Virus record (IMG/VR): IMGVR_UViG_3300021142_000006
Length of the DNA stretch: 64,000 nt
Source of the DNA: a virus
Taxonomy: Duplodnaviria > Heunggongvirae > Uroviricota > Caudoviricetes
Strand: one strand, 5' to 3'
Program-made: the position numbers and the translations under genes
In this document: piece after piece, positions 1-64,000 of the stretch
Position numbering within the stretch: the first letter of the stretch is position 1
Layout of the letters: each line of letters starts with the position of its first letter
Notes under the pieces: generated by a model
Told to the model about the DNA's origin: nothing
Databases searched by the model: none
Seen by the model: only the letters and a program-made list of their open reading frames with translations

Positions 1-175
1 GTTTTTTTTATATATGAACACTATTGGCTTATACATTTCAAAATATTGTTTACTCAATTCAATATTATTGGGATTACAAATATCCCATAATACCTTTAAA
101 CCACTATTTTCGAGAAGCACAAAAGCTTCATCAACATCCTTTGGTTTTCTAAATGTTAACATATAATAATTTTAT

Positions 176-649
176 TTAATAAAATATCAATTCCAGTGTT
201 CCATCATTACTATTATAGTCTTCAACTAAACCTGAATTTACAATAAACATACCATCGATATTTTCATCTTTTACAACAATATTTTTATATTGGTAAGCTG
301 GGTAGTTTTCGGCTCCAAATTCAGAGTATAATTCTTCAATGTCATCAACATCATTTTTATCAAAGTTATCAATTGAAATTGTCATTTCAAAAACTGATAA
401 TGTGGTTTTCTGTATTTGAACATTAAAATTAATATTATCTCTATACTTGGCAAACATTTTCAATGCTGTATGATCGAAATAATCTTTGAACATGCTATTA
501 TTAAGTTCATATAACATTGCTATTTCTGAGAAATTTAAATTAACTATTTTAGAAATTATATTACTTCCACTTGAACGAGTAAAACGAGTATATTTTTCGA
601 AAAAGTATTGAAACGCATCAACATTTTTTATAGATGTTTTATCGCTCAT
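176..649 (-). CDS. hypothetical protein
   Basis: 157-aa ORF overlapping the stop of the upstream nucleotidyltransferase gene; no motif recognised. Confidence 0.6.
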   Translation of the reverse strand: MSDKTSIKNVDAFQYFFEKYTRFTRSSGSNIISKIVNLNFSEIAMLYELNNSMFKDYFDHTALKMFAKYRDNINFNVQIQKTTLSVFEMTISIDNFDKNDVDDIEELYSEFGAENYPAYQYKNIVVKDENIDGMFIVNSGLVEDYNSNDGTLELIFY

Positions 650-1724
650 AAAACAAAGTTCTGATTATGATTAACATATTATTTACAAAGTTATGATCCA
701 CCTCTTCAGGTAAATTAGAATTGGCATATATTTTTTCCATAGAATCCATGATTGATTGTGCTTCGACAATAAGATCATCATATTCTTTTTCACCATTTCT
801 GACTAACATCAGATCAGCTACATCATGCCTTTTAACATTTACTTGACCAGTTAATCCGATTTCCTTTGCCATTCTAAGAAGTCTAAGACAATGCATCATA
901 TTTTTTGAATCGTAGTTCTTGCCATGTGAAGCATTTGTTTCATATCTATCAGAATTACGTTTTTCTACCCAATCCCAATATTCTTTATAGTCTTTACAGT
1001 ATTTAGAATAACCATCTTTATTGTAAATGATAGTTGCCACTGGTTTTTCACCTTGAGGTACTGAACTAAGTCTAACCTCATTTGAGGTTTCATCTTCATT
1101 CATAATCCCACGATAACCCAAACCAGAACCTTCCTTAGATGAATAAGCATCGTAAAACAAAGCATAAACATCTCTGGCATTTGGAACATTAACCAATCCA
1201 CATTTAGCTTGGTTGTATCCGCTATTATCCAAAAATTCTTTAAGAGGTCTTGACTTGTAACCATCAATAATATAGCAAAAATCTAATATGGACTTACGCT
1301 CCTTATCAACAGGATTAACAATTTTCTTATTCAATCCCCTGGCTTTTTTTATTTGTGTTGAAGCATAACCACCAAATGTGTTTTTACATTTTTTTGTTAT
1401 GAATTTAGATTTATTATTCAAAATAATGTCAAACAATTCATGTTTATACACAATGTTCTCTGGAGGCATATTCAATATCTCGATGATATTGGGGTTATTT
1501 GTTTCAAGTAATTCAAGAAACTTACCAATTTCATAAAAGGTGATATCATTGGTTTCATCGTTGACTTGGTCAATATAATTAAAACCGTATATGTTATCTT
1601 TAGGCAATATAAAAACACCACGATAGTCCATATCGCTTGATGGTTTATTTGTACCATATGCATAGCTACCGCTTAGACATTCAAATAATATCAAATTATT
1701 ATCCCTGAGTTCTTGTATTGTCAT
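639..1724 (-). CDS. Pol-beta superfamily nucleotidyltransferase (RlaP/PF10127-like)
   Basis: N-terminal SGSYAYGTNKPSSDMDYRGVF (GS..G and DxD) and C-terminal YDSKNMMHCLRLL helix typical of this family. Confidence 0.85.
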   Translation of the reverse strand: MTIQELRDNNLILFECLSGSYAYGTNKPSSDMDYRGVFILPKDNIYGFNYIDQVNDETNDITFYEIGKFLELLETNNPNIIEILNMPPENIVYKHELFDIILNNKSKFITKKCKNTFGGYASTQIKKARGLNKKIVNPVDKERKSILDFCYIIDGYKSRPLKEFLDNSGYNQAKCGLVNVPNARDVYALFYDAYSSKEGSGLGYRGIMNEDETSNEVRLSSVPQGEKPVATIIYNKDGYSKYCKDYKEYWDWVEKRNSDRYETNASHGKNYDSKNMMHCLRLLRMAKEIGLTGQVNVKRHDVADLMLVRNGEKEYDDLIVEAQSIMDSMEKIYANSNLPEEVDHNFVNNMLIIIRTLFYER

Positions 1725-1971
1725 TGTTATTTTTATTAATATAGTCAGCTAATTGTTGTGCTTTATCTTTGTCAAGTATGATGAAATCTTTATGTAACGT
1801 ACCTGTCTTTAATAACAAATAAGCGTTCTTGATTCGATGCCATAATGAAGATTTTTTATTATTAAAACCATAACCCCAATATGCAAACCAATATTCGTTA
1901 TGTTCTTCTTCAAATGTAACCTGCATAGATTCTGTGTGACATTCACACATCAAAAATAAATCATTTTCCAT
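1699..1971 (-). CDS. hypothetical protein
   Basis: 90-aa ORF in a tightly packed minus-strand run. Confidence 0.6.
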   Translation of the reverse strand: MENDLFLMCECHTESMQVTFEEEHNEYWFAYWGYGFNNKKSSLWHRIKNAYLLLKTGTLHKDFIILDKDKAQQLADYINKNNNDNTRTQG

Positions 1972-1986
1972 AATACTACAAAAGTA

Positions 1987-2181
1987 TTAATTATTTTTCA
2001 AAAAACAAAATTTTGAATCTTTTTCTGTGGCATGAGCCACATATATAATATTATTGGTTGAAATTATGCTGACAGTATTATCCTTAGTGTTAATTTCTTT
2101 AACAATACCCCATTTTAGAACATCCAGAAAATAGAATTCTATTTTATCACCAACTTTGTACTTATTTATCTTTGAAGACAT
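1987..2181 (-). CDS. hypothetical protein
   Basis: 64-aa ORF in the same run. Confidence 0.55.
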   Translation of the reverse strand: MSSKINKYKVGDKIEFYFLDVLKWGIVKEINTKDNTVSIISTNNIIYVAHATEKDSKFCFLKNN

Positions 2182-2184
2182 ATG

Positions 2185-2814
2185 CTAATCCCACCAACTT
2201 TCTATATTACGTTCTAATAGCGTAAATAAAATACGCCTTGCTTTATTGTGTAAATAATATCCCATATTCATAGCAATAGTTTGTTTGGATTTATTATCAA
2301 AGATATATTTATCTGTCTTTGTAACTTCTTTATAGGCATGTGGATACTTTTTAAAGTAATCATCATACTTTTCCCATATCTCTTCAATCCTTAATGTTGA
2401 ACAATCCTCATACAATTTCCTTTTGTCTTCAGACATTTCATCAAGTTCTTCCTTGGTCACTGGATCAAAATGAAATTTTGATTTATGATAATCCATATAT
2501 TCGCCAGTATAAAATTCATCAGATATGAGCTTCATCAATCTAACACACAACTCCATTTTTTCAGCATCACGAACATTATCAACATGTAAACCCTTTTCAC
2601 GAATGTACTTAGCTTGGAATGTTAATTTTGTCATCATTACTTGCCATATATAATGGTCATCCCAGTCCCTATCTTTCCAAATTACAGGGAACCAACGTAT
2701 AATATTTCTAATGCCTTGATATAAATCCTTATGGTAATATTTACCTTCGAACTTCCACCACAAAAATATCTTCCTGAAGATACTCAGCTTTTTTTCATTA
2801 TTGTCAAAACTCAT
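2185..2814 (-). CDS. hypothetical protein
   Basis: 209-aa Trp-rich ORF ending in TAG. Confidence 0.7.
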   Translation of the reverse strand: MSFDNNEKKLSIFRKIFLWWKFEGKYYHKDLYQGIRNIIRWFPVIWKDRDWDDHYIWQVMMTKLTFQAKYIREKGLHVDNVRDAEKMELCVRLMKLISDEFYTGEYMDYHKSKFHFDPVTKEELDEMSEDKRKLYEDCSTLRIEEIWEKYDDYFKKYPHAYKEVTKTDKYIFDNKSKQTIAMNMGYYLHNKARRILFTLLERNIESWWD

Positions 2815-3026
2815 TATAGATTAATATTTTTTTTCATAAATTCACGAATATAGTGTTGTAACCCAACTTTTTCAATTAGGGCAAGCAACTTTTCAATTTC
2901 TTCATCTTTAATTTGCAAAGATACAATAAATTCATGAATTGAATTGATAGTATCGTCAGTGATATTAAGTTGTTTTAACTTAATTTTAATAGTTTCTTTT
3001 TCCATGGTTTTGGATTTAAAAAACAA
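2814..3026 (-). CDS. hypothetical protein
   Basis: short ORF whose stop overlaps the next start. Confidence 0.5.
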   Translation of the reverse strand: MFFKSKTMEKETIKIKLKQLNITDDTINSIHEFIVSLQIKDEEIEKLLALIEKVGLQHYIREFMKKNINL

Positions 3027-3050
3027 ATATAGTAAAAAATTTTGATTAAA

Positions 3051-3464
3051 TCAACATTCAGGGTTAAATATTGTTATATTATAGGAATTTGATCTCATAT
3101 TATCTATCTTTATATTTGTGAAGAAATAATCCAGTTCATGCATAACTGTTTTCTTCATCAAAAATGTTTTTGATAGTGGTGCATCAAAAAATATATAATC
3201 CAATGACCAGCTATTATTGATAAAATCAATACCACAAACAAAATATAGTTTATCTATGAATTTGATTAATGATTTAAGTTTTTGAGTTTCAAAACCCAAA
3301 AATTCCCCATATTTGTTTTGTGTGTATTCAACTAATATATGAAATTCATATATGTTAAGAATATAATAGTTACCAGAAAATATGTTATTGAATTTATTTC
3401 TGTCAGGATTTCTACGCAAAAATTTACGCATGAAAGTCTTATTTGTTGTATTAAGGTAAATCAT
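3051..3464 (-). CDS. hypothetical protein
   Basis: 137-aa ORF coupled to its neighbour. Confidence 0.55.
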   Translation of the reverse strand: MIYLNTTNKTFMRKFLRRNPDRNKFNNIFSGNYYILNIYEFHILVEYTQNKYGEFLGFETQKLKSLIKFIDKLYFVCGIDFINNSWSLDYIFFDAPLSKTFLMKKTVMHELDYFFTNIKIDNMRSNSYNITIFNPEC

Positions 3465-3754
3465 TAAAATTTAATATCAAATTTATTTTCAATATCTTCT
3501 GGTGTTACATAATTAAACAATTCTGATAGACCATCTATTGGTATCATGATTATTATACCATGTCTATTTTTAAATGCTTCACAAATGTTGAAATAATCTT
3601 CAGAAATTTCCCAATCTTCATAAATATCGATATATATCTTATCGTTTATTATAAATTCTGGGTAAAACGTATTAAACGGAAATGTTTGTTTATTCGTTTC
3701 GCATTTCAAATTATATTTCAAAGCCCACTTATTGAATAGTGATATGTCTTCCAT
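3464..3754 (-). CDS. hypothetical protein
   Basis: 96-aa ORF. Confidence 0.55.
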   Translation of the reverse strand: MEDISLFNKWALKYNLKCETNKQTFPFNTFYPEFIINDKIYIDIYEDWEISEDYFNICEAFKNRHGIIIMIPIDGLSELFNYVTPEDIENKFDIKF

Positions 3755-3835
3755 AATACTTTAATTTAAAATAAATATATAAAAATGATTGTAAAAATGA
3801 AGAGTATTGTGTATTTTTGCCCATATTTATAATTT

Positions 3836-4606
3836 ATGAAAAATATATCATATACAGGGATTATTTTGGATAATAAATCCAGACAACTATTGGCTGAAAA
3901 GTATAAGCAAATGATGCCTGATGGTTGGGAATGGATTGCTCACCATATGACAATAACTATGGGTTCTTTACCCAAGGAAAAACTTGATTTGCTTGGTACA
4001 GAACAATCTATTACCGCTGAATCTTTAGGTATGACCGATATGGTTATGGAAATTGGTGTTTCTGGGTTTGAATCCAAAAATACTCAACCACATGTAACAT
4101 TAGCTGTTAATAGAAAAGATGGTGGTAAACCATTCATGTCAAATAACATAACTGATTGGCAACCAATTGAAGAAAAATTTATACTAACAGGCCAAATTAA
4201 AGAAGTGGGACAACCTGATCAACCTATGAAAAAAAATTTAAAAGAAATTGTGGATATCAACGATTTACCCTTTAAATCGGATGTAACAAAAGCTGGTGGT
4301 AAAATCTATCAAGTTGGCGGTGCTGTACGAGATACCTTCTTGAATAAAACATCTAAAGACCTTGATATTTTAATTACTGGTGTACCTTCAGATAAACTAC
4401 AATCAATATTGAGTAAATACGGTAAAGTGGATCTTGTTGGTGCATCATTTGGTATTATCAAATTTACACCCCCAGGTGGTGAAGAAATTGATATTGCTTT
4501 ACCACGTACTGAAAAGGCTAAAAAACAGATCGTGGTAACTTTAGGTCAAAACGATATATTTATAGAATATAACGATTCAATGAATGAAAGAGAACTTAAA
4601 GGTTAA
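3836..4606 (+). CDS. cca: 2H phosphoesterase domain fused to the N-terminal part of a class II CCA-adding enzyme
   Basis: Two HxT motifs (HMT, HVT), then IYQVGGAVRD...KDLDILI...EIDIALPRTEK (motif A and third carboxylate); ORF stops about 29 aa after RTEK. Confidence 0.88.
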   Translation: MKNISYTGIILDNKSRQLLAEKYKQMMPDGWEWIAHHMTITMGSLPKEKLDLLGTEQSITAESLGMTDMVMEIGVSGFESKNTQPHVTLAVNRKDGGKPFMSNNITDWQPIEEKFILTGQIKEVGQPDQPMKKNLKEIVDINDLPFKSDVTKAGGKIYQVGGAVRDTFLNKTSKDLDILITGVPSDKLQSILSKYGKVDLVGASFGIIKFTPPGGEEIDIALPRTEKAKKQIVVTLGQNDIFIEYNDSMNERELKG

Positions 4607-5579
4607 ATGTCACATTTGTGATTTTGAAACTACAGCTAAAGGTGTTGGTAGGCATTACCATAACATACACGAATTAAAATTATCCGAAAATGCGGATATA
4701 TATCTGATGTATTTTGATTATAACAATCCTGGAATATTGGATGATATAAAAGATATGATTCGAAACGGTATTGGTTTGAAATCCATACAAAAAAAATATC
4801 ATAATATTGGTACTGGGTCGCTACCAATGCTAAAAAAATCATTAAGTAATATATACCCAGATGATTTTAATAAGAAAGTAACTGACAGGGGTAAGCAAAC
4901 CTTACTCAATAATACAGGGTCACGTTACTCTGAAAAATTTATTGAAAGAATGGGTGGTTTTAAAAATCAAACATTAGCAAAAAAAGCGGCTAAAGTCGCT
5001 TCAACTAATGTTTCAAGGTTAGAAAAATTATCTGAAATGTTAAAGTATAATAACCCCTCACATAATCCACAAATTATTGAAAAAAGAAAACAAATATACG
5101 ATGAAAAAACACAAGAAGAAAAAAGGGCAATCATTAAAAAACGATTAGCTACTTGTGAAAAGAATCAATCTTATTTAAAACGAGCTGAAACAATAATAAA
5201 AAAATATGGTGGGTTTGTTGCGTATGGTAATAAAACGGCAGGTCATTCAAATTGGCATGATAAGTTAAAACAAATGTTAATCGAAAACAATATAATAACA
5301 GAATCGGAACAAACTGTCGTTAACAATTACACAAGTGATGAGGTTGATTTAGAGAAAAAAATTATTATTGAGCTAAATGGTGATTTTTGGCATTGTAATC
5401 CAAAATTTTATAATGGTGACTATTATCACCCTTTTATTAAAATGACAGCTAAACAAATTTGGGATAAGGATGAAAAACGAATATCTGATTATATTCAAAA
5501 TGGTTGGCGAGTGATTGTTATTTGGGAATCAGATGATTTAAACGAAAAGATTAACGAATTGAAAAAAATATATGGATAA
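4584..5579 (+). mobile_element. free-standing homing endonuclease gene (Vsr/DUF559-like, C2H2 finger at N-terminus) inserted in cca
   Basis: CHIC..HYHNIH finger; C-terminal DEVDLEKKIIIELNGDFWH...GWRVIVIWESD; overlaps both cca halves. Confidence 0.85.
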
Positions 5580-6600
5580 GAAAAAAATATTACAACTATT
5601 AGAATTAAATGGTTTCAATGTCATTAACGGAGTTGTTTACAATAAACCAGAAAATATAATTAGTTTTTTAAATAAAACAATTAAGCCGACTAAGATAAAA
5701 AATTTAGCTGGTCATAAAGGATTTGATGTGACTTCCGACCATACTCTACCAATTGAAAAGGATCTTGAAAGGCGTGATTTTACTATCAACTCAATAGCTA
5801 AGGATGCTGAAGGTAATCTAATTGATCCATACAAGGGTATTGAAGATATTAAAACAAAAACTATACGTTTAACAAATCCTGAAGCTTTTGCTGATGACCC
5901 TTTGAGAATGCTAAGATCGGTTCAATTTGCTTCGAGGTTTGGATTCACAATTGAGCCTCATACTTTTGATATGATTCAAAAAAACGCCGATTCAATCAAA
6001 ACAATAGCGTTTGAAAGGGTTATAGAAGAGTTTCAAAAGATTGTAGATAAAGGTTCACCCTATGTTGGTGTCACTTTGTTGGTTAAGTCTGGTTTATATG
6101 AAGGTATTTTTGATAGCAGGTTTCTTGGCTCATTCAAACCATTTAATCATGTCAACAAACTAAGTGAATTTATTTATTGGTTATTACAACCAATTACAAA
6201 AGACCCAGCAGCTTATTTCATGAAAGTTATGAAAGGTGATTTGAAGACTCATGCTGAAATGAAAGCCTTACAATTGGTTATGGATAAACCTGTGAGAACT
6301 GACCTTGAGGATAAATGGATGGTTTTTGGTGTAAATAAGATTGCGCCGACAATGTTTGATAGTTATTTCATATTGAACGAATTGGATAACGTATTACCAT
6401 TTTTCGAAGATGGTAGATATCCGATATCATATAAACAATTAGCTATTAATGGTAATGATCTGGAAAGTCTGGGCTTTAAAAACGAAAAAGTTGGTCTTGG
6501 ATTGAAGTTGGCTATGGATGCTGTTTACTCTGATACCGTTGCAAACGATAAATCACAACTTTTGCAATATGTGTCTGGTAAAATGAAAACAAAAGGTTAA
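5572..6600 (+). CDS. cca: C-terminal part of class II CCA-adding enzyme
   Basis: GHKGFDV...KDLERRDFTINSIA (motif B), DDPLRMLRSVQFASRF (motif D), ERVIEEFQK, C-terminal LAINGNDL; no HD domain. Confidence 0.9.
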   Translation: MDKKKILQLLELNGFNVINGVVYNKPENIISFLNKTIKPTKIKNLAGHKGFDVTSDHTLPIEKDLERRDFTINSIAKDAEGNLIDPYKGIEDIKTKTIRLTNPEAFADDPLRMLRSVQFASRFGFTIEPHTFDMIQKNADSIKTIAFERVIEEFQKIVDKGSPYVGVTLLVKSGLYEGIFDSRFLGSFKPFNHVNKLSEFIYWLLQPITKDPAAYFMKVMKGDLKTHAEMKALQLVMDKPVRTDLEDKWMVFGVNKIAPTMFDSYFILNELDNVLPFFEDGRYPISYKQLAINGNDLESLGFKNEKVGLGLKLAMDAVYSDTVANDKSQLLQYVSGKMKTKG

Positions 6601-7601
6601 TAACTAAATTTATAACCTTTTGTTTTTTTTCTTTCACCACGAATAACCCTATAAATCATTTCTGATGTTATTTCTAATTCGGTTGTTGCGTCATGTATAT
6701 TTTTAAACTCTTTAATTAAAACACCATTTAAACCATACATTTTAACTGGTTTCAGAACTGGTGTTCTATCATACGCACCACGATTATGTTCCTTTAACGT
6801 TTGAAATATTTCATATTTCCTACTCAATCTCAAACCATCCGAATTATTATACATATTATTTTTTATAAAATCCAAATCTTCAAAAGAATAATATAATAAT
6901 TTACATATACAACCTTTTTCGGATTTATATTTGGTATATATAATTTTAGTATCAGTTAACCCAAATGAATTAAACTTTTCTTTTAATTTTAATATAAAAT
7001 TTTCAGAACCAATAATTGAAAACCTTAAAATACCTTCTTTGTTCATTTTTGATATTGAACCATCGCCATCAAAAACACCTCTAACAAAATCCCAAAAATA
7101 ATCATCATTAATATTAGGATATTCACAATCAAAAGATTTATTATTTTGTAATCCTAAACAATTTAAATCAACACACATTTTCTTAGATGGTATCTGTAAA
7201 CTAAATCTTTTATATGTTTTATTAGTTCTTTTATCATAGACATCATATTCACTTAACTTATGAGTGGAATTTAATTCTTTTCTAACGATATCAACTAATT
7301 CATAATCTTTAGATGTTAATACTACCTTAGACCATTTTTTACTAATATACCCATCTGATAATAACAAGCCTAAAACATATGCTTTAGACGATGAATTTAT
7401 ATTTTCAAAAAAAGTAATATTCATACTATTTTTACAGTTTTTAGAATTAAAATTTTGTTTTTTAGTTTTTATATTATTTTTAATTAAAAATTTTCTGACA
7501 CCAGAAGCGGTATAGCCCAAAATATCACCAACTTCTTTTAATGTTTTATTTTCCTCAAAATAAATTTTTTTAACCTCTTGTATTTCTAATTTCTTTTTCA
7601 T
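6597..7601 (-). mobile_element. free-standing LAGLIDADG homing endonuclease with C-terminal NUMOD1-like domain
   Basis: YVLGLLLSDGYI and FVRGVFDGDGSI motifs; KPVKMYGLNG..KEF...GYKFSY tail. Confidence 0.88.
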
Positions 7602-7649
7602 ATCTTTACTTTATTATAAATAGCATATAAAAATTAAAAGTTAATAATT

Positions 7650-8180
7650 ATGACAAAAAATTTAGAGGTTGTGACCTTTTTTGATTTTGATGGTTGTCTT
7701 TTTTCAACACCTTTACCTGAAACTGGTAAAGATATATATCAACAAGTTACAGGTAAACCATATCCTCATATAGGTTGGTGGAGTAAACCTGAATCACTTG
7801 ATATGGATATATTCGATATTAGACCAAAATCTGGTATGGAAGAAGTATATCGTAATGTTATGAAAAACCCAGAGGCACATGCTGTTCTACTTACAAATAG
7901 ACAATATAAATTGGGTGATGAAGTTAAAAAAGTATTGGATAGTCATAATATGACATTTGAACATTATTCTTATAAACATAATGATCATGAGAAGGGTGAC
8001 AGAATGTTGGAAATAATGAAAAAATACTATTCTGGTGTTAAAAATATTGTATTCTATGATGATGACCAAAAACACCTTGATAATGCTGAAATGGTATTAG
8101 CTGGTAAAGATTATAATCTTAAAACAGTTAAAATATCTTCAGATTTAGATTACCTTGATCAAAGCGATAAAATTAAGTAA
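7650..8180 (+). CDS. HAD-family phosphatase (Swiss-Army-Knife RNA-repair type)
   Basis: FFDFDGCLFSTP motif I, GWW, LLTNR, FYDDD. Confidence 0.75.
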   Translation: MTKNLEVVTFFDFDGCLFSTPLPETGKDIYQQVTGKPYPHIGWWSKPESLDMDIFDIRPKSGMEEVYRNVMKNPEAHAVLLTNRQYKLGDEVKKVLDSHNMTFEHYSYKHNDHEKGDRMLEIMKKYYSGVKNIVFYDDDQKHLDNAEMVLAGKDYNLKTVKISSDLDYLDQSDKIK

Positions 8181-8235
8181 TTTTGGGTTTATTTTTTATT
8201 GAACCATAGTTATATTTAAAGAAAAAAATATAATT

Positions 8236-9282
8236 ATGGTTCAATTTATTAAAACAGCATTGGTCTTAGGTGGCGGAGGTTTCATTGGAGGACATATTGC
8301 AAAAAAATTAAAATCTGAAGGTTATTGGGTAAGAGTTGTTGATATAAAAGAACATGAATATTTCATGGGTTCACCAGATTTCTGTGATGAATTTATTGTT
8401 GGTGATTTAAGAGACCCTAAAGTGGTTTCAAAAGTTATGTTTTCACCAAATCAAAGGTCTTTAGATGATAAAGAAAATTCCTTTGATGAGGTTTATCAGT
8501 TAGCTGCCGACATGGGTGGTGCTGGTTATATTTTTACTGGCGCAAATGACGCTAATGTTATGCATAACTCAGCCTTGATAAATTTGAATGTTGCTTATGA
8601 TGCTGTAAAATATAACGTAAAACGAGTATTTTACTCATCATCTGCATGTATGTATCCTGAACATAATCAATTAGACCCAAATAACCCAAATTGTGAGGAA
8701 TCATCGGCCTATCCAGCAAATCCTGATTCTGAATATGGTTGGGAAAAACTATTCTCTGAAAGACTTTATTTGGCCTTTAATAGAAATTATAATCTTGATG
8801 TTAGAATTGCAAGATTCCATAACATTTTTGGGCCTTATGGTACCTGGAAAGGTGGAAAAGAAAAAGCGCCAGCCGCAATGTGTAGAAAGGCTGCTGAAAC
8901 ACCTAATGGCGGTATAATCGAAGTTTGGGGTGATGGTCAACAAACAAGATCATTCCTTTATATTGATGAGTGTGTTGAAGCTGTATTCAGATTTATGCGC
9001 CAAGATTCCTTCTTAGGACCTGTTAATATAGGTTCAGATGAAATGGTAACTATTAATGATTTAGCTCAAATGGCTATAGACGCTTCTGGTAAAGATATTA
9101 CAATAAGTAATATATATGGTGAGGAATTTGAATCCAAATATGGTTTTAAATGTCCAACTGGTGTAAGAGGTAGGAATTCAGATAATAAATTATTCCAAGA
9201 AAAAATGGATTGGGTTCCATCATTCCCATTACGTGCAGGTATAATAAAAACATATAATTGGATAAATACACAGGTTAAATAA
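8236..9282 (+). CDS. NAD-dependent epimerase/dehydratase (GDP-mannose 3,5-epimerase-like)
   Basis: GGGGFIG, LAADMGGAG, YSSSACMYP, YGWEK, RFHNIFGP, KAPAAMCRK. Confidence 0.9.
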   Translation: MVQFIKTALVLGGGGFIGGHIAKKLKSEGYWVRVVDIKEHEYFMGSPDFCDEFIVGDLRDPKVVSKVMFSPNQRSLDDKENSFDEVYQLAADMGGAGYIFTGANDANVMHNSALINLNVAYDAVKYNVKRVFYSSSACMYPEHNQLDPNNPNCEESSAYPANPDSEYGWEKLFSERLYLAFNRNYNLDVRIARFHNIFGPYGTWKGGKEKAPAAMCRKAAETPNGGIIEVWGDGQQTRSFLYIDECVEAVFRFMRQDSFLGPVNIGSDEMVTINDLAQMAIDASGKDITISNIYGEEFESKYGFKCPTGVRGRNSDNKLFQEKMDWVPSFPLRAGIIKTYNWINTQVK

Positions 9283-10051
9283 CTATCCAACTTTCTCCAT
9301 ATATATCTTTATAGTCATCATAATTTAAATTATTGAACCACAATTTAGGTGCAATAATTTTTTTATTTAAATTATTATTCAACCAGGCACCCCACCAACT
9401 AAATGAACTATTAGCAATAATATTATTATCACATAATGTCATTAAACAAAGATCAAAAACATCTGAATTTCCTATTGAATATTTAATATTATCTCCTTTG
9501 AAATTTTCAACAACCCATTGTGGATCATCTGAAATAAAAATAAAATAATTATCACCAATAAGTGATATTGCATTATTATAATAATTAACATCACACGTAG
9601 GATGGATATTAGGAAATTTTAAATAATCACCACGTCTTACATGAACCGATGTTAATTTTTTACCATCTAATAAACTTAAAAACTTTTTAACATCACGTTT
9701 TGTTTCTTCATCAAAATCAAATATTTTTTTTATATCTTTAGTTTGATCTTTAAAATATTTTTCGGATTGGAAATAACCATCTATTTGTATATTAGGAACA
9801 TATTTAATTTCTTTAAAATTAAAATATGGTTCTTTATATACATAATCTATTTTTAAAAAATTGTTTGGTGCATCGTCTATATTTCTAAATATATTATTTT
9901 TATAATTATTAGCTGGTTTACCTTGCAATGGTGTATGGCAAGTATTTAAATTAAATCGTGAAACATCATTATTTCTTATAGCTAAAGCTGTTGCTGTCGC
10001 TATTTGAAACATTTGATTACCTAATCCACCAGAAAGTTTTGCTGAAACCAT
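9275..10051 (-). CDS. alpha-1,2-fucosyltransferase (GT11)
   Basis: GGLGNQMFQ, HVRRGDY, NSSFSWWGAWL; likely start MVSAKL at 10051. Confidence 0.9.
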   Translation of the reverse strand: MVSAKLSGGLGNQMFQIATATALAIRNNDVSRFNLNTCHTPLQGKPANNYKNNIFRNIDDAPNNFLKIDYVYKEPYFNFKEIKYVPNIQIDGYFQSEKYFKDQTKDIKKIFDFDEETKRDVKKFLSLLDGKKLTSVHVRRGDYLKFPNIHPTCDVNYYNNAISLIGDNYFIFISDDPQWVVENFKGDNIKYSIGNSDVFDLCLMTLCDNNIIANSSFSWWGAWLNNNLNKKIIAPKLWFNNLNYDDYKDIYGESWIVI

Positions 10052-10055
10052 GTTA

Positions 10056-10691
10056 TTAATATTTATTAATAAAAAACGCATCACCCCATCCAAAATTTCC
10101 AGCCATAACTTTTTCTTTTGGTTCAAAATTAAAATTCCCAAGATATGATACTATTTCAGGATAAAGTGCACAACCAGAATATAATTCCTCATCATTAACC
10201 TCAAGAAATAAATATTTTACTTGATATAATAAATCACCAAAACCTTTTAGTGATAAAAGCTCAGCCCCCTGAATATCTATATTTACAAAATCATAGTCTT
10301 GAATATCTAAATTATTTTCAATAAATAAAGTATCAATTCTTTTTGTTTTAAGTATAATTTCATCGATATAATGAACTGTTGGGTGAGCAATTTTATGGGT
10401 GTGTAAATCTAATATTGAACTACTTTGCCCCTCATTATTAGATATTTTAAATTTAACTTCTTGATTATCATGTTCTGTCGTACAAACATTAAAAATTAAT
10501 GAATTAGGATATCTATTAACATTTTTTTGTAGTTCTGGTATTAATTTTGGATTAGCTTCAATCCAAATTGTTCTTTGAATTCCATTACTATAATAATCAT
10601 CAACCTCTTGACCAGTATTTGCGCCTATATGTAAAACACCTGTTGGTTTTATAGAATATTTTGATAGTAAAGTTTGATATGGTATTAACAT
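10056..10691 (-). CDS. FkbM-family methyltransferase
   Basis: LHIGAN, IEANP, NIDIQGAEL, WGDAFF. Confidence 0.85.
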   Translation of the reverse strand: MLIPYQTLLSKYSIKPTGVLHIGANTGQEVDDYYSNGIQRTIWIEANPKLIPELQKNVNRYPNSLIFNVCTTEHDNQEVKFKISNNEGQSSSILDLHTHKIAHPTVHYIDEIILKTKRIDTLFIENNLDIQDYDFVNIDIQGAELLSLKGFGDLLYQVKYLFLEVNDEELYSGCALYPEIVSYLGNFNFEPKEKVMAGNFGWGDAFFINKY

Positions 10692-10696
10692 TGTAT

Positions 10697-12118
10697 TTAT
10701 TTTTTATTTAATTTATTATGATATGATATATAATCAAAATTATTTTTAGTTGATTGAAACCAGTAATCGCCTAATCTCGAAAAACCGCTAAATTCTTTTA
10801 TCCCTTGACCTATATTCGATGGATTATCATATTGTTTAACACAACCAGGTACGTAAGCATATGTATATAAATCTGGAGATAGTTTCATAAATAACCAATC
10901 AATACCCATACTCATATGTACATGAGTATCAAGTAAATCCAATATTCTTGGTAAACTTTTTTTATTTACAATATATGCATAAGTACTCCAACAACCATAT
11001 GTTCTCACAATATAATCAACATCTGTTTTCTCCACATCTGTTCCCTTTTTACATGAACATTTTTGCATATCTGGATGATGTCCAATTTTATGCCATTCAG
11101 CTGGAATATGATATGTGCCACCTAACCAAAAAACATCCCATTCATGGGTATTAAGAAAATTCTGAATATCACTTAATCGATCCATGAAATCATCACAAAA
11201 AATTAAATCATCTTCCATAACTAATGCATGTTTATTTTGTTCTAATGCTTTTTTCATTACACCTACCTGTGAAAAATGACAACCTATAGCACCAGGTGTT
11301 CTATTTAACATCGTCTTAATTTTAACTAATGGTTGATCAACTTCGTTTGGTAATAAACCCTTAAATCTTATAGCTGATAGCCCAATTCTTTCAAGCTCTG
11401 AAACCATTCTATTATCCCTATCTTTTCTAACATCAAGATTAATATATGACGCATACGTTTCATCAAGTATATCTTTATTGGTTGTAATTAACTGATCTTT
11501 TCTTACATAAATCATACCCCATTTTTCTTTTCTATTAACATCAAAATCAAAATTAATATCATTCCATGATAACCATGTTAATTCATTTTCAAAATAGATA
11601 TCATCTTTTTCTTTAATTGAAAAATTATTATAACCAATATCTTGTAAATATTTTACAATAGCTTCAATATTTTCTTTATTTTCTTCTTCCCATTCAAAAC
11701 AAATCATGGTATTAGATAATAATTTTGTTAACCCTTTAATTACATTCAGTTCATAACCCTCAACATCTATCTTTATAAAATCAGGTATACCATATTTTTC
11801 TATAGCACTATCAAGAGTAATAGTATTAATAGGTATTTTTACATTCCAATTATGTTTATTAGAAAATCTTGAGTTTTTTATAAAATCTAAAGATAATGTT
11901 GATAATGTTTCAGAATTACAAATAAAAAAATCATTTATTCCATTATTATCTGATAATCCAGAGCTATCAATTATAACATTATCATTATCTTTATATATTC
12001 TATTTAATTTATTATTTAAATCTGGATTAGGCTCGAAAGCAACTACTTTATAACCAGAATTTAATAAAATATTAGTTTTTTGACCAATATTAGCACCTAT
12101 ATCAAAAGCAAGTTTCAT
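10697..12118 (-). CDS. FkbM methyltransferase fused to GT25-like glycosyltransferase
   Basis: FDIGANIG...KIDVEGYE, then YINLDVRKDR...GCHFSQ...VMEDD. Confidence 0.85.
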   Translation of the reverse strand: MKLAFDIGANIGQKTNILLNSGYKVVAFEPNPDLNNKLNRIYKDNDNVIIDSSGLSDNNGINDFFICNSETLSTLSLDFIKNSRFSNKHNWNVKIPINTITLDSAIEKYGIPDFIKIDVEGYELNVIKGLTKLLSNTMICFEWEEENKENIEAIVKYLQDIGYNNFSIKEKDDIYFENELTWLSWNDINFDFDVNRKEKWGMIYVRKDQLITTNKDILDETYASYINLDVRKDRDNRMVSELERIGLSAIRFKGLLPNEVDQPLVKIKTMLNRTPGAIGCHFSQVGVMKKALEQNKHALVMEDDLIFCDDFMDRLSDIQNFLNTHEWDVFWLGGTYHIPAEWHKIGHHPDMQKCSCKKGTDVEKTDVDYIVRTYGCWSTYAYIVNKKSLPRILDLLDTHVHMSMGIDWLFMKLSPDLYTYAYVPGCVKQYDNPSNIGQGIKEFSGFSRLGDYWFQSTKNNFDYISYHNKLNKK

Positions 12119-12119
12119 T

Positions 12120-13589
12120 TTAGTTAAGTTTAGTAAAATATTTAGGTATCATATTAGTATGCGCACCTTTAAATACGTATTTATCATCAGGGCATAAAAC
12201 AATTTTATTTGGATTTCTATTTAACCATCCAGCAACAAAACTAAATGTTGACATACAAATTATATTATGTTCGCATTGAGACATGTAGGTAAGATCTTCT
12301 AACTCACTTCTATCTTCAGAAAACATAAATTCGCAATCCATAAAATTATATGAATTGAATTGAGTTTTACACCAATTAATATCGTCCGAAAAAACAATAA
12401 ATTTAAAATAATTTAATTTATTAAAATATTTTATAGCTTCCGAATAATAATCCATTCCAACATATGGGTGTTTATTTTGTAATTCTAAAAAATCACCTCT
12501 ACGAACATGTATCGATACAGTGTTATCTATTTTTTTATATTCAATATTAAAAATATTTAAAATATATTCTCTATAATTATCTATATAATCGAAACATTGC
12601 CAATAACCAATAAATCTCGGATTAGATAATTTTGGTATATCCATTAAATATGGAATATCATTAGGTCTTGGCTCATAAAAATCATTAAATTTATCACTAT
12701 GGCCCGTTGAAAGTAAATTGAAATATGTTTTATTATTATCACAATTAACGCCAGTTGTTGGAATTTGATACAAAATATTATGTTTTTTACAATAAGCAAG
12801 TAACATAGCAATTTGATAAAAATTATTTCCTATTCTACCTTGTAGAACAGTTGTTGCCACATTTGAGTTATCAAGGTTATTTTTATTATTAAAGTTTTTT
12901 ATTAATTCAATAACATTATCATAAAAAGTCCCAGTTCTATGTAAATTATTTCTATAATGTGAACCATCGTGTACCAGATGATCATATTCTAAACCAGGAA
13001 CAAAATATAAACTATACCCTTTAGCTAATAAACAATAATTCAAATAAATACTATCTGCTGTAATAGGATCAACTTTTGGATCCCAAGAATCTAAATACGT
13101 TATTTTATTAATAAAAAAATTACAAGTATTCAATGCAGTTAAAAACATCGCTTCGCTCAAATATTGATTAATATTGTTTTTTGTGACTAATAAATCACTA
13201 AACTCTCTATAATCAAAATTTGGTTTGGCAAATACTGGTAAATAAACAACATCCTTTTTCCATTCTTGTATATTAAAAATTGTATTAATATAATCTGTTG
13301 TTAAAACATTATCACTATCAAATAATATACACCATTCATTTTGAGCTAATGATATTGCTCTTTGTTTATTTTTATAACAATCTAAATTAACATCATTCCT
13401 ATAAAGCTTTATTTTATCTTTACCATTACTAAAATTAGTTAACTTAACATAACTATCATCTGTAGAACAATCATCAACAATTATAATTTCTGAGACTCTA
13501 TCATCATTAAGGATTTTTGAAAAGGAATTAATTGTTAACTCAAACCTATTCCAGGTTGGGATGCAGATACTTATTTTTCTATTATCCAT
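12120..13589 (-). CDS. GT2 glycosyltransferase fused to GT11 fucosyltransferase
   Basis: SICIPTWNR..VDDCSTD..DSDN, then GRIGNNFYQ and HVRRGDF; likely start MDNRK. Confidence 0.85.
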   Translation of the reverse strand: MDNRKISICIPTWNRFELTINSFSKILNDDRVSEIIIVDDCSTDDSYVKLTNFSNGKDKIKLYRNDVNLDCYKNKQRAISLAQNEWCILFDSDNVLTTDYINTIFNIQEWKKDVVYLPVFAKPNFDYREFSDLLVTKNNINQYLSEAMFLTALNTCNFFINKITYLDSWDPKVDPITADSIYLNYCLLAKGYSLYFVPGLEYDHLVHDGSHYRNNLHRTGTFYDNVIELIKNFNNKNNLDNSNVATTVLQGRIGNNFYQIAMLLAYCKKHNILYQIPTTGVNCDNNKTYFNLLSTGHSDKFNDFYEPRPNDIPYLMDIPKLSNPRFIGYWQCFDYIDNYREYILNIFNIEYKKIDNTVSIHVRRGDFLELQNKHPYVGMDYYSEAIKYFNKLNYFKFIVFSDDINWCKTQFNSYNFMDCEFMFSEDRSELEDLTYMSQCEHNIICMSTFSFVAGWLNRNPNKIVLCPDDKYVFKGAHTNMIPKYFTKLN

Positions 13590-13677
13590 TAATATTTTTA
13601 CACAAAAATAAAAAAAATAATCAATAAAAGCAAGCATTTGTTAAAAAAAATGAAATCATAAAGATAAATCATAATAA

Positions 13678-13702
13678 AAAACCCCAGAATATTCTGGGGT
13701 TT
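13678..13702. terminator. intrinsic terminator hairpin
   Basis: aaaccccagaa/ttctggggttt inverted repeat just past ORF 13708..14007. Confidence 0.7.
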
Positions 13703-13707
13703 ATCAT

Positions 13708-14007
13708 TTAATCTAAGTAAGTTACAAAATCAGCTCCTTCAAATCTCTCAACACCACTTTTATCGAGTGCCCCAATATATGCTATGGGTGATGTACCCAT
13801 TTCAAGCATACAGATATTTTTATAACCATTTTCTTTTGTAATTTGAGTATTTGAATCGTCAATAATCTCATCGACTTTGGAACTAACCTTCTCAATTTTA
13901 TTTTGTCCAGGGATTACATTACCCCAAGATACGTGTGGGTCGCCGTATTCTTCAATACAGAACTTTCTACCACTTTTCATAATCACATAATATCGCCTAT
14001 TACTCAT
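13708..14007 (-). CDS. hypothetical protein
   Basis: 99-aa ORF followed by a terminator. Confidence 0.65.
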   Translation of the reverse strand: MSNRRYYVIMKSGRKFCIEEYGDPHVSWGNVIPGQNKIEKVSSKVDEIIDDSNTQITKENGYKNICMLEMGTSPIAYIGALDKSGVERFEGADFVTYLD

Positions 14008-14013
14008 ATAATG

Positions 14014-14184
14014 TTATTTTAATTCGCTAAGCTCTTTTTTCAAAGCGTTTATTTTTGATATCTGTTCTGGAAGATTAATTTCCTTAACATTAGAGACTTT
14101 TTTAATTAATGCATTATTCATCTCATCTTGAAGAAATTGTATCCTTTCTTGAAGTCTCTTTTTCTTTTTATCAATCTTACTCAT
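14014..14184 (-). CDS. small coiled-coil protein (not in the ORF track)
   Basis: MSKIDKKKKRLQERIQFLQDEMNNALIKKVSNVKEINLPEQISKINALKKELSELK read by hand; fills the gap between two ORFs. Confidence 0.55.
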   Translation of the reverse strand: MSKIDKKKKRLQERIQFLQDEMNNALIKKVSNVKEINLPEQISKINALKKELSELK

Positions 14185-14569
14185 AACGTCTTTGTTTTTT
14201 CTTATTTAATCTATTATCAAAATCCTTTATAAAAGATTCTGGTATTATTATTTTTTTATCTTTGAAGATATCAAAGATTTCGTCCCTGGTAAAACACCAA
14301 TCAGCAATCCCATCTGTCCACTGATCTAAGAATAACCCCCAAGACTTTTTTCCAATTATAATAGATCTTAATAAATTCGGATGTCTTGATTTTATTGGTC
14401 TGGTTTTAAAATAACCATCATCATATAATCTAAATCCTTCCTTACAATCAACCCCATTCGGATCATATTCAACCTGAACATCTTCACCACAAAAAGTTAG
14501 AATTCCAGTCCTGTAAGATTTTAAAAAGAAATTAAATTTCTCATTGAAACCATCCGAATATTTTCTCAA
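14177..14569 (-). CDS. hypothetical protein
   Basis: 130-aa ORF. Confidence 0.6.
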   Translation of the reverse strand: MRKYSDGFNEKFNFFLKSYRTGILTFCGEDVQVEYDPNGVDCKEGFRLYDDGYFKTRPIKSRHPNLLRSIIIGKKSWGLFLDQWTDGIADWCFTRDEIFDIFKDKKIIIPESFIKDFDNRLNKKKQRRYE

Positions 14570-14682
14570 TTTTCGTTGGTGTCTTGTTCCAATACGGTCA
14601 GAAACATCTTTTAGTCTCTGACCCTTCGTGCGACCAGCGTGGTGCCTCCATTTAAGTTTTCCATCAGTTTAAATTTTATAAG

Positions 14683-14755
14683 TGGAGCGTATGGGAGTCG
14701 AACCCATGACTCGACCTTGCAAGGGTCGTGTTATCGCCTTCTTAACCAACACCCC
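14683..14755 (-). tRNA. tRNA-Ala(UGC)
   Basis: GGGGUGU/ACGCUCC acceptor with G3.U70, loop CUUGCAA, UUCGA T-loop; CCA not encoded. Confidence 0.92.
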
Positions 14756-14763
14756 ATATTTTG

Positions 14764-14834
14764 TAGCGCATAACGGTTACGATCCGTCTTTTTGGCAGTG
14801 AAAGTGCCACGTTCTACCATTGAACTAATGCGCC
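14764..14834 (-). tRNA. tRNA-Glu(UUC), atypical T-loop
   Basis: GGCGCAU/AUGCGCU; UGGCA-CUUUCAC-UGCCA; T-loop AUCGUAA. Confidence 0.8.
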
Positions 14835-14841
14835 ATTTTAG

Positions 14842-14913
14842 TATCGATGAAGGGAATCGAACCCTCGTTTACAGATCGAAAATCTGTCGTGCTAACCGTT
14901 GCACCACACCGAC
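14842..14913 (-). tRNA. tRNA-Glu(UUC)
   Basis: GUCGGUG/CAUCGAU; ACAGA-UUUUCGA-UCUGU. Confidence 0.85.
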
Positions 14914-15126
14914 ATTATTAACATTCACATATACATGTAATTGTATAACATTCATAACATCTGTAACCATCTTTGATATTGGAAATTATAAAGTCGTTGG
15001 CATATTTATCAATCGGTAAATCTCTTTTGATTTTTTCATCAATAACTTTTTTTTCCTCATCACTTAGTTTTCTATAATCTTTTCTTTTTTTCATTTTATA
15101 GTATAAAAAGCTTCAAAAGTTCCAGG

Positions 15127-15213
15127 CGGAGAGTTGCATAATCGAAATGCACCCAAATTAATGAGCCGCTCACTTAGCAGGTGGCGACAGCGACCCTGGC
15201 TGTTTAACTCTCC
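15127..15213 (-). tRNA. tRNA-Ser(GCU)
   Basis: GGAGAGU/ACUCUCC, G73, loop CUGCUAA, long variable arm; bulged anticodon stem. Confidence 0.82.
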
Positions 15214-15221
15214 ATTTATTT

Positions 15222-15455
15222 TTACATAATCCAACGCTGCAAATACTTTGATTCCATTTCAACAAAGAAATCTGCATCGCCCATATCCTCAACTGGTATT
15301 TCAAATCTTACATCAAATGATTCGAAAGTACCATCATCAAAATGCTTATTAACATATGTGTAATAATACGCATTACCTTTCCTGATATAATCAAGTTGAG
15401 CTTTCGGATTTTGCTTATACAAAGCTTTTTTTATTTCATTCTTTTCCATAATCAT
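15222..15455 (-). CDS. hypothetical protein inside tRNA array 1
   Basis: 77-aa ORF between tRNA-Trp and tRNA-Ser. Confidence 0.6.
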   Translation of the reverse strand: MIMEKNEIKKALYKQNPKAQLDYIRKGNAYYYTYVNKHFDDGTFESFDVRFEIPVEDMGDADFFVEMESKYLQRWIM

Positions 15456-15466
15456 ATTTTTATTTG

Positions 15467-15537
15467 CACGAACAATAGGATTCGAACCTATATCTGCGGT
15501 TTTGGAGACCGATATTCTACCATTGAACTATGCTCGT
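15467..15537 (-). tRNA. tRNA-Trp(CCA)
   Basis: ACGAGCA/UGUUCGU, G73, loop CUCCAAA. Confidence 0.9.
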
Positions 15538-15674
15538 ATTTTAATTTTATTAAAGTATTGTACAATTTATCTTTAGATAAAACTTGTTTGATCTTGGATT
15601 TTTTCTTGTTCCAATCAACCAATCTAAGGATTTTTCATCCAAAATAATTTTGTTTTTCATACTTTAAAATTTAG

Positions 15675-15761
15675 CGGTAGATGAAGGAATCGAACCCTTA
15701 CCAGCTCATCACCGATAGTCACGCTTTTCAAGAGCGTTTGCTTCCATAAGCACCATCTACC
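15675..15761 (-). tRNA. tRNA-Ser(UGA)
   Basis: GGUAGAU/AUCUACC, G73, loop CUUGAAA, long variable arm. Confidence 0.9.
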
Positions 15762-15798
15762 TTATTAAAACAATATTTCAAAGAACTTCCTTTTTTTG

Positions 15799-15902
15799 TA
15801 AGTTGAAATGGACTTGAACCATTATCTCAAACCACCAGGGTTCTCAACCACCTTACATTATTTTCAAGTCATGACTCAATACTCATAATGTATAATCAAC
15901 TT
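15799..15902 (-). ncRNA. tRNA-like element with intact acceptor, D and T arms but an aberrant 104-nt body
   Basis: AAGUUGA/UCAACUU acceptor, AUAC/GUAU D stem, AAUGG-UUCAAGU-CCAUU T arm; no canonical anticodon stem. Confidence 0.6.
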
Positions 15903-15907
15903 ATTTG

Positions 15908-15982
15908 TCAGGGGTGCAGAATTCGAATCTGCGTTTCATGCTCCCAAAGCACGAGTAATTGACCTGGCTATACTAACCCCTG
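15908..15982 (-). tRNA. tRNA-Pro(UGG)
   Basis: CAGGGGU/ACCCCUG, loop UUUGGGA. Confidence 0.9.
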
Positions 15983-16040
15983 GTTTCTAATTCTATGCAA
16001 AGTAACGGACTTTCTATGAATTAGTAACAGTCTTCAACTG

Positions 16041-16125
16041 TGAGAGTGGTCAGATTCGAACTGACAAAACCGTTAAGTTCCTGTTTTACAGACAGGTGCC
16101 GACTAACCGTATCGACAACACTCCC
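16041..16125 (-). tRNA. tRNA-Tyr(GUA)
   Basis: GGGAGUG/CACUCUC, loop CUGUAAA, long variable arm. Confidence 0.92.
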
Positions 16126-16126
16126 A

Positions 16127-16160
16127 AAACAAAAAACCCTGAGATTTTATTCTCAGGGTT
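16127..16160 (-). terminator. attenuator terminator of tRNA array 1
   Basis: AACCCUGAGA/UCUCAGGGUU 10-bp stem plus U-tract about 10 nt before tRNA-Tyr. Confidence 0.88.
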
Positions 16161-16181
16161 CTTATTATCTTTTTCTTTTTT

Positions 16182-16322
16182 TTATCCTCTATCGTCAGTA
16201 TCTTTTGTTGACTTTATAGGAAAATAAAAGTAATAAGAACCCCTTCCGCTCTCATACGCTGATGACGGTTCATAACTCGGTGCCCATGATGCGGCTACTA
16301 CTGTTAATCTTGAGTTTCTCAT
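16182..16322 (-). CDS. leader peptide 1 (46 aa, MRNSRLTVVAASWAPSYEPSSAYESGRGSYYFYFPIKSTKDTDDRG)
   Basis: hand-translated; A-rich initiation region; contains the antiterminator strand 16231..16242. Confidence 0.82.
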   Translation of the reverse strand: MRNSRLTVVAASWAPSYEPSSAYESGRGSYYFYFPIKSTKDTDDRG

Positions 16323-16428
16323 TTTCTTTTAATTTTTTATAGTTTTTTTAAAAATAACCAGGATAATGTTTTTTTCTTACCAATAGAAGTTTTTAACTGC
16401 TGGAATTATCCTCTTGTTATATATAGTA

Positions 16429-16459
16429 CAAAAGTAGTAAAAATTTTTGAAAAAACAAA
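16429..16459 (-). promoter_or_regulatory. Bacteroidetes-type sigma-A promoter for leader/array 1
   Basis: TTTG-N19-TACTTTTG on the minus strand. Confidence 0.78.
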
Positions 16460-16486
16460 TGTTTTCTAATTTTTTTTTCAGATTTT

Positions 16487-16972
16487 TTATTTTTTCATAT
16501 ATTTTTTACAATGATACAATAATAATGGGTTTATATCAGGTATTTTTTTCAAAAAGTTATATTCATATTGATAACATAAGGATTCCTCTGTTTCCACAGG
16601 TAATGTTATACACATATAACGTAATCTTAAATGGTAAGATTCATGTACCAAAGCTGCGGCAACATCATTAACATCATGAGATTTCATATCATATGACGAT
16701 AGTGTTATTATACCTTTATTTGTACAAGTTCCAAAATTGGTGGAATATTTTTGATTCCAGAATGTTATCTTATCACAATATTCAAATAGATTTTTATATG
16801 AATCTTCATCAGTTTTTTCAATAAGTTCTATTGCTTTAATAACATCATAATCCCAATAATCACCAGCTTTGTCAATAACCATTTGGCCACTAACATTGAT
16901 AATACCAATAAATATAAAATATAATAATATAATAACTTTTTTCATCATATATAAATAGCCACCTCTATACAT
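16487..16972 (-). CDS. hypothetical protein with HExxH motif (putative zinc metallopeptidase)
   Basis: signal-like N-terminus; AALVHESYH...EESLCY. Confidence 0.55.
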   Translation of the reverse strand: MYRGGYLYMMKKVIILLYFIFIGIINVSGQMVIDKAGDYWDYDVIKAIELIEKTDEDSYKNLFEYCDKITFWNQKYSTNFGTCTNKGIITLSSYDMKSHDVNDVAAALVHESYHLRLRYMCITLPVETEESLCYQYEYNFLKKIPDINPLLLYHCKKYMKK

Positions 16973-17046
16973 AAAAAAATTAAAAAAGTAAATAGTTCTT
17001 TTTGAAAAACTTTTCTATTTATTTATAACAACAACAATATTCTCAT

Positions 17047-18960
17047 ATGAAAAAAATTTTAATGTCTTTACTGTTAGTTTTATTTACAGTAACATCCTAT
17101 TCTCAGGTAGTAGGTTTATCTCCAGCGCCGTCTTCAGGCATTTGGGTATTGGTGGATACGTCATATACTGTAGGTACCAATACAATGGGTTTTACCAAGG
17201 CAAGATTGAGTTTTGCCAACACAACTGGTACAAAAATTACAGGTATGCAGTTCCGTGTTTATTATGACAAGGTTGCATTCAACGGAATGAAACCAACTGT
17301 AACATCATTGTTCAGTTCATCAAACTACATGCAATATGTATCGGATTCGGTAAATGGTAACATTACGATAACAATAGCGTTCACTGGTAGTAGTCCAACA
17401 TTTACCTATCCAGCCGATTCTGTTGGTTTCGAAATAACCCTTTATCATTCTCCAGCTGCAACGTTTCAGTATTTAACCTCAATAGATAGTATGAGGGTTA
17501 CTGGTTCTTTATCATTCCAAGCTTCTGCTTCAACAGTGTATGGTAATGATACAACTTTAAATCTTTATTCTTATGGTGGTTCTTTTTACAGACCACATCT
17601 TGCATATCATGGTAGATTTGCAAATGTTACAGGTTCTGCTACCAAAAATTTAACATTAGCTCTTGAAAAGAGACCAAGAGGTTCTTCAGGCACATGGACT
17701 CCAGTTGGTGTTTATGTAACTGATACTGCTGGTAAATTTTCATTTAACGAAATTGTAGATACAACTTATTGGGATACGCATTTATATGTAAAAGGTGATT
17801 CTATGAATGTTGGTGCAACAGTTTCTGTTGCTGATGCTCAAAAAGTTAACCAATTTATTCTTGGTCAAGCAACACCTTCTGGTTTTGACTATTATACTTC
17901 TGACGTAAATGGTTCTTATACAATCTCTATTGCTGACGTTTATTCAATTTACGGTAGACTTGCAGGTAGATTTACAGCATGGCCTAATAACGTTCAAGAT
18001 GTTAAATTCTTCACAACTACTGAATATTCAACAATTAATGGTTCAACAACCAATTATACGTCTACAATTCAAGGTGTAACAAATTTAACATTCCCAATCG
18101 TTCCAGGATCAGTTGATTCTGTAACATATTATGTTCTTGGTATGGGTGATGCAAATGGTACTGGTTTTCACATGGCTCGTGTAACGCCTATCCAAATTAT
18201 CAATCCTAATAATGCATATCATTATATTATTGATGAAACTGTGGATTATGATTTCCCAACTGATAAAGTTGAGGTTAATTTACCTGAATTAACTGTTGAT
18301 GAAGGTAATCTTGTTTCAGTACCAGTTGATGTTAAAATACCTTCTGGACAAATTGGTTCTTTGCAAGTAGCATTCACTTATGATTCAACATTGCTACAAT
18401 TCAAAGGTATGGAAACAGAACAAAAATTCAATAATTGGATGTCAATTTTGAATCCAAATTCTGGTACTGTCGAATGGATTGGTTCTGACATGACAGCTAA
18501 CCAATTTTCAGCAAATGATGGTGATAAACTTTTCAGTCTTGATTTCTTGGCATTAAAACCACAAGACCAATGGGGTAAGAGCCCATTATATGTAACCAGA
18601 AAATTTTCTGGTAATCAAAATGCTACAGATCTTTCTATAAACCCAACAAATGGTATGGTTGCTGTTATGAGATTAGCACCCAATAACAATAAAATTGATA
18701 AAAATTGCGCAATAACAGTTACACCAAACCCAACATCAGGTCTTGTGTTTGTAACATTTTCAATACCACAAGATTGCACAGCAAATGTGGATTTTTATGA
18801 TTTGAGTGGTAATAAAGTTTACACAGTTTATCAAGGAACAATTTATAAAGGAAGTTATAAATATATGGCTGATTTATCATATTTAACACCTGGAACTTAT
18901 TATGGTGTGTTAAAAACCAGTACTAATGATATAACTTCAACAAAAACATTGAAACAATAA
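17047..18960 (+). CDS. secreted protein with cohesin-like domains, dockerin/EF-hand-like motif and T9SS C-terminal sorting domain
   Basis: signal peptide; DVNGSYTISIADV; VSVPVDV..GSLQVAFTYDSTLLQF; C-terminal VTPNPTSG...FYDLSGNKV...LTPGTYY. Confidence 0.75.
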   Translation: MKKILMSLLLVLFTVTSYSQVVGLSPAPSSGIWVLVDTSYTVGTNTMGFTKARLSFANTTGTKITGMQFRVYYDKVAFNGMKPTVTSLFSSSNYMQYVSDSVNGNITITIAFTGSSPTFTYPADSVGFEITLYHSPAATFQYLTSIDSMRVTGSLSFQASASTVYGNDTTLNLYSYGGSFYRPHLAYHGRFANVTGSATKNLTLALEKRPRGSSGTWTPVGVYVTDTAGKFSFNEIVDTTYWDTHLYVKGDSMNVGATVSVADAQKVNQFILGQATPSGFDYYTSDVNGSYTISIADVYSIYGRLAGRFTAWPNNVQDVKFFTTTEYSTINGSTTNYTSTIQGVTNLTFPIVPGSVDSVTYYVLGMGDANGTGFHMARVTPIQIINPNNAYHYIIDETVDYDFPTDKVEVNLPELTVDEGNLVSVPVDVKIPSGQIGSLQVAFTYDSTLLQFKGMETEQKFNNWMSILNPNSGTVEWIGSDMTANQFSANDGDKLFSLDFLALKPQDQWGKSPLYVTRKFSGNQNATDLSINPTNGMVAVMRLAPNNNKIDKNCAITVTPNPTSGLVFVTFSIPQDCTANVDFYDLSGNKVYTVYQGTIYKGSYKYMADLSYLTPGTYYGVLKTSTNDITSTKTLKQ

Positions 18961-18984
18961 AACACAAATTAAAAAAAACAAAAA

Positions 18985-19341
18985 ATGGCAGAAGAAACAA
19001 AAGCCCCAGAAACGACAACCGCTGAAGGTGGTTGGTCAGGTTTAAAGAAAACATTAATCGGTACACTTACAACAGCTATTGCTGGTGGTGGAGTATGGTT
19101 AAGTACACTATTAAGTGGTGGTCATAAAGAAGCACCGAAGGAAGAACACAAAACAGAAACTGCTGCGCCTGCACCAGCACCAGCTGCTGCACCAGTTGTG
19201 ATTAATCTTTCTAATAATAACACAAACCAACAAAAACAATCTGCTTCTGGTGGTAATTCTAACGCAACAGCAACCGCTGCAAAACCAAAAGAAGAACCGA
19301 AAAAAGAAGAAAAAAAGAAAGAAACAGATTCTCCTTGGTAG
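18985..19341 (+). CDS. hypothetical membrane-anchored protein
   Basis: single hydrophobic segment, Ala/Pro linker. Confidence 0.65.
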   Translation: MAEETKAPETTTAEGGWSGLKKTLIGTLTTAIAGGGVWLSTLLSGGHKEAPKEEHKTETAAPAPAPAAAPVVINLSNNNTNQQKQSASGGNSNATATAAKPKEEPKKEEKKKETDSPW

Positions 19342-19371
19342 GATAAAAAAAAACATATGTTAAACTGAATA

Positions 19372-19728
19372 ATGAAAATGGGTTTAAAAGATTTAATAAA
19401 TACCAGCAGTGACTACACTGAGGTAGATGATAAAAATAGGTTCAATTACCTTTTACAAACAATGATGTCAAATCGTTGGAAAATAACACTTATTGTACTT
19501 TGTACATTCTTCTTTATCGTTTTTGGTATTGTGATGGCTGTGCTATTCAAAGCAACAATAGCTGAAGCATGGAAAGAATTGTTATTGATTCTTTTAGGTG
19601 CATTCGTTGGTAATTTGAACAAAGTAATCGATTTCTATTTCTCTTCTGAAGATAGAGATAAAATGCTTATTCAAAAAATGGATGAGGAAGACGGTGAATC
19701 ATTATCAAATATGGCCGCTGAAAAATAA
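19372..19728 (+). CDS. two-TM membrane protein
   Basis: two hydrophobic segments; GAFVGNLNKVIDFYF. Confidence 0.65.
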   Translation: MKMGLKDLINTSSDYTEVDDKNRFNYLLQTMMSNRWKITLIVLCTFFFIVFGIVMAVLFKATIAEAWKELLLILLGAFVGNLNKVIDFYFSSEDRDKMLIQKMDEEDGESLSNMAAEK

Positions 19729-19750
19729 ATTTAAAATTAAAACATATTTT

Positions 19751-20032
19751 ATGTCATTTAAACAATGGATAATTGACCTTTTCAAAGATGAAAGAGGATC
19801 AACTTCAATCAAACCAGTTATTGCATTCATGGGAGCATTATTCCTTTGTGTAACTACTTTATTAAACAGTTATACACATGGTGATGTTAAACCTTCCGAT
19901 GGTTTGGTTAATGCTGTTATGATTATAACAATAGTTGGTATGGGTGCTGATAGCTTGGATAAATTTTCTATTAAGGGGATTTCATCTACTTCAACACCTA
20001 AAGCTGAAGAAGGAAGTGGTGATCAAGTATAA
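19751..20032 (+). CDS. small two-TM membrane protein (holin-like, unverified)
   Basis: likely start MSFKQW; two hydrophobic segments. Confidence 0.55.
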   Translation: MSFKQWIIDLFKDERGSTSIKPVIAFMGALFLCVTTLLNSYTHGDVKPSDGLVNAVMIITIVGMGADSLDKFSIKGISSTSTPKAEEGSGDQV

Positions 20033-20097
20033 TTATAAATAATTGATTGTGTTTGGATAAAATCTGAGCACAATCAATTTTAAATCAAATTAATATA

Positions 20098-20988
20098 ATG
20101 TCTATAAACGAAAATGTAAATGTTGGTGTGGGTGCCAGCGTTGGTAATGAGAATTTGGGTGCAAGCGCTGAAGCATCAGCAAATGCAGGTGTCCAAATAA
20201 GCGATACAGAAATAAGTGCAAACGCAAATGCTGAAGTTAGCGCTGAAGCTCATGCTAATATTGATACTGAAGTATCACAAGAAATATTACCAGGTATTGA
20301 TGTACACGCTGAAGCTGGTGCTCATGCTTCTGTTGAAGCAAGCGCTGAAGTTCATGCTGAGGTTTCTGCTGGTTGGGATGGTAGTGATGCTCATGTAACT
20401 GGTGGTGCTGGTGTAAGTGCTGAAGTAAATGCTACAGGTGATGCTGGCGCTGGTGCTGGAATTGATACACCTGTTGGTGACATTACAGCTTCAATTGAAG
20501 CTAAGGGACAAGCTGGTGCTGAAGTTCATGCTTCAGCTGAAGGTTCAGTTTCTGTAGGGGAACATGGTGCAAGTGTTGGTGGTGATTTATCTGCTGGGGC
20601 TTCTATTGGAGCTGGTGGTGGTGTTACAGGTAATATAGCTGGTGCTAAGATAAGTACAGGCGCTGAAGTTAGCATAGGTGCTCAAGTTGGTGTTGGGGGT
20701 GATGCTCACGCAACGTATGAAGGTGGTGTGGCAAGTATCGGTATTACAGGTGATGTTGCTTTATTAGTTGGTGTAGATGCAGATATTAATGTTGATATTC
20801 CAGTTGGAGATATGGTAGATACAGCTAAAAAAATAGCTGAAGAAACCCAAAAAGCTAAAGAAGAGGCTGATAGAATTGCAAGAGAAACAGCTAATGCTGC
20901 TCAAAAAGCTAAAGAAGAAGCTGAGAAAGCAGCTAAAAAAATTGATAAAGGAATAAAACATTACTTGAACCCTAAAAATTGGTTTTAA
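20098..20988 (+). CDS. Gly/Ala/Val-rich beta-repeat protein with C-terminal coiled coil
   Basis: ASAEA/GAGV repeats then AEEAKKA-type helix. Confidence 0.65.
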   Translation: MSINENVNVGVGASVGNENLGASAEASANAGVQISDTEISANANAEVSAEAHANIDTEVSQEILPGIDVHAEAGAHASVEASAEVHAEVSAGWDGSDAHVTGGAGVSAEVNATGDAGAGAGIDTPVGDITASIEAKGQAGAEVHASAEGSVSVGEHGASVGGDLSAGASIGAGGGVTGNIAGAKISTGAEVSIGAQVGVGGDAHATYEGGVASIGITGDVALLVGVDADINVDIPVGDMVDTAKKIAEETQKAKEEADRIARETANAAQKAKEEAEKAAKKIDKGIKHYLNPKNWF

Positions 20989-20991
20989 AAT

Positions 20992-21705
20992 ATGAAAAAA
21001 TTATTTATATTAATATTAATGTTATTTGTATATAACGCTAATGCGCAATCCGTTGGTTCTGTAAAAACTGAAGCTTATAAAGCAAGTTTTGAAAAGGAAC
21101 AATCGATTGATGTTGTATCTAATTATGATGATACTGTAAAATATCCTATTCAGTTATTAAAGATTGGTATCAATGAAGAATTGTATTCCATGTATCCAGA
21201 ATTAAAGGATAAACGTGTTGGTTTAGGTGTTACAAATATAGTTATTGAATTTTTGGAAATGACAAACCGTTTTATATTCACTGAAGACAAATTAGAGATC
21301 AAAGAAAGAATGGTTAGTCAATTCAAAGCATCTGATAAAGGTTTTACAGAAAATAAAGTAGATGGTAGAGGTAAAATCAAATTAGCAAAATATTTTGTAT
21401 ATATTGAAGTTTATGATTTTAGTGTATCTGAGGATGAGGTTGTTAAAGTAAGTGGGAAAGCTACAGCTACTCAAACAACAAGACTTGGTCTACAAGTTAA
21501 ATTTGTTGATGCAGAAACTAATGAAGTGATTGTTGGAAGTGGTTTAGGTGAAGCTTCAACTGTTAAACAATCTTCAATTCTGAGTGACGTTGATGATATT
21601 AAATTCAATCAATCAACAATAGGTATTACAACCAAAAAAGCTCTTGAAACCGCCTCATCAAGAGTTATAACAAGATTAATAAAGAAGGGCAAATTTAAGA
21701 ACTAA
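20992..21705 (+). CDS. CsgG/HfaB-like secreted protein
   Basis: signal peptide; VYIEVYDFSVSE...RLGLQVKFVDAETNEVIVGSGLGEA. Confidence 0.6.
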   Translation: MKKLFILILMLFVYNANAQSVGSVKTEAYKASFEKEQSIDVVSNYDDTVKYPIQLLKIGINEELYSMYPELKDKRVGLGVTNIVIEFLEMTNRFIFTEDKLEIKERMVSQFKASDKGFTENKVDGRGKIKLAKYFVYIEVYDFSVSEDEVVKVSGKATATQTTRLGLQVKFVDAETNEVIVGSGLGEASTVKQSSILSDVDDIKFNQSTIGITTKKALETASSRVITRLIKKGKFKN

Positions 21706-21711
21706 AAGTGC

Positions 21712-23085
21712 GTGAAAGTAAAATTCCTTACAGTTATTTTATTATTGATGCTATCTAAAATAGCAAGTGCACAATCATTTTCTTATAATTACGTAGACCC
21801 ATGTACTGGTAGAACTTCTATTATAACAATACCATATGGTCAGAATCAAATTGCTGTAACATATTATGGACAAGTAAAATCATTCACAGCTGCCGACTTT
21901 ACTAATGGTGTTTTTAACCAGTGGGCAACGAATGTATTCAGTTCTTTTAGAAACACATCACCTTGTCAATCCGTAGGTACAACAAGCAGTATAAGCCAAG
22001 CTCAGGGAACATCAATAAATTTCATCAGTATCATCAATTCAGTATCAGCAATATCAGATATGACAGCTGGTGTTACAAACGTATTAGGCGATGCTGTGGG
22101 TGCTGCTGGTAGTGTTAGCCCAGAGGCTGGTGGAGGTTCTGGTGATAACGGTAATTCTGGTTCTGGTGGGTCTGGTTCTGGCGGATCTGGTGGATCTGGT
22201 GGTTCTGGTGGGTCTGGTTCTGGCGGATCTGGAGGAACTGGTAGTGGTGGTTCAGGTGGCAGCAGTTCTGGTAGTGGTGGTTCTGGTTCATCAACAAGTG
22301 ATAATTCTGGCGCATCAACAAATAATAGTTCTGGTTCTAATTCATCAACAAGTGAGAAAAAAACAGATATGATATCTGGTACTTCTAATGCTGTTCAATC
22401 AAGTTCAGGTGGAAGTGGTTCAAGTGGTAGTAATAATAAACAAAATGGTGGAAAACCATCTGTTTTGATAGGTAGTGATCTTGTTGGATTCCAATTCAAA
22501 AATAATACAGTCACAAGTGGTGGCCAAGTTAATGGTAGTTATTCATCATTAAAATATGATGGTAGTTCTATGCATGGTTTAATGGTAGATTTTAATACAT
22601 CAATTCAAGGGCCTAACATAACAGGTTATTATGCATGGATCAAACCAAAAGCGATAACACTTTTAGCCAATACCATTACAATAGGTTTTCAAGGTGCTGG
22701 TTCTCTTTATAATTCAGTTGCTTTTGGTCAACTTAGAACAATAAAGAAAATAAAGATGAAAACAGTTTATATGTTAACTGTAGCTGGTGGTGAAATATAT
22801 CATCAACCATATATAAGCACAGCTGCAATTGTTGGTGAAGCAAAAGATTTTAAGATTGGTAAAAGAATAGATATGAAAACGATGTTACTATTTGTTTACG
22901 CACCCTTTGTTAAATATTATAGTGATGCGTTATTAAAATCTCCATATGTTATATTACCAGTACTTGGTACTAATATAAATGTTACTAAGGTATTTAGAAT
23001 AAATTTAAATTTTGGTGGTTCATACTCAATGGGTAATGATGTTTTGAATTACACAATAATGATGGGAACAAAATTAGCGTTATGA
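21712..23085 (+). CDS. secreted protein with Gly/Ser linker and beta-strand-rich C-terminus
   Basis: signal peptide, GSGG repeats, alternating hydrophobic C-terminal strands. Confidence 0.65.
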   Translation: MKVKFLTVILLLMLSKIASAQSFSYNYVDPCTGRTSIITIPYGQNQIAVTYYGQVKSFTAADFTNGVFNQWATNVFSSFRNTSPCQSVGTTSSISQAQGTSINFISIINSVSAISDMTAGVTNVLGDAVGAAGSVSPEAGGGSGDNGNSGSGGSGSGGSGGSGGSGGSGSGGSGGTGSGGSGGSSSGSGGSGSSTSDNSGASTNNSSGSNSSTSEKKTDMISGTSNAVQSSSGGSGSSGSNNKQNGGKPSVLIGSDLVGFQFKNNTVTSGGQVNGSYSSLKYDGSSMHGLMVDFNTSIQGPNITGYYAWIKPKAITLLANTITIGFQGAGSLYNSVAFGQLRTIKKIKMKTVYMLTVAGGEIYHQPYISTAAIVGEAKDFKIGKRIDMKTMLLFVYAPFVKYYSDALLKSPYVILPVLGTNINVTKVFRINLNFGGSYSMGNDVLNYTIMMGTKLAL

Positions 23086-24827
23086 GGATAGTTTTAGTTG
23101 TTTTGTTTATTTTATTAGCTATGAATGTAATAGCTCAAACATTTACTTATTCTGGTTACATTTATAATTCAAATGGTTCTGGTGCAGCAAACGTGCCAGT
23201 TAAACTATATCAAAGGACAACACCTGTAATGAGTGGATTTACATCTCAAACAAATTACAATGGTCACTCATATTATAGATCAACAGGTGTTGCTACTTGG
23301 ACATCAGCTCAACAAGCTTGTGCTGCTATGGGTGGTCACTTGGTAACTATGTCAAATGCTGCCGAAAATAACTTTGTTTATAGTACATGGCCTTCAGGTT
23401 GGATTGGTTATTATCAAGACAAAACTGGCGCATTTTATGGTGAACCAAATGCTGGTTGGAGATGGACTGAAACCCCAGTAACTAATGGACAAGTTTGTTG
23501 GTATAATATATCAAACGTTGTTAATGATACTGTTTCAGCCCCAGGTATTACATTAAACGGTACAAATATGAGAATATGGAATTCTGTTTCATATTCTGGT
23601 TCTGGCAACACAATCACAGATATTAATGGTAATGCTAATGCGGTAATGTATAATTCTCCATCATATTCATCATCTGGTGGTAAGTATATAACATTTAATG
23701 GTTCTAATAACTATGCACTTTTGAATGATATATCTTCTAAATTAAGTAGTTCGGTAATTTCAATACGAATGTGGATTTACCCTACTGGAAATGGTGTGAT
23801 ATTAGATGAATTGGGTGTTATGTCAACATCATCTGTTTGGCATGAATCTGTGTTTGAAATTACTGGTTCTAACACATTAAATTGTGGTCTATGGAATGGA
23901 AGTAGTATATCAAAGGTTACTTCATCTATATCATTGAATACATGGCATTGTATTGGCTTAACGTATGATGGTTCGACTCTAAAAGGTTATTTAGATGGAA
24001 CCAATTTTGGTTCAACAACTTTCAGTCGTCAGGTTCCCTTTGGTAGTGGTGGAGGCGAAAACTTTGCTATTGGACTTGCTGATGCAACTAACATGGGTTC
24101 TGGAGCATATGGTTCTTTTAGATTAGGTGACTTATCAATTTATAAAGTATCCTTAACATCAGACCAAATGAACAGGAATTATATGGCTGGCGCTTTTAGA
24201 TATGGTGTTTACCCATATTCAGCATGGAATGGTGGTGAACCAAATAACTCTGGGGGTGAAGATTATATACAATTTGTTGGTGGAGGTCTTTGGAATGACT
24301 TAAATAATTATAACTCTTTAAATTATGTTTTAGAATTCGATACAATTATAACATATACACCTTGGGCATATTATGGTACATATTATACAGATACTAATGG
24401 TAAATATAACATCAGTGTACCTACCAACCCTTCACTTGACTGGCAATTAGAATATGATGCTGTTACACCTGCAAGTAATTTAAGTACTGTAGATTATCTT
24501 GGTGTGTCAAATGTTATATTAAAAAGGACAACATTTAATGGTTTACATTATTATCAATATGATGTGAATGGTGATAATAAGGTAAGTGTAGCCGATCTCT
24601 ACTATATTATCGCAAAATCTGTTGGTAGATTTTCCTCTTGGGGTGGTTCAACTTTTATATCACAATTATTTACACCATCACAATATACATCGATAATTGG
24701 AACAACAAGTAATATGAAATTGACATATCCTGGTGTTTCATCTATAATAATAACATCAGCGACCAGTGGCGGCACAGCTAATTATTACCTTATAGCACCT
24801 GGGTACGCTAACAAAGTAACATATTAA
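23082..24827 (+). CDS. secreted C-type lectin + LamG/concanavalin-like + dockerin-like protein
   Basis: WTSAQQACAAMGGHLVTMSNAAEN, WNGGEPNNSGGEDY, WHCIGLTYDG...YLDG, DVNGDNKVSVADL. Confidence 0.78.
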   Translation: MRIVLVVLFILLAMNVIAQTFTYSGYIYNSNGSGAANVPVKLYQRTTPVMSGFTSQTNYNGHSYYRSTGVATWTSAQQACAAMGGHLVTMSNAAENNFVYSTWPSGWIGYYQDKTGAFYGEPNAGWRWTETPVTNGQVCWYNISNVVNDTVSAPGITLNGTNMRIWNSVSYSGSGNTITDINGNANAVMYNSPSYSSSGGKYITFNGSNNYALLNDISSKLSSSVISIRMWIYPTGNGVILDELGVMSTSSVWHESVFEITGSNTLNCGLWNGSSISKVTSSISLNTWHCIGLTYDGSTLKGYLDGTNFGSTTFSRQVPFGSGGGENFAIGLADATNMGSGAYGSFRLGDLSIYKVSLTSDQMNRNYMAGAFRYGVYPYSAWNGGEPNNSGGEDYIQFVGGGLWNDLNNYNSLNYVLEFDTIITYTPWAYYGTYYTDTNGKYNISVPTNPSLDWQLEYDAVTPASNLSTVDYLGVSNVILKRTTFNGLHYYQYDVNGDNKVSVADLYYIIAKSVGRFSSWGGSTFISQLFTPSQYTSIIGTTSNMKLTYPGVSSIIITSATSGGTANYYLIAPGYANKVTY

Positions 24828-24830
24828 GAT

Positions 24831-25091
24831 ATGAAAAAGCTCATTCTATTATTATTTTTCATGACATCATGTAAATTATTATTACCCAGCAAACAGGAAA
24901 GATTAAATGATTTAAAATCTGTTTGTCCTAATTGTTTGTTATATAATAACATGGGAGAATACTATGCTTTAGATACAACATGTGAACCAAATAAATTATA
25001 TTTTATTTCTTTTTCACAAGGTGAATATTTGAAGACAAGTAACGCATTTCATATAAGACCAAATTTAATTGAAATAAAACAAGTAAAATGA
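24831..25091 (+). CDS. putative lipoprotein
   Basis: MKKLILLLFFMTSC lipobox-like start. Confidence 0.55.
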   Translation: MKKLILLLFFMTSCKLLLPSKQERLNDLKSVCPNCLLYNNMGEYYALDTTCEPNKLYFISFSQGEYLKTSNAFHIRPNLIEIKQVK

Positions 25092-25534
25092 AAAAACTAT
25101 TATTCGCATTAATGTTAATTCCTTCATTGTCATTTGCACAATGTGTTAAGGTTGAAAAAGTATCATGTACAATGAACATCAGAGAGCTTAAAAGCAAAGA
25201 TATTTTGTTTGGTGTAAAACAGATTACAGAAGATGTGTTATCCGAAAAATATTCTTTATGTGACTCTAACGCAATACCAGTTAAACTTGAAATCACAAGA
25301 GTTGGTGTTCCCCAAACAACTTTTAAAATAGCTGGTGTTGGTGAATCAACGCAATCAACGCAGGTTATTGTTAAACTTTATTTTGGTGAAAAAATTGTTG
25401 AGGGACAAGGTTCATCTGATACAAAAGCAAATTTTGCTTTTATGGAATTAAAAGATGGCAAAATACCTTTTGAAAAATCTACAATTGGTATGTCAATGAA
25501 AAAGGCTATTATTGAAGCTGTAAGTAAACTTTAA
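25088..25534 (+). CDS. secreted hypothetical protein
   Basis: signal peptide; last gene of the secreted cluster. Confidence 0.6.
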   Translation: MKKLLFALMLIPSLSFAQCVKVEKVSCTMNIRELKSKDILFGVKQITEDVLSEKYSLCDSNAIPVKLEITRVGVPQTTFKIAGVGESTQSTQVIVKLYFGEKIVEGQGSSDTKANFAFMELKDGKIPFEKSTIGMSMKKAIIEAVSKL

Positions 25535-25812
25535 TTCTTAGTTTTTTTATCAACATCTATTGTATAGGTGATTTTGTCACCTATTTTATAGTTTAAATTA
25601 TGTTGATAAACTGTTGTACCACAATCCGTATATAAAACATATGTGGGATCATAGTCTGTAATGGAAACAATAGGTTTTTTATATATACTATCAACAACAC
25701 ATTCAATTATAATTTGATTATTGTCTTTTTTCGCATACTTTTGTTTTATAATGATAGTCATCACTATAAAATAAATTACTATACCAGCAATAATATATTG
25801 GGATTTAATCAT
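25531..25812 (-). CDS. hypothetical membrane protein
   Basis: 93-aa ORF with an N-terminal hydrophobic segment. Confidence 0.5.
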   Translation of the reverse strand: MIKSQYIIAGIVIYFIVMTIIIKQKYAKKDNNQIIIECVVDSIYKKPIVSITDYDPTYVLYTDCGTTVYQHNLNYKIGDKITYTIDVDKKTKN

Positions 25813-25828
25813 TGAAATATAAATTATG

Positions 25829-25900
25829 TGGCTCGTACCAGGATCGAACTGGTGACTCTGGAGTTTAGAATTCCGAATGTTGCCGCTACACCAACGAGCC
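25829..25900 (-). tRNA. amber suppressor tRNA (anticodon CUA); amino-acid identity unknown
   Basis: GGCUCGU/ACGAGCC, GUGU/ACAU D stem, CGGAA-UUCUAAA-CUCCA, 5-nt variable loop, ACCAG-UUCGAUC-CUGGU; canonical spacing puts CUA at 34-36; only 3 of 5 anticodon-stem pairs. Confidence 0.78.
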
Positions 25901-25908
25901 TGATCTGA

Positions 25909-26238
25909 TTACATCAATCGTGAACCAGGATTACCCATTAAATCAAGAGTATCACCACTTGACGGCACCATTATCATCGCAGATGACATTATACCCATAA
26001 TTTTAGCTGGTTCAAGATTTGTTATAAAAGGATAAACCGAATTTACAAGTTCATTACAATCAATTCTGTTACCGATGTTTGTCATTACTGTTCTAACATC
26101 TTCATTTCCGAAGTTCACAGTTAACTTTAACATCTTATCACTTTTTTCCACTTTTTCTGCGGACGTGATTTCACCTAACAATATTTCAACTTTATCACTA
26201 AGTTCCTTGTAAGTATTGAAGTCTATATTTTTTTTCAT
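25909..26238 (-). CDS. tRNA-binding OB-fold protein (Trbp111/CsaA/MetRS C-terminal-like)
   Basis: GEITSAEKVEKSDKMLKLTVNFG...TNLEPAKIMGIMSSAMI. Confidence 0.85.
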   Translation of the reverse strand: MKKNIDFNTYKELSDKVEILLGEITSAEKVEKSDKMLKLTVNFGNEDVRTVMTNIGNRIDCNELVNSVYPFITNLEPAKIMGIMSSAMIMVPSSGDTLDLMGNPGSRLM

Positions 26239-26257
26239 ATATTTAATTTAAATTTAG

Positions 26258-26330
26258 AGTACATGGATGGATTCGAACCACCGAATTGATACTTTGCAGG
26301 CACCTGCCTTAACCACTCGACCACATGTAC
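26258..26330 (-). tRNA. tRNA-Cys(GCA)
   Basis: GUACAUG/CAUGUAC, U73, loop CUGCAAA. Confidence 0.9.
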
Positions 26331-26356
26331 AAGTTTGTGTAGTATTAATAACTACA

Positions 26357-26387
26357 CAAAAGTAATAAAAGTTTTTAAATAAACAAA
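26357..26387 (-). promoter_or_regulatory. Bacteroidetes-type promoter upstream of tRNA-Cys
   Basis: TTTG-N19-TACTTTTG. Confidence 0.7.
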
Positions 26388-26678
26388 TTATTGTTCAACT
26401 TTTCTTTTATTTTTTTGTTTTGCTTTCCAACCACGCTCAACACGAGCTTTATCCCTACGTTTTTTCCATCTTCTATCAAACCAATAAGAACCAAGCTCAT
26501 TGCTTATTTCTTTATCTAATTGAACTATTTTATCAAATAGTTCAATCTTTTGAGCATCAGTCAAAGGTGTTGGTTTATTTCTCCATTTATCCCTGTTTTT
26601 CATTGGGGTTGGATTAAGTAATCTGTGTACAGCATTACTGAATTTAGATTTGATCATTTCTGTTTTAGAGTTTTTCAT
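26388..26678 (-). CDS. basic hypothetical protein
   Basis: 96-aa Lys/Arg-rich ORF. Confidence 0.6.
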   Translation of the reverse strand: MKNSKTEMIKSKFSNAVHRLLNPTPMKNRDKWRNKPTPLTDAQKIELFDKIVQLDKEISNELGSYWFDRRWKKRRDKARVERGWKAKQKNKRKVEQ

Positions 26679-26917
26679 TGTTAAAAATTTTAGCGATTAT
26701 TAAATTATTTTCTGTTATTATTTTAAGACTTGCTTTGAATTTTATAGAACCCTTTGTACTTGGATTGTAATCCAACACCAGGTTCTACATCAACATGATG
26801 AACATAATAAGTATCGCCTCGACATTTAACAACCCACATAGGTACAGTAGGATCTTCGAGATGTTTCTTGTTAAAATGGAACGTAATTGGTTCCTTTCTT
26901 TCTGTAATCTACAACAT
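26665..26917 (-). pseudogene. amber-interrupted (codon 3) and frameshifted small gene (FHFNKKHLEDP protein)
   Basis: ATG TTG TAG ATT then ITERKEPITFHFNKKHLEDPTVPMWVVK..VEPGVG; plausible coding continues in another frame (NPSTKGSIKFKASLKII...) to 26665. Confidence 0.6.
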
Positions 26918-26928
26918 AGTTTTTAATT

Positions 26929-27282
26929 TTAATGTGACATAATTTTATTGTTTTTATATTCCTTTAATGCTAAAGGCAATGAAGACGTAACTTTGGAAGC
27001 CTCTTTAGAGCCTTCAAAAGCAATTGCGGTCATTTGATGACCAATATCAGGTTCGGTGAAATAAGAGACGGCTATGCCTCGCTCTTCTAACTTATTGTAT
27101 AATTTATGTAGCTTTTCTTCATTTTCAATGGATAAACAGATTAGAAAGTTATTATTCCATTGATTTGCTCGTTCTGGATGTTCCAAGAAGAACTGAGCTA
27201 AGGCATGTCCACTCTGGCTCATCTGTAAGCCAGGATCAATATCTTTTCGTGTTACGACAATTAATTTGTTAATCTACAACAT
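26929..27282 (-). CDS. peptidyl-tRNA hydrolase type 2 (Pth2-like) with in-frame TAG at codon 3
   Basis: ML*INKLIVVTRKDIDPGLQMSQSGHALAQF...FTEPDIGHQMTAIAF; the KLxVVxRxD..G.Q..Q..HA catalytic motif begins upstream of the Met called by the ORF track. Confidence 0.82.
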
Positions 27283-27354
27283 GATAATTTTTTTTTCGTT
27301 CTAATAATATATAGTGTAAAAGTATGAAGAAATTTTGAAAAAACAAAACTTTTT

Positions 27355-28146
27355 TTAAAAAATTTTCAGATATTTTTTAATATCATATATAGTATCTTCT
27401 ATTATACCATTATATTTTTCCTTAGTATCATAATAAAAGGGTAATCTGGTGTTTTGAAATATTTTAGGGTTTTCTGTTACATAATTTTTGTATTCAATAT
27501 CGAAACATCCCAATATTTTGGTGTAAAATTCACGCATGTTGGTTAAATTACCAGATCCTATGATAGCATCTTCAGTGCTTGATAAACATGTTTCAACAAG
27601 TAATTTTGGGTGTGGTAAATCTCTTTGAAAATTTAAATCACCAATGATTATTGGTTGTTTGTCATTTATTAAATTTATGAATTTCTTGAATAAAAACCCA
27701 TCTTTTCTATAAGGTGAATTACAATTGAAAGGATAAACCATAATAATGTTAAGACCTTGCGATTCTCTTAAATGCATTATTTTATCTCTAAGAATTTCCT
27801 TTGATTTAATATAATGGGTGTAGTTGTAATTTATGGGTGTTTCCAAAGTTATACCACCAGAGCAATTATTCCATAACTCACTGGTGATAAAAACAACTAT
27901 CGTTTTACATTGGTCTTTAATTTTATTTATAACTTCAAGTGTATAATCAACATTAACAGATATATAATCTTCAAGTGATATATCTGCAAACGTTCTATGT
28001 TCCCCAAAGGTTAATATCGCTCTATTATATTCATGAAAACCAATGCTACTTAAATCAAAGTTTCGAGATGAAACTCCAATAATGTTTGGGTCTTGTTCTT
28101 TAAAATATGTAAAAAATTGACTTGTGTTACCAATAATTAAATTCAT
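27355..28146 (-). CDS. NAD-dependent epimerase/dehydratase-like protein
   Basis: SELW...YIKSK..YPFN..SPYRKDGFLF. Confidence 0.65.
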   Translation of the reverse strand: MNLIIGNTSQFFTYFKEQDPNIIGVSSRNFDLSSIGFHEYNRAILTFGEHRTFADISLEDYISVNVDYTLEVINKIKDQCKTIVVFITSELWNNCSGGITLETPINYNYTHYIKSKEILRDKIMHLRESQGLNIIMVYPFNCNSPYRKDGFLFKKFINLINDKQPIIIGDLNFQRDLPHPKLLVETCLSSTEDAIIGSGNLTNMREFYTKILGCFDIEYKNYVTENPKIFQNTRLPFYYDTKEKYNGIIEDTIYDIKKYLKIF

Positions 28147-29204
28147 TAAAAAAATATTACATGTCCATTATTCTTAACACTATTAATGTCACAATCAATA
28201 ATTCTTTCACCGTAACCAGATATATTTAATTTAACCTGTTTTATATCATTAGATAACAATACATGATAATAAGCGTTTATATCCAATTGTACAGTATTAA
28301 CAAAATTATCATCATAAAATATATCAATATTGTAATTGATACCACCGTTTGGCATATATGCGGTTTTATTAAGAAGGATAAGTATTTTTTTGTTGTTATC
28401 ATTTGGCGCTCTCACAACAGTAAAAAACGTATTTATCAAATTCTTCTCACTAAATCTTCTATTCATTTGACCGAACTCCATCAAAGAATTATTTTCATTA
28501 TTCTTTATAAGATTCGTATAGCTGTCATGACAATCATAAACTAAATGATCATATTGTTCAAAAAATCTATAATAAACGTATTCGTATGGTTTATGAAAAT
28601 GATAGGTTTTCGATACCTGAACATCATACCATTCATCCTTCATATGTGGTAATGTCAACGAATTACATAAGAAATTAATATCAGCAAAAAAGAATGCAGT
28701 ACACATCATAGGCAATTCTTCAGACATCATACCTTTCCACGCCGCAAATTTATAACCATTTCTAAGTGCATTCATATTTTCATTTAAAAAATAAAAACTA
28801 CCATCTTTAAATATATTATCATCTTCTGTATATATTGCTCGTTTGTAATTCAATATTTTTGCCATATTGAAACCCAATTTAATATTTTTTGTTATAGTTG
28901 AGTTTACAGTGGGCCAATAAAAATTAAATAATGCATTACCTATAATTTCATGATCTAAAGCAAGGTCTGTTAATCCAGCTTCATACATTTTGCATGAGTA
29001 ATCTTTTTCAATCCTTTCATTATCTGTATTCACAATATAATAATCGATTGTTGGTAATATATGTTGAGGTATATCGCACCCACTAACAACAAGTATCGGT
29101 AAATTTAATTTACTGAAATAGTGAATTTGTTTTTCTAACATCTCCACCTTATCCGAACTATTTGGAATAGCATTTATAATAACAATCTCTTCTTTAGATT
29201 TCAT
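28146..29204 (-). CDS. hypothetical (glycosyltransferase-like) protein
   Basis: TEDDN motif; lies in the glycan island. Confidence 0.5.
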   Translation of the reverse strand: MKSKEEIVIINAIPNSSDKVEMLEKQIHYFSKLNLPILVVSGCDIPQHILPTIDYYIVNTDNERIEKDYSCKMYEAGLTDLALDHEIIGNALFNFYWPTVNSTITKNIKLGFNMAKILNYKRAIYTEDDNIFKDGSFYFLNENMNALRNGYKFAAWKGMMSEELPMMCTAFFFADINFLCNSLTLPHMKDEWYDVQVSKTYHFHKPYEYVYYRFFEQYDHLVYDCHDSYTNLIKNNENNSLMEFGQMNRRFSEKNLINTFFTVVRAPNDNNKKILILLNKTAYMPNGGINYNIDIFYDDNFVNTVQLDINAYYHVLLSNDIKQVKLNISGYGERIIDCDINSVKNNGHVIFF

Positions 29205-30165
29205 AATAATCGAACCAATATTTAATCATTTCATCTAACATGGATTCGAAGGTATAATTTGGTTTCCAGTTAGTTTTATCTCTTAATTTACTTGAGTCAC
29301 CTTTTAAGTCATTTAATTCCTCATAACGCAAGAATTTTGGGTCTTGTACAACATGCTGTTCCCAATCCAATCCAAGTGAGCCAAACACATATTCAACAAG
29401 ATCTTTCACTGAATGTGATACCCCTGTTGCACAAACAAAATCATCAGCTTCATCTTGTTGCAATATTAACCACATAGCTTCAACATAATCCTTTGCGTGT
29501 CCCCAATCTCTTGTTGCATTCAAATTCCCCAAATAAAGTTTATCGATTAAACCAAGTTTGATTTTAACAGCTTCTTTACAGACTTTATTTGTTACAAAAT
29601 TTGTTCCCCTTCTTGGTGATTCATGATTGAATAAAATACCGTTGGAAATAAACATATTATAGGAATTCCTATAATTGTGGCATATATTATGAGCAAATAA
29701 TTTTGAACATCCATATGGTGATACTGGAACCATTTTGGTTGTTTCTCTTTGGTACCCATCTGAGTCTATACTATTACCAAACATTTCTGAAGAAGATGCC
29801 TGATATATCTTACATTTTAAACCCAATAATCTTGCCGCTTCAATAACATTTAAAGCACCAATACCAGTAACCATAGACGTATGAATAGGTTGATCAAAAG
29901 ATATTCTTACATCTGATTGCGCTGCGAGATTATATATTTCATCTGGTTGTATTTCTTTAAGTACGTTTATTAACGAACTTAAATCCACAAGATCAACATA
30001 ATAAAATTTTATTTTGTCTTGTATATTATCAATTCGACCAATTTCACTTTCTTTGATAGAACTTCTTTTTCTTGTACCATGTACTTCATATCCTTTGGAT
30101 AAAAGTAATTCAGCTAAATATGAACCATCTTGTCCGTTTATACCTGTTATAAAAGCTTTTTTCAT
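29194..30165 (-). CDS. gmd: GDP-mannose 4,6-dehydratase
   Basis: ITGINGQDGSYLAE, YNLAAQSDV, YQASSSEMFG, SPYGCSK, FNHESPRRG, RDWGHAKDYV. Confidence 0.95.
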   Translation of the reverse strand: MKKAFITGINGQDGSYLAELLLSKGYEVHGTRKRSSIKESEIGRIDNIQDKIKFYYVDLVDLSSLINVLKEIQPDEIYNLAAQSDVRISFDQPIHTSMVTGIGALNVIEAARLLGLKCKIYQASSSEMFGNSIDSDGYQRETTKMVPVSPYGCSKLFAHNICHNYRNSYNMFISNGILFNHESPRRGTNFVTNKVCKEAVKIKLGLIDKLYLGNLNATRDWGHAKDYVEAMWLILQQDEADDFVCATGVSHSVKDLVEYVFGSLGLDWEQHVVQDPKFLRYEELNDLKGDSSKLRDKTNWKPNYTFESMLDEMIKYWFDYYEI

Positions 30166-30184
30166 TAGTTAATTTTAAAGTATA

Positions 30185-31399
30185 TTATTTTCCTATGATT
30201 TCAAATTTAGGACATGGTACAATAAATTTACCACCACGATTAAGAAATTCCTTTTCTCTGCCTACAAATTCATTAATAAAATGCCATGGTAGTACCAAAA
30301 GATAATCTGGTTTAGCTTCTCTCATTTCATCCTCAGATATAATTGGTATATTAGTACCAACTGTCTTCAAACCATATTTATAAGGACTTCTTTCTGCAAT
30401 GGCTGTTATTAATGTGTGATCCAAACCAAAGTATTGTAATAACGTATTTCCTTTGGTTGATGCGCCATAACCATAGACTGTTTTACCTTTTGCTATCTCA
30501 CCTTTGATGAATGATACTGTCTGCTCTTTCAAATTATCAATATCTTTCTGATATTGTTTCCAAACTTCAGGGGATTCAATATTAATGATATTTTCATAAT
30601 TTAAAATAGACTGAATTCTATAATTACAAACATCTCTTAATGGTGCTGTACCGAATGATGTTATAGCAGCTTTATCTTTTTGAACATAAACTCTGAAACT
30701 ACCGCCATTTACATCATTCAATTCACAATCAACAATTTTCAGATTATGTTTAGCAAATAAATTTTGGATGGTTCTTAAAGAGTAATAATATCTATGTTCA
30801 TGACATATATTGTCAAAAGCCAATTGTTCAATCATAAGCGGCGTGTAACTCATTTGTAACACCCACAAACCATTATCATCAAGAATTTTATTGATATCTT
30901 CAATAAAGGGATTTGGATCCGATAAATCATAGAACATTGCTATCGTTGTAATAACTTTACATTTTTGGTCACCATAACCTGTTTTTTGATAACTGTTATA
31001 GTTAAAGTAATCTTGAACAACAACACCATATTTACATGCCTCATTGTAAAATGAATCGTCACATGGGTCAATACCAAGTCTAACAAAATCATATGGTATT
31101 TGTCTTAACATCGTACCATCGTTACAAGCAATGTCTAACCATATATCACCTGGCTGATATTTAATTCTTGATGTGATTTCATTAACAATATTACCAAGTT
31201 CTTTAGTCATTGTTGCATTGATACCTGATCTATACCAATACTTTCCCCACATACTATCATCTGGCGCATCTTCAACTAATCTAACAGCACCTGTGCTTTG
31301 TTCAATCTGCAAATCAAGACTATATTTTTTTCTGTCAGCATCATCAGATGTTATGAAATCTGAAACACAATGATCACCTAATATTAAAACCTTATCCAT
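30185..31399 (-). CDS. NDP-hexose C-methyltransferase
   Basis: LDIACNDG, FDNICHEH, DVNGGSFR, YGASTKGNTLLQ, VLPWHF, GGKFIVPCP. Confidence 0.85.
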   Translation of the reverse strand: MDKVLILGDHCVSDFITSDDADRKKYSLDLQIEQSTGAVRLVEDAPDDSMWGKYWYRSGINATMTKELGNIVNEITSRIKYQPGDIWLDIACNDGTMLRQIPYDFVRLGIDPCDDSFYNEACKYGVVVQDYFNYNSYQKTGYGDQKCKVITTIAMFYDLSDPNPFIEDINKILDDNGLWVLQMSYTPLMIEQLAFDNICHEHRYYYSLRTIQNLFAKHNLKIVDCELNDVNGGSFRVYVQKDKAAITSFGTAPLRDVCNYRIQSILNYENIINIESPEVWKQYQKDIDNLKEQTVSFIKGEIAKGKTVYGYGASTKGNTLLQYFGLDHTLITAIAERSPYKYGLKTVGTNIPIISEDEMREAKPDYLLVLPWHFINEFVGREKEFLNRGGKFIVPCPKFEIIGK

Positions 31400-31751
31400 A
31401 ATTTTTAACTTCTATAAAATTCGAATTATATTTATTATTTATTTTTTGTTTAATTTTGAATCTTTTTTCATTGTTATCATGAGATAACTTACTGTAATAC
31501 AGATAATCCGAATCATTCAAATTGGATCTTACCATATCTTCAGAATCCCATATTTTTTTATTTATTTCCAAAAGTTCATTGAATTCTTCAGATGATGTTG
31601 ACATCTTTAAATCATTTTCAACAATACCTAAAATATAGTCATATTCTTTAGATAAATCAATAAGCTTTTTGGGGTCTTGGATTCTTTCTTTTTTAATTGT
31701 TAAAATTGTTAACTTATCAACAATCTCACCGTGTGAAACCTCTATTTTCAT
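31392..31751 (-). CDS. conserved hypothetical protein
   Basis: GEIVDKLTILTIK...NEKRFKIKQKIN...EVKNY. Confidence 0.7.
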   Translation of the reverse strand: MKIEVSHGEIVDKLTILTIKKERIQDPKKLIDLSKEYDYILGIVENDLKMSTSSEEFNELLEINKKIWDSEDMVRSNLNDSDYLYYSKLSHDNNEKRFKIKQKINNKYNSNFIEVKNYG

Positions 31752-32374
31752 AATTTACCTTTAATTATCCATAATCTTCTTGAGAAAGCGTCAAATTGAT
31801 TACTGTTTCTATCAACCCAATCATAATGATGACAATCACCATTTAATGATGAATCAGAAAATTTTTCAAATTTAACATCACACTCATTTAATATATTTTC
31901 AACATATGATGTTGATGGCGTACCAGCTGTTGATTGTAAAGCCTGATCTATACCTTGTTCATTCCTAAAATATAAAACTGGCTGGGAATTATCAAATATA
32001 ACAGTTTCAAAAAACATAAGTTTACTGTTATTAATACAATTGATCAAATGTTGTCTATGATAATTTGTAAGATGATAATATAAACCAAAATTTATAATAA
32101 TGTCCCACTCACCATAATTCCAGTTTGGTGAATCCAAATCACCTTGTTCAACAATCAAGTTTGGATAATTTGAACGAATATTATCAACATTTTCTTTTCT
32201 CCCTTCTACAATCTTTACATAGGCACCCTTTTTAGCAAATTGCGCACCAATATAACCATTAAATGCACCCAATTCTAAAATTCTCTTACCAACAAAATAA
32301 TTTTCTGGATATTGGGAAAATATGAAATTGAGTCTGGCATTTTGCCAACCAGCATGATAATTACTTACTTCCAT
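31748..32374 (-). CDS. class I SAM-dependent methyltransferase
   Basis: ILELGAFNG..VEGR..GLYYH. Confidence 0.8.
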   Translation of the reverse strand: MEVSNYHAGWQNARLNFIFSQYPENYFVGKRILELGAFNGYIGAQFAKKGAYVKIVEGRKENVDNIRSNYPNLIVEQGDLDSPNWNYGEWDIIINFGLYYHLTNYHRQHLINCINNSKLMFFETVIFDNSQPVLYFRNEQGIDQALQSTAGTPSTSYVENILNECDVKFEKFSDSSLNGDCHHYDWVDRNSNQFDAFSRRLWIIKGKL

Positions 32375-32552
32375 AATTTTCTAAATAATATTTAAGATCT
32401 TCTGGTGTACCCAACACCACCTTCATAAAATTTTGTATGAAAAGCGATTTATTTATACTGCGCTGTTTACACAGCTTATTGAAGCTTCTTAACGTTTCTT
32501 CGTCAACACTAAAAGAAACTAATTTTTTATTTTTTGTTTTGTGTGCTCCCAT
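32361..32552 (-). CDS. ribbon-helix-helix DNA-binding protein
   Basis: VSFSVDEETLRSFNKLCKQRSINKSLFI. Confidence 0.6.
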   Translation of the reverse strand: MGAHKTKNKKLVSFSVDEETLRSFNKLCKQRSINKSLFIQNFMKVVLGTPEDLKYYLENYGSK

Positions 32553-32624
32553 ATATTTTTAAAATTTCATCAATCGTTTTATACCCAATACTTTTAAACC
32601 AAAATAAAAAATGAAAATTATTTC

Positions 32625-33992
32625 TCATTTATTGTAATTGTTAAGATAATAGACTAAAGAATCAGGATCCCCCAACCCCCACATTTCAGATGCCTCATAT
32701 ATTCTTATTTTTTTACCATCTCCAATCGCTTGATTAAAGACTGGACATACATAAAATTCATTATTCACACGTATGTTTTTTTCTATCATCTGTTCAGCAT
32801 ATTTGACAAAATCAGACCCATGTTTCCAATAATAATATCCAACAGTTGCATTATCAGATATCGGATTTTTTTCCGCTACTTCTGTTACAAAACCATTTTC
32901 ATCAACTTTTGCAAAAGACCATTTAGGGTGTATAGCTTTGAATATTACAATACCACCATCAGAGTCGGTTTCATTCATTTTATACATAAATTCATTAGAA
33001 TCCCATTCAACAAATTGGTCTGAATTAGCAAAGAACAATGGAGCGTCATTATTAATGTGTTCTTTTGCTAAAAGAGCAGTACATGCAGCTCCTTCAGTCA
33101 TACCATCAGTTTCAACAATTTTGCAACCTGGTGTAATTAAATTTAGTAATGTGTCAAGATTATATTTTTCTCTATGTTTCTTTTGAACCACATATATGAA
33201 ATTGGCATCTATATTTAAATTCTCAACAACCACTTGAATCATTGGTTTATTTTTGATGTCAATCAATGGTTTGGGAAATGTATAACCAGCTTGTTCAAAT
33301 CTACTACCAGCGCCAGCCATAGGTATCAATACATTTAATTTGGAATCTTTCCATTTAGGTATATTCATATTTTTATTGATTTTATTTATTGTATTAATTA
33401 TTGTGGAGCGTTTTACTTCTTTCGGATTTTTTACTCTTAACATATTTGCGCCACTTCTCGATGCTGCAAGTAAACCATATGGTGAATCCTCAATTATAAG
33501 AGTTTCTTCTGGTAATACTTTAAATTTTGACATAGCATTCCAATACATTTCAGGGTGTGGTTTGCTATTCAAAACATCTTCATTTGATATGAATAAATCA
33601 AAGTATTTGATAATATCTAATTTATCCAAAATTGTAATTATGGTTTTTCTAATACTATTTGAACAACAAGCAATTTTATAACCGTTTCTTGATAATTTAA
33701 GTATTGTACCCCTTAAAGAGGTGTCAACTTTTAAATTATCTAACATCTCAAGAGTAAATTTTTGCTTATTATCCCAAATTTCTTGATAATGAGATGTGGG
33801 CAAACCCTTTTCTTCCGTTAACATTTTTAGCTTTTGATCGGTTTTTAAACCATCATATTTACTTAAATGTTCTTGCCATGTAATCTCATATTTATATCCT
33901 ACCAACCTCAAAGCTTTATTAAGTGCTTCAAAATGTAAATTTTTGGTCTCAATTAAAACACCATCAAGGTCAAATATTATTAGCTTTATCAT
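32625..33992 (-). CDS. HAD phosphatase fused to sugar-nucleotidyltransferase
   Basis: FDLDGVL..KPHP..EDS, then LIPMAGAGSRF..PKPLI..NSDQ. Confidence 0.88.
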   Translation of the reverse strand: MIKLIIFDLDGVLIETKNLHFEALNKALRLVGYKYEITWQEHLSKYDGLKTDQKLKMLTEEKGLPTSHYQEIWDNKQKFTLEMLDNLKVDTSLRGTILKLSRNGYKIACCSNSIRKTIITILDKLDIIKYFDLFISNEDVLNSKPHPEMYWNAMSKFKVLPEETLIIEDSPYGLLAASRSGANMLRVKNPKEVKRSTIINTINKINKNMNIPKWKDSKLNVLIPMAGAGSRFEQAGYTFPKPLIDIKNKPMIQVVVENLNIDANFIYVVQKKHREKYNLDTLLNLITPGCKIVETDGMTEGAACTALLAKEHINNDAPLFFANSDQFVEWDSNEFMYKMNETDSDGGIVIFKAIHPKWSFAKVDENGFVTEVAEKNPISDNATVGYYYWKHGSDFVKYAEQMIEKNIRVNNEFYVCPVFNQAIGDGKKIRIYEASEMWGLGDPDSLVYYLNNYNK

Positions 33993-34747
33993 TGTTGCCA
34001 GTATCCTTCATGTATTATTGTTTCATCCGCAGCTACTTGTCTAACTAATCCATTCAAAATATGATTGACTTGAATTGGGTAATCCTTATTGAATGTAATA
34101 TCAAAATTGTTGATAAAAGGAACATTCAAATTTAAACTTTCAATATAATATCTTAATATATCTTCTCCATTTTCAAATGTGGCGAGATAATCAGGTTCTT
34201 GATGTATAAACCAATTATAACAATCACATATAGCATCCATAATGTGTGATCTTCCAGCAAAAAATAAATCAATCATTCTATTTTTTGAACAGACCAAATA
34301 CAAATAATCCTTATTAATATTGAATTGATTTATCTTAATATCAAATCTACTTCTAATAACAAAATCATACTTGAAATTATTGAGATATTCATATTTTTTC
34401 TTTAATGTATTAGCTCGATATATGCGGTAAAACATCATTCCAATATGTTCCATTTTGCAATTTCTTGTTGTTCTTACTCCAACATATCTTTGCATTTCTT
34501 TTGGATATATTTTATCATCAAGAAATTCATACAATTTAGGCTTATATAAATTTATGATATCGGTTTTATCAACATAATCGGTTACCAAATTATCCATAAA
34601 GTGGTATGCCACATATTCTGGTGTATTTTGATTCGGTAAACCAGATTGTTCACATGAAGAAATAAAAACATCAGCATCCAAGTCAAAATTTGGATAATTG
34701 TGTTTATAATTTCTGCTATGTCCAGATAAACAAACAGCTACTTTCAT
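33989..34747 (-). CDS. hypothetical protein of the glycan island
   Basis: KVAVCLSGHSR..YDFVIRSRFD. Confidence 0.6.
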   Translation of the reverse strand: MKVAVCLSGHSRNYKHNYPNFDLDADVFISSCEQSGLPNQNTPEYVAYHFMDNLVTDYVDKTDIINLYKPKLYEFLDDKIYPKEMQRYVGVRTTRNCKMEHIGMMFYRIYRANTLKKKYEYLNNFKYDFVIRSRFDIKINQFNINKDYLYLVCSKNRMIDLFFAGRSHIMDAICDCYNWFIHQEPDYLATFENGEDILRYYIESLNLNVPFINNFDITFNKDYPIQVNHILNGLVRQVAADETIIHEGYWQQ

Positions 34748-35208
34748 TAATTATTATTAATTTTTTCTTGTTCGATTTCTAATGGTGTTAATAAGCCACG
34801 GCCATATTTAGCCATTCTATTATTATATCTTGTCTTTACTTTCTCTGATATTGGTAATGGTATACCCTCTTCATCTATACGAACAAATTTTATATGTGTT
34901 TGAGTAACAATGTCTTGATTTCCAGTATATACATTGTGCTTTCTAACCTCAATATATAAGGTCACAGATGTATTACCGAATTCTGTAACCTCACCATAAA
35001 TTTTTATCAAATTACCTATCTTAACAGGTTTTTTGAATGTTAATTCATCTATTTTTAACGTTACAATTTTAGGAGTGTCGCATATTTGCATAGCATATGC
35101 AGCCGAAGCATCATCAATTAGTGACATCATAACGCCACCAAACATATTATCAGAAATTCCTATTTCAAAGGCTTTAACAAGATGCGTAGATATTAATTCC
35201 ATATACAC
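34747..35208 (-). CDS. hotdog-fold acyl-CoA thioesterase
   Basis: NMFGGVMMSLID...FKKPVKIGNLI...FVRIDEEG. Confidence 0.85.
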   Translation of the reverse strand: MYMELISTHLVKAFEIGISDNMFGGVMMSLIDDASAAYAMQICDTPKIVTLKIDELTFKKPVKIGNLIKIYGEVTEFGNTSVTLYIEVRKHNVYTGNQDIVTQTHIKFVRIDEEGIPLPISEKVKTRYNNRMAKYGRGLLTPLEIEQEKINNN

Positions 35209-35250
35209 AATAGTAATAAATTATCGTGTAAAAGACAAGTAAATATAAAC

Positions 35251-35278
35251 AAAAAAAGGTACCAATTTGGTACCTTTT
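35251..35278 (-). terminator. terminator downstream of tmRNA
   Basis: AAAAGGUACCA/UGGUACCUUUU plus U-tract. Confidence 0.75.
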
Positions 35279-35287
35279 ACACTGTAG

Positions 35288-35734
35288 AGGAGCTATTCGG
35301 AATCGAACCGAAGTCTTTTTAGTCATCGTTTGAAAATCATTCACAAGTTTATCTTAGTTTTCTAACCAAGAGAAATATCAAGATCCATTTACCCAGGACT
35401 ACTTGCGTGAGGATAATAATTTTTAGACTCTGTATTAAAGAGTTCTGATTTATTGCCCAGTAACGACCCAAACCAGAAAAGACCGAACCCATTATTATTT
35501 TACACCCATGAGTTAAGGGATTAAGCAGGTTTTTTCCCTGTTGTTAGCTTACGCTAATTCAAGATCTGCAATCTCAACAGCCTGACCGTCAAACACAATG
35601 TTTCCGTCAGCATCAATATAGCTTGCGCCGATATTGTCATTTAGTTTTCACATAGAGTATTTAAAGTGCTTCCAATGTTAACACTACTTGCATCAATTCA
35701 AAGAACATCCTAAAAATCAAAGCCAGGTAGCCCC
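35288..35734 (-). ncRNA. ssrA: tmRNA
   Basis: GGGGCUA/UAGCUCC acceptor with G3.U, T arm UUCGG-UUCGAUU-CCGAA, internal reading frame 35549..35641 (NDNIGAS...ADLELA*). Confidence 0.85.
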
Positions 35735-35800
35735 ATGATTTATAATTATTTACAAAAATAATAAAAGTTTTTCAAACTTCCAAATTTATTTAAATAATTG

Positions 35801-35886
35801 TGCGACTGAAGGGAGTCGAACCCTCACGAACCTTACGGCTCATTGGTTTTTAAGACCAACCTGGTTACCAGTTACAGCACAGTCGC
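35801..35886 (-). tRNA. tRNA-Leu(UAA)
   Basis: GCGACUG/CAGUCGC, loop CUUAAAA, long variable arm. Confidence 0.92.
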
Positions 35887-35890
35887 ATTT

Positions 35891-35918
35891 TGCATGTCTA
35901 CCATTCCATCACCGAGGC
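35891..35918 (-). pseudogene. 5' fragment of another tRNA-Leu
   Basis: GCCUCGGUGAUGGAAUGGUAGACAUGCA = acceptor 5' strand plus Leu-type D arm, cut off before the anticodon. Confidence 0.7.
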
Positions 35919-35928
35919 ATTTATGTTA

Positions 35929-35959
35929 CAAAAGTAATAAACTTTTTTGAAAAAACAAA
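35929..35959 (-). promoter_or_regulatory. Bacteroidetes-type promoter inside array 2
   Basis: TTTG-N19-TACTTTTG. Confidence 0.7.
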
Positions 35960-35963
35960 AAAT

Positions 35964-36167
35964 TTAAGGTTTATTTTGTTCATTGAAAAATTTTATCCAG
36001 ATTTTAAAAAAAGCATGTGCTTTTCGTTTCATATCTAATTCATTTTTTGCTGAAAAATACGAATTGATTTCAGGCAAATAACAAGAAATCAAGCCATCTT
36101 TATTAGATGTATATTTGATTTCAAATGGTATATCTGTTGTTATAGATTTTTCATATTTGTTTACCAT
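35964..36167 (-). CDS. hypothetical protein inside array 2
   Basis: 67-aa ORF. Confidence 0.5.
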   Translation of the reverse strand: MVNKYEKSITTDIPFEIKYTSNKDGLISCYLPEINSYFSAKNELDMKRKAHAFFKIWIKFFNEQNKP

Positions 36168-36177
36168 AAAAAATTTT

Positions 36178-36252
36178 TGGTTGCTCCACCCAGAATCGAA
36201 CTGGATTTTCTTGAGTATCAGTCAAGCGTTATAACCATTCTACTATGGAGCA
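36178..36252 (-). tRNA. tRNA-Ile(GAU)
   Basis: UGCUCCA/UGGAGCA, loop CUGAUAC, CCA encoded. Confidence 0.9.
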
Positions 36253-36261
36253 ATATTTGTG

Positions 36262-36333
36262 TAGTTACGTCAAGATTCGAACTTGAATTAACAGGGTCAA
36301 AACCTGTTGTGCTAACCGTTGCACCACGTAACT
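36262..36333 (-). tRNA. tRNA-Gln(UUG)
   Basis: AGUUACG/CGUAACU, loop UUUUGAC. Confidence 0.88.
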
Positions 36334-36355
36334 ATCTAAGACTATAATTCCCTTG

Positions 36356-36429
36356 TAGTCCAAGAGGGATTCGAACCCTCACTGTATAGTTTCTAAAACT
36401 ATTGCCTCTCCCATTTGGGCTACTGAACC
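36356..36429 (-). tRNA. tRNA-Leu(UAG), short variable loop
   Basis: AUAGU-UUUAGAA-ACUAU. Confidence 0.82.
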
Positions 36430-36435
36430 ATTATG

Positions 36436-36517
36436 TGACTCTGGTCGGACTCGAACCGACACGTCCTAAAACACTGGCTTCTTAGACCAGCCTGGCTACC
36501 AATTACAGCACAGAGCC
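36436..36517 (-). tRNA. tRNA-Leu(AAG)
   Basis: CUGGU-CUAAGAA-GCCAG, long variable arm, Leu-type D arm. Confidence 0.87.
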
Positions 36518-36526
36518 ATTATATTG

Positions 36527-36600
36527 TGACTATGGAAAGATTCGAACTTTCAACCCCTCCGTCCGTAGCGGAGTGCGCTAATCCGTTGCGCCACATAGCC
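36527..36600 (-). tRNA. tRNA-Arg(ACG)
   Basis: GGCUAUG/CAUAGUC, loop CUACGGA. Confidence 0.92.
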
Positions 36601-36602
36601 GT

Positions 36603-36640
36603 AAAATAAAAAACCCCAGATCGCTTTGCGTACTGGGGCT
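36603..36640 (-). terminator. attenuator terminator of tRNA array 2
   Basis: GCCCCAG/CUGGGGU stem plus U-tract about 10 nt before tRNA-Arg. Confidence 0.85.
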
Positions 36641-36668
36641 TAAGTTTTCCTTTCTTAATTCTTCTATG

Positions 36669-36758
36669 TTATGAAAAAGTTTTAACAATAGATGCCCCAT
36701 CTCTTAAAATTAAGAGTTGTAACTGTTGTAGGCGAATAATGTTATTAACGTTTTTCAT
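36669..36758 (-). CDS. leader peptide 2 (29 aa, MKNVNNIIRLQQLQLLILRDGASIVKTFS)
   Basis: hand-translated; contains UGGGGC, complementary to the terminator 5' arm. Confidence 0.82.
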   Translation of the reverse strand: MKNVNNIIRLQQLQLLILRDGASIVKTFS

Positions 36759-36971
36759 TTTAAAATATTTTATGCTTTTATATAAATATGTTCTTTTTTT
36801 AAAAAAAATCGGAATAATGTTTTTTTCTTATTTAGCAAGGTTTAAATGCTGAAATTATTCCCTTTATAAAATACGGATTGCTTTTTTTTGACGTTTTAAA
36901 TTGGAAGTTTAAATTGGAAGTTTAAATTGATAAAAATTTGCTGTAGGCAATCCCATTATTTCAATATAGTA

Positions 36972-37003
36972 CAAAAGTAATAAACAATTTTTAAAAAAAC
37001 AAG
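36972..37003 (-). promoter_or_regulatory. Bacteroidetes-type promoter for leader/array 2
   Basis: CTTG-N20-TACTTTTG. Confidence 0.7.
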
Positions 37004-37023
37004 TTTTTTCTCAAAAATTTTTT

Positions 37024-37641
37024 TTACCACATTCTTCCTCTCATAGCAGCTCTGTCAGAAACATCAAATAATGTAAGGTTTCCAGATTTATCGTAGCCTA
37101 AATTCCCATAGTTTACATCAGGTACCCTAATACCAAGTTGTTGACAGCTTCTGTAAATTATGTATAAATCGTTCATGAATTTTTGAATTTTTGGGTCTGA
37201 ATCACCTTCTGAACCATCATACTCTTCTTCATCAAAATTACCGATTTGTGACACATCTAAACCTTGTGTTGTTAGAATCATTTCAGTTCTTTGGAATAAA
37301 TCCTCTATTGAGCTGTCTGTATTAAGTTCTTCCATCACAATATAATATAATGTTGGTTTTTCTTCTTTATACCAACCCCAGTCATATATTTTTACAATAC
37401 CAGGTAAATTTTTACCTTTGATTTGTCCAGCCAGTTCAAATTCACTTGGAGAATTCGTGATTTTTAATACGTTACCATTACCCAAAGAATAGGCATTTCC
37501 ATATTCACCAGAACCGAGCCAATCTATGGAATTGTATTCAATTCCCTCATCATTAAGGAATTTTTCCAGTTTATCTGTATATCCCTCCAATAATTTTATC
37601 ATTCTCTGAATGGCAAATATTTGCTCATTTAAATTCTTCAT
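37024..37641 (-). CDS. protein kinase-like (Ser/Thr or APH fold)
   Basis: LGSGEYGNAY, VLKIT, IVKIYD, IVMEEL, DVNYGNLG, LFDVSD. Confidence 0.75.
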   Translation of the reverse strand: MKNLNEQIFAIQRMIKLLEGYTDKLEKFLNDEGIEYNSIDWLGSGEYGNAYSLGNGNVLKITNSPSEFELAGQIKGKNLPGIVKIYDWGWYKEEKPTLYYIVMEELNTDSSIEDLFQRTEMILTTQGLDVSQIGNFDEEEYDGSEGDSDPKIQKFMNDLYIIYRSCQQLGIRVPDVNYGNLGYDKSGNLTLFDVSDRAAMRGRMW

Positions 37642-37685
37642 AAATATAAATAGTTTAACTTATTTTCAAATATTTATAGATAACT

Positions 37686-38276
37686 ATGAAGTTAACCGAA
37701 CAAATAAATAAAATGAAGGGTATCATGAAAATACTCGGAGAAGATTTGAGTATATCTGAAACATCAGAAAATTATCATAATCAACATCTTGTGGATATTG
37801 AAAATGAATTAAAAAATATTGATATATCTGAAGATTCAAAACTTCATATTACACACGGTGATAATATTATAAAAAAGACTTACAAACAGGATTTTGAAGG
37901 TTTTAAACCGCATGGGTTTTGGTATTCAATTGGTTATTCATGGTTAAATTGGGTTAAATCGGAAATGCCAGACTTTTATGGATACAAAAAACCTATATAT
38001 GTTTTTGAAATAGATACAAGTGCTTGTAATATATTGAAATTATCAACATTTGAAGAAATTGCTGATTTTCATAAAAAATATAGTAGTGCAGATAACAAAT
38101 TAATAGATTGGTTTGAGGTATCTAAAAAATATGATGGTATAGAATTTAACCCATATATTTATAAAGCAAGAAGCTCATTTATGTGGTATTATTCATTAGA
38201 TGTTGAATCTGGGTGCATTTGGAATATGAATAATCTTGAATACAAATTAATATATACAAACGAAAACAAAATTTAA
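37686..38276 (+). CDS. hypothetical phage protein
   Basis: KPHGFWYS...YDGIEF..WYYSLDVESGCIWN. Confidence 0.65.
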   Translation: MKLTEQINKMKGIMKILGEDLSISETSENYHNQHLVDIENELKNIDISEDSKLHITHGDNIIKKTYKQDFEGFKPHGFWYSIGYSWLNWVKSEMPDFYGYKKPIYVFEIDTSACNILKLSTFEEIADFHKKYSSADNKLIDWFEVSKKYDGIEFNPYIYKARSSFMWYYSLDVESGCIWNMNNLEYKLIYTNENKI

Positions 38277-38283
38277 ATAATAT

Positions 38284-40791
38284 ATGGCAAATATAGATTT
38301 TCCAATACCATCATATATAGGTGAAACATATACCTTCGGAACCACAACATGGACTTGGAATGGTTATGCTTGGGTTGGTAGTGGTGGTTCGGCTGGTAGC
38401 GCTGGAACATCTGGTTCAGATGGTTCTTCTGGTACAAGTGGTATGGGTTCTCCAGGTACTGATGGTTCTTCTGGTAGTTCAGGAACAAGTGGTGTTGGTT
38501 TAGCAGGTACTGATGGTTCTTCTGGTAGTTCAGGAACAAGTGGTGTTGGTTTAGCAGGTTCATCTGGAACGAGTGGTGTTGGTTTGAATGGTACATCAGG
38601 TATAAATGGATTACCAGGAAGTTCTGGAACGAGCGGTTTTCATGGTTCATCAGGAACATCTGGAGTAGGTTCGCCAGGTTCTTCTGGTACCTCAGGTTCT
38701 TCAGGTTCTGCTGGTAGTTCAGGAACAAGTGGTGTTGGTTCTGCTGGTACAAGTGGTGCAAATGGTTCCTCTGGAACATCATCTTCTGGGGTATTAAATT
38801 ATCAACAAACTGCTGGTACAAGTGTAACAATAAATAATGGTTCAACAGGAACGGTGATATCTGCACCATCAATCACAACAACAGGTAGACCTGTACAAAT
38901 TATTGTTGCTGGTGATGCTAATAATATAAGTGCTGCTGGTTGGGTAAGATTACAATTATATAGAGACACAACACCTATAGGTAAAGTAATTCAAGGTGAA
39001 TCAAGTTCAGCAAACGAAAATATACCATATGCATTTAATTATATTGACACTCCTTCTGCTGGTTCTTATGTTTATTCTTTAAAAGCAATTACAGTAAGTG
39101 GTAGTAATTTTCAATTTGGTGAGGCAGATGGCCCTGTCATATCTGTTGTTGAGTTAGCAGGTGCTGGTACATCTGGTATAAACGGTACTTCAGGCAGTTC
39201 TGGTTTATCTGGAACAAGTGGAAGTTCTGGTACAAGTGGTGTTGGTTCTGCTGGAACATCTGGTAGTTCTGGTTTATCTGGTACAAGTGGAAGTTCTGGT
39301 ACAAGTGGTGTCGGTTCGGCTGGTACTTCAGGAACAAGCGGTCTTCATGGTTCTTCTGGTACTTCTGGTATTGGTTCATCTGGTACGTCTGGTTTTTCAG
39401 GTAGTTCAGGTACATCAGGCTCTTCTGGTTCATCAGGCAGTTCTGGTTTATCTGGAACAAGTGGTAGTTCTGGTTTATCTGGAACAAGTGGAAGTTCTGG
39501 TACAAGTGGTGTTGGTTCTTCAGGTACAAGTGGTAGAAGGGGTACAGTATGGTTTGAAGGGTCAGCTAACCCATTGGCAACAATACCAGGTCTGATGGAT
39601 GGTGATTTTTATTTACAAACAACAGACAACACTACTTGGCAATTTGCAGCTGGTTCAGCAACATGGTATTTATTAGGTAGTATTGGTGGTACCAGCGGAA
39701 TTAGTGGTACCAGCGGTACCTCAGGTTTTGATGGTACGTCAGGTACAAGTGCAATAGGTACACTACTTTATGGGAAAACAGTGTTTGTTGATGAAGTAAA
39801 TGGTAATAATATGACTGGTAGTGTGGGTGATATGACAAAACCTTATGCATCAATAACAGTAGCTTGTAATGCTGCAATAACAGCATTCGGAACAACAGGT
39901 TATGATTATACCATTCATATATTTTGTGGTACCTATAATGAAACTGTATTTGTTAATACAATACCAAATGGTATGAAATTATCACTATATTTCGAAACAA
40001 ACGCTAAAGCAACATGGAACGTTGTTGGTGGTGGTGGTTCCATTTTTTCACTTGGTGGCGCTGCGTCTTCATTAAATATATCTGGTACTGGTAGATCACA
40101 AAACACAATAGATTTCAAAAATACAAATGGTATAGATACTGGAAACGGTACAGTAACTGTTAGTAATATACAATTGACTTCAGAATCAATTCATTATACA
40201 GCGCCATCTATGAATTGTATAATTAAAAGTAACGCTGGTTCAATAAAAATTGATAATTCAACACTCAATTTCAATTATGGGACACCATCTACTACATACA
40301 TAAGTAATGTAATTTGGTCTATTGGTGCAAATATTTACATAAAATCATCCAAACTTGAAATTAATTCACCTTATCAATTTTATAGAAGTGGGCCAAGCAC
40401 AGTTGTTGGTACATCTACCAACGCTTCATGGTGTATATTTGATGATGTAAGTAATGTAAGTTCTCCATCAAGAATAAGATTACATCAAGTAGTTTTGAGT
40501 AATATCAATACAGGTGGTGGTGGTTTTATTTATACAAACCCAACAACTGCTAATACAGATACTTATGGTGGTATACTATTTGATGATGTATACTTCTATA
40601 GTGCAAATACAAGCCATGATTTATTTACCTTATGGAATGATTCAACTTCATATAAAGATACTTATACGTTAGCAAGTCCTTGTACATCTGGTGGTCAAGA
40701 TCCAGATGGTGTATTGGGTACAACATCTGATTCTTGGTTAGCTAATACATCAACAATATTAACAAATTCTCCAACAGTTGAGGGGTATTGA
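38284..40791 (+). CDS. Gly/Ser/Thr-repeat virion fibre-like protein
   Basis: GSSGTSG repeats separated by globular blocks; C-terminal beta-helix-like region. Confidence 0.7.
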   Translation: MANIDFPIPSYIGETYTFGTTTWTWNGYAWVGSGGSAGSAGTSGSDGSSGTSGMGSPGTDGSSGSSGTSGVGLAGTDGSSGSSGTSGVGLAGSSGTSGVGLNGTSGINGLPGSSGTSGFHGSSGTSGVGSPGSSGTSGSSGSAGSSGTSGVGSAGTSGANGSSGTSSSGVLNYQQTAGTSVTINNGSTGTVISAPSITTTGRPVQIIVAGDANNISAAGWVRLQLYRDTTPIGKVIQGESSSANENIPYAFNYIDTPSAGSYVYSLKAITVSGSNFQFGEADGPVISVVELAGAGTSGINGTSGSSGLSGTSGSSGTSGVGSAGTSGSSGLSGTSGSSGTSGVGSAGTSGTSGLHGSSGTSGIGSSGTSGFSGSSGTSGSSGSSGSSGLSGTSGSSGLSGTSGSSGTSGVGSSGTSGRRGTVWFEGSANPLATIPGLMDGDFYLQTTDNTTWQFAAGSATWYLLGSIGGTSGISGTSGTSGFDGTSGTSAIGTLLYGKTVFVDEVNGNNMTGSVGDMTKPYASITVACNAAITAFGTTGYDYTIHIFCGTYNETVFVNTIPNGMKLSLYFETNAKATWNVVGGGGSIFSLGGAASSLNISGTGRSQNTIDFKNTNGIDTGNGTVTVSNIQLTSESIHYTAPSMNCIIKSNAGSIKIDNSTLNFNYGTPSTTYISNVIWSIGANIYIKSSKLEINSPYQFYRSGPSTVVGTSTNASWCIFDDVSNVSSPSRIRLHQVVLSNINTGGGGFIYTNPTTANTDTYGGILFDDVYFYSANTSHDLFTLWNDSTSYKDTYTLASPCTSGGQDPDGVLGTTSDSWLANTSTILTNSPTVEGY

Positions 40792-40797
40792 TAAATT

Positions 40798-41067
40798 TTA
40801 ATTTTCATTAATTGGCGGTTCCTCAATATCATCTGGTATTCCTAACATTTCTTTTAATTTGTCAAGTTTTTCACCATCAAAATAAAATAAATCATAGTCA
40901 ATACCAACAGTTAATTTGGTTAAACCGAAACTTTCATCGTTTTCCAACTCATCGATAAGACCAATAAGTTCATTATGTTCTGGTTTCTTATCATAAAAAA
41001 CCATGTGCAATATATCCGCTTCTTCTTCATTAAGCGCAATTGCAAAATATGCGTAATCTATTTTCAT
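40798..41067 (-). CDS. acidic hypothetical protein
   Basis: 89-aa ORF. Confidence 0.55.
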   Translation of the reverse strand: MKIDYAYFAIALNEEEADILHMVFYDKKPEHNELIGLIDELENDESFGLTKLTVGIDYDLFYFDGEKLDKLKEMLGIPDDIEEPPINEN

Positions 41068-41068
41068 A

Positions 41069-41527
41069 TTATATAATTACCTCCTCAAGTATTCTTTTAA
41101 ATGTGTTCATGTCAAATTGACCAGAATATAATTTATTAAAATTACCAGTCAACATACCTTTCTTTTTCATTAGATTAGTTTCATTGTTGAATGTAATTGA
41201 TAAATTTAAAAGATTACGTCTAATTTCTTCTTCGGTTAATTGAGCAGGCAAATATTGTTCAAAAACCAACATTTCAGCTTTTTCTTTTTCAGCAAGATCC
41301 ATACGGCCACCTTTTTCAAATTGTTCCATAGAATCTTTACGTTGCTTAATAGCATTCACAATAACTTTCAAAGTATCTTCATCGGATAAGTCAGAAACTT
41401 TCTTAGCTTTTTCAGCCTCAGTGATTTTACTTTTAAGATTATTTAAGGCATCTTTAGCAATTTTTGATTGCTCATCTTTTCCTTTCCATGCGGTGATATA
41501 ATCCGCATTAATTTTTTGTTTTAACAT
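41069..41527 (-). CDS. GatB/YqeY domain protein
   Basis: IKQRKDSMEQFEKGGRMDLAEKEKAEM..YLPAQLTEEE. Confidence 0.88.
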   Translation of the reverse strand: MLKQKINADYITAWKGKDEQSKIAKDALNNLKSKITEAEKAKKVSDLSDEDTLKVIVNAIKQRKDSMEQFEKGGRMDLAEKEKAEMLVFEQYLPAQLTEEEIRRNLLNLSITFNNETNLMKKKGMLTGNFNKLYSGQFDMNTFKRILEEVII

Positions 41528-41542
41528 ATTTTCTAATTTTTT

Positions 41543-41830
41543 TTATGATACAACTTCTTCTTCTTCTTTAGGCATATTTTCTTTTAAAAAATCAATAGCC
41601 ATAATTTTATTTGTGTGCATGAAGATATCCTTACCTTGCTTAGTTGTATAAGCCCCAGATTTATCAATATGTATAAAGATAAAACCATTTTGGAACCCAT
41701 CTATTGTATAATATAAACCTTTATAAGTCCATGCTACATATTTGTTGAGATATTCCGCAACCTTTTGCATCTCTTCTTTTGTGGTACATTTAATTACAAT
41801 ATCTTTATTTTGCATTTCTGCTATCTTCAT
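41543..41830 (-). CDS. hypothetical protein
   Basis: 95-aa ORF. Confidence 0.55.
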   Translation of the reverse strand: MKIAEMQNKDIVIKCTTKEEMQKVAEYLNKYVAWTYKGLYYTIDGFQNGFIFIHIDKSGAYTTKQGKDIFMHTNKIMAIDFLKENMPKEEEEVVS

Positions 41831-42302
41831 CTTGTATTTTCTTTTTGACGTTAGTTAATACTTCACCCAACCAGTTTGTTCCTTTCCAATTTTTTGGATC
41901 TTCAATACCATGATCTGTGTCATACATACCAATACCCCATATAGTATCCTTAGGTGATGCTTCAACAAACATACGGTCACCAGTTTCCAGCATTTCAGCT
42001 TTTAACTTTTTGTTTTGTGTGAACTTAGCATAATTTGCTTCAAACACATAATCCTTACAAACAGCATCCCACTTTTCCTTATTAAAGTTTTTAACTTGCC
42101 TACCAAGCTCTTTTTGGTCGAAAGGATGTGATTCTTCCATAATAAGATCAGCAGTATCCTCATCACCAAATAACATAGCTTTTTTGTACATCATATACTG
42201 TTCGCAACAGTTATACGTTACTCCATCAATTACCATATTAGCACGTTTCCATTGAGAAAATGTACCATTCCAAAAAAACACATATTTGTCCGTTATTCTC
42301 AT
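41805..42302 (-). CDS. NADAR (YbiA-like) hydrolase
   Basis: FSQW...EQYMMYKKAMLFGD..KELGRQV..VEASPKDTIWGIG..GTNWLG. Confidence 0.92.
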   Translation of the reverse strand: MRITDKYVFFWNGTFSQWKRANMVIDGVTYNCCEQYMMYKKAMLFGDEDTADLIMEESHPFDQKELGRQVKNFNKEKWDAVCKDYVFEANYAKFTQNKKLKAEMLETGDRMFVEASPKDTIWGIGMYDTDHGIEDPKNWKGTNWLGEVLTNVKKKIQDEDSRNAK

Positions 42303-42424
42303 AAAATTTGATTATAAAACAAAATTACAAAAGATTACTGATATAACCAAATATTTTCAAAAATAAGAAACCAGAAAATGCATAATAAACTTAATTGGTA
42401 TATTAAACATAATCTGGTTTATTG

Positions 42425-42495
42425 TGCGCCATGAAGGTACTGACCCTTCTTCCACGAGTTAAAAGCTCGTTACTTCACCTTAAAGCTTATAGCGC
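42425..42495 (-). tRNA. tRNA-Lys(UUU), atypical T-loop
   Basis: ACGAG-CUUUUAA-CUCGU; T-loop GUCAGUA. Confidence 0.83.
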
Positions 42496-42503
42496 ATTAT
42501 TAG

Positions 42504-42543
42504 TGACCCCACAGGGACTCGAACCTTGATCCACAGCTTAGAA
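42504..42543 (-). pseudogene. 3' half of a disrupted tRNA-Arg(UCU)
   Basis: UUCUAAGCUGUGGAUCAAGGUUCGAGUCCCUGUGGGGUCA; its acceptor strand pairs with the 5' fragment at 43034..43054. Confidence 0.8.
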
Positions 42544-42583
42544 CTTTTACTTCTAATCCATATATTTATAAATAAAGAAATAT

Positions 42584-42958
42584 ATGAAAGAAAAATTATG
42601 TTCAAGATGTAAACAACCAAAACAAGAGTCTGACTTTTATCATAGAAAAAGTAGAAAAAATAGTGCATTTGGTATGTGTAAAGTATGTTTTAACTCTTAT
42701 TGTGTTCAACGATGGATTGAACGCAAAATAGACGCTATACATTACAAAGGTGACAAATGCGTAGATTGTTCTACTTCTTATCCAGAATATCCATATGTTA
42801 TCTTTGATTTTCACCATTTAGATCCAAATAAAAAAGATATGGATTGGACTAAATTAAGATTACAATCTTGGGATAAAATAACGGATGAACTTGATAAATG
42901 TGTTTTACTTTGTTCTAACTGTCATCGTATACGGCACCATAACGAAATAAAATTTTAG
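42584..42958 (+). mobile_element. HNH endonuclease gene inserted in tRNA-Arg
   Basis: CSRCK..C..C finger; CVDC..FDFHHLDP..CVLLCSNCHRIRH; antisense to the array. Confidence 0.88.
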
Positions 42959-43029
42959 TGCTCCCAAGAGGATTCGAACCTCTATGAAGACTTTAGAAGA
43001 GTCTCGTCCTTCCATTGAACGATGGGAGC
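42959..43029 (-). tRNA. tRNA-Arg(UCU), intact
   Basis: GCUCCCA/UGGGAGC; AGACU-CUUCUAA-AGUCU. Confidence 0.9.
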
Positions 43030-43033
43030 ATAA

Positions 43034-43054
43034 TATCCATTGAGCTATGGAGCC
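43034..43054 (-). pseudogene. 5' fragment of the disrupted tRNA-Arg
   Basis: GGCUCCAUAGCUCAAUGGAUA. Confidence 0.75.
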
Positions 43055-43106
43055 ATTTGTTTTACAAAGATAAGTAATTATTTTTTACTTACCAAATTTA
43101 TTTTTA

Positions 43107-43202
43107 AAAATTACCTCCAGTTAGATCAATGATACGTTCATGTCTACATTGCCTTAATTATTCCGTTAGACAAACGTGTACGGAAGCTGGTTTAGCAATT
43201 TT
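43107..43202 (-). ncRNA. candidate three-way-junction RNA with kissing loops
   Basis: CCAG/CUGG, UUCCGU/ACGGAA and CAAUG/CAUUG stems; the two loops are complementary. Confidence 0.65.
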
Positions 43203-43207
43203 TTTTG

Positions 43208-43279
43208 TACCCCCTGAGAATTTCGAAATCCCAACCTCTTGGATGTAAGCCAAGCGCTCCGCCTTTGAGCTAAAGGGGT
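43208..43279 (-). tRNA. tRNA-Val(UAC)
   Basis: ACCCCUU/AGGGGGU; loop CUUACAU. Confidence 0.87.
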
Positions 43280-43302
43280 ATATATTTGAGATAAACAAAT
43301 TG

Positions 43303-43374
43303 TACCGATGTGGGATCTCGAAACCCAAACCTATCCCATATGAGGGGATCGCTCTTCCTTTGAGCTACATCGGC
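43303..43374 (-). tRNA. tRNA-CAU (elongator Met or Ile2)
   Basis: GCCGAUG/CAUCGGU; AUCCC-CUCAUAU-GGGAU. Confidence 0.82.
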
Positions 43375-43377
43375 ATT

Positions 43378-43640
43378 TGCTGGTATAGCCGCCCATCACC
43401 AGCGTTGTGCTTGCTTTTATAAAGCACTTTATCCGATTCTCCCCTAAGCCCTCAGACGATGCGACATTTCAACGATTAATTACTTCGTTTACTATAAGAG
43501 TTACAGATTTCTCTGTCGTTTTTAATAAGGTTAGGAATAGAGGCTGTTTGGTGCGCATTAGGGGTGTCTCTTCAAACTGTATAACTCAGTCAACCAAACC
43601 TTAGACACTTCATCTATCAACGCTTTTATGCATATTCCTA
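43378..43640 (-). ncRNA. candidate multiply pseudoknotted ncRNA (~260 nt)
   Basis: at least seven complementary segment pairs, several crossing; GC higher than the genome background. Confidence 0.62.
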
Positions 43641-43715
43641 TGGAGCGGTAGAGAGGAATCGAACCTCCGTCTCCTACTTGGAAGGAAGGAGTAATAGCCA
43701 CTATACGACTACCGC
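43641..43715 (-). tRNA. tRNA-Gly(UCC)
   Basis: GCGGUAG/CUACCGC, U73, CCA encoded. Confidence 0.92.
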
Positions 43716-43723
43716 AAATTTAA

Positions 43724-43924
43724 TTAAGCATATGAATCATTATCTTTTTCATCAAAACCGCTTTCCCATGAATGTATTAATTTATTTAAATCATCATAAA
43801 TTTTTATGAGTCCTTTTTTAATTTTTTTAGCGAAACCATGTGCTTCGTGTTTATAATTAAATTCGGATTCTCTATGAGTCAATACACCTTTTTCCCAGGT
43901 ACTTACTTTTACTTTGTGTGACAT
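43724..43924 (-). CDS. hypothetical protein
   Basis: 66-aa ORF. Confidence 0.55.
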   Translation of the reverse strand: MSHKVKVSTWEKGVLTHRESEFNYKHEAHGFAKKIKKGLIKIYDDLNKLIHSWESGFDEKDNDSYA

Positions 43925-43932
43925 ATTCTTTT

Positions 43933-44988
43933 TTATTTAAAATATTCTAACCAAATATCTTTGGTCTTATTAGTATAAATAGTTAGTTCTTTTTGATTCT
44001 TTGTAACATTCAAATTTGGTGATTGATGTGTTAGTAATAAAGCCGCATATATTTCTTCAGTTTGTGTTGCTTTTGCTACAAACCAACTATCAATCCATGG
44101 TATTTCTTTAGATCCAACAAGAGGTACGCCTTGACTTATAATATCAGCACCAACTATGTTAAACGTTTCAGTTATTGAAACTTGCATACCAATATCCATT
44201 TGTGCACAAATATTTGAAAAATCTTCTCTATCTTGCCACCCATGGTTTATTAATTGATGTCCTTTATCAGATAATTGTGAAAAAAATCCAATAAGATTTC
44301 TCATAACAGGTTCACCTTTTTGTTCAACCCTACCACCGTTAACATGGAACCTCAATTTTTTATTGATTGAGTCTGCAAACTTAACAGCAGCGATTGCTTG
44401 CATTATATGATTTTTTAAAGGTCTAACTGCACCAAAACAACCTATATCAATTATATCTTTATCATTTGCTGTATAAGTTTTTGTCTTATAATCTTGTGGA
44501 TAAAAATTTGGTAAATATATAATTCTATTATCCTTTTCAAAATCATCCCAATTCATTTTATACCCAAGATAAAATTTTATCTCATTTAAAGTTCTTGGTG
44601 AATTAACAGCAATTAAAACATTAGGATATGAAATATAATCACCTAACCAATCCATAGCCATTCCCTCGTTTGCAAGAAATGGAATTTCACTATGTAATCT
44701 AATTATCCATTTAACACTTGGATGTAAGTTACAAAGAACTGAGAACTTTGTTGGTACAACCCATAACGCTTCAATAATAACGTGTGTTGGTTTGAACTCA
44801 GTAACTTCTTTATCAATACCATTATTATCAATCACAACAACAATTTTTGTTTCAACCCCACAATCCAAAAGCATTTGATACATGAAGGATGCTGAATTAT
44901 ATAGACCTGTTGTTAATCCAATTTTAGAATCTTTAACTGGATTAAAATCCTCTTTTCTTTTTAAAATAAAAAGCACTCTACATGACAT
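43933..44988 (-). CDS. GT-B (GT4-like) glycosyltransferase
   Basis: GCFGAVRPLKNH...QVSITETFNIVGAD..GVPLV; true start is probably MSCRVL because the longer ORF overlaps tRNA-Gly. Confidence 0.75.
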   Translation of the reverse strand: MSCRVLFILKRKEDFNPVKDSKIGLTTGLYNSASFMYQMLLDCGVETKIVVVIDNNGIDKEVTEFKPTHVIIEALWVVPTKFSVLCNLHPSVKWIIRLHSEIPFLANEGMAMDWLGDYISYPNVLIAVNSPRTLNEIKFYLGYKMNWDDFEKDNRIIYLPNFYPQDYKTKTYTANDKDIIDIGCFGAVRPLKNHIMQAIAAVKFADSINKKLRFHVNGGRVEQKGEPVMRNLIGFFSQLSDKGHQLINHGWQDREDFSNICAQMDIGMQVSITETFNIVGADIISQGVPLVGSKEIPWIDSWFVAKATQTEEIYAALLLTHQSPNLNVTKNQKELTIYTNKTKDIWLEYFK

Positions 44989-45002
44989 ATTATTTATTGT
45001 TT

Positions 45003-45077
45003 TGGAGCAGTAAGGCAGAATCGAACTGCCGTCCTCGCCTTGGCAAGGCGATGTAATAGCCACTATACGACTACTGC
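45003..45077 (-). tRNA. tRNA-Gly(GCC)
   Basis: GCAGUAG/UUACUGC, U73, CCA encoded. Confidence 0.92.
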
Positions 45078-45080
45078 AAT

Positions 45081-45333
45081 TGAGGCGATGCTTCGGTACG
45101 CCTCGGTTCCCTATTCACCCATTTACAGTGACCCCAGTTACCTCTGCTTTTTTATTCTTTTGCTACTAATCAGTTACCAGCTGACCAAGAATTTCAGAAT
45201 CTGTAGATTCAACTCCTTACGAAGAACGCCATGGGTAGCGTTTTTTTTAGTTAAAAACATCTTAACCCAATGTTGTGAGGCTTTCGCCAGGGGAATCCCA
45301 CCATCCATTCGTTTTTTAAAAGGGAATGGAACC
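45081..45333 (-). ncRNA. candidate multi-hairpin ncRNA (~250 nt)
   Basis: GGUUCC/GGAACC closing stem, GGC-GAAA-GCC, GAAUCU/AGAUUC, UCAG/CUGA, terminal GAGGCG/CGCCUC. Confidence 0.55.
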
Positions 45334-45338
45334 TTTTG

Positions 45339-45461
45339 TCATCCTGGATGGATTCGAACCACCGACACACAGTTCTACATATAAAATTTTCACTGCGGAA
45401 CACATTCTCATCAGAATGCTCTTTTTTTTTACCGTTGCTCTACCAACTGAGCTACAGGATG
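45339..45461 (-). ncRNA. tRNA scaffold (Phe-like body) with 57 nt in place of the anticodon loop
   Basis: CAUCCUG/CAGGAUG, GCUC/GAGC, ACGGU/ACUGU, GGUGG-UUCGAAU-CCAUC all intact. Confidence 0.75.
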
Positions 45462-45672
45462 AAATTCCCCCATCTTGAGATTATGGATGAGTAGTTATTT
45501 CGGTTTTCTATTTCTACAAAACCTGCGAGGCATCCCTCATTAAAAGTGCCAACACTACTGGGAAGATTTGTGTGTCATCTTTAACCCCAAGCCGTCCCAC
45601 TCACGCTGACTGACGGTCTGCGAAATCATTTTTAATCTTGATTCAAAGACTCTGAGTATCTCTAACTCATTG

Positions 45673-45793
45673 CGGCGAGATCAGGATTCGAACCTGAACC
45701 TTTTTCTTAATAGGAAATTGTTAGATAGTTAATTTGCAGCATTCATCCACACTGGATGATTCTTTTTTAATGCTGCCGTTACACCATCTCGCC
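45673..45793 (-). ncRNA. tRNA scaffold with the anticodon arm replaced by an insert
   Basis: GGCGAGA/UCUCGCC, D arm and UCAGG-UUCGAAU-CCUGA intact; insert carries the A-tract/hairpin/CUGCAAA module. Confidence 0.72.
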
Positions 45794-45852
45794 TTGTTAT
45801 ACAATAGTAATAAACATTGTTAATAAAAGCAAATTATTATTGTAATTTTTTT

Positions 45853-45927
45853 TGGAGGACACACTCAGAACCGACCTGAGAACTCATGCTTACAAGGCAA
45901 GTATTTTTCCAGCTAAACTATGCGTCC
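45853..45927 (-). tRNA. tRNA-Thr(UGU), atypical T-loop
   Basis: loop CUUGUAA; T-loop GUCGGUU; CCA encoded. Confidence 0.83.
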
Positions 45928-46061
45928 ATTACAACTTTTAAATTATCCCCAGAGTTGTGAACTGTGCTGGCATACGATCCAGAAGTTTAGTGGCTTGTTC
46001 TCGGATGATTAATCCGATATTAGACTTTCTTATCTTCGATCCCTTGGCCTTTGGGCTTTTG

Positions 46062-46134
46062 TAGCGAACCCAGGTAATGCTCCTGGTATCTCCAGGTTAT
46101 GAGCCTGGCGAGATAACTTTTTCTCTAATTCGCA
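46062..46134 (-). tRNA. tRNA-Met(CAU), initiator-like, atypical T-loop
   Basis: U1.U72 mismatch; CCAGG-CUCAUAA-CCUGG; T-loop GAGCAUU. Confidence 0.75.
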
Positions 46135-46246
46135 ATGTTTAAAAAGGTTAGTAGTTGTCTTAGAGTTACGGAGTCTGTAATTAACATATGACCGTTTCGA
46201 CCACGTTCTCGGATCAGGAGTTTTGTGCGTAACATACTACTATTTG

Positions 46247-46319
46247 TAGCGAGAGAAGGACTCGAACCTTCGACCTCACAGGTTATGAGCCTGGCGAGCT
46301 ACCGCTGCTCTATCTCGCA
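46247..46319 (-). tRNA. tRNA-Met(CAU), initiator-like
   Basis: U1.U72 mismatch; loop CUCAUAA; UAGAGCAGCGGUAGCUC D arm. Confidence 0.85.
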
Positions 46320-46411
46320 ATATAATATCTTAATAAAGTTAAATATGCACGTTAAAGATGTAAAGTATATTATGCAAAAATAGGTTTATTGAGGTGTTTT
46401 GCATATTATAA

Positions 46412-46531
46412 TTATCTTTTTCGTCTTTGTCTTAGAGCCGAACCAGCAAGTGTTTTTGTTGTTTTACTCGTTGATTTACTCTTTAACGCTTTGCTTGCTT
46501 TTTTTGCAACACGTTTGGATGTTCTTGCCAT
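46412..46531 (-). CDS. 39-aa highly basic peptide (not in the ORF track)
   Basis: MARTSKRVAKKASKALKSKSTSKTTKTLAGSALRQRRKR, hand-translated. Confidence 0.62.
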   Translation of the reverse strand: MARTSKRVAKKASKALKSKSTSKTTKTLAGSALRQRRKR

Positions 46532-46545
46532 AATATATTTTTTTG

Positions 46546-46666
46546 AGCTGACGGATAGAATCGAACCACCGACTCTGGCTTGGAATGCATATAACTGTTA
46601 ATTGCGGTATGGAATCTCATCAGATTCACTTGTTTTAACAGCGTGTTACCATTACACTACATCAGC
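46546..46666 (-). ncRNA. tRNA-Gly(UCC)-like scaffold with a ~50-nt anticodon insert
   Basis: GCUGAUG/CGUCAGC, U73; residual UUCCAA-GCCAG 3' anticodon half; insert hairpin GAAUCU-GAUG-AGAUUC. Confidence 0.75.
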
Positions 46667-46758
46667 ATTGAAATTCATAGGTTGTCAACCCACCGTGTTT
46701 TTTGTCCATCATACTATTGACGAGATAGTACTTCTCATATTTACAGGGTTATGAATTT

Positions 46759-46835
46759 TGGCGGAGATGAAGGGATTCGAACCCTCGACCTTCAGCGTGA
46801 CAAGCTGACATTGTAACCAACTCTACTACACCTCC
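46759..46835 (-). tRNA. tRNA-Asp(GUC)
   Basis: GGAGGUG/CAUCUCC, G73, CCA encoded. Confidence 0.92.
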
Positions 46836-46905
46836 GTATTAAAATTAAAGGGTTAAAAGGTTCTGCTTTCAACAAGGTGCGCTTAACTTACTTCCTTTAA
46901 TTTTG

Positions 46906-46978
46906 CTCTTCCAGCAGGATTCGAACCTGCGACCAACAGATTAACAGTCTGCTGCGCTACCAGCTGCGCTATGGAAGA
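46906..46978 (-). tRNA. tRNA-Asn(GUU)
   Basis: UCUUCCA/UGGAAGA, loop CUGUUAA. Confidence 0.93.
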
Positions 46979-46987
46979 ATTTTTAAG

Positions 46988-47061
46988 TGTACCCTACAGG
47001 GTTCGAACCTGTGACCCCAACATTATGAGTGTTATGCTCTAACCAGCTGAGCTAAGGGTAC
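46988..47061 (-). tRNA. tRNA-CAU, probably Ile2 (lysidine type)
   Basis: GUACCCU/AGGGUAC; Ile-like body UAGCUCAGCUGGUUAGAGC; loop CUCAUAA. Confidence 0.8.
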
Positions 47062-47213
47062 ATAATAACGTATTTGCTATGATAGGTTATGTTATTCCGT
47101 TTAATTTGGTAATAACCGAATAATTAAATATTTTATTCCCTTTGTCACCTGTTACCATCAGATAAGGCTGTTTTCAAATATACACACCTATCAAAGCAAA
47201 TTTCTTTATAAAG

Positions 47214-47286
47214 TGGTACCGACTGGAATCGAACCAGGGACACCGAAATTTTCAGTTTCGTGCTCTACCAACTGAGCTACGGCACC
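47214..47286 (-). tRNA. tRNA-Phe(GAA)
   Basis: GGUGCCG/CGGUACC; loop CUGAAAA. Confidence 0.93.
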
Positions 47287-47366
47287 AAATTCGGAATGGG
47301 GTTTTAGCTTGAATCATTAAAAGTGAATTGCTTAAAAATTTGCTGGAACCATTCCCATTTGTTTTA

Positions 47367-47398
47367 CAAAAGTATGAAGTTATTTTCAAACTTCCAAA
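47367..47398 (-). promoter_or_regulatory. Bacteroidetes-type promoter inside array 3
   Basis: TTTG-N20-TACTTTTG. Confidence 0.68.
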
Positions 47399-47521
47399 CT
47401 TTTTTTTATTTTTTTTTGTTTATCCCAATATGTCAAAGAACATTAATTATAAGACCCCTTCGAGTGTTTTAAGACTTATTTAGCCAGACCTAAGTCCTAT
47501 ACTTATCTCTTATAATATTTG

Positions 47522-47595
47522 TGTGACAGGTCGGTTTCGATCCGACTACCCCTTCGCTCACAACGAAGCGCTCTCCCAATTGAGCTACAGTCACC
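47522..47595 (-). tRNA. tRNA-His(GUG)
   Basis: encoded G-1; CUUCG-UUGUGAG-CGAAG; T-loop AUCGAAA; A73. Confidence 0.83.
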
Positions 47596-47612
47596 ATGTT
47601 AAAGAACTACAT

Positions 47613-47643
47613 AAAAAAACCCCAGCTTTTTGTGCTGGGGTTT
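47613..47643 (-). terminator. attenuator terminator of tRNA array 3
   Basis: AAACCCCAGC/GCUGGGGUUU stem plus U-tract about 17 nt before tRNA-His. Confidence 0.88.
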
Positions 47644-47667
47644 CTCATTTATAACTTTTACTTTCTA

Positions 47668-47751
47668 TTAGTAATCGCATAAGAAACCCCTGTCAGTGTG
47701 ATCATTCACTCTGCCAAACGTCATTCCTATATTTTTTATTTGCGATTTCAT
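47668..47751 (-). CDS. leader peptide 3 (27 aa, MKSQIKNIGMTFGRVNDHTDRGFLCDY)
   Basis: hand-translated; contains the antiterminator strand 47679..47690. Confidence 0.84.
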   Translation of the reverse strand: MKSQIKNIGMTFGRVNDHTDRGFLCDY

Positions 47752-47789
47752 CGAAAGCTTAAAATTTTATGTGTTAATAATAATTAGTA

Positions 47790-47820
47790 CAAAAGTAATA
47801 AAAGTTTTTCAAAAAACAAA
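47790..47820 (-). promoter_or_regulatory. Bacteroidetes-type promoter for leader/array 3
   Basis: TTTG-N19-TACTTTTG. Confidence 0.78.
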
Positions 47821-47854
47821 TCTTTTTTTATATATTTTTTATTATAATTTGTTT

Positions 47855-48310
47855 TTAGTGTTTTTTAACGATTTTATCGGCTGCATGTGTAGCTGCCCAA
47901 GCGTGTGGTTTACCTGCTGCTTCATAACCCATTGATTTTGCGTAACCGATACCAGCATCATATAACTCATGTGATTTTTCGTTAGGGTTTGAGTTATAGT
48001 CAACGTGTATCGTAATTTTTCTATCAATACCTTTTAAGGTATCAGCAACAATAACTGACTTATTAACTTCTTCCCATAACCTCATATAGTTATTAGGTTT
48101 CATTGATTCAGTTTCTTTTTTGTTGATGATGTGACCACCTTTACCTGGTTCATACATACACACACTAACAGCGTAATCAATTTTCTTGTCACGTGTTTGT
48201 GAATCACAACCAATATAGATTTCCGCATTTGGTTTGTCAGAAATCCAGTTTTCTACATACTCTTTAAGGTTATGGATAACCATACCTTGTCTTGTTCTGA
48301 ACTTAGCCAT
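47855..48310 (-). CDS. RNase H-fold protein (YkuK/DUF458-like)
   Basis: IYIGCDSQ...RLWEEV...IHVDYNS..KSH..GY....GKPHAWAATHAAD. Confidence 0.82.
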   Translation of the reverse strand: MAKFRTRQGMVIHNLKEYVENWISDKPNAEIYIGCDSQTRDKKIDYAVSVCMYEPGKGGHIINKKETESMKPNNYMRLWEEVNKSVIVADTLKGIDRKITIHVDYNSNPNEKSHELYDAGIGYAKSMGYEAAGKPHAWAATHAADKIVKKH

Positions 48311-48499
48311 TTCAATAAATTTTTACAAATGTAGTAAATAAAACTAATAAAACAAATTAATCTTGTTTTTCTTTTTCCACATTTTGTTTACCACACCATG
48401 GACAAAACCATTTTTTCTTTTCGATAGGTGCATCACCTATTGACCACCATTTGTTACAGAACGTACATAGAAAGTGTGATAGATGCTCTATTGACCTAA

Positions 48500-50095
48500 T
48501 CATATATCAAAGGTCGTAAAACCGATTTGATTATTTTTATCTTTTACAAAAGATATATGTTGTGCTCTACCATTTTTATGTATGATTACATGTGACTGTA
48601 ACCATGAGCTTGGGCCTGAGTTATAACCCATTCTCAATTTGGTTGATGTACCGACAGCTAATGCACCATCTTTTCTTCCTGGTGAATGATAGTGGCCTAC
48701 AACAATTTTTGTATTCAATGTTCTGTATTGATTAAGAGAGCCTCTTGAACCATTTGTACCTTGGTCACCATGTTGCCCAAGTTCCCATCCATTAACTTTA
48801 TATGATTGATTTCTTCCGAGTGTTACGTATTTAGGATATTTTGAGTTAATTATTTCAGGTATTACACCTTTGATTTTATACATATCCTTTTCATATTGTT
48901 CCATGAGCATTTGTGAATACTTCATGTATAGTTTTGAATTCTTGGTTGTTGGTTGTTTTTTCCAATCTTCATTCTTTAACCATCTATCAAGAAAATCATC
49001 ATGATTACTTCTAACAATAACAACATTTTTAAATTTTTCAAATGTTGCAAGATTGAGCATCATTTCATCTATTTCTTTTTCAAGGGAATTCTTACCATGT
49101 ATTTCTTTTGCGTATTGTACAAAAGGATCTTTCATTTCATGATGATTAATTGATGTGCCGTCAAAAACATCATGCAGAATTACATGTTCTGGTGTAACTT
49201 TATCAAGTAACTCCATTGTTTTATTTATAACATCATTGTCATGATTTCCGTAATGCATATCACCAAAAACGATTGCGGACATTTCATTTATTTTGGTAAT
49301 GTTTCCAGAATCAACTTTATAGCATAAATCTTGGAAGGAACCAGATTTATCATCTGCTGTAACTTGTCTTACATAAAATGTTTCATCATCTTTTATTTCA
49401 ACAATAACGAATCCATATGTGTGATGAAATTCACCTTTTTTACCTGATTTAGAATCAGTATAATTCATTAGTGTTACCGAACCAGTTGTAACCATCATCT
49501 TTGGTTTACAACCTTCAAGTACAGGTATCATTTCTAATTGTACCTTTGGTGCACCAAATACACATGAATTGACACCACTTACACCTTGCATACCACTCAT
49601 AGGGTTTGTGGCTGTGGGTTGTATTTTAATGTCAGACATAATAGTTATATACTTGTGTATAGAGTGTCTACCAGCATCTAAATATGGTAACACATCATCA
49701 TGCCATGTATCATAGTCTTTATCAGTAAATACCGATGTTGGATTTTTATATCTACCAGCAATAACGTGGATATCAGCATCAATATATTCAGCATATGCTT
49801 TCATGTTGTTGAAAAACTTACTATGTACAGGTGTATCGTTTTGTGCCCATGTTATTAAAAATCTTTTCTTGGTTTTATCATGAACCCTTTGTTTTGCGGT
49901 TTCATATTGTTCAGATTCTACTTCAACTTTTTCTTTAAATCCCAATTTTTCTGAGCACCATTTTCTAACAGTCCTTTCCGATTTACCAAAAAGATCCATT
50001 AATAGTTTCATTCTTTCATCCCAACTTAATTCAGTATTCCAGTATATATTTCTGGCTTTTTCAATTTGTTCTGGCGTTACATCTTTAAACTTCAT
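48500..50095 (-). CDS. HTH + calcineurin-like metallophosphoesterase
   Basis: GKSERTVRKW; FGDMH, LHDVFDG, VRSNHD, GQHGD, VGHYHSP. Confidence 0.78.
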   Translation of the reverse strand: MKFKDVTPEQIEKARNIYWNTELSWDERMKLLMDLFGKSERTVRKWCSEKLGFKEKVEVESEQYETAKQRVHDKTKKRFLITWAQNDTPVHSKFFNNMKAYAEYIDADIHVIAGRYKNPTSVFTDKDYDTWHDDVLPYLDAGRHSIHKYITIMSDIKIQPTATNPMSGMQGVSGVNSCVFGAPKVQLEMIPVLEGCKPKMMVTTGSVTLMNYTDSKSGKKGEFHHTYGFVIVEIKDDETFYVRQVTADDKSGSFQDLCYKVDSGNITKINEMSAIVFGDMHYGNHDNDVINKTMELLDKVTPEHVILHDVFDGTSINHHEMKDPFVQYAKEIHGKNSLEKEIDEMMLNLATFEKFKNVVIVRSNHDDFLDRWLKNEDWKKQPTTKNSKLYMKYSQMLMEQYEKDMYKIKGVIPEIINSKYPKYVTLGRNQSYKVNGWELGQHGDQGTNGSRGSLNQYRTLNTKIVVGHYHSPGRKDGALAVGTSTKLRMGYNSGPSSWLQSHVIIHKNGRAQHISFVKDKNNQIGFTTFDI

Positions 50096-50106
50096 AATTA
50101 TTAAAT

Positions 50107-51027
50107 TTAATTTTCATATTTACCCCTCTCTTTAGGGTATGGTAATCCTACAAGATTTGGGTTTTTAATTTTAAATTCTTCACGCAATAAATTAGTTTCT
50201 TTTTTATCTTTGCCTAAAATATATGCGTATTTGTGTTTTTTAGGTATACTTCTCTTTTCACATGAATTCTGATATTGCTTACTTAATTTACGTACTCTAT
50301 CTTCAATATCTTTGGGCATATTCTCCCATATAATAGTATCACCGTTTTGCCATGATTTATCCCATGTGATACCATCTTCAATAGCAAGTTTCTTATAGAC
50401 ACTTCTACTTCTGAAATATCTATCAGATACCCATTTACCGTTCTTTGCTTTATATTGATTTGTTGCCCCAGAAGATTGCCCTAAATAGTAGAAATTACAT
50501 GCTTGGTATATTGTACCAAGTTCTTTAGCTTCTGGGTCAGAATAGGCTGTAAATACCCTGTAATCGGTATTTTTAACCATCCATTTAATTGAATACATTA
50601 TTAATGACGAACCAAGATTCTTTGGCGACCATGATATACATGCACCTCTGGATATTAATCTTTCAAGTTTCTTAGTTTTTTCTCCAAGCAATTTTGAAAA
50701 TGAGTTGGGCATATCCATAATGATAACACCAGCTAAAATATCTTTATATTTTGCTGTGAAAAAATGTGTTGGGTAGTTACTTATAGTACCTAACCACTCA
50801 TGTCTTTTAATAAATTTTTTGATTAATTCAACAGTATCTTTATCAGATTTCGGAATAAACTCAAATGTGAAATCACTTACTTTAAGATTATCAACAATAT
50901 CTTGTGTAAGATTGGATTCGATCAAATCGCCTTCCTTATTATCAGTTCTTATCTGATATTGCCAGCAATGCTCTTTGTCGTAATTTTTAAACCTCTCTGT
51001 TATATCTAAAACCTCTTTTTTTACCAT
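50107..51027 (-). CDS. Mom-like GNAT DNA-modification protein
   Basis: FIKRHEWLG...LISRGAC...TAYSDPEAKELGTIYQACNFYYLG. Confidence 0.68.
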   Translation of the reverse strand: MVKKEVLDITERFKNYDKEHCWQYQIRTDNKEGDLIESNLTQDIVDNLKVSDFTFEFIPKSDKDTVELIKKFIKRHEWLGTISNYPTHFFTAKYKDILAGVIIMDMPNSFSKLLGEKTKKLERLISRGACISWSPKNLGSSLIMYSIKWMVKNTDYRVFTAYSDPEAKELGTIYQACNFYYLGQSSGATNQYKAKNGKWVSDRYFRSRSVYKKLAIEDGITWDKSWQNGDTIIWENMPKDIEDRVRKLSKQYQNSCEKRSIPKKHKYAYILGKDKKETNLLREEFKIKNPNLVGLPYPKERGKYEN

Positions 51028-51083
51028 TATAATAAATGTATTATTACAATAGTAGAAAATTTCTTTTAAAAAAACAAGTTAGA

Positions 51084-52265
51084 TTAGGAAACAACTCTTC
51101 TTACTTTACCATCAAGGAATGATTTGTAGTTAGGGCCTCTAAGTATCAAGATTTCATTACCCTCACGTTTAAATCTAAAGATACCAGCAGCTTCAGCTGA
51201 GTCCAATAACGTCTGTAGATAACCTTGTTTATGTTTCAAGTTATTCTGTTCAAAGAAATCGTCAAGGATTGGTTTTTGCGCTGTGTTAATAAATGATATA
51301 AGATCTAATATGATCTTATTCTTATTAGGGGAACTGAATGAATATGCGTATGTTGGGTTATCACTTCTCCAAAACACAAATTTGAATTCGAATGGTTCCA
51401 ATAATATAACCTTTGTATCAATATATTTCTTCAATAGGTTGAAGAATGTTTTTCTGAAGAATTTCTCAGCAATAAACTCATTTGTTGGAATTCGATATAT
51501 TTCAAAAAAGGTTGTTAAAATAACTTTATTATCCTTTTTAACAAATATTTCAATTTTATTAGTATCGTTAGGGAATAGTAATGTTTCTATTTTCAAATTA
51601 GTAGCATCTTTATTTTCCCAAACAATAAATAATTTACCCTTTGGTTCTGGTTTTTTTACAGGTTTCCAATTTTCCGCATCTGTTCTTAAAGTATATTTAA
51701 GAAATTTAGTGTCAAATGTTGTTTTCAAAACCAAGTCCACCTTTTTTGGGTTTTGGGTTTTCTTTGGTTTATTTGCATTCAATTTTGGTAGATTCTGTAA
51801 TTGTTGTTTCTGCGGCTCTTTACCTAAAGGAACATTCGAAGCCATGTTTTTAACCGCTGGATTTACATTACCAGGGTTAGTTTGTTGTGTTGGAGCTGGT
51901 TGAGGATTTTGTTGTGGTGTAGCCAACTCTTCATCAAGCTCTTTGAATAAATCTTCTTCAATATCTCTCTTGTTTTTTTTAATCGGAACTTTTAATTGAT
52001 ACCCATCATAAAGATCAGATGATTCAAGAAATAAATTATTATAATCAACATCATAACCATTTTCCTCAAGGATGATATCAATATCATTATCAATCAAATC
52101 AGAAATATATTCTGAAACATTACCTCTTATACTGTTAATCGGTAATACTTCAACATAATATTCCCTATTGTTTTCATTAATAAAGGAAATATTATCAGAT
52201 TTGGTTACACCTTCTGACAACATTTTAGTTATTACATTATTTCTTAATATATCTGATTTTTTCAC
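51084..52265 (-). CDS. hypothetical protein
   Basis: 393-aa ORF with a Gln/Pro linker. Confidence 0.65.
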   Translation of the reverse strand: MKKSDILRNNVITKMLSEGVTKSDNISFINENNREYYVEVLPINSIRGNVSEYISDLIDNDIDIILEENGYDVDYNNLFLESSDLYDGYQLKVPIKKNKRDIEEDLFKELDEELATPQQNPQPAPTQQTNPGNVNPAVKNMASNVPLGKEPQKQQLQNLPKLNANKPKKTQNPKKVDLVLKTTFDTKFLKYTLRTDAENWKPVKKPEPKGKLFIVWENKDATNLKIETLLFPNDTNKIEIFVKKDNKVILTTFFEIYRIPTNEFIAEKFFRKTFFNLLKKYIDTKVILLEPFEFKFVFWRSDNPTYAYSFSSPNKNKIILDLISFINTAQKPILDDFFEQNNLKHKQGYLQTLLDSAEAAGIFRFKREGNEILILRGPNYKSFLDGKVRRVVS

Positions 52266-52307
52266 TGATATTCTCTTTTGTATAAATAGTTGTGAATATG
52301 ATTAAAT

Positions 52308-54089
52308 TTAATCATAAATTACAACAGTGCATTTTTCTTTTTTATAGGTTGCGTTATCTCTAAGCGCCGTCTTGAGATGATTAGGTAAATTAGTGTTATC
52401 AAGGTTACATGCAATTAATTCTGGTAAGCTTGTCAATTTTTCTGGAATGTAGGTTAGATTTTTATTGTAATGTAAATCTAACATAAATAAACGCTTCAAA
52501 TTCAGAATAGAATCATCCAGGTTTTTCAAATCACATTTTGATAGTGAAAGTCTACATAATTTCTTACATTTATCAATATTTTTTGGTATTTGACTCAATT
52601 CTCTATTATTATCCAAATTTAATTCTTCAAGATTATCTAATCCCAGTAAATCAAAATTATTTTGAATATTACAATTACTGAAATCAATTTTTACAAGATT
52701 TGTCAAACTCGAAATAAAATCTGGGATATGTTTCAATTTTTTGTCATGTATTATTGATAATTCTTTTAGATTTTTCAAGTTGGTAAATGATTCAGGTATT
52801 TCGCAAACATTACAATTGTTAAGTAATAATTGTTTCAAAGCTGTAATTTTACCGATTTCTTTAACATTTTCTTCTGTAAGATTGAAATCAACTAATTCCA
52901 ATTTTTCTGGTTGAGATTTAACGAGGATACCAATTAATTCTTCAGCATAACCGAGTTTTGTTAAGAACTCTACTACTTTCTGAATTCCTGTTCTATCAGC
53001 TTTGCTCATATCACTAACAACCTTAATTATATGGTTGCCCAGATAAAATTTGATTTCAGGATTTTTGTTCAAAAATTCTTGTATATTGATTGGTCGGTCA
53101 TTTGCATCCATATAGTTACCAGTTTCAAAATGAAACTGTAAGCGAACGGAAGCATCTTTGTTGATATGTTTTTTGGATCCAAATCCTTTTTTAATCAATA
53201 CAAATAAAGGGCCTTTATCGTAATAGGAATGGAACATATCAGAATATCTTGTACCTGCTGTACACCATGTTGTATTTTTACCAAGAATCTTATTTGATTC
53301 TCTATTGTGAGTTATTACAACTACCCATTCTTTATTCTCAAAACAAAGTTCAGTTAGTGGTATTCCAGCATTTTTATATGAGTTTGCATTTCTGGTTTTT
53401 AAATCAACATAATTTTGGATTGATTTAATTTCAGAATGTGTTAATGTATGAACATTTTCATTATCATCATCATCATCATCATCATCACCTGGTGCATATG
53501 GTTTTATTGTATTAACAAAATCATGATATGTTTTATATTGGTTAATATCTTTTTGAGATGTTGACAACACGTTAGTCTTCTTAAGAAACATAAAAGTTTC
53601 AAGAGCCTCGGCTATTTTACCAAAGTCTTCAAAGAATAATGTTTCTTTCCTAATAGTTTTAGCTGAAAACTTATCACCAGTTTTGTTATCCCTTGTAATT
53701 TGTGGTCTGTCTTTACATAGATCACTATAAAGATTCACAAACCATTGAATATACTCTTTATTTGGTGATGGATCAAATTGTAGGAAATAGTTCCATAATT
53801 GGTCTTTGAAAGTCTCACCAGTACACCAAATATCGCTATTGGTATTAACAAAATGAGCAAATGATATGTCAAAATATTCATCATTTAAATTCGCATCTCT
53901 TTCAGGATTTATACCTGTATTTGATAAATTTGGTATAAATTTATTTACAAGTTCAATATTTTTAATATTGAGTAACTTATCTTTTTTTATAGATTTCTCT
54001 AAAGTTTTGTTGAATTGCTCGTAAACGAAATCCAATCTGGATTTTTTATTTTCTAACATAGTTTTCCAATTATCCGACAAAAATAACAA
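52308..54089 (-). CDS. PcfJ-like domain protein with C-terminal leucine-rich repeats
   Basis: NTTWCTAG..GPLFVLI..QFHF; LxxLxLxxNxLxxIP-type repeats in the last ~200 aa. Confidence 0.72.
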   Translation of the reverse strand: MLFLSDNWKTMLENKKSRLDFVYEQFNKTLEKSIKKDKLLNIKNIELVNKFIPNLSNTGINPERDANLNDEYFDISFAHFVNTNSDIWCTGETFKDQLWNYFLQFDPSPNKEYIQWFVNLYSDLCKDRPQITRDNKTGDKFSAKTIRKETLFFEDFGKIAEALETFMFLKKTNVLSTSQKDINQYKTYHDFVNTIKPYAPGDDDDDDDDNENVHTLTHSEIKSIQNYVDLKTRNANSYKNAGIPLTELCFENKEWVVVITHNRESNKILGKNTTWCTAGTRYSDMFHSYYDKGPLFVLIKKGFGSKKHINKDASVRLQFHFETGNYMDANDRPINIQEFLNKNPEIKFYLGNHIIKVVSDMSKADRTGIQKVVEFLTKLGYAEELIGILVKSQPEKLELVDFNLTEENVKEIGKITALKQLLLNNCNVCEIPESFTNLKNLKELSIIHDKKLKHIPDFISSLTNLVKIDFSNCNIQNNFDLLGLDNLEELNLDNNRELSQIPKNIDKCKKLCRLSLSKCDLKNLDDSILNLKRLFMLDLHYNKNLTYIPEKLTSLPELIACNLDNTNLPNHLKTALRDNATYKKEKCTVVIYD

Positions 54090-54112
54090 ATAAAGGAATA
54101 AAAAACAAATTT

Positions 54113-54541
54113 TTAATAAAAAACCTTAGATCCATCTTCATCATATTTGATGAATCTTTTTATGATGGCACCAGCTTTTGCATTAGCTTCATCTTCTATA
54201 TCGCCACCAACGTCTTGTACAGGATGTTTTACCTTGTTGTCTTCATATTGCTTTTTATGAGTTAACTCATGCGCTATACTTCTGAATACATCACCAAGCA
54301 TACGATTTTTACCATAAACAACCAACTCTTTATCATTATCTCTATAATAAGCTGTTGTTTTGATACCATACTTTTCTCTTTCAGATACAATTTTTGTTTT
54401 GAACTTACCAGTTATTTCAAGCTCATCAATACAAAAATTAATGAATTTATGAGTCAAATATTTCTTTTCCTGATTATATTTTAATTCAGGATCAATATAA
54501 ACATCAAATTTACCTTTGAGTACGGTTTCAACAAGTTTCAT
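54113..54541 (-). CDS. zincin-like HExxH protein
   Basis: RSIAHELTHKKQ...EDEANAKAG. Confidence 0.65.
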   Translation of the reverse strand: MKLVETVLKGKFDVYIDPELKYNQEKKYLTHKFINFCIDELEITGKFKTKIVSEREKYGIKTTAYYRDNDKELVVYGKNRMLGDVFRSIAHELTHKKQYEDNKVKHPVQDVGGDIEDEANAKAGAIIKRFIKYDEDGSKVFY

Positions 54542-54562
54542 ATATTATAAATATTCCTTTTT

Positions 54563-56698
54563 TTATAAAAGAACTTTATTTATTTCGTTAATTATCTGTT
54601 CTGGGCTAATTGATTTAGTACATTCAAACATTCTTGGTGTGTTTTTAAAATCTGGACACCATTCCCAATCACCTGGATCAAGTCTATGTCTGTTAAAACA
54701 ACCAGTACACAAATTTTTATAATCATTATATATTCTAATACAATCCTCAAATTCTGTATAAGGATAACTAAAACCAGAAATCATCATTGTTTTAGTTCCG
54801 AGAGCCCATGAAATCCAACTTAAACCACTTCCCACACCAATAAACATGTCAGCATTTTTAATATCAGCTATTCTATCTTCTATTGGTAAGTCACCTGTTT
54901 TATTTATGACACCAGTTAAGGTTCCACCAAGTTTAGAATCATGCCACGCATCTCCGAGTGGTTCTTTTGTAATCATTACAACCTTATAACCTATACTATT
55001 CAAATGGTCAATTATTCTTTGCCAACCACCAGGGAACATCCAATATTTGGCATGTGCTGAAGCATGTGGTGCTATAACAACATATTTACCTTGTATATCG
55101 GTATCTGGTTTTTTTATGTTTAATTTTGGTTTAATTTCCATATGTGGTAAGCCAAGAATCGATGTTGCTGTATCAATCATTGGTTGTGTTCTGAAATTAG
55201 TAGGTACTCTGTTGTAATTGATTGAACCATCTTCATTATAATACCAACCAACAGTATACATAGCATATAAATTATATACTGTATCACCAGGTGTCACAAA
55301 TTTAATTTCAGGATATTGTCCTTCAAACCAATCATTATGGAACGTTGAAACTGTAAGATTCAAATTATATTTTTTTCTGAACTCATCAAATATTGGAAAC
55401 CATGCTATGGTATCACCTATCGCACCAGAATCCATTGCAATATAAACATTCTTATTGTTCAAATCAAATATATGTTCCGATACCAATATATCGTTCTCGA
55501 ACACTTTGATATGCCAATTGACAAGGTATTCTTTTGATGGTTTACACCAACAATTGTTTGTTATTTCAGTCGTGTATTCAATTTTATCAGTATCTCTATT
55601 TATAAATTGAACCTTATACTTTGTATTTTTATCACCTGTGATTTCAAGTTTAGCACCTTGAATGAAGGTGTAATTAAATCTATTTTGTTTTTCAATTTGT
55701 GGCTTAACCATTATAGGTGTTTCCTCATAAATTTTAACTAATTGATCTTTCATGCTTTTTTGTTTTTCTATTGTTTTCCCATAGATATCTATGAGTTTAT
55801 TAGTTATATTTTTATATGAATGTTTCTCTGCTGTATCTAACGCTAAGGTTCTACATTGGTCATAATTAGCAATAACATATTTTAATTTTGTTACTATTTG
55901 ATCTATGTCCCTTTCTACTCTAAATAATCCAGGTAATTTACCTTCTGTTTCATATGTACCAACTACAGGTAAACCACATGCCATTGCTTCTAACAATGTC
56001 AAATTTGGATGTCCAGCTTCAAGTATGGAAGGATGAAGAAATATAGTATGTTCTTGATATATATTAAGCAATTGTTGTTCATCGGCATTATATATAATAT
56101 TAAGATTTTTATAATCTTGTCTGAAAGAATTAAAGAAATTTCTATTATTTTCAGGCCCTACAATAGTTATAGGTAAATTCAAAACTTTGGCTGCATTTAC
56201 AGCATAGGAAAACCCTTTTCTATCAAATCCTTGATCATTTGCAAAACCATTATTTGCAACACATAACAACCTGTGTTCTGTAGGAGTTTTTCCTGGTTTG
56301 AAAAAATCTAAATTTACACCATGTTCCAAATAAATTAATTTCGGATGATAATTGAAATATGGTATCAAAAATTTTGCAGGAACAATTGATAATACTGATT
56401 TATCAATAGCTTCAAGATTTTGTTTATAACAATCTGAATCTTTACCATAAACATAGACGTGATGGTCATGACACGTGAATATATAATCAAGACCACGATT
56501 CTTTGCTTCGATTGATAAATTCGCTACATGAGTATGAATTATATCAACTGTTGGATCAACATCATTTAAATACTTAATTTCACTTTGATGTCCGAGAGCA
56601 TTAGTGTTATTATGGTATTCCCATATAATCTTTTCAACAGCTCCCCACCCATTTGGTGGTATAGGTAATAATCCTGGTGTTACTTGGCAAATTCTCAT
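54563..56698 (-). CDS. GT4 glycosyltransferase fused to an Aah/TibC-like heptosyltransferase domain
   Basis: PPNGWGAVEK..EAMACGLPVV; SGAIGDTIAW..GSGLSWISW..C..CF..C..C. Confidence 0.8.
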   Translation of the reverse strand: MRICQVTPGLLPIPPNGWGAVEKIIWEYHNNTNALGHQSEIKYLNDVDPTVDIIHTHVANLSIEAKNRGLDYIFTCHDHHVYVYGKDSDCYKQNLEAIDKSVLSIVPAKFLIPYFNYHPKLIYLEHGVNLDFFKPGKTPTEHRLLCVANNGFANDQGFDRKGFSYAVNAAKVLNLPITIVGPENNRNFFNSFRQDYKNLNIIYNADEQQLLNIYQEHTIFLHPSILEAGHPNLTLLEAMACGLPVVGTYETEGKLPGLFRVERDIDQIVTKLKYVIANYDQCRTLALDTAEKHSYKNITNKLIDIYGKTIEKQKSMKDQLVKIYEETPIMVKPQIEKQNRFNYTFIQGAKLEITGDKNTKYKVQFINRDTDKIEYTTEITNNCWCKPSKEYLVNWHIKVFENDILVSEHIFDLNNKNVYIAMDSGAIGDTIAWFPIFDEFRKKYNLNLTVSTFHNDWFEGQYPEIKFVTPGDTVYNLYAMYTVGWYYNEDGSINYNRVPTNFRTQPMIDTATSILGLPHMEIKPKLNIKKPDTDIQGKYVVIAPHASAHAKYWMFPGGWQRIIDHLNSIGYKVVMITKEPLGDAWHDSKLGGTLTGVINKTGDLPIEDRIADIKNADMFIGVGSGLSWISWALGTKTMMISGFSYPYTEFEDCIRIYNDYKNLCTGCFNRHRLDPGDWEWCPDFKNTPRMFECTKSISPEQIINEINKVLL

Positions 56699-57435
56699 TT
56701 AAAAAATACTTGGTTATATACAGAAACTATTTTATTATTTTTAAGAGCTCTAATATCTAAGGCCAAAGCATCTTTATAATAAACCCAGAAATCACTTGGG
56801 TTTATTGCGTTAATTTTATCGAATGTTAATTGATCAACAAATGGTTGATCTCTTGCTATTGTATATAAATGAAATGGGATCTTGGCTAACATCAAATAAA
56901 CAGCAAGTGATGAAAAATGCATATGCCTTTCTTTAGCATAAGCAAAATCCTGTAAAGCACTTAAAAAATCTTTATTTAAATCCGTTTGTTCATAGTTTGG
57001 AAAAAATCTACCCATAACTTCAGTACACATGATTTTATCATTATTATATCTAAAATCAAGTCCTAAATTCAATACAAAATCTTCATCAACTACAAGACCA
57101 TATTCTTCAGCATAAAAATACGGTACATACTTATCTGGTACAGCTCTAAAACCAAAATTATAATATCGTGAGATATTTAAATTTGCTATATAATCATTTG
57201 GGTTGAACTTATAGGGTTGTCCTCCTAAATCGTAATTTTCAACAATATGATTACAGTAGATTACATCTTCGGTAAAAGGTTGAATTCTAAGTAAAGATTC
57301 TACTCTATTTATAAATGGTACGCCTGATGGTATTATAAAAATTATTTTTTCATTGTATGTTTTATATAACCACGAACATACTGGTAAACATAGACCGAAA
57401 TCTCCTGTCTTACCTGTGTGAGTAACTCCTATCAT
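56695..57435 (-). CDS. hypothetical (GT-like) protein
   Basis: HTGKTGDFGLCLP. Confidence 0.55.
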   Translation of the reverse strand: MIGVTHTGKTGDFGLCLPVCSWLYKTYNEKIIFIIPSGVPFINRVESLLRIQPFTEDVIYCNHIVENYDLGGQPYKFNPNDYIANLNISRYYNFGFRAVPDKYVPYFYAEEYGLVVDEDFVLNLGLDFRYNNDKIMCTEVMGRFFPNYEQTDLNKDFLSALQDFAYAKERHMHFSSLAVYLMLAKIPFHLYTIARDQPFVDQLTFDKINAINPSDFWVYYKDALALDIRALKNNKIVSVYNQVFFK

Positions 57436-59399
57436 TTAATTTTAATTTTACCGTTATTTTTAATATTATTTTCCATGTAAGATTTATTAACCACAATCTT
57501 CTTTTTCATAACCCTATTTTCCATTAATTTTATCTCAAAATCGTTTCCATCAAAATCATATATCTTGTAGAACATTTGATTTTTAGTCAAATCGATTCTA
57601 TTCAAATCTCTTGTATCTTTACTCACAACATCTATCGTGATTGTTCTATTATCAACAAGATTTGATGAGTTAAACCAAACAGCAAATTGATTAGGGTTAT
57701 TCTCAACAGATAATACATTAAAATATTCAACTCTTGAACAAGTGTCAATTTTACAATTACTCAATAAACCATAAAATTCATCATTGCTCAACATTTTGAT
57801 TTCTGATAATTTATCTTTGAGATTATAATAAAACATATTTTCTAAACCATTTGAACCAGAACCAACATCATTTTTCCAAGTTGTATAATCCTGTTCGGTT
57901 TCTACAACTCTAAAATTTTTACAAAAGAAATCTGTTCTTGTTGCAAATAATACTGTTCTTAAACAATCACCTTCCTGAGCTTTATTATAATTGAATACAG
58001 CTTTATTATGTTTCAAACCCTTAACAAGTTCTTTGTAAACATTTTCATCGACTATATCCATATCAAAATTGTGACATATGGCATTAGTATAACCTAACTC
58101 CTTTGCAAAACCAATAGCATTACGATAGTTTGTATATACAGCAGGGCCATGATAAACATCATTATTTTCACTTTTAATATTCATATCAACTTTGTATCTA
58201 TCTGTTTCAGTCCAATATAATGAATAAAAATCATGATGTGTCAAAATATTATCATGGTCGTAAACCACATAATTAGCCTTTTCTTGAAGTTCTAAAGGTA
58301 CTTTGGCATGAGAAGCTAAGATTACTTCATAACCCTGTTCTTTAGCTGAAATAATTGAATCTAAGGTCAATTTAGTAGTACTTTCTGTTGTCGGATATGA
58401 TGATATAATCACCACAGTTTTGTCATCATGACCATAAAGCAAAGATTTTATTTTTTTCAAATTTTCATCTTTGCTTGAAAAATCTAAATATTGAATATTT
58501 TTGAATTTGTCAAAATAATTTTCATATACTGGCAAATTATATATTAATGTTGGTATATTCCAAGATATTGCTTCTCTGATAACCAAAGGCATTGTTTCTT
58601 TGTCATTAACCGTTCCTTTAGATGTAAATAAAAACAAATCCATCGCAGCATAATAATCATCAACATTCGTTTTTTCACCATGCCAAATCATATTATCTGG
58701 TTTGTTATTTAACAGTGGTTCCCAATAATATCTAAAATTATCGGCCATATTACCCAATGAATGGAACATAACTTTTTCACCAAGGAATTGGTTCGCATAT
58801 TCATAAAATTCTGCTTGATTTTTTCTTGGTGTATAAAGACCAACATGGAGAACATGTTTATATGTGGGATCAAGACCGAGTTTAATCAAAGCTTGCTCAC
58901 GGTTTGGTCTTTCCTTAAATTCTATAGGGTATTCAACAACTTCCGATGGTATATTCAGTGATTTTAACATACCAACTTGGTAATTTGAAACTAAAATAAA
59001 CTTATCTGGTTGATATTTTTTTCTGGAAGTATCAAATGATGAATCATGTGATGTTTCAAATATCTTGTATTTCCTGTCGGATGTATATATCTGTTTTGCT
59101 ATATCATCAGACATGAAATATTCAGGCATTTCTTCGAGATGTATAATGTCTGGTTTTATATTGTTGATTGTATCAATCAATATTTGTTTTGATCCACCCC
59201 ATGGTATGGTGATTAAATTATCACCCAATAAATCTTTTATTTTGTTTTTTTGAATAACTAATCGGCCACCAGTAATATCTTCATATTCAACAACATATAT
59301 TTTATATATGTTTTTTAATAATTCAACTTTTTTTGTAAGGTATTGAGGAAGGCCACCAGTGCTTAAATGGGGTGCTATATACAATAGAACTTTCATCAC
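57432..59399 (-). CDS. GT4-like glycosyltransferase with a C-terminal extension
   Basis: PHLSTGGLPQY..RKNQ..DLFLFTS..ETMPLVIREA. Confidence 0.8.
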   Translation of the reverse strand: MMKVLLYIAPHLSTGGLPQYLTKKVELLKNIYKIYVVEYEDITGGRLVIQKNKIKDLLGDNLITIPWGGSKQILIDTINNIKPDIIHLEEMPEYFMSDDIAKQIYTSDRKYKIFETSHDSSFDTSRKKYQPDKFILVSNYQVGMLKSLNIPSEVVEYPIEFKERPNREQALIKLGLDPTYKHVLHVGLYTPRKNQAEFYEYANQFLGEKVMFHSLGNMADNFRYYWEPLLNNKPDNMIWHGEKTNVDDYYAAMDLFLFTSKGTVNDKETMPLVIREAISWNIPTLIYNLPVYENYFDKFKNIQYLDFSSKDENLKKIKSLLYGHDDKTVVIISSYPTTESTTKLTLDSIISAKEQGYEVILASHAKVPLELQEKANYVVYDHDNILTHHDFYSLYWTETDRYKVDMNIKSENNDVYHGPAVYTNYRNAIGFAKELGYTNAICHNFDMDIVDENVYKELVKGLKHNKAVFNYNKAQEGDCLRTVLFATRTDFFCKNFRVVETEQDYTTWKNDVGSGSNGLENMFYYNLKDKLSEIKMLSNDEFYGLLSNCKIDTCSRVEYFNVLSVENNPNQFAVWFNSSNLVDNRTITIDVVSKDTRDLNRIDLTKNQMFYKIYDFDGNDFEIKLMENRVMKKKIVVNKSYMENNIKNNGKIKIK

Positions 59400-59447
59400 T
59401 TTTTTTATATAAAAGTAATAAAAGTCCTATCTAAATTAAATAGTAAA

Positions 59448-59702
59448 TTAAGTTGTTATTGTAACACCTAATTTATTTGCAACGTAGGTTGCTGGGTAAG
59501 AATTACTACCATTCCAATTAGAATAATCAGTACCAGTAATTACAATAATACCACTATCATGTACAACACTGGAATCATCCAATACTTGCCACTGCACTTT
59601 ACAATATAGATTAAAATCATCGGAAGCGCTTGTTACCGATAACTTGGTTACATTAACCGTATCATTGTATTTCCATTTTACTGGAGAAATATTTACTGTC
59701 AT
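59448..59702 (-). CDS. hypothetical protein
   Basis: 84-aa ORF downstream of the repeat gene. Confidence 0.55.
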   Translation of the reverse strand: MTVNISPVKWKYNDTVNVTKLSVTSASDDFNLYCKVQWQVLDDSSVVHDSGIIVITGTDYSNWNGSNSYPATYVANKLGVTITT

Positions 59703-59731
59703 ATATTTATATTTTTATTAATTTTGATTTA

Positions 59732-60097
59732 TTAACATGATATTATGTTTGTAATAACACCATTTCTATTAATTTGCCAAGACTCAGCTGTATCCAAGTT
59801 AAAATACCATTGATTATTACCATCAAATAAATCGTAATAATTTCCGCTGACATCTAACACATAAACCAAATTTTGATAACCTTGAAAGAATGTACCAGTA
59901 TTAGGGTCAGTAGAGCCAGTTTTACATGCATTGATATCTGTTTTATAAGCTGTAAGACATACATTATACCCTTTTCCAAATCCAAGCCCCAAAACTTGCA
60001 TATTTATACCATTTTTTTTATTTATATTATATATGTTTACACCATCCAAATTATTTGTGATGTTATTAACCATATCAATTCCGTTCAGTTGCCCCAT
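59732..60097 (-). CDS. hypothetical protein
   Basis: 121-aa ORF. Confidence 0.55.
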   Translation of the reverse strand: MGQLNGIDMVNNITNNLDGVNIYNINKKNGINMQVLGLGFGKGYNVCLTAYKTDINACKTGSTDPNTGTFFQGYQNLVYVLDVSGNYYDLFDGNNQWYFNLDTAESWQINRNGVITNIISC

Positions 60098-60108
60098 AGT
60101 TATATTTT

Positions 60109-63100
60109 TTATAATGTAATATAATCATTTGATGGATTGAAGTATATTGTTTGTACAGTTCCGACACCCCCCATTTGAGCAACAAACCCAACAGATCTTA
60201 CTATATTTCCAGATGTGTAATACGTATTTACCTCATCTAAAGTTGCAAAATTACCTGGTGAACCAGGAGAAACCCCATCCATATAAAGTTGATCACCAAC
60301 GTTTGGAGTATATGTTGATGATACACCATATGGTTCTGAAATAAACCCTCTTATTAATATATCTGTTACAAATCCGAGTGCGGCTGTTTTAACACAAACA
60401 CCCAACATATTAATAGCTGTGGCTGAACCTGTAGCGTCAGCAAGTTGCCATATACCACTTGCGTCCAAGTAACATAATTGTCCGTAACTTAAACCATATG
60501 CACCAGCTGTTTGATTAATCAAAACATCACCTGTAAAATTACCGCTTGAATATCCTGTAAGGGATAATACCGATGTTATACCAGTTCTTGGTGTTCCACC
60601 TGCAAGAATAGTTGTAAGACCAGCAATTAAGACTTTGTTTGTTGTGTCATATTTAACATTATGTGTGTCTGTTACTGTTGATGCACCAGCAGTAATAACC
60701 ATATAATTTGGATAGTCACTGAATGTACCACCACTTATACCTGATGTACCACTGAAAGATACACCACTTGTACCTGGAATACCACTTGTACCAGCTGTAC
60801 CATTAACACCAGATGTGCCATCTGCACCTGTACCTGATGTACCAGTAGCACCTGATGTACCAGCGGTACCATTGATACCTGATGTACCACTGAAAGATAC
60901 ACCACTTGTACCTGGAATACCACTTGTACCAGCTGTACCATTAACACCAGATGTGCCAGCTGCACCTGTACCTGATGTACCAGTAGCACCTGATGTACCA
61001 GCGGTACCATTGATACCTGATGTTCCACCACCACCTTTAGTACCTGATGTACCAGTAGCACCTGAAGTACCTGACGTTCCGTTCACTCCAGAAGTACCAG
61101 TTGCGCCTGATGTACCTGATGTTCCGTTTACGCCTGAGGTACCTGCTGCACCTGTACCTGATGTGCCAGTTGCACCTGAAGTACCTGATGTACCGTTTAC
61201 ACCTGATGTACCTGAAGCGCCTGTACCAGACGTACCTGTAATACCAGATGTACCAGCGGTACCGACTGCTCCTGAAGTACCAGAGTTACCTGATGTACCA
61301 GCAGTTCCAGATGTACCACTTATACCTGTTAAACCGTTAACACCTGATGTTCCGCTTGTACCAGACGTACCAGATGATGCTGCATTAGTACCAGATGAAC
61401 CAGCAACACCAGATGTACCGTTTGAACCTGTTGTACCACTTGTTCCAGAAACACCAGAATTACCAGAGTTTCCTGAATTACCTGATGAACCATTAGAACC
61501 AGTTGTTCCAGATGTTCCTGATACAGTTGATGTACCTGAAGTTGAAACAGATCCTGAAGAACCATTACTACCTGAAGTACCTGAAGTAGAACTTATTGTC
61601 GAAGTACCTGAAGTTGAGTTAATTCCTGATGTACCATGTGTACCAGAGCTACCTGACGTACCGCTTGTTGATGATAATGATGAAGTTCCAGATGTGCTTG
61701 CTGTACCTGATGTACCATTAGAACCATTAGTACCAGAAGTACCAGAAACTGTTGATGTACCAGCTGTTGCATTTATACCAGATGTACCATTAGTTCCTGA
61801 AGAACCACTTGTATTACTTAATCCACTTGTACCAGCAACACTATTTGTACCTGATGAACCGTTAGTTCCTGATGTACCTGATACCGATGATGTACCTGAT
61901 GTCGATACTGAACCAGAGCTACCATTAGAACCACTTGTGCCACTTGTTGATGATACGGTTGATGTTCCAGAGGTTGAATTGGTTCCTGATGTACCATGCG
62001 TACCTGAAGTACCAGCAGTTCCACTTGTTGATGATACTGATGATGTACCTGATGTAGTTGTTGCTCCAGACGTACCATTAGAACCTGATGTTCCAGAGGT
62101 AGAACTTATTGTTGATGTTCCAGAAGAACTATTTGTACCACTTGTACCATTAGTACCAGAAGTACCAACTGTACCTGATGAACCTGATGCACCGCTCACA
62201 CCATTTGCTCCAGACATACCTGAAGTACCTGATGTACCAGTTGTACCAGATGAACTGTTTGTTGATGATGTACCAGAAGTACTTGACAAACCACTCGTAC
62301 CAGATGTACCAGATGTACCAGCTGTATTAGAAATACCTGATGTACCAGCTGTAGAATTTGTTCCAGAAGTACCATGTGTACCTGATGTACCAGAAGTACC
62401 ACTTGAAGCAGATGCTGTTGAGGTTCCTGATGTTGTTGCTGAACCTGATGTACCATTAGAACCTGTTGTGCCACTTGTACCAGATGCTGTAGATGTACCA
62501 GAAGTGGATGTCAATCCAGATGTACCACTTGTACCGCTTGTTCCTGATGTACCAGAAACAGTAGATGTACCTGAAGTACTTGCTATACCACTTACACCAT
62601 TTGTGCCTGATGTACCACTTGTTGATGATACAGTTGATGTACCAGAAGTGGATGTCAATCCAGATGTACCACTTGTACCGCTTGTTCCTGATGTACCAGA
62701 AACAGTAGATGTACCTGAAGTAGAATTTGTACCTGAAGTTCCGTTTGTGCCTGAAGTACCAGATGTGTTAGATAATCCTGAAGTTCCAGCCAAACCATTA
62801 ATTCCAGATGTTCCGTTAGTACCATTAGTACCTGAAGTGTTACTCAATCCAGAAGTTCCACCAATACCATTTATTCCACTTGTTCCATTAGAACCGTTAG
62901 TTCCTGAGGTACCAGAAACGGTAGATGTTCCTGATGTGGATGCTAATCCTGATGTACCATTAGAACCGTTTGTACCTGATGTTCCACTAACAGTCGATGT
63001 ACCAGCAGTTGAGCTTGCACCACTTGTTCCATTTGTACCTGATGTACCACTCGTATTGCTTATACCACTTGTACCTGCAACACTATTTGTACCTGACGAA

Positions 63101-64000
63101 CCATTTGTACCTGATGTTCCTGAAGTAGATGAAACTCCGCTTATACCATTAGTACCAGATGTTCCAGATGTGCTTGATGCTGTGGAAGTTCCAGATGTTG
63201 ATACAGAACCTGAAGAACCATTTGTACCTGATGTTCCACTTGTTGATGATACAGTAGATGTACCTGAAGTTGAATTAGTTCCTGATGTACCATGTGTACC
63301 AGAACTACCAGTTGTACCAGCTGTACCACTTGTTGATGAGTTACCTGATGTAGATGAATTACCTGATGAACCGCTTGTACCTGTTGTACCAGCTGTACCA
63401 CTTGTTGATGAATTACCAGATGTTGTTGTTAAACCAGATGTACCTTGGCTACCATTTGTACCACTCGTTCCGCTTGTGCTACTCAATCCTGAAGTACCAC
63501 CTAAACCATTAATTCCAGATGTGCCGTTTGTACCTGATGTGCCTGATGTATTACTTAACCCACTTGTTCCAGCCAAACCATTAATACCAGATGTTCCGTT
63601 AGTACCATTCGTTCCTGAAGTATTACTTAATCCTGATGTACCACCTAAACCATTGATACCAGATGTACCATTGGTACCTGATGTACCAGATGTACTTGAA
63701 ACCGTTGACGCACCTGATGTAGATGCTAATCCTGATGTACCATTTGAACCATTAGTACCTGATGTACCTGAAACTGTTGATGTACCTGATGTAGATGCTA
63801 ATCCTGACGTACCATTGCTACCATTTGTACCACTTGTACCAGATACAGTTGACGTACCTGCTGTAGCATTTGCGCCAGAAGTACCATTTGTGCCACTCGT
63901 ACCTGAACTGTTACTCAATCCTGAAGTACCAGAAGAAGAATTTGTTCCTGATGTACCAGCTGTTCCTGAAGAACCTGCCGTATTTGATAAACCTGATGTA
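60109..64000 (-). CDS. very long GTSG-repeat virion fibre-like protein (5' partial)
   Basis: frame stays open to the window edge; over 1000 aa of SGTSGT/NG repeats; C-terminal YGQLCYLDASGIWQLADA...LGVC domain. Confidence 0.75.
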   Translation of the reverse strand, partial: TSGLSNTAGSSGTAGTSGTNSSSGTSGLSNSSGTSGTNGTSGANATAGTSTVSGTSGTNGSNGTSGLASTSGTSTVSGTSGTNGSNGTSGLASTSGASTVSSTSGTSGTNGTSGINGLGGTSGLSNTSGTNGTNGTSGINGLAGTSGLSNTSGTSGTNGTSGINGLGGTSGLSSTSGTSGTNGSQGTSGLTTTSGNSSTSGTAGTTGTSGSSGNSSTSGNSSTSGTAGTTGSSGTHGTSGTNSTSGTSTVSSTSGTSGTNGSSGSVSTSGTSTASSTSGTSGTNGISGVSSTSGTSGTNGSSGTNSVAGTSGISNTSGTSGTNGTSGASSTAGTSTVSGTSGTNGSNGTSGLASTSGTSTVSGTSGTNGSNGTSGINGIGGTSGLSNTSGTNGTNGTSGINGLAGTSGLSNTSGTSGTNGTSGTNSTSGTSTVSGTSGTSGTSGTSGLTSTSGTSTVSSTSGTSGTNGVSGIASTSGTSTVSGTSGTSGTSGTSGLTSTSGTSTASGTSGTTGSNGTSGSATTSGTSTASASSGTSGTSGTHGTSGTNSTAGTSGISNTAGTSGTSGTSGLSSTSGTSSTNSSSGTTGTSGTSGMSGANGVSGASGSSGTVGTSGTNGTSGTNSSSGTSTISSTSGTSGSNGTSGATTTSGTSSVSSTSGTAGTSGTHGTSGTNSTSGTSTVSSTSGTSGSNGSSGSVSTSGTSSVSGTSGTNGSSGTNSVAGTSGLSNTSGSSGTNGTSGINATAGTSTVSGTSGTNGSNGTSGTASTSGTSSLSSTSGTSGSSGTHGTSGINSTSGTSTISSTSGTSGSNGSSGSVSTSGTSTVSGTSGTTGSNGSSGNSGNSGNSGVSGTSGTTGSNGTSGVAGSSGTNAASSGTSGTSGTSGVNGLTGISGTSGTAGTSGNSGTSGAVGTAGTSGITGTSGTGASGTSGVNGTSGTSGATGTSGTGAAGTSGVNGTSGTSGATGTSGVNGTSGTSGATGTSGTKGGGGTSGINGTAGTSGATGTSGTGAAGTSGVNGTAGTSGIPGTSGVSFSGTSGINGTAGTSGATGTSGTGADGTSGVNGTAGTSGIPGTSGVSFSGTSGISGGTFSDYPNYMVITAGASTVTDTHNVKYDTTNKVLIAGLTTILAGGTPRTGITSVLSLTGYSSGNFTGDVLINQTAGAYGLSYGQLCYLDASGIWQLADATGSATAINMLGVCVKTAALGFVTDILIRGFISEPYGVSSTYTPNVGDQLYMDGVSPGSPGNFATLDEVNTYYTSGNIVRSVGFVAQMGGVGTVQTIYFNPSNDYITL

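What the first reader, a model, noticed from the sequence alone, without database searches (positions are those of the whole stretch)
26665..27282. Two adjacent genes, one a peptidyl-tRNA hydrolase, both begin ATG-TTG-TAG-ATT: an amber-gated switch
The identical 12-mer ATGTTGTAGATT opens the Pth2 gene (ATG 27282) and the next gene (ATG 26917), each after an A-rich initiation region. In Pth2 the frame continues directly into the catalytic KLIVVTRKD...HA motif, so full-length protein needs UAG read-through at codon 3 or re-initiation at AUU. Established: two-codon minigenes cause peptidyl-tRNA drop-off, the very substrate of Pth. Inference: expression is gated by suppressor tRNA or RF1 availability, so Pth is made only when termination is compromised or the phage suppressor is present. 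The rest of the window uses the standard code.
Basis: partly seen in the sequence, partly recalled or inferred. Interest (0 to 1): 0.86.

Follow-up and report, generated by a model that had tools for sequence, protein, structure and literature searches.

The report
Amber-gated phage peptidyl-tRNA hydrolase module
In this large freshwater phage, and in every relative I could read including cultured mycobacteriophages and Xanthomonas jumbo phages, the gene for a Pth2-like peptidyl-tRNA hydrolase carries a UAG stop within its first five codons. Nearly all these phages also encode an amber-suppressor tRNA, so the enzyme seems to be made only when the phage's own suppressor tRNA is working.

Summary
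Two adjacent minus-strand genes both open ATG-TTG-TAG-ATT. One is Pth2-like (27282-26929). The other is a small all-beta protein (26917-).

An early in-frame TAG (codon 2-5) is present in every Pth2-like homologue whose start I could read:
- all 42 loci in the census (29 distinct start strings);
- four further huge uncultured phages;
- four cluster C mycobacteriophages;
- Xanthomonas phage XacN1 and Stenotrophomonas phage RAS14.

It is also present in 28/28 copies of the small gene. Lak-B1 was unresolved.

The frame after the TAG is under purifying selection (dN/dS 0.05-0.22, dS above 1). These phages otherwise use the standard code. A tRNA(CUA) lies on the same strand within 3 kb in 36/36 census loci with enough flank, and 1 kb away in the window.

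Best reading (about 0.75): translation starts at the ATG, and the phage's own suppressor tRNA must read the UAG. AUU re-initiation is contradicted, because ACA, ACC, AGA, AAC or GTA follow the TAG in some lineages. The physiological purpose is inferred only.

I found no published description. First readers of this scan noted the same pattern on three other genomes, unchecked.

The parts
26929..27282 (-). Pth2-like peptidyl-tRNA hydrolase gene, 117 codons with UAG as codon 3 (stop codon included)
   Evidence: Sequence; translation; Pfam PF01981 27.9 bits, above cut-off 23; profile match to PDB 2zv3, E 1.3e-7; dN/dS 0.13-0.22 against relatives
27274..27276 (-). In-frame amber codon 3 of the Pth2-like gene, followed by A (TAG-ATT)
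   Evidence: conserved at codon 3-5 in all 42 census loci and in the further phages
27317..27347 (-). Promoter-like element of the Bacteroidota type read by eye: TTTG (27347-27344), 19 nt, TACTTTTA (27324-27317), then about 34 nt of A-rich leader
   Evidence: Read; motif definition taken from earlier scan note e1-5385132; not tested. Relatives have TTTG/TTG-N19-20-TAnnTTTG closer to the ATG
26723..26917 (-). Small conserved all-beta protein gene (gene 2) with UAG as codon 3. In this window it is broken by a 20-bp deletion, so this frame ends early
   Evidence: Intact 84-89-aa orthologues are 73-93% identical to L001's; AF2 model pLDDT 80.6 with no informative fold match
26909..26911 (-). In-frame amber codon 3 of gene 2 (TAG-ATT)
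   Evidence: TAG at codon 2-3 in 28 of 28 gene-2 copies
26665..26778 (-). Out-of-frame remainder of gene 2 encoding the conserved C-terminal part (NPSTKGSIKFK...IIAKIF)
26388..26678 (-). Gene 3, a 96-aa basic protein of unknown function with a plain ATG start; syntenic in relatives
   Evidence: no Pfam hit
26257..26330 (-). tRNA-Cys(GCA), which directly precedes the tRNA(CUA) in many relatives
25909..26238 (-). tRNA-binding-domain protein (Trbp111/CsaA-like)
   Evidence: Pfam PF01588, E 2.3e-16; also near the module in L019-L021
25828..25900 (-). Amber-suppressor-type tRNA with anticodon CUA, U33 and A37, on the same strand about 1 kb downstream of the Pth2-like gene
   Evidence: ARAGORN; Rfam tRNA 46.2 bits; sequence; 29 distinct homologous or analogous tRNA(CUA) sequences in relatives, with compensatory stem changes and an invariant CUA

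Best explanation
This is a conserved phage module in which translation of a Pth2-like peptidyl-tRNA hydrolase, and where present of a small all-beta protein, depends on amber suppression. Ribosomes start at the ATG (GTG in some mycobacteriophages) and meet a UAG after one to four residues. Without a cognate tRNA they terminate or drop off after a tiny peptide. When the phage's own tRNA(CUA) is made, processed and charged, it inserts an amino acid into the variable N-terminal tail, where the residue's identity does not matter, and the enzyme is made. A purine, nearly always A, follows the UAG. From established E. coli and Salmonella work this is the context that favours suppression. No host tRNA reads UAG, so read-through reports specifically on the phage's tRNA. 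The enzyme is thereby timed or dosed to suppressor activity. Shown here: the anatomy, the conservation, purifying selection on the downstream frame, standard code elsewhere, and co-occurrence with tRNA(CUA). Inferred: that the tRNA is charged and reads this UAG, the efficiency of read-through, and the purpose. My preferred purpose is that a peptidyl-tRNA recycling or ribosome-rescue enzyme is coupled to the moment the phage's own tRNA set and suppressor become active. tmRNA, SmpB and tRNA-handling genes lie nearby.
For: (1) TAG at codon 3-5 in 42/42 Pth2-like loci with 29 distinct start strings, and at codon 2-3 in 28/28 gene-2 copies. The N-terminal tail varies in length on both sides of the TAG. 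(2) The same holds in huge phages LR756501, LR756500, LR756504 and LR745206, in mycobacteriophages Myrna, Phabba and ScoobyDoobyDoo (GTG TAG GTG) and Catera (ATG TAG GTG), and in XacN1 and RAS14. In those two the Pth2-like domain is C-terminal in a protein of about 270 aa, and ATG AAG TAG ACC sits at the true 5' end. The TAG therefore follows the start of translation, not the domain. (3) dN/dS of the frame after the TAG is 0.05-0.22 with dS 1.0-3.5. Many orthologues have no in-frame ATG, GTG or TTG before the catalytic core; in L001 the first Met is 95 codons after the TAG. (4) tRNA(CUA) lies on the same strand within 3 kb in 36/36 census loci with enough flank. It lies 130-250 nt downstream in the mycobacteriophages and is present elsewhere in XacN1 and RAS14. 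The tRNA bodies are diverse and partly of different types, yet all keep U33-CUA-A37. (5) The code is otherwise standard. In a 203-kb relative, coding density is 0.898 under code 11 and 0.903 with TAG as sense, 15 of 171 genes end in TAG, and Pth2 is the only early-TAG gene without a later ATG. The window shows the same. (6) The base after TAG is A in 28 and G in 1 of the 29 census start strings, G in the four mycobacteriophages and A in the other added phages. (7) In L021 a homing-endonuclease-like insertion split the gene, and both the abandoned 5' end and the replacement copy carry the TAG.
Against: There is no direct evidence of read-through: no proteomics, no ribosome profiling, and contigs only in the one RNA run. 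In two ~635-kb phages no tRNA(CUA) lies within 25 kb. One has a CUA-type tRNA 100 kb away, and in the other none was found by a limited pattern search. In the mycobacteriophages and in L028 the codon after TAG is GTG or ATG, a normal start at good distance from the Shine-Dalgarno sequence, so those proteins could be made without suppression. The window's tRNA(CUA) has two mismatches in its anticodon stem, and L001's is also weak, so suppression may be inefficient. The amino acid inserted is unknown. All loci may descend from one ancestral module, so the counts are not independent events. The purpose is conjecture.
Confidence: 0.75

Rival explanations
1. Mini upstream ORF with termination-reinitiation. 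ATG-(0-3 codons)-TAG is a tiny leader ORF. After termination at UAG the ribosome restarts at the adjacent codon (AUU, AUA, AUG or GUG), and the tRNA(CUA) nearby is incidental.
For: The codon after TAG is ATT in most lineages, ATA in some, ATG in L028 and GTG in four mycobacteriophages, where it lies about 7 nt from GGAGG or GAAGG and is the annotated start. A stop abutting a start is a common coupling arrangement (general knowledge).
Against: The codon after TAG is ACA (L002, L003, L016, L019, L038), AGA (L021, L041), AAC (L029, L042), GTA (L010) or ACC (XacN1, RAS14). None is a usable start, and several of these genes have no start codon before conserved residues. This model does not explain why the stop is always TAG, never TAA or TGA, in AT-rich genomes where TAA ends about 80% of genes. 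It also does not explain the constant company of a tRNA(CUA).
Confidence: 0.1
2. Dual mode. A low basal level comes from weak initiation at the AUU, AUA or GUG after the TAG, and is boosted when the suppressor tRNA appears. This is a graded dial rather than an on/off gate.
For: It combines the predominance of A/G-U-N after the TAG with the tRNA linkage. It fits the mycobacteriophage arrangement.
Against: The same exceptions apply (ACA, ACC, AGA, AAC). There are no data on either route.
Confidence: 0.15
3. Genome-wide TAG reassignment (code 15, as in crAss-like and Lak phages), of which these two genes are merely examples.
For: A suppressor tRNA(CUA) is present. The genomes are low in GC and TAG is a rare stop: 3/65 in the window and 15/171 in G002. 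Some gene callers translated these genes with TAG=Q.
Against: No other in-frame TAGs in 64 kb of the window, in a 203-kb relative or in the other loci. Coding density is unchanged by reading TAG as sense. Large genes (1916, 628 and 448 aa) end in TAG.
Confidence: 0.03
4. The tRNA(CUA) is an initiator-type tRNA and UAG is the real start codon.
For: Engineered initiator tRNAs with CUA can start at UAG (general knowledge). The TAG is always near the 5' end.
Against: An in-frame ATG or GTG always lies 1-4 codons upstream with no stop between. The tRNAs have a paired 1-72 end and lack three consecutive G-C pairs in the anticodon stem.
Confidence: 0.02
5. Artefact or decay: sequencing error, or genes inactivated by nonsense mutations.
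For: Gene 2 of the window really is damaged by a 20-bp deletion.
Against: The TAG is reproduced in independent runs and assemblies and in cultured, finished phage genomes. There is strong purifying selection downstream.
Confidence: 0.01

Closest known systems
Stop-codon recoding in phages with suppressor tRNAs (crAss-like, Lak and other gut phages; Borges et al., bioRxiv 10.1101/2021.08.26.457843; Peters et al., PMC9523058)
   Same: A phage-encoded tRNA(CUA) in a host that uses the standard code. In-frame UAG is proposed to hold back translation of certain genes until the tRNA is made. The genomes are low in GC and prefer TAA stops.
   Different: In those phages, many late structural and lysis genes carry many in-frame stops, coding density collapses under code 11, and TAG is no longer a stop. 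Here the code is standard and TAG still ends genes. Only one or two specific small genes carry a single UAG, always within the first five codons, and they sit beside the tRNA. That paper does not contain the word 'hydrolase'.
bldA tRNA-Leu(UAA) and TTA-codon genes of Streptomyces (rare-tRNA gating of a few target genes, for example adpA; see PMC10732093)
   Same: A dedicated tRNA whose availability decides whether a handful of genes containing its codon are translated. The logic is regulatory, not a change of code.
   Different: bldA reads a rare sense codon in a cellular developmental programme. Here a stop codon is read by a phage suppressor, and the conserved client is a translation-maintenance enzyme.
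Lambda bar minigenes (AUG-AUA-stop) and peptidyl-tRNA drop-off in pth-defective E. coli (from my own knowledge; not checked in the paper library)
   Same: A very short ORF at the 5' end of a transcript and a thematic link to peptidyl-tRNA hydrolase.
   Different: bar minigenes are free-standing two-codon ORFs with a specific last codon and no downstream in-frame gene. Here the leader is 1-4 codons with a variable last codon, the stop is always UAG, and a conserved protein continues in frame.
Archaeal and eukaryotic Pth2 (PF01981; PDB 2zv3, 1q7s/Bit1, 1wn2, 1xty)
   Same: Same fold family by Pfam and by profile. The N-terminal strand K-L-x-V-V-x-R-x-D-L and an acidic residue in the E-P-D motif align with the Pth2 core.
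   Different: This is a divergent phage clade (G-Y-Q instead of G-K-G-K; W-N-N-N motif). It forms a large family: 2,748 clusters at 50% identity match the profile. I found it only in phage-like DNA and not in 185,579 species-representative genomes by pattern scan. Its activity and substrate are untested.

Membership tests
Pth2 peptidyl-tRNA hydrolase (PF01981) | Sequence match to the family model above the curated threshold | tested here: met
   27.9 bits against cut-off 23, residues 6-103 on profile positions 2-113 of 115; profile of 14 homologues against PDB 2zv3, E 1.3e-7, full length
Pth2 peptidyl-tRNA hydrolase (PF01981) | Conserved catalytic residues (N-terminal Lys, acidic residue in the D-A-G-x-T region) | tested here: inconclusive
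   K/R before L-x-V-V and E77-P78-D79 are conserved. HMMER aligns E77, not D79, to the Pth2 Asp. The G-K motif is replaced by G-Y-Q.
Pth2 peptidyl-tRNA hydrolase (PF01981) | Hydrolysis of peptidyl- or N-acyl-aminoacyl-tRNA | not testable with these tools
   Needs an enzyme assay
Amber suppressor tRNA | Cloverleaf tRNA with anticodon CUA flanked by U33 and a purine at 37 | tested here: met
   ARAGORN and Rfam; 29 distinct sequences keep (C/U)U-CUA-A with compensatory stem changes
Amber suppressor tRNA | Aminoacylated and able to compete with RF1 at UAG | not testable with these tools
   The isotype is undetermined. Some (L021, L029, LR756504) have the U1-A72 and G73 features typical of bacterial tRNA-Gln. 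The main group has a Trp-like anticodon arm and a Gln-like D arm. These identity rules come from my own knowledge of E. coli.
tRNA-Pyl / pyrrolysine system (ARAGORN's label) | Atypical tRNA-Pyl architecture (short D loop, 3-nt variable loop, long anticodon stem) plus pylS/pylBCD genes | tested here: not met
   The tRNAs have ordinary D loops with GG, a 5-nt variable loop and a TTCGA T loop. The label only reflects the CUA anticodon. pyl genes were not searched for.
Genome-wide TAG-recoded phage (code 15) | Many in-frame TAGs, low coding density under code 11, TAG not used as a stop | tested here: not met
Lambda bar-type minigene | Free-standing two-codon ORF with a specific last sense codon and no in-frame continuation | tested here: not met
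   The leader is 1-4 codons. The last codon is AAA, AAG, TTG, TTA, ATG, CAT, AAT, AAC, TAC, TAT, ATT, CAC, ACT, ACA, ACG, TCG or AGA. A conserved ORF continues in frame.

The most novel reading that the evidence does not exclude
The UAG is a purpose-built sensor of the phage's own translation apparatus. No host tRNA reads UAG, so read-through reports only that phage tRNAs are expressed, matured and charged. The Pth2-like enzyme, locked behind this codon in phages of at least three bacterial phyla, would then act in a switch from host to phage tRNAs. Alternatively it acts on the suppressor tRNA itself, which would close a feedback loop that sets the level of suppression in a phage that still uses TAG as a stop. 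Either way, the conserved client of phage suppressor tRNAs in standard-code phages would be this one enzyme.
Probability: 0.2. Interest if true: 0.92.

Novelty: new variant of a known kind. Interest (0 to 1): 0.82.

Why it matters
Suppressor tRNAs in phages that use the standard code have had no known target. They are usually treated as precursors of full recoding. Here one specific gene family carries a single, position-fixed UAG wherever I could read its start. This holds in freshwater phages with Bacteroidota-type promoters, in huge uncultured phages, in over 200 sequenced cluster C mycobacteriophages (four checked) and in Xanthomonas and Stenotrophomonas jumbo phages.

- It gives those tRNAs a concrete, testable client.
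- It shows that public annotations place the start of this gene after the TAG or truncate it. The annotated start follows the TAG in Myrna, Phabba, ScoobyDoobyDoo, Catera and XacN1; RAS14's cuts off the conserved N-terminus. Three of the tRNAs are mislabelled as Ser or Arg (Myrna, Catera, Phabba).
- It offers a natural, minimal tRNA-gated translational switch.
- It can be tested at once in Mycobacterium smegmatis with phages that any laboratory can obtain.

Tried and rejected
- blastn of the 1.6-kb region against GenBank phages found nothing. No whole genome is held for the window.
- The AlphaFold model of gene 2 (pLDDT 80.6) matched nothing informative in PDB or AFDB clusters, so its function stays unknown.
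- I tried to assign the suppressor's amino acid by similarity to the phages' other tRNAs. The result was inconclusive.
- The wide alignment A6 was too diverse for locus searches. Single distant family members P0139, P0160 and P0151 gave no loci. Species-representative bacterial and archaeal genomes gave no relative.
- I looked for TAG-less controls. P0092/L028 turned out to have ATG ACG TAG just upstream of the called ATG. XacN1 and RAS14 turned out to have ATG AAG TAG upstream of their annotated starts. Lak-B1 has no TAG within 20 codons upstream, and I could not place its start.
- Read laying gave contigs only. Runs X1 and X9 laid only fragments. The RNA run covers only 25882-26053, so nothing can be said about transcript ends or expression.
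- The pattern search for tRNA(CUA) in LR745206 found none, but it is not exhaustive.
- Ideas considered and dropped:
  - ribosome hopping, because there are no consistent take-off and landing codons;
  - a T-box-like tRNA-mRNA contact, because there is no structured leader;
  - a quadruplet UAGA reading by the 'tcta' tRNA of LR756504, because the +1 frame closes at once;
  - my first reading of the upstream boxes as sigma-70 -35/-10, replaced by the Bacteroidota TTTG/TAnnTTTG reading;
  - the identical 12-mer as a DNA motif, because only TAG plus a purine is conserved.
Full report
WHAT IS THERE

On the minus strand, ATG 27282 is followed by TTG, TAG (27276-27274) and ATT. The frame then runs without a break into INKLIVVTRKDIDPGLQMSQSGHA and on to a stop at 26929. 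Twelve bases after that stop, ATG 26917 is followed by the same TTG TAG ATT and then by ITERKEPITFHFNKKHL. The exact 12-mer occurs nowhere else in the window, and neither does ATGNNNTAGATT.

The first protein matches Pfam PTH2 above the curated threshold. A profile of 14 homologues matches the solved Methanocaldococcus Pth2 (2zv3) over its whole length, E 1.3e-7. The second protein has no family. Downstream on the same strand lie:
- a 96-aa basic protein;
- tRNA-Cys;
- a tRNA-binding-domain protein (PF01588);
- at 25900-25828, a tRNA with anticodon CUA.

The window is AT-rich (about 30% GC) and holds 28 tRNA genes. Earlier notes of this scan describe the genome as a large phage, probably of Bacteroidota.

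IS IT REAL AND MORE THAN CHANCE?

No other plausible gene in the window has an in-frame TAG, and TAG ends 3 of 65 long ORFs.

The same DNA is held by runs from at least 17 freshwater studies. Contigs of run X18 reproduce both TAGs with no differences.

The decisive evidence is comparative. I collected relatives from four sources:
- IMG/VR;
- JGI metagenomes;
- contigs encoding database homologues;
- GenBank phages.

In a table of 42 loci, the Pth2-like gene has an in-frame TAG at codon 3, 4 or 5 in 42 of 42, in 29 different start strings. Examples are ATG AAA TAG ATT, ATG AAA TAG ATA, ATG AAA CAA CAT TAG GTA, ATG AAA AAC TAC TAG ATT, ATG GTG AAT TAG AGA and ATG ACG TAG AAC. Gene 2 is present in 28 of the loci and has TAG at codon 2 or 3 in all 28, including a bare ATG TAG ACA in L003.

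The tail before the TAG varies from 1 to 4 residues. The distance from the TAG to the first conserved strand varies from 1 to 6 codons. So the TAG sits in a stretch that is otherwise free to change. Synonymous divergence between these genes is saturated (dS 1.0-3.5), while dN/dS of the frame after the TAG is 0.05-0.22. The frame is therefore translated, and the TAG has been kept by selection, not by lack of time.

HOW FAR IT REACHES

tblastn against GenBank phages found 232 records. Of these, 206 are cluster C mycobacteriophages, where the gene is annotated 'peptidyl tRNA hydrolase'.
- Myrna, Phabba and ScoobyDoobyDoo read GGAGGC (AGGGGC in ScoobyDoobyDoo) GTG TAG GTG, and Catera reads GAAGGC ATG TAG GTG. 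The annotated start is the GTG after the TAG.
- Huge uncultured phages read ATG TCG TAG ATT behind AAGGAG (LR756501), ATG AAG TAG ATT (LR756500), ATG ACA TAG ATT (LR756504) and ATG AAC AAT TAG ATT (LR745206).
- In Xanthomonas phage XacN1 and Stenotrophomonas phage RAS14, the Pth2-like domain is the C-terminal part of a protein of about 270 residues. At first I took these as TAG-free controls. Both in fact have ATG AAG TAG ACC at the real 5' end. In XacN1 this lies four codons before the annotated ATG. In RAS14 it lies upstream of an annotated GTG that cuts off conserved residues.

The TAG therefore goes with the beginning of translation, not with the Pth2 domain. Only Lak-B1 remained unresolved.

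A profile search shows the family is large: 2,748 clusters at 50% identity. Forty-five of the best 150 representatives begin M-x(0-4)-Q. In all five such database proteins whose DNA I could fetch, that Q was a TAG.

THE tRNA

ARAGORN finds a tRNA(CUA) on the same strand within 3 kb in 36 of 36 census loci that have enough flanking DNA. For L001 this rests on Rfam plus reading by eye. It often directly follows a tRNA-Cys. In other phages:

| Phage | tRNA(CUA) |
|---|---|
| Mycobacteriophages | 130-250 nt after the gene. ScoobyDoobyDoo's record labels it tRNA-Pyl(cta); Myrna's labels it tRNA-Ser; Catera's and Phabba's label it tRNA-Arg |
| LR756501 | Two copies, 2.1 kb downstream |
| XacN1 | Four copies in its terminal repeats |
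| RAS14 | One copy, far from the gene |
| LR756504 | None within 25 kb; a CUA-type tRNA 100 kb away |
| LR745206 | None within 25 kb, and none found by a limited pattern search |

The 29 distinct tRNA(CUA) sequences differ widely in their stems, with compensating changes, and seem to be of more than one type. All keep U33-CUA-A37. None looks like an initiator or a pyrrolysine tRNA.

NOT A RECODED GENOME

I assembled a whole 203-kb IMG/VR relative from 11 stretches.
- Coding density is 0.898 under code 11 and 0.903 with TAG read as sense.
- Fifteen of 171 genes, including ones of 1,916 and 628 residues, end in TAG.
- The Pth2-like gene is the only early-TAG gene without a later ATG.

Other loci agree.

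MECHANISM

The simplest account that fits everything is this. Initiation occurs at the upstream ATG or GTG, and the UAG must be read by the phage's suppressor tRNA for the protein to be made. The UAG lies in a tail where any amino acid will do, which also explains why different suppressor bodies are tolerated.

The base after the UAG is A in 28 and G in 1 of the 29 census start strings. It is G in the four mycobacteriophages and A in the other added phages. From classical E. coli and Salmonella genetics (my own knowledge), a 3' purine favours amber suppression.

Placing the stop at codon 2-5 means that failed attempts cost only a di- to pentapeptide and leave no truncated protein. Short nascent chains may also terminate slowly, which would help the tRNA compete. 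This last point is inference.

It explains neither why the stop is always TAG in genomes that end four genes in five with TAA, nor the tRNA. A mixed model, with weak restart plus a suppressor boost, cannot be excluded. It is most plausible for the mycobacteriophages, where the GTG lies at the right distance from the Shine-Dalgarno sequence.

PURPOSE (INFERRED)

No host tRNA reads UAG, so read-through reports specifically on the phage's own tRNA supply. The gated enzyme belongs to translation maintenance, and its neighbours do too:
- SmpB lies immediately upstream in L024;
- tmRNA genes occur in L019 and L024;
- a SmpB-like ORF occurs in L001;
- tRNA-binding protein, RNA ligase, Thg1 and aminoacyl-tRNA-synthetase-like genes lie nearby.

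I think the likeliest purpose is to couple a peptidyl-tRNA recycling or rescue activity to the time and degree at which the phage's tRNAs, including the suppressor, are active. A feedback loop in which the enzyme acts on the suppressor tRNA itself is a more novel possibility. The leader is neither fixed at two codons nor fixed in its last codon.

COMPARISON WITH WHAT IS KNOWN

The nearest described phenomenon is stop-codon recoding in gut phages with suppressor tRNAs (10.1101/2021.08.26.457843; PMC9523058). That is genome-wide, affects late genes, and abolishes TAG as a stop. This module is gene-specific and position-specific, and it occurs in standard-code phages. In logic it resembles bldA/TTA gating in Streptomyces. 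Six full-text searches found no paper that links a phage Pth gene to an amber codon or a suppressor tRNA. The library is incomplete, so this is not proof of novelty.

First readers of this scan noted the same pattern on three other genomes (e1-5373740, e1-5382316, e1-5382335). Those notes are unchecked and are not independent evidence.

VERDICT

This is a new, widespread variant of phage suppressor-tRNA-dependent expression, and it is directly testable in cultured phages.

Noticed in passing
window 26723-26800 (minus strand): Gene 2 of this phage lacks 20 bp (the CTCAACCAAAGAAACTCCAG equivalent) inside the otherwise invariant FSTKETPDNPH motif, so the frame shifts and ends early. The same sequence appears in contigs of another run. 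It is probably a recent pseudogene that still keeps its ATG TTG TAG start.
   Followed up: partly
L021 8957-10285 (ENA NODE_6, 346,738 bp): A DUF723-type homing-endonuclease-like gene sits inside the Pth2-like gene after '...AQSG'. The abandoned 5' end (ATG AGA TAG ATA CAC...) remains upstream. A complete replacement copy with its own ATG GTG AAT TAG follows the endonuclease gene.
   Followed up: partly
L055 3466-3537 (Myrna), L056 3605-3678 (Catera), L063 3465-3535 (Phabba): GenBank and RefSeq label these tRNAs Ser, Arg and Arg(tct). ARAGORN folds all three with anticodon CUA, a 7-nt loop closed by a C-C mismatch. The ScoobyDoobyDoo record labels its orthologue tRNA-Pyl(cta).
   Followed up: partly
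L059 2941-3014 (RAS14), L060 2946-2960 (XacN1): The annotated starts of the HD-like/Pth2-like fusion proteins are probably wrong. The conserved N-terminal residues (Q-x-ILQHGLSV) and an ATG AAG TAG ACC start lie upstream of the RAS14 start and just before the XacN1 start.
   Followed up: partly
L001 7982-8388: A full-length GOLLD RNA (Rfam RF02032, 281.6 bits) lies 2 kb downstream of the module in the IMG/VR relative, among tRNA genes. None reached threshold in the window.
   Followed up: no
L001 9606-10040; L024 4579-5010 and 10776-11193; L019 6824-7225: Phage-encoded SmpB (directly upstream of the Pth2-like gene in L024) and tmRNA genes with long tags lie close to the module in relatives.
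   Followed up: partly
window 45339-45461 and 46546-46666 (minus strand); L001 4706-4819: Rfam reports tRNA matches 114-123 nt long that ARAGORN does not call. They may be tRNA genes with insertions or introns.
   Followed up: no
L001-L012, about 50 nt upstream of the Pth2-like ATG: In these relatives a TTG(AC)-N17-20-TAnnTTT(G/A) promoter-like box ends only 4-9 nt before the ATG. The mRNA may be leaderless or nearly so. The window and the L014/L030 group instead have leaders of roughly 20-34 nt.
   Followed up: no
L080 546-621 (LR756504, about 281 kb): ARAGORN calls this Gln-like tRNA (GGGAUUCUAACCCC arm) with a four-base 'tcta' anticodon in an 8-nt loop. The same arm in L021 and L029 is called CUA. 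Quadruplet UAGA reading would close the Pth2 frame, so I treat the call as an ambiguity of loop register.
   Followed up: partly
many loci, for example L004 1332-1483, L017 1270-1421, L023 1452-1607, L024 6084-6234: tRNA-Cys(GCA) sits 5-8 nt upstream of the tRNA(CUA) as a conserved pair. In the window a tRNA-binding-protein gene separates them.
   Followed up: no

Follow-up and report, generated by a model that had tools for sequence, protein, structure and literature searches.

A probable leader-peptide attenuator ahead of a tRNA gene array in a phage genome

The purpose of phage tRNA genes has been under debate for some 50 years and, to our knowledge, next to nothing is known of their regulation. 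Two proposals dominate, codon compensation and the evasion of defences that target tRNA, and papers on phage tRNAs treat codon supply and anticodon-nuclease escape, not regulation (PMC10264068; PMC11555353). At the locus described here, a short open reading frame (ORF) with a run of codons readable by the tRNAs encoded behind it is placed between a promoter and an intrinsic terminator. This ORF (leader 2) and its surroundings probably form a trp-like, ribosome-mediated transcription attenuator, that is, a leader-peptide attenuator, that controls the phage tRNA operon, regulation being the part that we infer.

The window, meaning the whole stretch of 64,000 nt that was analysed, is AT-rich (GC about 30%) and also encodes collagen-repeat proteins and glycosyltransferases. 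Its DNA was found in freshwater and lake metagenomes from at least 17 studies. A blastn comparison with GenBank phages gave tRNA-level matches only and no close relative; of the relatives found, a complete IMG/VR phage contig of 321 kb (G001) is the nearest, and it was also the sole relative recovered by DNA-pattern and profile scans of viral_contigs. A pattern scan of metagenome_contigs returned 51 stretches, all chance matches, with a tRNA downstream in none of the 51. One metatranscriptome contig covers only 36881-36957 of the window and then continues into unlike sequence.

Default ARAGORN called 28 tRNA genes in the window, every one on the minus strand, and Infernal or relaxed ARAGORN recognized four further tRNAs. 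A tRNA-Lys(UUU) at 42425-42495 lies beyond the default calls, and a tRNA-Ser(GCU) on the minus strand (~15125-15213) was missed by default and recovered at the relaxed threshold. The remaining two are tRNA-like genes of about 120 nt on the minus strand (45339-45461 and 46546-46666); close to the anticodon arm they carry an insert of 42-50 nt, and they score 41-46 bits with Infernal and are called by ARAGORN only as intron-containing.

The array downstream of leader 2, on the minus strand as well, begins with tRNA-Arg(ACG) (36526-36600), followed by tRNA-Leu(AAG) (36435-36517), tRNA-Leu(UAG) (36355-36429), tRNA-Gln(UUG) (36261-36333) and tRNA-Ile(GAU) (36178-36252). The preliminary description had counted tRNA-Leu(UAA) (35800-35886, minus strand) in the same array. 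This gene does lie downstream and could be reached by read-through from leader 2, but it is also preceded by a promoter of its own (35958..35929, minus strand), which belongs to the class of the leader 2 promoter. A 67-aa ORF with no Pfam match (35964-36167, minus strand) is located inside the array, between tRNA-Ile and the promoter of tRNA-Leu(UAA).

The promoter of leader 2, as read from the sequence, occupies 36972..37003 on the minus strand, with cTTG at -33 (37003..37000) and TACTTTTG at -7 (36979..36972). It fits a Bacteroidota-type promoter: TTTG...TAnnTTTG is the pattern that we take to be typical of Bacteroidota, and the tRNA-array promoters of the window conform to it. Promoters of the same class were found upstream of the other tRNA arrays of the window, at 16458, 26386, 35958, 47397 and 47819. 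The leader ORF follows on the minus strand (36669..36758) and comprises 29 codons from the ATG at 36758 to the TAA at 36669. The ATG of this putatively translated ORF is preceded by an A/U-rich context with no Shine-Dalgarno sequence.

Codons 7-19 of this ORF, from ATT ATT CGC to TTA AGA, are exactly those given in the preliminary description (IIRLQQLQLLILR). Its accompanying claim that the run matches the downstream array stands for codons 7-18 (IIRLQQLQLLIL; 36705..36740, minus strand), all 12 of which are readable by array tRNAs (Arg-ACG, Leu-AAG, Leu-UAG, Gln-UUG, Ile-GAU and Leu-UAA). It does not extend to codon 19, since AGA is served by the tRNA-Arg(UCU) of another array (42958-43029). 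Readability was assigned by ordinary wobble rules with A34 taken as inosine, and CTC is read by Leu-AAG only on this assumption about position 34.

The 12-codon run (36740..36705) is the longest array-readable run in the six frames of the 64-kb window, the runner-up having nine codons, against a background of array-readable codons of 15% in the long ORFs and 21% over all frames. Three of its codons are rare in the phage ORFs, CGC making up 1% of Arg codons and CTC and CTA 3% and 5% of Leu codons, respectively, so the run does not merely consist of the phage's favoured codons. If five Leu codons were drawn according to usage, CTA, CTC and TTA would all be among them in only 2% of draws. Under strict wobble, the best 12-codon stretch of leader 2 scores 12 against its own array and 2 and 5 against the other two arrays of the window (3 and 7 of 12 by relaxed rules).

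The layout of promoter, ORF and terminator is repeated before these two other window arrays and before three arrays of G001, and each leader matches its own array. Leader 1 (ATG 16322, among the minus-strand arrays) contains sixteen consecutive Ala, Ser, Trp, Pro, Tyr and Glu codons and precedes a Tyr/Pro/Ser/Trp/Ser/Glu/Glu/Ala array; the AGT and AGC codons in it are explained by the tRNA-Ser(GCU) mentioned above. Leader 3 (ATG 47751) carries a run that matches the His...Arg-UCU/Lys array, and an RNase H-like gene beside it has no relative in viral_contigs. Leaders 1 and 3 both score 12 against their own arrays, and in both the terminator abuts the first tRNA and its 5' arm has a 12-bp complement. 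Homologous leaders precede the Tyr... and Arg/Leu/Gln arrays of G001. A further leader in this phage is rich in Val, Ile (ATT, ATA), Lys (AAG, AAA) and His codons and is followed by an array of Lys-CUU, Lys-UUU, Ile-UAU, Val-UAC, His-GUG and Ile-GAU.

Relatives of leader 2 itself were reached through the 205-aa gene upstream of it, for which there are 22 homologues with 54-100% identity; their contigs gave 10 distinct leader sequences from lake metagenomes, which were aligned (alignment A1). An open in-frame ORF of 27-33 codons is kept in 10 of 10 despite indels, with the GGG directly behind the run (in region 2, see below) in the same phase, and the stop codon is always 65-70 nt before tRNA-Arg. 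The encoded peptides share a core of R-L/Q-Q-Q-L-Q-L-L..., while their N- and C-terminal parts are unrelated. A regulatory leader would be predicted to show just this pattern, in which frame, run and spacing are conserved and the peptide ends are not.

The Ile codons of the run follow the tRNA gene content of the arrays. Three ATT codons are present where the array holds tRNA-Ile(GAU), namely in the window, L041, L031 and L034/35. Where the array is without this tRNA (G001/L001, L028, L032/33 and L039/40), ATA or no Ile codon is found at that place, together with more Gln codons; in G001 it is the other array that holds Ile-GAU and His-GUG, and ATT and CAT/CAC are found in the leader of that array. 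The exception is L029/L030, with three ATT and seven Gln codons and neither tRNA in the array. This array stops after four tRNAs beside unrelated genes (a TnpB fragment, a TPM phosphatase and a TonB plug) and is probably truncated. In L029 the stretch 2718-5612 runs from the Arg/Leu array into a Cas12f1/TnpB-like fragment, the TPM phosphatase and the TonB-plug gene, and it may represent an insertion, a junction with host DNA or a chimeric assembly in which the array was truncated and the leader left unchanged.

The match of codon to isoacceptor is inexact in some relatives. CTC is invariant even without Leu-AAG in the array (L034, L039 and L029), TTA is kept in relatives where no Leu-UAA was seen, and L039 has a TTG codon without Leu-CAA. 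CTC, TTA and AGA may be fixed by structure, being part of a conserved hairpin that is described below. A tree of the 205-aa neighbour protein did not resolve the branching, so that independent gains and losses of tRNA-Ile could not be counted and the association of Ile tRNA with ATT may rest on a single event.

The same switch could in principle respond to amino-acid starvation, with uncharged tRNA as the signal and the array induced when Leu, Ile, Gln or Arg is low. Stalling is established as a report of aminoacyl-tRNA supply in trp and his attenuation and cannot by itself separate charging from abundance, and a run that spans four amino acids would suit such a sensor. This reading is nevertheless considered improbable, although it survives better than the other alternatives, because extra tRNA does not relieve amino-acid starvation. 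Moreover, a run that samples rare isoacceptor-specific codons (CGC, CTC, CTA) and whose Ile codons track tRNA genes fits tRNA supply better than amino-acid supply.

The presumed switch of leader 2 lies in the RNA behind the run, on the minus strand throughout. The intrinsic terminator (36640..36613, with a U-tract that extends to 36603) begins 28-29 nt after the stop codon of the leader, and its end is 3 nt from tRNA-Arg(ACG), which starts at 36600. It consists of a 5' arm, AGCCCCAG (region 3, 36633..36640), and a 3' part (36603..36630) with the inner CGC/GCG helix, the 3' arm CUGGGGU (36619..36613) and the U-tract UUUUUUAUUUU, and its folding energy is about -16 to -18 kcal/mol. Directly after the run, at codons 20-22, lies UGGGGC (region 2, 36694..36699), the 5' strand of an antiterminator whose 3' strand is the GCCCCA (36639..36634) within region 3. 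Inside the run is an internal hairpin with arms CUCUUA and UAAGAG around AUUU (36701..36716), and GCCU from CGC-CUA at codons 9-10 (region 1, 36730..36733) can pair with region 2 around this hairpin.

All structural elements named in the preliminary description were borne out here; the UGGGGC at 36699..36694 is indeed complementary to the GCCCCA of the terminator 5' arm at 36639..36634 and CUCUUA/UAAGAG is present within the run at 36716..36701. It had also allowed that an antiterminator of 6 bp might be too weak to compete with the terminator. The antiterminator domain folds at -14.0 kcal/mol, with -8.5 contributed by the helix of regions 2 and 3 (2:3), compared with -16.1 kcal/mol for the terminator; given these close energies, and an antiterminator that is transcribed first, competition appears feasible. 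In the relatives the antiterminator domain ranges from -13.5 to -28.2 and the terminator from -15.7 to -17.0 kcal/mol. When the transcript was folded only to the terminator loop, region 2 paired with the 5' arm in leader 2 and in all five other leaders tested.

Both helices vary in concert among the 10 sequences. The terminator is paired in 95% of cells and three of its pairs are changed on both sides, a result that none of the shuffles or shifted registers approached. The six antiterminator pairs are formed in 93% of cells and include two compensatory pairs, the outer pair changing from U-A to A-U in two sequences and the inner end pair from C-G to U-A in four, whereby an Ala codon becomes Val; the covariation score was reached by 0 of 500 shuffles. 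Of the cells of the internal hairpin, 95% are paired; in L037, the most distant relative, its place is taken by a hairpin of another sequence.

Four features of a leader-peptide attenuator are present, namely a translatable ORF, a cluster of cognate codons, a terminator and an antiterminator exclusive of it. We infer that the leader is translated, that ribosomes stall in it and that read-through is regulated, in the following manner. Transcription would begin at the promoter and a ribosome would translate the 29-codon leader. With scarce Ile, Arg, Leu or Gln aminoacyl-tRNAs, it would stall at codons 7-16, covering region 1 and the internal hairpin and leaving region 2 free to pair with the emerging terminator 5' arm. 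The terminator would then be blocked and RNA polymerase would read into the five tRNA genes, and possibly Leu-UAA too. With fast decoding, the ribosome would pass region 2 to the stop codon, the terminator would form and transcription would end before tRNA-Arg. The net effect would be negative feedback, the array being made when its own codons are decoded slowly. As a counterpoint, host tRNAs also read the codons of the run, and stalling would require a real shortage.

By footprint arithmetic, A-site stalls at codons 7-15 cover the GCCU and leave the UGGGGC free, an interval that coincides with the run, and with simulated ribosome masks on leader 2, the 2:3 pairing is retained in stalls at codons 8-16 and lost when the ribosome stands at codon 18. 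The static fold still predicts the 2:3 antiterminator when the ribosome is placed on the stop codon, so termination at fast decoding needs either a kinetic or steric argument or pairing of regions 1 and 2 (1:2). At the moment when regions 3 and 4 emerge, region 2 may be covered, or the ribosome may be located in the loop of 56 nt, and the constant distance from stop codon to terminator argues for a role of ribosome position. In addition or instead, region 2 might pair locally behind the ribosome with the GCCU around the hairpin, giving a trp-like 1:2 structure that could possibly act as an anti-antiterminator or a pause structure. Nine relatives have GGGG in region 2, and in these the modelled gain from this pairing is -4.3 to -7.3 kcal/mol; region 2 of L037 pairs with another part of the run (-2.0 kcal/mol). 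The alignment columns concerned are nearly invariant and hence hold no informative covariation.

Two copies of a structured element sit between the promoter and the leader ORF. Copy 1 (36875..36954, minus strand) has the stem GGGATTGC/GCAATCC, with a CAGCA motif after the 5' strand and a 13-nt tandem repeat in the loop, and copy 2 (36801..36862, minus strand) has the stem GGGAATAAT/ATTATTCC and is followed by eight U (36808..36801). The element recurs directly after tRNA-array promoters, on the minus strand of the window at 36801-36954, 16345-16420 and 47290-47365, and also at L010 9795-9862 (minus), L011 10845-10930 (minus) and L001 ~4690-4790, and it is found both with and without a leader ORF. 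Its general form is a stem of 7-9 bp with YCAGCA after the 5' strand, an A-rich loop, and CCGA and U-rich sequence after the 3' strand. The stem strands, which include AGGATAAT/ATTATCCT and GGGAATGG/CCATTCCC besides those given above, differ among paralogous copies yet remain complementary. It is on these complementary stems, not on energy, that the reality of the elements depends, their stability being no greater than that of shuffled sequence (z -0.2 to -1.1). No Rfam match was obtained for the element.

Such conserved elements, through which it might act, would suit a terminator governed by a non-ribosomal factor, such as an RNA or an antitermination protein of the phage or host, in which case the ORF would be incidental or would serve to stabilize the RNA. 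The static fold, which leaves termination after normal translation unexplained, points the same way. However, the reading frame is kept through indels in the 10 relatives, with a codon content that follows the array. The upstream element is also absent from leader 3 and from the Lys/Ile/Val/His leader of G001, both of which have ORF and terminator, and it is present after some promoters that have no terminator. No T-box or other known switch was recognized by Rfam either. A non-ribosomal switch is therefore judged unlikely, slightly more so than a starvation signal. When the entire window and 40 kb of the related phage were scanned with Rfam at gathering thresholds, tRNA was the only family matched, and none of the curated leader families (Leu_leader, His_leader, Thr_leader, Trp_leader and others) matched at gathering score. 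A T-box riboswitch was rejected as a candidate, as no stem I, specifier loop or T-box match was given by Rfam and a single specifier could not read six tRNA species.

The ORF is annotated by gene callers as a 33-aa product in some contigs and, given its conservation, it might encode a functional micropeptide, the terminator then being a constitutive, leaky insulator between ORF and tRNAs. This is quite unlikely, in that only the run and region 2 are conserved and not the ends of the peptide, region 2 covaries with the terminator arm, and four unrelated leaders each mirror their own array. That ORF and complementarity arose by chance in AT-rich intergenic DNA is hardly credible, even though short ORFs are common in this DNA, since a 12-codon run at a background of 0.15-0.21 is expected far less than once per window (runner-up 9) and this one, flanked precisely by promoter and terminator of the array that it matches, is conserved with covariation.

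The attenuator proposed for leader 2 shares much with the leader-peptide attenuators of operons for amino-acid biosynthesis, those of trpL, hisL, leuL, thrL, pheL and ilvGMEDA: a short promoter-proximal ORF with a run of regulatory codons, a segment after the run that pairs with the terminator 5' arm (2:3 versus 3:4), and a possible upstream 1:2 or pause-like hairpin. In those systems, as in the proposal for leader 2, the position of the ribosome decides between termination and read-through. The closest of them in logic and anatomy is the multivalent ilvGMEDA leader. Unlike the amino-acid attenuators, leader 2 targets tRNA genes and not enzymes, so that the loop would close on decoding capacity, and its run mixes four amino acids, five to six isoacceptors and rare codons. 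It is also phage-encoded, in a Bacteroidota-type setting, without a Shine-Dalgarno sequence and with an ORF that runs 10 codons past region 2. The resemblance to the amino-acid leaders in Rfam is therefore one of mechanism, not of sequence family.

Two further systems are related in part. In E. coli, pheST (with its pheM leader) is likewise a component of the translation apparatus under a leader peptide that senses the cognate aminoacyl-tRNA, but what is controlled is a synthetase, for one amino acid only, and the system is cellular and not viral. In T-box riboswitches the status of a tRNA likewise decides between terminator and antiterminator upstream of translation-related genes; they differ in that a specifier codon and the T-box sequence bind one uncharged tRNA directly, and in having no ORF.

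A similar cassette is present in the tractable system of Caulobacter and its phage phiCbK (JX100813, about 51.3-51.6 kb; locus L043). A 32-codon ORF containing QFVRQIQVVRNI and then an annotated terminator precede a Phe-Val-Ile-Ile-Val-Gln-Gln tRNA block, and an annotated ORF of 45 aa, in which Ser, Leu, Pro and Lys are frequent and which is again followed by a terminator, precedes a Pro-Pro-Lys-Lys-Leu-Leu-Leu-Ser-Ser block. These small ORFs and annotated terminators, ahead of tRNA blocks mirrored in their amino acids, were noted at 4360-4630 and 2541-2792 of the locus, and one of the ORFs is annotated as hypothetical protein gp083. As in the window, a mini-ORF of the codons of the following tRNA block is succeeded by a terminator. 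The phiCbK cassette differs from leader 2 in having no sequence relationship to it, a Caulobacter host as against a probable Bacteroidota one, and a different promoter.

No description of leader-peptide attenuation of tRNA genes was found in the full texts searched, those of openly accessible journals. If the proposed reading is true, phages measure decoding capacity and adjust their tRNA output, and classical attenuation is extended from metabolic genes to tRNA genes. The composition of a leader would then predict which tRNAs matter, and when, which would provide an experimental handle. The comparative signal is unusually clear, leader codons moving with tRNA genes between arrays and compensatory changes occurring in both terminator and antiterminator. 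A broader proposal, which we offer tentatively and hold to be less probable than attenuation at leader 2, is that large phages might put their tRNA arrays under demand-sensing feedback. Each leader would act as a roll-call that polls decoding capacity isoacceptor by isoacceptor and opens the terminator when reading is slow, for example early in infection, when codon demand exceeds the host pool, or upon destruction of host tRNAs by anticodon nucleases, retron effectors or PARIS. In the latter situation the attenuator could be the sensor that switches on a counter-defence.

Not every array promoter in these phages is followed by a leader. Promoters without one precede the Cys/suppressor array, the tRNA-Phe inside array C, tRNA-Leu(UAA) and the Phe... 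array of G001. The internal promoter before tRNA-Phe lies just after tRNA-His (47367-47397, minus strand), and together with that before tRNA-Leu(UAA) (35929-35958) it implies that some of the genes in each array can be transcribed without passing the attenuator. Downstream of a leaderless promoter in the region 25828-26386 (minus strand) lie tRNA-Cys, a gene for a protein of 108 aa in which a tRNA-binding domain was recognized (PF01588, E 2e-16), and a tRNA with the anticodon CUA. This last tRNA, of the amber suppressor type, hints at some read-through of TAG in this phage.

What the first reader, a model, noticed from the sequence alone, without database searches (positions are those of the whole stretch)
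45339..46666. Three tRNA scaffolds whose anticodon loop is replaced by a conserved ~55-nt module
45339..45461, 45673..45793 and 46546..46666 (121-123 nt) keep perfect acceptor, D and T arms. They carry an A-tract (AAAAAAGA or AAAACAAG), a 6-7-bp hairpin (loops GAUG, GUG, GAUG) and then CCGCAG, CUGCAAA or CCGCAA. Two have UUAA...UUAA closing the module and two share a downstream UAUAUG. The inserts are too short for group I introns and show no clear bulge-helix-bulge. They could be novel introns, decoys for anticodon nucleases or uncharged-tRNA sensors, or tRNA-processed carriers for a functional aptamer.
Basis: partly seen in the sequence, partly recalled or inferred. Interest (0 to 1): 0.8.

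Follow-up and report, generated by a model that had tools for sequence, protein, structure and literature searches.

The report
tRNA-shaped RNAs carrying Ro60-type handle
Three tRNA-shaped genes of a large freshwater phage each carry the same 50-base hairpin-plus-CNGCAA module beside an anticodon-like loop; in other phages this module travels with a gene for a Ro60-like RNA-binding protein, so the RNAs are more likely Y-RNA-like protein handles on a tRNA body than ordinary introns.

Summary
E1 (45339-45461), E2 (45673-45793) and E3 (46546-46666), all on the minus strand, have intact acceptor, D and T arms and a related insert. I measure each insert at exactly 50 nt.

The anticodon loop is not simply replaced. 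A 7-nt loop with U33 and a purine at 37 follows each module: GUA, AUU and UCC.

The module is an A-rich lead, a covarying 6-7-bp hairpin, 3 nt and then CNGCA. It recurs in dozens of tRNA-like genes of other phages. A covariance model finds it only at E1-E3 in this window and nowhere in 1 Mb of control phage DNA.

All four complete or near-complete phage records with the module encode a DUF2828 protein, and in five records the gene lies within 1.5 kb of the module. A model of that protein matches Ro60 best. Lake metatranscriptome contigs cover E1 and E2 unspliced. A syntenic orthologue of E1 keeps the module but has lost tRNA features.

Best reading (about 0.5): Y-RNA-like, tRNA-bodied partners of a Ro60-like protein. 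A true protein-dependent intron remains possible (about 0.25). No DUF2828 gene was found in the 106 kb of this phage that I could read. Earlier notes of this scan describe the same CAGCAA module on other DNA.

The parts
45339..45461 (-). E1: 123-nt tRNA-shaped RNA gene (C1-G72, A73, short variable loop) with the module in its anticodon loop
   Evidence: Rfam tRNA 45.9 bits with a 57-nt gap. ARAGORN -i: Tyr(GUA), 50-nt intron at 31/32.
45380..45430 (-). E1 module. It is 50 nt, and one A at the border is ambiguous. A-run, then hairpin 45419-45413 / 45408-45402 with loop GAUG, then CCGCAG at 45398-45393.
   Evidence: Sequence, gapless alignment A1, model R1 41.6 bits.
45374..45380 (-). E1 anticodon-like heptamer AUGUAGA (U33, GUA, G37)
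   Evidence: Read. The L194 orthologue has AUGGGA here, so it is not conserved.
45673..45793 (-). E2: 121-nt tRNA-shaped RNA gene with the module between the D arm and a complete anticodon-like arm
   Evidence: Sequence. Rfam tRNA only 18 bits. Close orthologues L194 and L138a.
45721..45770 (-). E2 module (50 nt; borders ambiguous by up to 2 nt). Hairpin 45759-45753 / 45749-45743 with loop GUG; CUGCAA at 45739-45734.
   Evidence: Model R1 39.9 bits.
45702..45718 (-). E2 anticodon-like arm AUUUC-CUAUUAA-GAAAA (AUU). The L194 orthologue has CUGUUAA (Asn GUU).
46546..46666 (-). E3: 121-nt tRNA-shaped RNA gene (U73, C2-G71) with the module inside the anticodon stem at 29/30
   Evidence: Rfam tRNA 41.1 bits with a 61-nt gap. 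Orthologue L138b shows a compensatory change in the split stem.
46589..46638 (-). E3 module (50 nt). Hairpin 46627-46622 / 46617-46612 with loop GAUG; CCGCAA at 46607-46602; UUAACAG pairs with the CUG|UUAA junction.
   Evidence: Model R1 42.8 bits.
46578..46588 (-). E3 mini-hairpin GC-AUUCCAA-GC (UCC). The same GCAU-NNN-RAGC frame occurs in L138b (CGG) and in L264 (UGG).
45162..45810 (-). Stretch covered by contigs of four lake metatranscriptome runs. It runs through the E1 insert, the 210-nt spacer and all of E2 without a skipped part.
   Evidence: table 8: 45362-45800, 45387-45783, 45469-45784 and 45675-45810 at depth 4-7.5 (3.4 for a further contig, 45501-45656); 45162-45354 at depth about 30.
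16360..16412 (-). Free-standing form of the same motif: an 8-bp closing stem (AGGAUAAU / AUUAUCCU), then U, then CCAGCAG, a short cargo and an A-run
36875..36953 (-). Free-standing form: 7-bp stem GGAUUGC / GCAAUCC with CU-ACAGCAA
47293..47355 (-). Free-standing form: 7-bp stem GGAAUGG / CCAUUCC with UU-CCAGCAA

Best explanation
E1, E2 and E3 are small non-coding RNAs built on a tRNA body. They carry, on the 5' side of an anticodon-like loop, a conserved handle: an A-rich lead, a hairpin, 3 nt and CNGCA(A/G). The handle is most likely the docking site of a phage Ro60-like ring protein of the DUF2828 plus vWA family. That would make these RNAs a circularly permuted, tRNA-ended analogue of bacterial YrlA Y RNAs.

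**Proposed working, all inferred.** The RNA is cut out of the tRNA-array transcript like a tRNA. It stays unspliced. It binds the Ro60-like protein through the handle. It then uses its tRNA body and displayed anticodon-like loop to bring that protein together with tRNA-recognising factors. These could be host anticodon nucleases (bait) or the phage's own RNA-repair enzymes, which are encoded nearby.

**Shown here.**
- The motif, its covariation and its spread across phages.
- Its co-occurrence with DUF2828 genes in other phages.
- The Ro60-like fold of a DUF2828 protein model.
- Unspliced RNA-library contigs.

**Not shown.** Binding, the absence of splicing, the presence of the protein in this phage, and the biological role.
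For: 1. **Real RNA structure.** On 26 tRNA-like genes from this window and IMG/VR phages, 6 of the 7 hairpin pairs change on both sides (for example UA 13 / CG 12) and 87% of cells are paired. C.GCA is invariant.
2. **Specific.** Model R1 matches only E1-E3 in the window and nothing in 1.04 Mb of control loci.
3. **Not tied to interrupting tRNAs.** The same stem plus NN-CNGCA(A/G) motif occurs free-standing in this window and beside DUF2828 genes elsewhere.
4. **Co-occurrence.** DUF2828 (PF11443) is present in 9 of 12 module-bearing records, including all 4 that are at least 91% complete. It is present in 1 of 4 module-less relatives. R1 matches lie under 1.5 kb from the gene in G006, G010, G014, G015 and G016, and 17-92 kb away in four others.
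5. **Fold.** A DUF2828 model (pLDDT 72.9) has Ro60 structures as its 13 best PDB matches, E 9e-8 to 8e-6 over the full length, including phage phiLo Ro60.
6. **Motif resemblance.** Known Ro60 partners use a short motif next to a stem: GNCGAA in YrlA (PMC4201824) and CGAA in phiLo Yrl RNAs (PMC12135203). CNGCAA resembles this. YrlA also joins a Ro60 site to a tRNA-like domain.
7. **RNA data.** Contigs of four metatranscriptome runs cover E1 and E2 with their inserts, and none skips 50 nt. Cover is uneven in the same way in all four runs, which argues for RNA rather than DNA carry-over.
8. **Orthologue.** In the syntenic locus L194 the E1 orthologue keeps the module (47/53) better than the tRNA parts (74-76%). 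Its D loop has no GG, its T loop reads UGCAAGU, its heptamer differs, and Rfam does not call it tRNA at E<=1.
9. **Variable triplets.** Near-identical scaffolds differ in the anticodon triplet (AGG, CCA, GAG), and some loops have a pyrimidine at 37.
10. **Redundancy.** The phage also has uninterrupted Tyr(GUA), Gly(UCC) and Asn(GUU) tRNAs.
Against: - No DUF2828 or TROVE gene was found in the window, nor in the roughly 106 kb of this phage that I could read, from -38 kb to +68 kb. Its presence here is inferred from relatives only.
- 79 metagenome loci around DUF2828 genes had no embedded module within 4 kb, so the pairing is not obligate in position.
- Precise removal of 50 nt restores a canonical cloverleaf in all three.
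- U33 and purine 37 are mostly kept across the family.
- The split anticodon stem of E3 covaries with L138b (U28-A42 to A28-U42).
- Several family members keep matching identity elements (Asp loops with G73, Gly loop with U73). All of these fit real tRNAs that are spliced.
- Contigs of standard RNA libraries cannot show mature 75-nt tRNAs and drop rare variants.
- No binding experiment exists for DUF2828 proteins.
Confidence: 0.5

Rival explanations
1. They are real tRNA genes (Tyr-GUA, Asn-like AUU, Gly-UCC) interrupted by a new class of protein-dependent intron. The hairpin-CNGCA module is the recognition signal. An unknown endonuclease cuts at both borders, and the phage's RNA ligase, kinase and phosphoesterase set rejoins the halves. 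The Ro60-like protein could be part of this machinery.
For: - Deleting exactly 50 nt gives canonical 71-73-nt cloverleaves with U33 and R37.
- Insert positions differ (26/27, 29/30, 31/32), as for archaeal non-canonical introns.
- The split stem of E3 covaries with L138b, and a third 29/30 case exists in L264.
- The last 2-3 exon nt plus the first intron nt pair with the 3' part of the insert, and this pairing covaries: E3 CUGUUAA/UUAACAG, L138b AGUAAAAA/UUUUUACU, E1 GUAAAA/UUUUAU.
- The phage encodes an RNA-ligase-like protein, an AAA_33 kinase, HAD_SAK phosphatases, RlaP and a CCA-adding enzyme.
- Lak megaphage tRNAs have unexplained introns, including in Tyr-GUA and Gly-UCC (PMC6784885).
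Against: - No spliced joint appears in four RNA runs, while the unspliced form is assembled.
- The module also occurs where there is nothing to splice.
- The E1 orthologue has lost D- and T-loop features but keeps the module.
- Triplets vary between near-identical scaffolds, and some members have a pyrimidine at 37.
- There is no bulge-helix-bulge; the 5' junction lies inside a continuous helix.
- I found no orthologue lacking the insert.
- In most family members the whole anticodon arm is contiguous, so no splicing is needed to form it.
Confidence: 0.25
2. They are decoys or sensors that work without a dedicated protein partner. The tRNA body presents an anticodon-like loop to host anticodon nucleases or modification enzymes. 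The module only stabilises the RNA or blocks its entry into the ribosome.
For: - The anticodon-like loops copy real tRNA loops (CUGUCAC Asp, CUGUUAA Asn, CUGCCAA Gly).
- The same phage has normal copies of the mimicked tRNAs.
- RNA-repair genes nearby suggest pressure from tRNA-cutting defences.
Against: - The invariant C.GCA and the partly conserved stem sequence (AUCY/RGAU) point to sequence-specific recognition rather than plain stabilisation.
- The co-occurrence with DUF2828 would be unexplained.
Confidence: 0.12
3. They are tRNA pseudogenes disrupted by a small 50-bp mobile DNA element that targets anticodon arms.
For: - The insert length is identical in three genes.
- Insertion points differ.
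- Homing endonuclease genes sit in and near phage tRNA arrays.
Against: - There are no target-site duplications or clear terminal inverted repeats.
- The hairpin covaries at the RNA level.
- Orthologous genes with the module are kept across divergent phages.
- The RNAs appear in RNA-library contigs.
- No copy lies outside RNA genes.
Confidence: 0.05

Closest known systems
YrlA-type bacterial and phage Y RNAs with Ro60/Rsr (Chen et al. 2014, PMC4201824; Rfam RF02553)
   Same: A small RNA that joins a tRNA-like domain (T arm, D arm, acceptor-like stem) to a short conserved motif next to a helix, which serves as a Ro60 docking site. It is encoded near the protein gene and near RNA-repair genes.
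   Different: - Here the 5' and 3' ends are in the acceptor stem, as in a tRNA, and the handle is a closed hairpin in the anticodon arm. That is a circular permutation of YrlA.
- The motif is CNGCAA, not GNCGAA.
- An anticodon-like heptamer is kept.
- The partner, where seen, is DUF2828, not a Pfam TROVE protein.
- There is no RF02553 match.
Thermus phage phiLo Ro60 with Yrl1/Yrl2 (PMC12135203; PDB 9KOP, 9L5Y)
   Same: A phage-encoded Ro60-fold protein with small stem-bulge RNAs encoded beside its gene. A 4-nt motif (CGAA) contributes to binding. It is among the best structural matches of the DUF2828 model.
   Different: - The phiLo RNAs are not described as tRNA-bodied.
- The protein is a recognisable TROVE protein.
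- Binding has been shown there and not here.
'Enigmatic' tRNA introns of Lak megaphages (Devoto et al. 2019, PMC6784885)
   Same: Inserts in the anticodon region of phage tRNA genes, including Tyr-GUA and Gly-UCC. They have no Rfam match and begin with a short hairpin followed by an A-rich stretch.
   Different: - Lak inserts are 79-114 nt, lie at about 37/38 and contain an internal T-arm-like minihelix.
- They lack the CNGCA box.
- They show presence/absence between strains. None of this holds here.
Archaeal/eukaryotic protein-spliced tRNA introns (bulge-helix-bulge, EndA/TSEN, then RtcB or Trl1)
   Same: A short insert whose removal restores the tRNA. Non-canonical positions are known in Archaea. 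Ligase, kinase and phosphoesterase functions are available in the phage.
   Different: - No bulge-helix-bulge can be drawn.
- The 5' border lies in a continuous helix.
- No EndA-family hit appeared among the window ORFs scanned against Pfam.
- No spliced RNA was seen.
Theta (minimal HDV-like) ribozymes next to phage tRNAs (Kienbeck et al. 2024, PMC10879173)
   Same: A small structured RNA element attached to phage tRNA genes of Bacteroidota phages. An HDV-like match starts 1 nt after the E2 orthologue in L194.
   Different: - Theta ribozymes sit 3' of the tRNA and have a double-pseudoknot fold.
- The module here is internal and is a single hairpin.
- It gives no HDV-family match.

Membership tests
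Canonical tRNA (Rfam RF00005) | Acceptor, D and T arms with conserved loop residues | tested here: met
   E1 scores 45.9 and E3 41.1 bits, above the 29-bit cut-off. E2 scores only 18 bits, though its arms can be read.
Canonical tRNA (Rfam RF00005) | Contiguous 5-bp anticodon stem with a 7-nt loop, total length about 72-90 nt | tested here: not met
   The genes are 121-123 nt. The stem or loop is interrupted by 50 nt in E1 and E3. E2 has a contiguous arm, but with 50 extra nt at 26/27.
Y RNA / YrlA (RF02553) | Match to the family model | tested here: not met
   No RF02553 match at the gathering score over the window, nor at E<=10 over 45300-46700.
Y RNA / YrlA (RF02553) | Ro60 (TROVE) gene in the same genome, usually adjacent | tested here: inconclusive
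   Pfam TROVE is absent from 16 related or module-bearing records. The Ro60-fold protein DUF2828 is present in 9 of 12 module-bearing records. It was not found in the 106 kb of this phage that I read.
Y RNA / YrlA (RF02553) | GNCGAA / CGAA motif beside the closing stem | tested here: not met
   The motif here is C-N-G-C-A-(A/G), invariant C.GCA.
Y RNA / YrlA (RF02553) | tRNA-like domain joined to the protein-binding stem | tested here: met
   Full tRNA body with the handle in the anticodon arm, but with permuted connectivity.
Y RNA / YrlA (RF02553) | Physical binding to Ro60 | not testable with these tools
   Needs EMSA or RIP.
Protein-spliced tRNA intron (BHB type) | Bulge-helix-bulge at the two borders | tested here: not met
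   By inspection, the 5' border lies within a 6-8-bp continuous helix and the 3' border is 0-6 nt past it.
Protein-spliced tRNA intron (BHB type) | Spliced product exists | tested here: inconclusive
   No joint skipping about 50 nt in four RNA runs. These are contigs of standard libraries, which cannot hold mature tRNAs.
Group I intron in tRNA | Ribozyme core of 200 nt or more (P3-P9), Rfam Intron_gpI match | tested here: not met
   The insert is 50 nt with a single hairpin, and there is no Rfam match.
Lak megaphage tRNA introns | 79-114-nt insert at about 37/38 with an internal T-arm-like minihelix | tested here: not met
   Compared with Table S6 of PMC6784885: different length, position and content.
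HDV-like / theta ribozyme | Nested double pseudoknot with catalytic C; match to Rfam HDV families | tested here: not met
   No match in 45300-46700 at E<=10.

The most novel reading that the evidence does not exclude
The hairpin-CNGCAA box is a general processing and assembly signal of large phages. It is read by a Ro60-like (DUF2828) ring protein together with the phage RNA ligase set. When embedded in tRNA bodies, it defines either a new protein-dependent tRNA intron class or a family of anticodon baits whose triplet is swapped between phages to match the host tRNAs under attack by anticodon nucleases.
Probability: 0.2. Interest if true: 0.85.

Novelty: new variant of a known kind. Interest (0 to 1): 0.66.

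Why it matters
Ro60 and Y RNAs are conserved from bacteria to humans, yet what the tRNA-like part of bacterial Y RNAs is for remains open. If the reading holds, these RNAs would be Y-RNA-like partners built the other way round: a complete, end-processed tRNA body with a protein handle and a displayed anticodon-like loop.

They occur in many uncultured large phages, alongside an uncharacterised protein family (DUF2828) that also exists in eukaryotes. That would give DUF2828 a first functional lead, namely RNA binding of the Ro60 type.

It would also offer a testable link between Ro60-type particles, tRNA damage and phage counter-defence. In practice, these genes should not be counted as decoding tRNAs or as intron-containing tRNAs in phage annotation until that is tested.

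Tried and rejected
- **Hammerhead ribozyme** (CUGAUGAG in E1 and E3). There is no stem II and no GAAA in register, E2 lacks the box, and Rfam gives no hit.
- **Box C/D K-turn, pistol, hatchet, twister.** No Rfam match at E<=10.
- **Giant-virus origin.** Collagen, LRR and sugar genes suggested it, but phage-family matches and Bacteroidota-phage relatives argue for a phage.
- **Pattern TCTGATGAGA-N7-CCGCA in IMG/VR.** 59 hits, all in coding DNA and none in a tRNA context, so chance.
- **Exon-anchored search for an E3 orthologue with or without the insert in IMG/VR.** Nothing found.
- **Relatives found through two neighbouring proteins** (L060-L070, L106-L137). The L060-L070 loci checked hold no tRNA. 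Twelve of L106-L137 hold 129 tRNAs, none over 91 nt. The complete relative G001 has 63 tRNA matches and no module in its arrays.
- **My regular-expression counts of embedded and free motifs** were no more frequent near DUF2828 than in controls. They are too unspecific and I discarded them.
- **Eight-bp pairing of the E2 D-stem strand with AAUGCUGC.** Not kept in L138a or L194, so probably chance.
- **Sequence search of DUF2828 against PDB.** No Ro60 match. The single-sequence fold was too poor to use (pLDDT 42).
- **Linking a DUF2828 contig from the same lake series (L279/L355) to this phage.** No overlap with known parts, so unresolved.
- **Walk past the window's right end.** It stops at a 2622-residue collagen-like gene where the returned contig ends.
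- **E3 and the ordinary tRNAs had no RNA-contig cover**. This proves nothing either way.
Full report
**1. What is there**

The window is AT-rich DNA of a large uncultured freshwater phage. ARAGORN finds 28 tRNA genes and Rfam 29, all on the minus strand. Within the largest array lie three long tRNA-like genes:
- E1 at 45339-45461
- E2 at 45673-45793
- E3 at 46546-46666

Rfam's tRNA model aligns E1 (45.9 bits) and E3 (41.1 bits) end to end, with 57- and 61-nt gaps in the anticodon arm. E2 reaches only 18 bits. Reading the strands confirms 7-bp acceptor stems, D arms and T arms.

**2. Anatomy of the inserts**

I delimited each insert independently, and each is exactly 50 nt. ARAGORN with intron search calls E1 a tRNA-Tyr(GUA) with a 50-nt intron at 31/32. 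A deletion scan gives normal-length products only for 50-nt deletions in all three.

The three 50-mers align without a gap, and 18 columns are invariant. The parts, in order, are:
- an A-rich lead (UUAAAA or an A-run)
- a 6-7-bp hairpin with loop GAUG or GUG
- 3 nt
- C-N-G-C-A-(A/G)
- an A/U-rich tail

A 7-nt anticodon-like loop with U33 and a purine at 37 follows each module:

| Gene | Heptamer | Triplet | Insert position |
|---|---|---|---|
| E1 | AUGUAGA | GUA | 31/32 or 32/33 |
| E2 | CUAUUAA | AUU | about 24-26/27 |
| E3 | AUUCCAA | UCC | 29/30, inside the stem |

The insert is 50 nt, not about 55. The anticodon loop is displaced rather than replaced. The insertion points differ.

**3. 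Specificity**

A covariance model of the module (R1, built from 20 sequences) scores E1-E3 at 40-43 bits. The next match in the window scores 20 bits. There is no match at E<=0.1 in 1.04 Mb of other phage loci.

**4. The module is a widespread family**

A pattern made of the 18 invariant positions found L138, a 4.6-kb phage contig with homologues of E2 and E3. A pattern joining the shared D arm to the start of the module then returned dozens of phage tRNA-like genes of 110-130 nt with the same layout.

On an alignment of 26 of them:
- C.GCA is invariant.
- Six of the seven hairpin pairs show changes on both sides, for example UA 13 / CG 12 and CG 19 / UA 7.
- The whole structure, tRNA arms included, beats all slid and shuffled controls.

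The N of CNGCAA can be any base. The hairpin loop varies freely.

In most members the whole anticodon-like arm lies 3' of the module, so the insert is at 26/27. A subclass at 29/30 comprises E3, L138b and one gene in L264. It shares the frame GCAU-NNN-RAGC with triplets UCC, CGG and UGG.

**5. For an intron**

- Removing the module restores a cloverleaf.
- Loops keep U33 and mostly R37.
- Several members have matching identity elements: Asp-type loop CUGUCAC with G73, and Gly loop with U73.
- The split stem of E3 (CUG...CAG) becomes CAG...CUG in L138b.
- The last exon bases plus the first insert bases pair with the 3' part of the insert, and that pairing covaries.
- The phage encodes a CCA-adding enzyme, RlaP, HAD_SAK phosphatases, an AAA_33 kinase, a DEDD exonuclease and a PHA02142-type RNA-ligase-like protein. 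All lie within 10 kb of the window's left end or inside the window.
- Lak megaphages have unexplained tRNA introns in Tyr-GUA and Gly-UCC. Those are 79-114 nt, sit at about 37/38 and contain a T-arm-like minihelix (PMC6784885).

**6. Against an intron**

*RNA data.* The DNA of this stretch is present in 14 freshwater metagenome runs, and parts of it in six lake metatranscriptome runs. Contigs of four RNA runs were laid on 44900-47000.
- They cover 45362-45800, 45387-45783, 45469-45784 and 45675-45810. The last is flanked by adapter sequence on both sides.
- This cover passes through the E1 insert, the 210-nt spacer and the whole of E2 with its insert.
- 45162-45354 is covered at about five times higher depth.
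- No contig skips about 50 nt.
- The same uneven cover in all four runs argues that this is RNA, not carried-over DNA. That is my inference.
- Such libraries cannot hold mature tRNAs, so a spliced form is not excluded.

*An orthologue.* L194 is syntenic with the window: Thr(UGU), an extra module-bearing gene, the E2 orthologue, a related spacer, then the E1 orthologue. In the E1 orthologue:
- The module is 47/53 identical, while the tRNA parts are 74-76% identical.
- The D loop has no GG.
- The T loop reads UGCAAGU.
- The heptamer is replaced by AUGGGA.
- Rfam no longer calls it a tRNA at E<=1.

*Other points.*
- Near-identical scaffolds carry different triplets (AGG, CCA, GAG), and some loops have a pyrimidine at 37.
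- The phage already has uninterrupted Tyr(GUA), Gly(UCC) and Asn(GUU) tRNAs, and E1-E3 are not recent copies of them (at most 70% identity).
- No bulge-helix-bulge can be drawn.
- No orthologue without the insert was found.

**7. The module outside tRNA bodies**

The same motif also occurs where nothing is interrupted. Its layout is a helix strand followed by 1-3 nt and CNGCA(A/G), with an A-rich run before the partner strand.
- In the window, three free-standing forms have perfect 7-8-bp closing stems: 16412-16360, 36953-36875 and 47355-47293.
- In other phages, similar stem-UCAGCAA units lie between tRNA genes.

The embedded form is thus a circular permutation of the free form.

**8. The protein partner in other phages**

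Earlier notes of this scan, which I treated as leads only, linked a CAGCAA box to Ro60-like proteins. I tested this.
- Pfam TROVE is absent from 16 records.
- DUF2828 (PF11443, with DUF7788 behind it) is present in 9 of 12 module-bearing records, including all four that are at least 91% complete. It is present in 1 of 4 module-less relatives.
- Searching whole records with R1 gives the positions. The modules lie within 1.5 kb of the DUF2828 gene in five records (G006, G010, G014, G015, G016). They lie 17-92 kb away in four (G007, G008, G009, G012). Three relatives without DUF2828 have no module.
- A model of a DUF2828 protein built on eight sequences (pLDDT 72.9) has Ro60 structures as its 13 best PDB matches. 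These span the full length at E 9e-8 to 8e-6 and include Xenopus, human, Deinococcus and phage phiLo Ro60.
- Sequence searches alone do not see this relationship.
- No paper in the library connects DUF2828 with RNA.

Published Ro60 partners use a short motif beside a stem: GNCGAA in YrlA and CGAA in phiLo Yrl RNAs. YrlA also carries a tRNA-like domain (PMC4201824, PMC12135203).

**9. Limits**

I could not show that this phage has a DUF2828 gene.
- It is not in the window.
- It is not in the flanks I could walk, about -38 kb to +68 kb.
- No whole genome is held.
- In the syntenic relative G008 the gene lies 29 kb from the modules. If gene order holds, that would place it just past the window's right end. 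The returned contig ends there, in a collagen-like gene.
- 79 metagenome loci around DUF2828 genes had no embedded module within 4 kb, so adjacency is a feature of some lineages only.

**10. Verdict**

The best-supported reading is that E1-E3 are tRNA-bodied, Y-RNA-like RNAs whose 50-nt module is a handle for a Ro60-fold protein. The anticodon-like loop is displayed next to it. The role in tRNA surveillance, repair or decoying is inferred.

A new protein-dependent intron is the main rival and could even use the same protein.

In print, the nearest things are YrlA with Ro60, phiLo Ro60 with its Yrl RNAs, and the Lak tRNA introns. I found no description of this module or of its link to DUF2828 in the papers searched. 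Within this scan the same module has been noted many times on other DNA.

Noticed in passing
window 3836-6600 (+): The CCA-adding enzyme gene is in two pieces: PolyA_pol head positions 1-74 in ORF 3836-4606, and positions 82-126 plus the RNA-binding domain in ORF 5572-6600. A 331-residue ORF with a weak endonuclease match (4584-5579) separates them. This looks like an intein or an inserted homing element. A LAGLIDADG gene follows at 6597-7601 (-).
   Followed up: partly
window 45081-45354 (-): A GC-richer, strongly folding RNA just 3' of E1 has no Rfam match. It is the most deeply covered piece in three of the four metatranscriptome runs (depth about 30, against 4-7.5 for E1-E2).
   Followed up: partly
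window 16360-16412, 36875-36953, 47293-47355 (-): Free-standing stem plus CNGCA(A/G) units. The first two sit in stretches (16127-16459, 36603-37003) that another first-stage note reads as leader-peptide attenuators of the tRNA arrays. The third lies between tRNA-His and tRNA-Phe. That reading of the first two should be revisited.
   Followed up: partly
window 43375-43400 (-): GGGCGGC-UAUA-CCAGCAA-AU lies directly 5' of tRNA-Met (43302-43374). No perfect closing strand turned up within 260 nt. It may be a leader form of the same box.
   Followed up: no
window 25828-25900 (-): A tRNA with anticodon CUA (amber suppressor; ARAGORN labels it Pyl). The window's ORFs of 150 aa or more are almost the same under the standard code and with TAG read as Gln.
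   Followed up: no
window 42425-42495 (-): Rfam calls a tRNA here (42.6 bits) that ARAGORN does not list.
   Followed up: no
L194:1390-1457 (-): An HDV-like ribozyme match (RF02682, 35.3 bits, E 3e-4, below the family cut-off) starts 1 nt after the 3' end of the E2 orthologue. This is the placement described for theta ribozymes. The window has no such match after E2.
   Followed up: partly
L138:2580-2866 (+): A T arm plus 3' acceptor strand lies upstream of the matching 5' acceptor strand plus D arm, with CUGCAA and CAGCAA boxes on either side. This may be a tRNA gene with its halves in swapped order.
   Followed up: no
L101-L103 (record G001): The 362-kb relative has 63 tRNA matches. Several are 85-89 nt although their anticodons belong to normally short tRNAs (Thr, Met, Cys, Asn, Ile). 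One 109-nt tRNA-like match lies at G001:73055-73163, 6 kb from its DUF2828 gene.
   Followed up: no
L274:14743-15465: The ORF-free 722-bp gap about 32 kb left of the window, noted earlier as a tRNA-Leu mimic, sits between Band_7 and PspA genes. No DUF2828 gene is nearby.
   Followed up: no

Follow-up and report, generated by a model that had tools for sequence, protein, structure and literature searches.

A phage leader ORF listing the eleven amino acids of the tRNA array behind it as a probable transcription attenuator

The largest tRNA array of a virus of the class Caudoviricetes is preceded by a short ORF, leader 3, which contains a continuous run of codons for the amino acids served by the array and for no others. 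We propose, with a probability of nearly 0.8, that leader 3 acts as a ribosome-mediated transcription attenuator, with a host-type promoter on one side and the phage tRNA array on the other. By this means the phage probably raises its tRNA output when the listed codons are read slowly. A preliminary description of the same DNA had interpreted the leader as an attenuator, and our analysis supports this interpretation: the leader has every sequence-level feature of such an element, and these are kept, with compensatory changes, in nine homologues. The window analysed is the whole stretch of 64,000 nucleotides (IMG/VR record IMGVR_UViG_3300021142_000006); coordinates of the features are given in Table 1.

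Table 1. Leader 3, its RNA segments and the adjoining tRNA array
Feature	Position	Strand	Description
Promoter motif	47790..47820	-	TTTG, 19-nt spacer, TAnnTTTG; motif scan; nearly invariant in an alignment of three relatives
Leader 3 ORF	47668..47751	-	27 codons and stop; start and stop kept in eleven syntenic homologues
Roll-call run	47683..47739	-	Codons 5-23; only, and all of, the 11 array 3 amino acids
Segment 1	47715..47747	-	5' part of the ORF; predicted to pair with segment 2 if the leader is untranslated (MFE)
Small hairpin in the run	47694..47713	-	GUGA-loop-UCAC core
Segment 2	47677..47690	-	Antiterminator 5' strand, codons 21-25
Segment 3	47637..47648	-	Antiterminator 3' strand; overlaps the terminator 5' arm
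Intrinsic terminator	47613..47646	-	Core stem 47640-47634 with 47626-47620; 7-nt loop; T7 tract 47619-47613
tRNA array 3	42425..47594	-	14 canonical tRNAs and two insert-bearing tRNA-like genes (ARAGORN, Rfam)
Internal promoter-like motif	47367..47398	-	5' of tRNA-Phe; motif scan
Internal promoter-like motif	43065..43096	-	5' of tRNA-Arg(UCU); motif scan

Genomic setting and tRNA arrays

The window is AT-rich (G+C about 30%) and encodes a T5 A1-like DNA transfer protein at 48500-50095; Maribacter and Flavobacterium phages are the nearest cultured relatives. In INPHARED, DNA searches for near and distant relatives yielded no near-identical phage and only tRNA-level similarity. Public runs containing the stretch are labelled as freshwater or lake metagenomes. 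ARAGORN detected 28 tRNAs in the window, all on the minus strand and organized in three arrays plus singles.

The order of array 3, as determined by ARAGORN and Rfam, is His, Phe, CAU, Asn, Asp, CAU, CAU, Thr(UGU), Gly(GCC), Gly(UCC), CAU, Val(UAC), Arg(UCU) and Lys(UUU), the last of which (42425-42495) was detected by Rfam and relaxed ARAGORN only. The amino acids previously listed for this array stand, but its CAU tRNAs number four instead of three, and two tRNA-like genes with 50-nt inserts had been missed. A 1:72 mismatch and A11:U24 make the CAU tRNAs at 46061 and 46246 initiator-like; the two at 46987 and 43302 are of elongator type. Since there are two of the latter, the natural, if unproven, reading of their sequences is one Met and one Ile2 tRNA; alignment of the window CAU tRNAs with Ile(UAU) tRNAs of relatives did not tell Ile2 apart (46987 versus 43302).

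Both insert-bearing genes lie on the minus strand (45339-45461 and 46546-46666) and score 45.9 and 41.1 bits, respectively, with Rfam. Their inserts are located in the anticodon arm and have in common a 5-bp hairpin (loop UGAUGA) and, 3' of it, CCGCA. ARAGORN guesses for these genes are weak (Tyr GUA; Gly UCC with intron). Comparable genes occur in relatives (L095 at 11612, L094 at 11842, L096 at about 11496-11608, and G001). Array 3 also contains, on the opposite (plus) strand, an HNH endonuclease ORF (phrog_2255, 2.7e-28; 42584-42958); such an ORF is likewise found amid tRNA genes of phage T5.

The spacer 3' of tRNA-His (47400-47520, minus strand) is conserved in L089, L093, G001 and L096. 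It contains a possible nested stem UUAUAAGA...UCUUAUAA around GACUUA...UAAGUC, together with the motif CTTTGACATATTGG, and matches no Rfam family. As CTTTGACATATTGG is found once in the window, it was ruled out as a repeated promoter.

The leader ORF and its codons

Leader 3 is a short ORF with start and stop codons located between the promoter and the first gene of the array, and its codons match what the operon supplies. Codons 5-21 (47689-47739) read exactly as first described (ATA AAA AAT ATA GGA ATG ACG TTT and so on); this 17-codon run indeed covers all 11 amino acids of the array, and it extends to 19 codons by addition of Gly and Phe. GGA and GGC face tRNA-Gly(UCC) and tRNA-Gly(GCC), as had also been pointed out. 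With strict wobble pairing, the array tRNAs can read 14 of these codons in a row. The first codon that needs extended U34 reading is ACT; if such reading is allowed, all 19 are readable. Among codons 2-4 and 24-27 are some for Ser, Gln, Leu, Cys and Tyr, for which array 3 has no canonical tRNA. Codon choice follows the arrays as well: Ile is encoded by ATA in leader 3, which adjoins CAU tRNAs, and by ATT in leader 2, which adjoins tRNA-Ile(GAU).

Since the 11 amino acids account for 61% of residues in the long ORFs of the window, the run of leader 3 is, taken alone, the weakest among the three leaders. Probability of a run of at least 19 in a 26-codon peptide is 3.4e-4 and that of covering all 11 amino acids within such a run is 0.03, which gives a joint chance of about 1e-5 (3.4e-4 x 0.03); P is 2e-8 for leader 1 and 1.6e-8 for leader 2. 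A six-frame comparison of ATG ORFs with 20-60 codons (369 in all) shows that leader 3 has the longest array 3 run (19 codons; runner-up 15) and that leaders 1 and 2 are the single best ORFs for arrays 1 and 2, with runs of 16 and 13. On arrays other than their own the three leaders reach at most 9. Leaders 1 and 2 fit only their own arrays, and leader composition tracks array content across relatives (see below). The match of leader 3 is confined to a single frame (19/19 codons in the ORF frame versus 9/18 in each of the other two).

Low chance expectations and own-array specificity argue against an independent small gene that is followed by an ordinary terminator and matches the array by coincidence or shared codon adaptation, the array being served by its own promoters. 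Phage tRNA regions, e.g. that of T5, are often rich in small ORFs, and array 3 does contain internal promoter-like motifs, both of which would suit such a gene. However, none of the many small ORFs in the T5 tRNA region mirrors the adjacent tRNAs; T5 was therefore rejected as a precedent. We consider an independent gene very improbable, also in view of the position of the terminator and its complementarity to the ORF, described in the following section.

Predicted alternative structures of the leader RNA

The promoter motif TTTG-N19-TAnnTTTG, which we take to be the Bacteroidota promoter form, is also present 5' of leader 1 and of tRNA-Cys (by scan) and 5' of leader 2 (by eye). The tRNA-Cys locus (26257-26387, minus strand) has neither leader ORF nor terminator; a 21-nt hairpin separates its promoter from the tRNA.

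Between the leader ORF and tRNA-His lies an intrinsic terminator with a 7-bp G+C core and T7 tract (-15.9 to -18.8 kcal/mol). On its strand, the region 42000-47900 has no other terminator-like hairpin. Its T tract ends 13 nt 5' of tRNA-His, and this gap holds no promoter-like motif, which speaks against an array served only by promoters of its own.

Pairing of 47690-47679 with 47648-47637, proposed in the preliminary description, was recovered in full (12 bp with one G.U pair). So was its overlap with the 5' arm of the terminator, which amounts to 4 nt within the G+C core and to 10 nt if the extended stem is considered. The predicted antiterminator duplex (-21.0 kcal/mol, z = -6.1 versus shuffles) excludes the terminator, and its 5' strand is within reach of a ribosome at the end of the ORF.

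Folding predictions agree with three alternative states. In the full untranslated leader (MFE -49.5 to -50.2 kcal/mol), the 5' part of the ORF is paired with codons 21-26 and the terminator is formed as well; this protector (1:2) pairing is thus predicted to give termination without translation. When the 5' part is masked, as by a stalled ribosome, the antiterminator forms and the terminator is lost (-24.3). Masking of codons 21-25, which mimics a ribosome that has reached the stop codon, restores the terminator (-23.2). Terminator and antiterminator are predicted to be nearly isoenergetic; the outcome in this model would depend on kinetics. The small hairpin within the run is a possible polymerase pause hairpin. 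A hairpin of different sequence is found at the same place in the other clade of leaders.

Models of amino-acid operon leaders and T-boxes from Rfam gave no match at gathering score over the window or at E up to 1 over 45080-47860. A match to the DUF2693 RNA model was set aside (26 bits versus a cut-off of 81).

The ORF, its codon match to the array and the alternative structures, along with their conservation and covariation, are derived from the sequence. From these we infer translation of the ORF, ribosome stalling, coupling to the polymerase and the share of the array past tRNA-His that relies on read-through. Transcription would start about 30 nt 5' of the ORF. If codons 5-21 are decoded fast, the ribosome would arrive at the ORF end and cover segment 2, the terminator would form and transcription would end 13 nt 5' of tRNA-His. 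If charged tRNA is scarce, any of the listed codons may be read slowly, so that the ribosome would stall upstream and break the 1:2 pairing. Segment 2 thus freed would pair with segment 3 and sequester the 5' arm of the terminator, and RNA polymerase would enter tRNA-His and continue through the array. Without translation, 1:2 pairing together with the terminator would lead to termination. Because the product sensed is the product made, such a leader would form a negative feedback loop on tRNA supply.

Homologous leaders

A scan with the degenerate pattern TFGRVNDH matched the leader in one IMG/VR contig (G001) and two metagenome contigs; the other six of eight metagenome matches were unrelated DNA, with tRNA absent on five. 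The gene upstream of the leader, encoding a PF04308 (RNase H-like) protein, is syntenic in relatives, and PF04308 homologues from the protein collection led to eight more usable contigs. A PF04308 pattern scan of IMG/VR gave no confirmed match, and loci retrieved via the T5 A1-like protein (L001-L011) have no adjoining tRNAs. The resulting set consists of eleven leaders from related uncultured phages, all in the corresponding position, and nine of them were folded; L102 was left out due to its different arrangement.

All nine folded homologues keep the ORF and the terminator and are predicted to form 1:2 pairing plus terminator if untranslated. Likewise, an antiterminator duplex is predicted in each of them (-16 to -25 kcal/mol, z = -3 to -6.5). 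The duplex sequences differ; each starts at codon 19-21 and shares at least 8 nt with the terminator arm. That the ORF 3' end can pair with this arm in each of the nine would not be expected of an independent gene. Alignment A1 displays compensatory changes in all three helices; for example, a TCGCA:TGCGA pairing motif of the window is, by eye, replaced by AAGCA:TGCTT in the A1 relatives. In the same alignment the promoter and the run are near-invariant, synonymous sites included.

This last feature would fit constraint at the RNA level, i.e. a switch in which the leader is not translated and its codon-like words pair with tRNAs, as in T-boxes, or bind a factor. Against this stand the match to the array in one frame only, a frame that every homologue keeps as an ORF with start and stop despite sequence turnover, and the lack of T-box or other Rfam matches even at E up to 1. 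Moreover, distant homologues swap codons and keep the amino-acid logic. An RNA-only or protein-binding switch is thus hardly probable, and we return to the translated leader.

Leader composition changes together with array content. Leaders of the window, G001 and L096 contain His and Val and no Glu; their arrays start with His and hold Val. L089, a partial array that was read with the leader of L092, fits the same pattern. In L097 and L098, array and leader alike include Glu but neither His nor Val. The His/Val/Glu swap may represent a single evolutionary event. Within leader codons 5-20, Gln occurs only in L097 and L103, which are the two arrays with tRNA-Gln. These two belong to different leader clades, and L098, sister of L097, has neither the Gln codon nor tRNA-Gln; Gln was gained twice, each time together with its tRNA.

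In the canonical arrays and partial arrays examined, the amino acid of every tRNA is present in the leader, with the exception of Met in L098 and L096, where it is represented by the start codon only. Isoacceptors are followed too: leader GGT accompanies Gly(ACC) in G001 and L089, GGC of the window accompanies Gly(GCC). L096 is a poorly fitting outlier, as its leader has Lys, Leu, Ser and Thr with no matching tRNAs in the 10 kb covered. A permutation test of leaders against arrays, limited to the five complete pairs, was underpowered and gave only 8 of 120.

These observations also bear on the signal. The same attenuator hardware might report general translation capacity or amino-acid charging (starvation, host shut-off, ribosome availability), with the 11-amino-acid leader acting as a broad probe. 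What leader-peptide attenuators respond to is charged tRNA, and the same stall would follow from a shortage of amino acids, as established for trp and his; a set covering 61% of residues would make a suitable probe. Nevertheless, a broad probe needs no partition such as that among the three leaders of one genome, each of which lists the amino acids of its own array only. Nor does it need to change with array content across relatives, or to choose between ATA and ATT and between GGT and GGC in step with the isoacceptors present. We regard such a general signal as unlikely and favour sensing of the tRNAs that the array supplies.

Internal promoter-like motifs and transcripts

The internal promoter previously noted at 47367 corresponds to a promoter-like motif found by our scan at 47398-47367. 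With this motif and that at 43096-43065, only tRNA-His is located solely behind the attenuator. Judging from these motifs, internal sites could feed most of array 3 independently of the attenuator. For the rest of the array, read-through may come on top of a basal supply. In the relatives L094 and L097, a promoter-like motif is situated directly 3' of the terminator.

In four lake metatranscriptome runs, contigs identical to parts of array 3 were found, among them 47016-47306 and 47283-47500. Jointly, these two extend from upstream of the likely start of the internal promoter (about 47360) through tRNA-Phe into the next tRNA; the contig 47283-47500, which reaches upstream of this start, is positioned downstream of tRNA-His. 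No metatranscriptome contig covers the protein genes at 47850-49000. Since contigs reach 5' of the internal start and the flanking protein genes are uncovered, they are consistent with polycistronic transcripts entering from the leader side by read-through, with the limit that they come without strand, ends or levels and that the leader itself is outside their coverage.

Exact contigs of much higher depth (about 30, far above the rest of the array) were found in three of the four runs at 45162-45354. This segment is the spacer from an insert-bearing tRNA-like gene to tRNA-Gly(GCC), and its transcript may be a stable structured RNA.

Similar leaders in other phages

The collected loci were subjected to an unsupervised scan for a small ORF followed by a terminator and at least three tRNAs. 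All three leaders of the window were recovered, together with leader-2 homologues (L097, L098). The design was further found in unrelated loci: L037 has QNPNPNQQP 5' of Asn-Pro-Gln-Pro-Gln-Pro, L077 has WEHLLEEV 5' of His-Glu-Val-Trp-Leu, and L028, L036 and L043 are additional cases. In L097, a class I aminoacyl-tRNA synthetase-like protein (PF00133, PF09334; 17456-18739) is encoded a few kb past the leader-2-type array.

G001 contains a second leader inside its array (L012, 8070-8150) with the run KHVKH just 5' of Lys-Lys-Val-His, so that Lys, Val and His are polled twice in that phage.

A leader-like ORF, unannotated so far, with the run YSYSCFSSWF and a terminator was detected in cultured Tenacibaculum phage Gundel_1 (NC_062747.1; L101), the candidate leader being at 6938-7000. 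It is followed by two tRNA-like genes, Tyr-like and Trp-like (whole region 6938-7205), and then by Phe, Ser, Cys-like and Ser. The Tyr-like and Trp-like genes, unannotated as well, are located upstream of the annotated Phe-Ser-undetermined-Ser cluster; their anticodon loops contain GUA and CCA, and their scores of 27.8 and 25.7 bits are both below the 29-bit cut-off.

Discussion

Attenuators responding to several amino acids are known: the ilvGMEDA leader contains Ile, Leu and Val codons and the thr leader contains Thr and Ile codons. Leader 3 shares with them a short promoter-proximal ORF with regulatory codons for several amino acids, and the protector (1:2), antiterminator (2:3) and terminator (3:4) segments among which the position of the ribosome decides. 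It differs in controlling tRNA genes instead of biosynthetic enzymes and in listing 11 amino acids once or twice each, in contrast to runs of one to three amino acids. Moreover, it belongs to a Bacteroidota phage, has a -33/-7 promoter and no Shine-Dalgarno sequence, and is similar to the ilvGMEDA and thr leaders neither in sequence nor by Rfam model.

With trpL and hisL, leader 3 would have in common that a stall at cognate codons leads to antitermination and that the untranslated leader terminates by default. Those leaders respond to a single amino acid and use charged tRNA as a metabolite proxy, whereas leader 3 would sense the gene product itself. The pheST operon, with its pheM leader, is another example of leader-peptide attenuation of a translation-apparatus component that acts on the cognate tRNA; its target is however a synthetase, for one amino acid, encoded by a cellular gene. 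In T-box riboswitches read-through is likewise set by tRNA status, but the T-box binds uncharged tRNA directly, without translation. Leaders 1 and 2 show the same plan of promoter, ORF, antiterminator and terminator and the composition of their own arrays. Leader 3 is distinguished from them by the largest amino-acid set and by internal promoter-like sites downstream.

To our knowledge, all described attenuators regulate genes for amino-acid biosynthesis or aminoacyl-tRNA synthetases. Genes downstream of leader 3 are neither of these, they are tRNA genes. In searches of openly accessible full texts, no description of leader peptides before tRNA genes was found. Ribosome-mediated attenuation itself is known; its application, by means of a leader peptide, to tRNA genes would be new.

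We tentatively extend this reading, at odds slightly short of even, to Bacteroidota phages in general, including giant uncultured ones and Gundel_1. Each tRNA array of these phages would be a self-contained feedback loop, in which a leader tests exactly the codons served and opens transcription if any of them is slow. This would amount to on-demand tRNA replacement and to the first case of leader-peptide attenuation of tRNA genes.

The purpose of phage tRNAs is debated, with codon compensation and evasion of tRNA-targeting defences as opposing views (PMC10264068). How phage tRNA output is set has likewise been debated for decades. A leader that reports the decoding speed of the served codons would couple tRNA supply directly to demand. 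It would extend ribosome-mediated attenuation from metabolic genes to tRNA genes, with a single leader able to poll 11 amino acids. The design is simple, recurs in many phage genomes and appears to be present in a cultured phage-host pair (Gundel_1 and Tenacibaculum sp. AHE14PA), and the leader could find use as a natural sensor part that responds to tRNA availability. If our wider reading is true, tRNA output of these phages would respond to codon-usage mismatch, to decay of host tRNAs in infection or to host anticodon nucleases.
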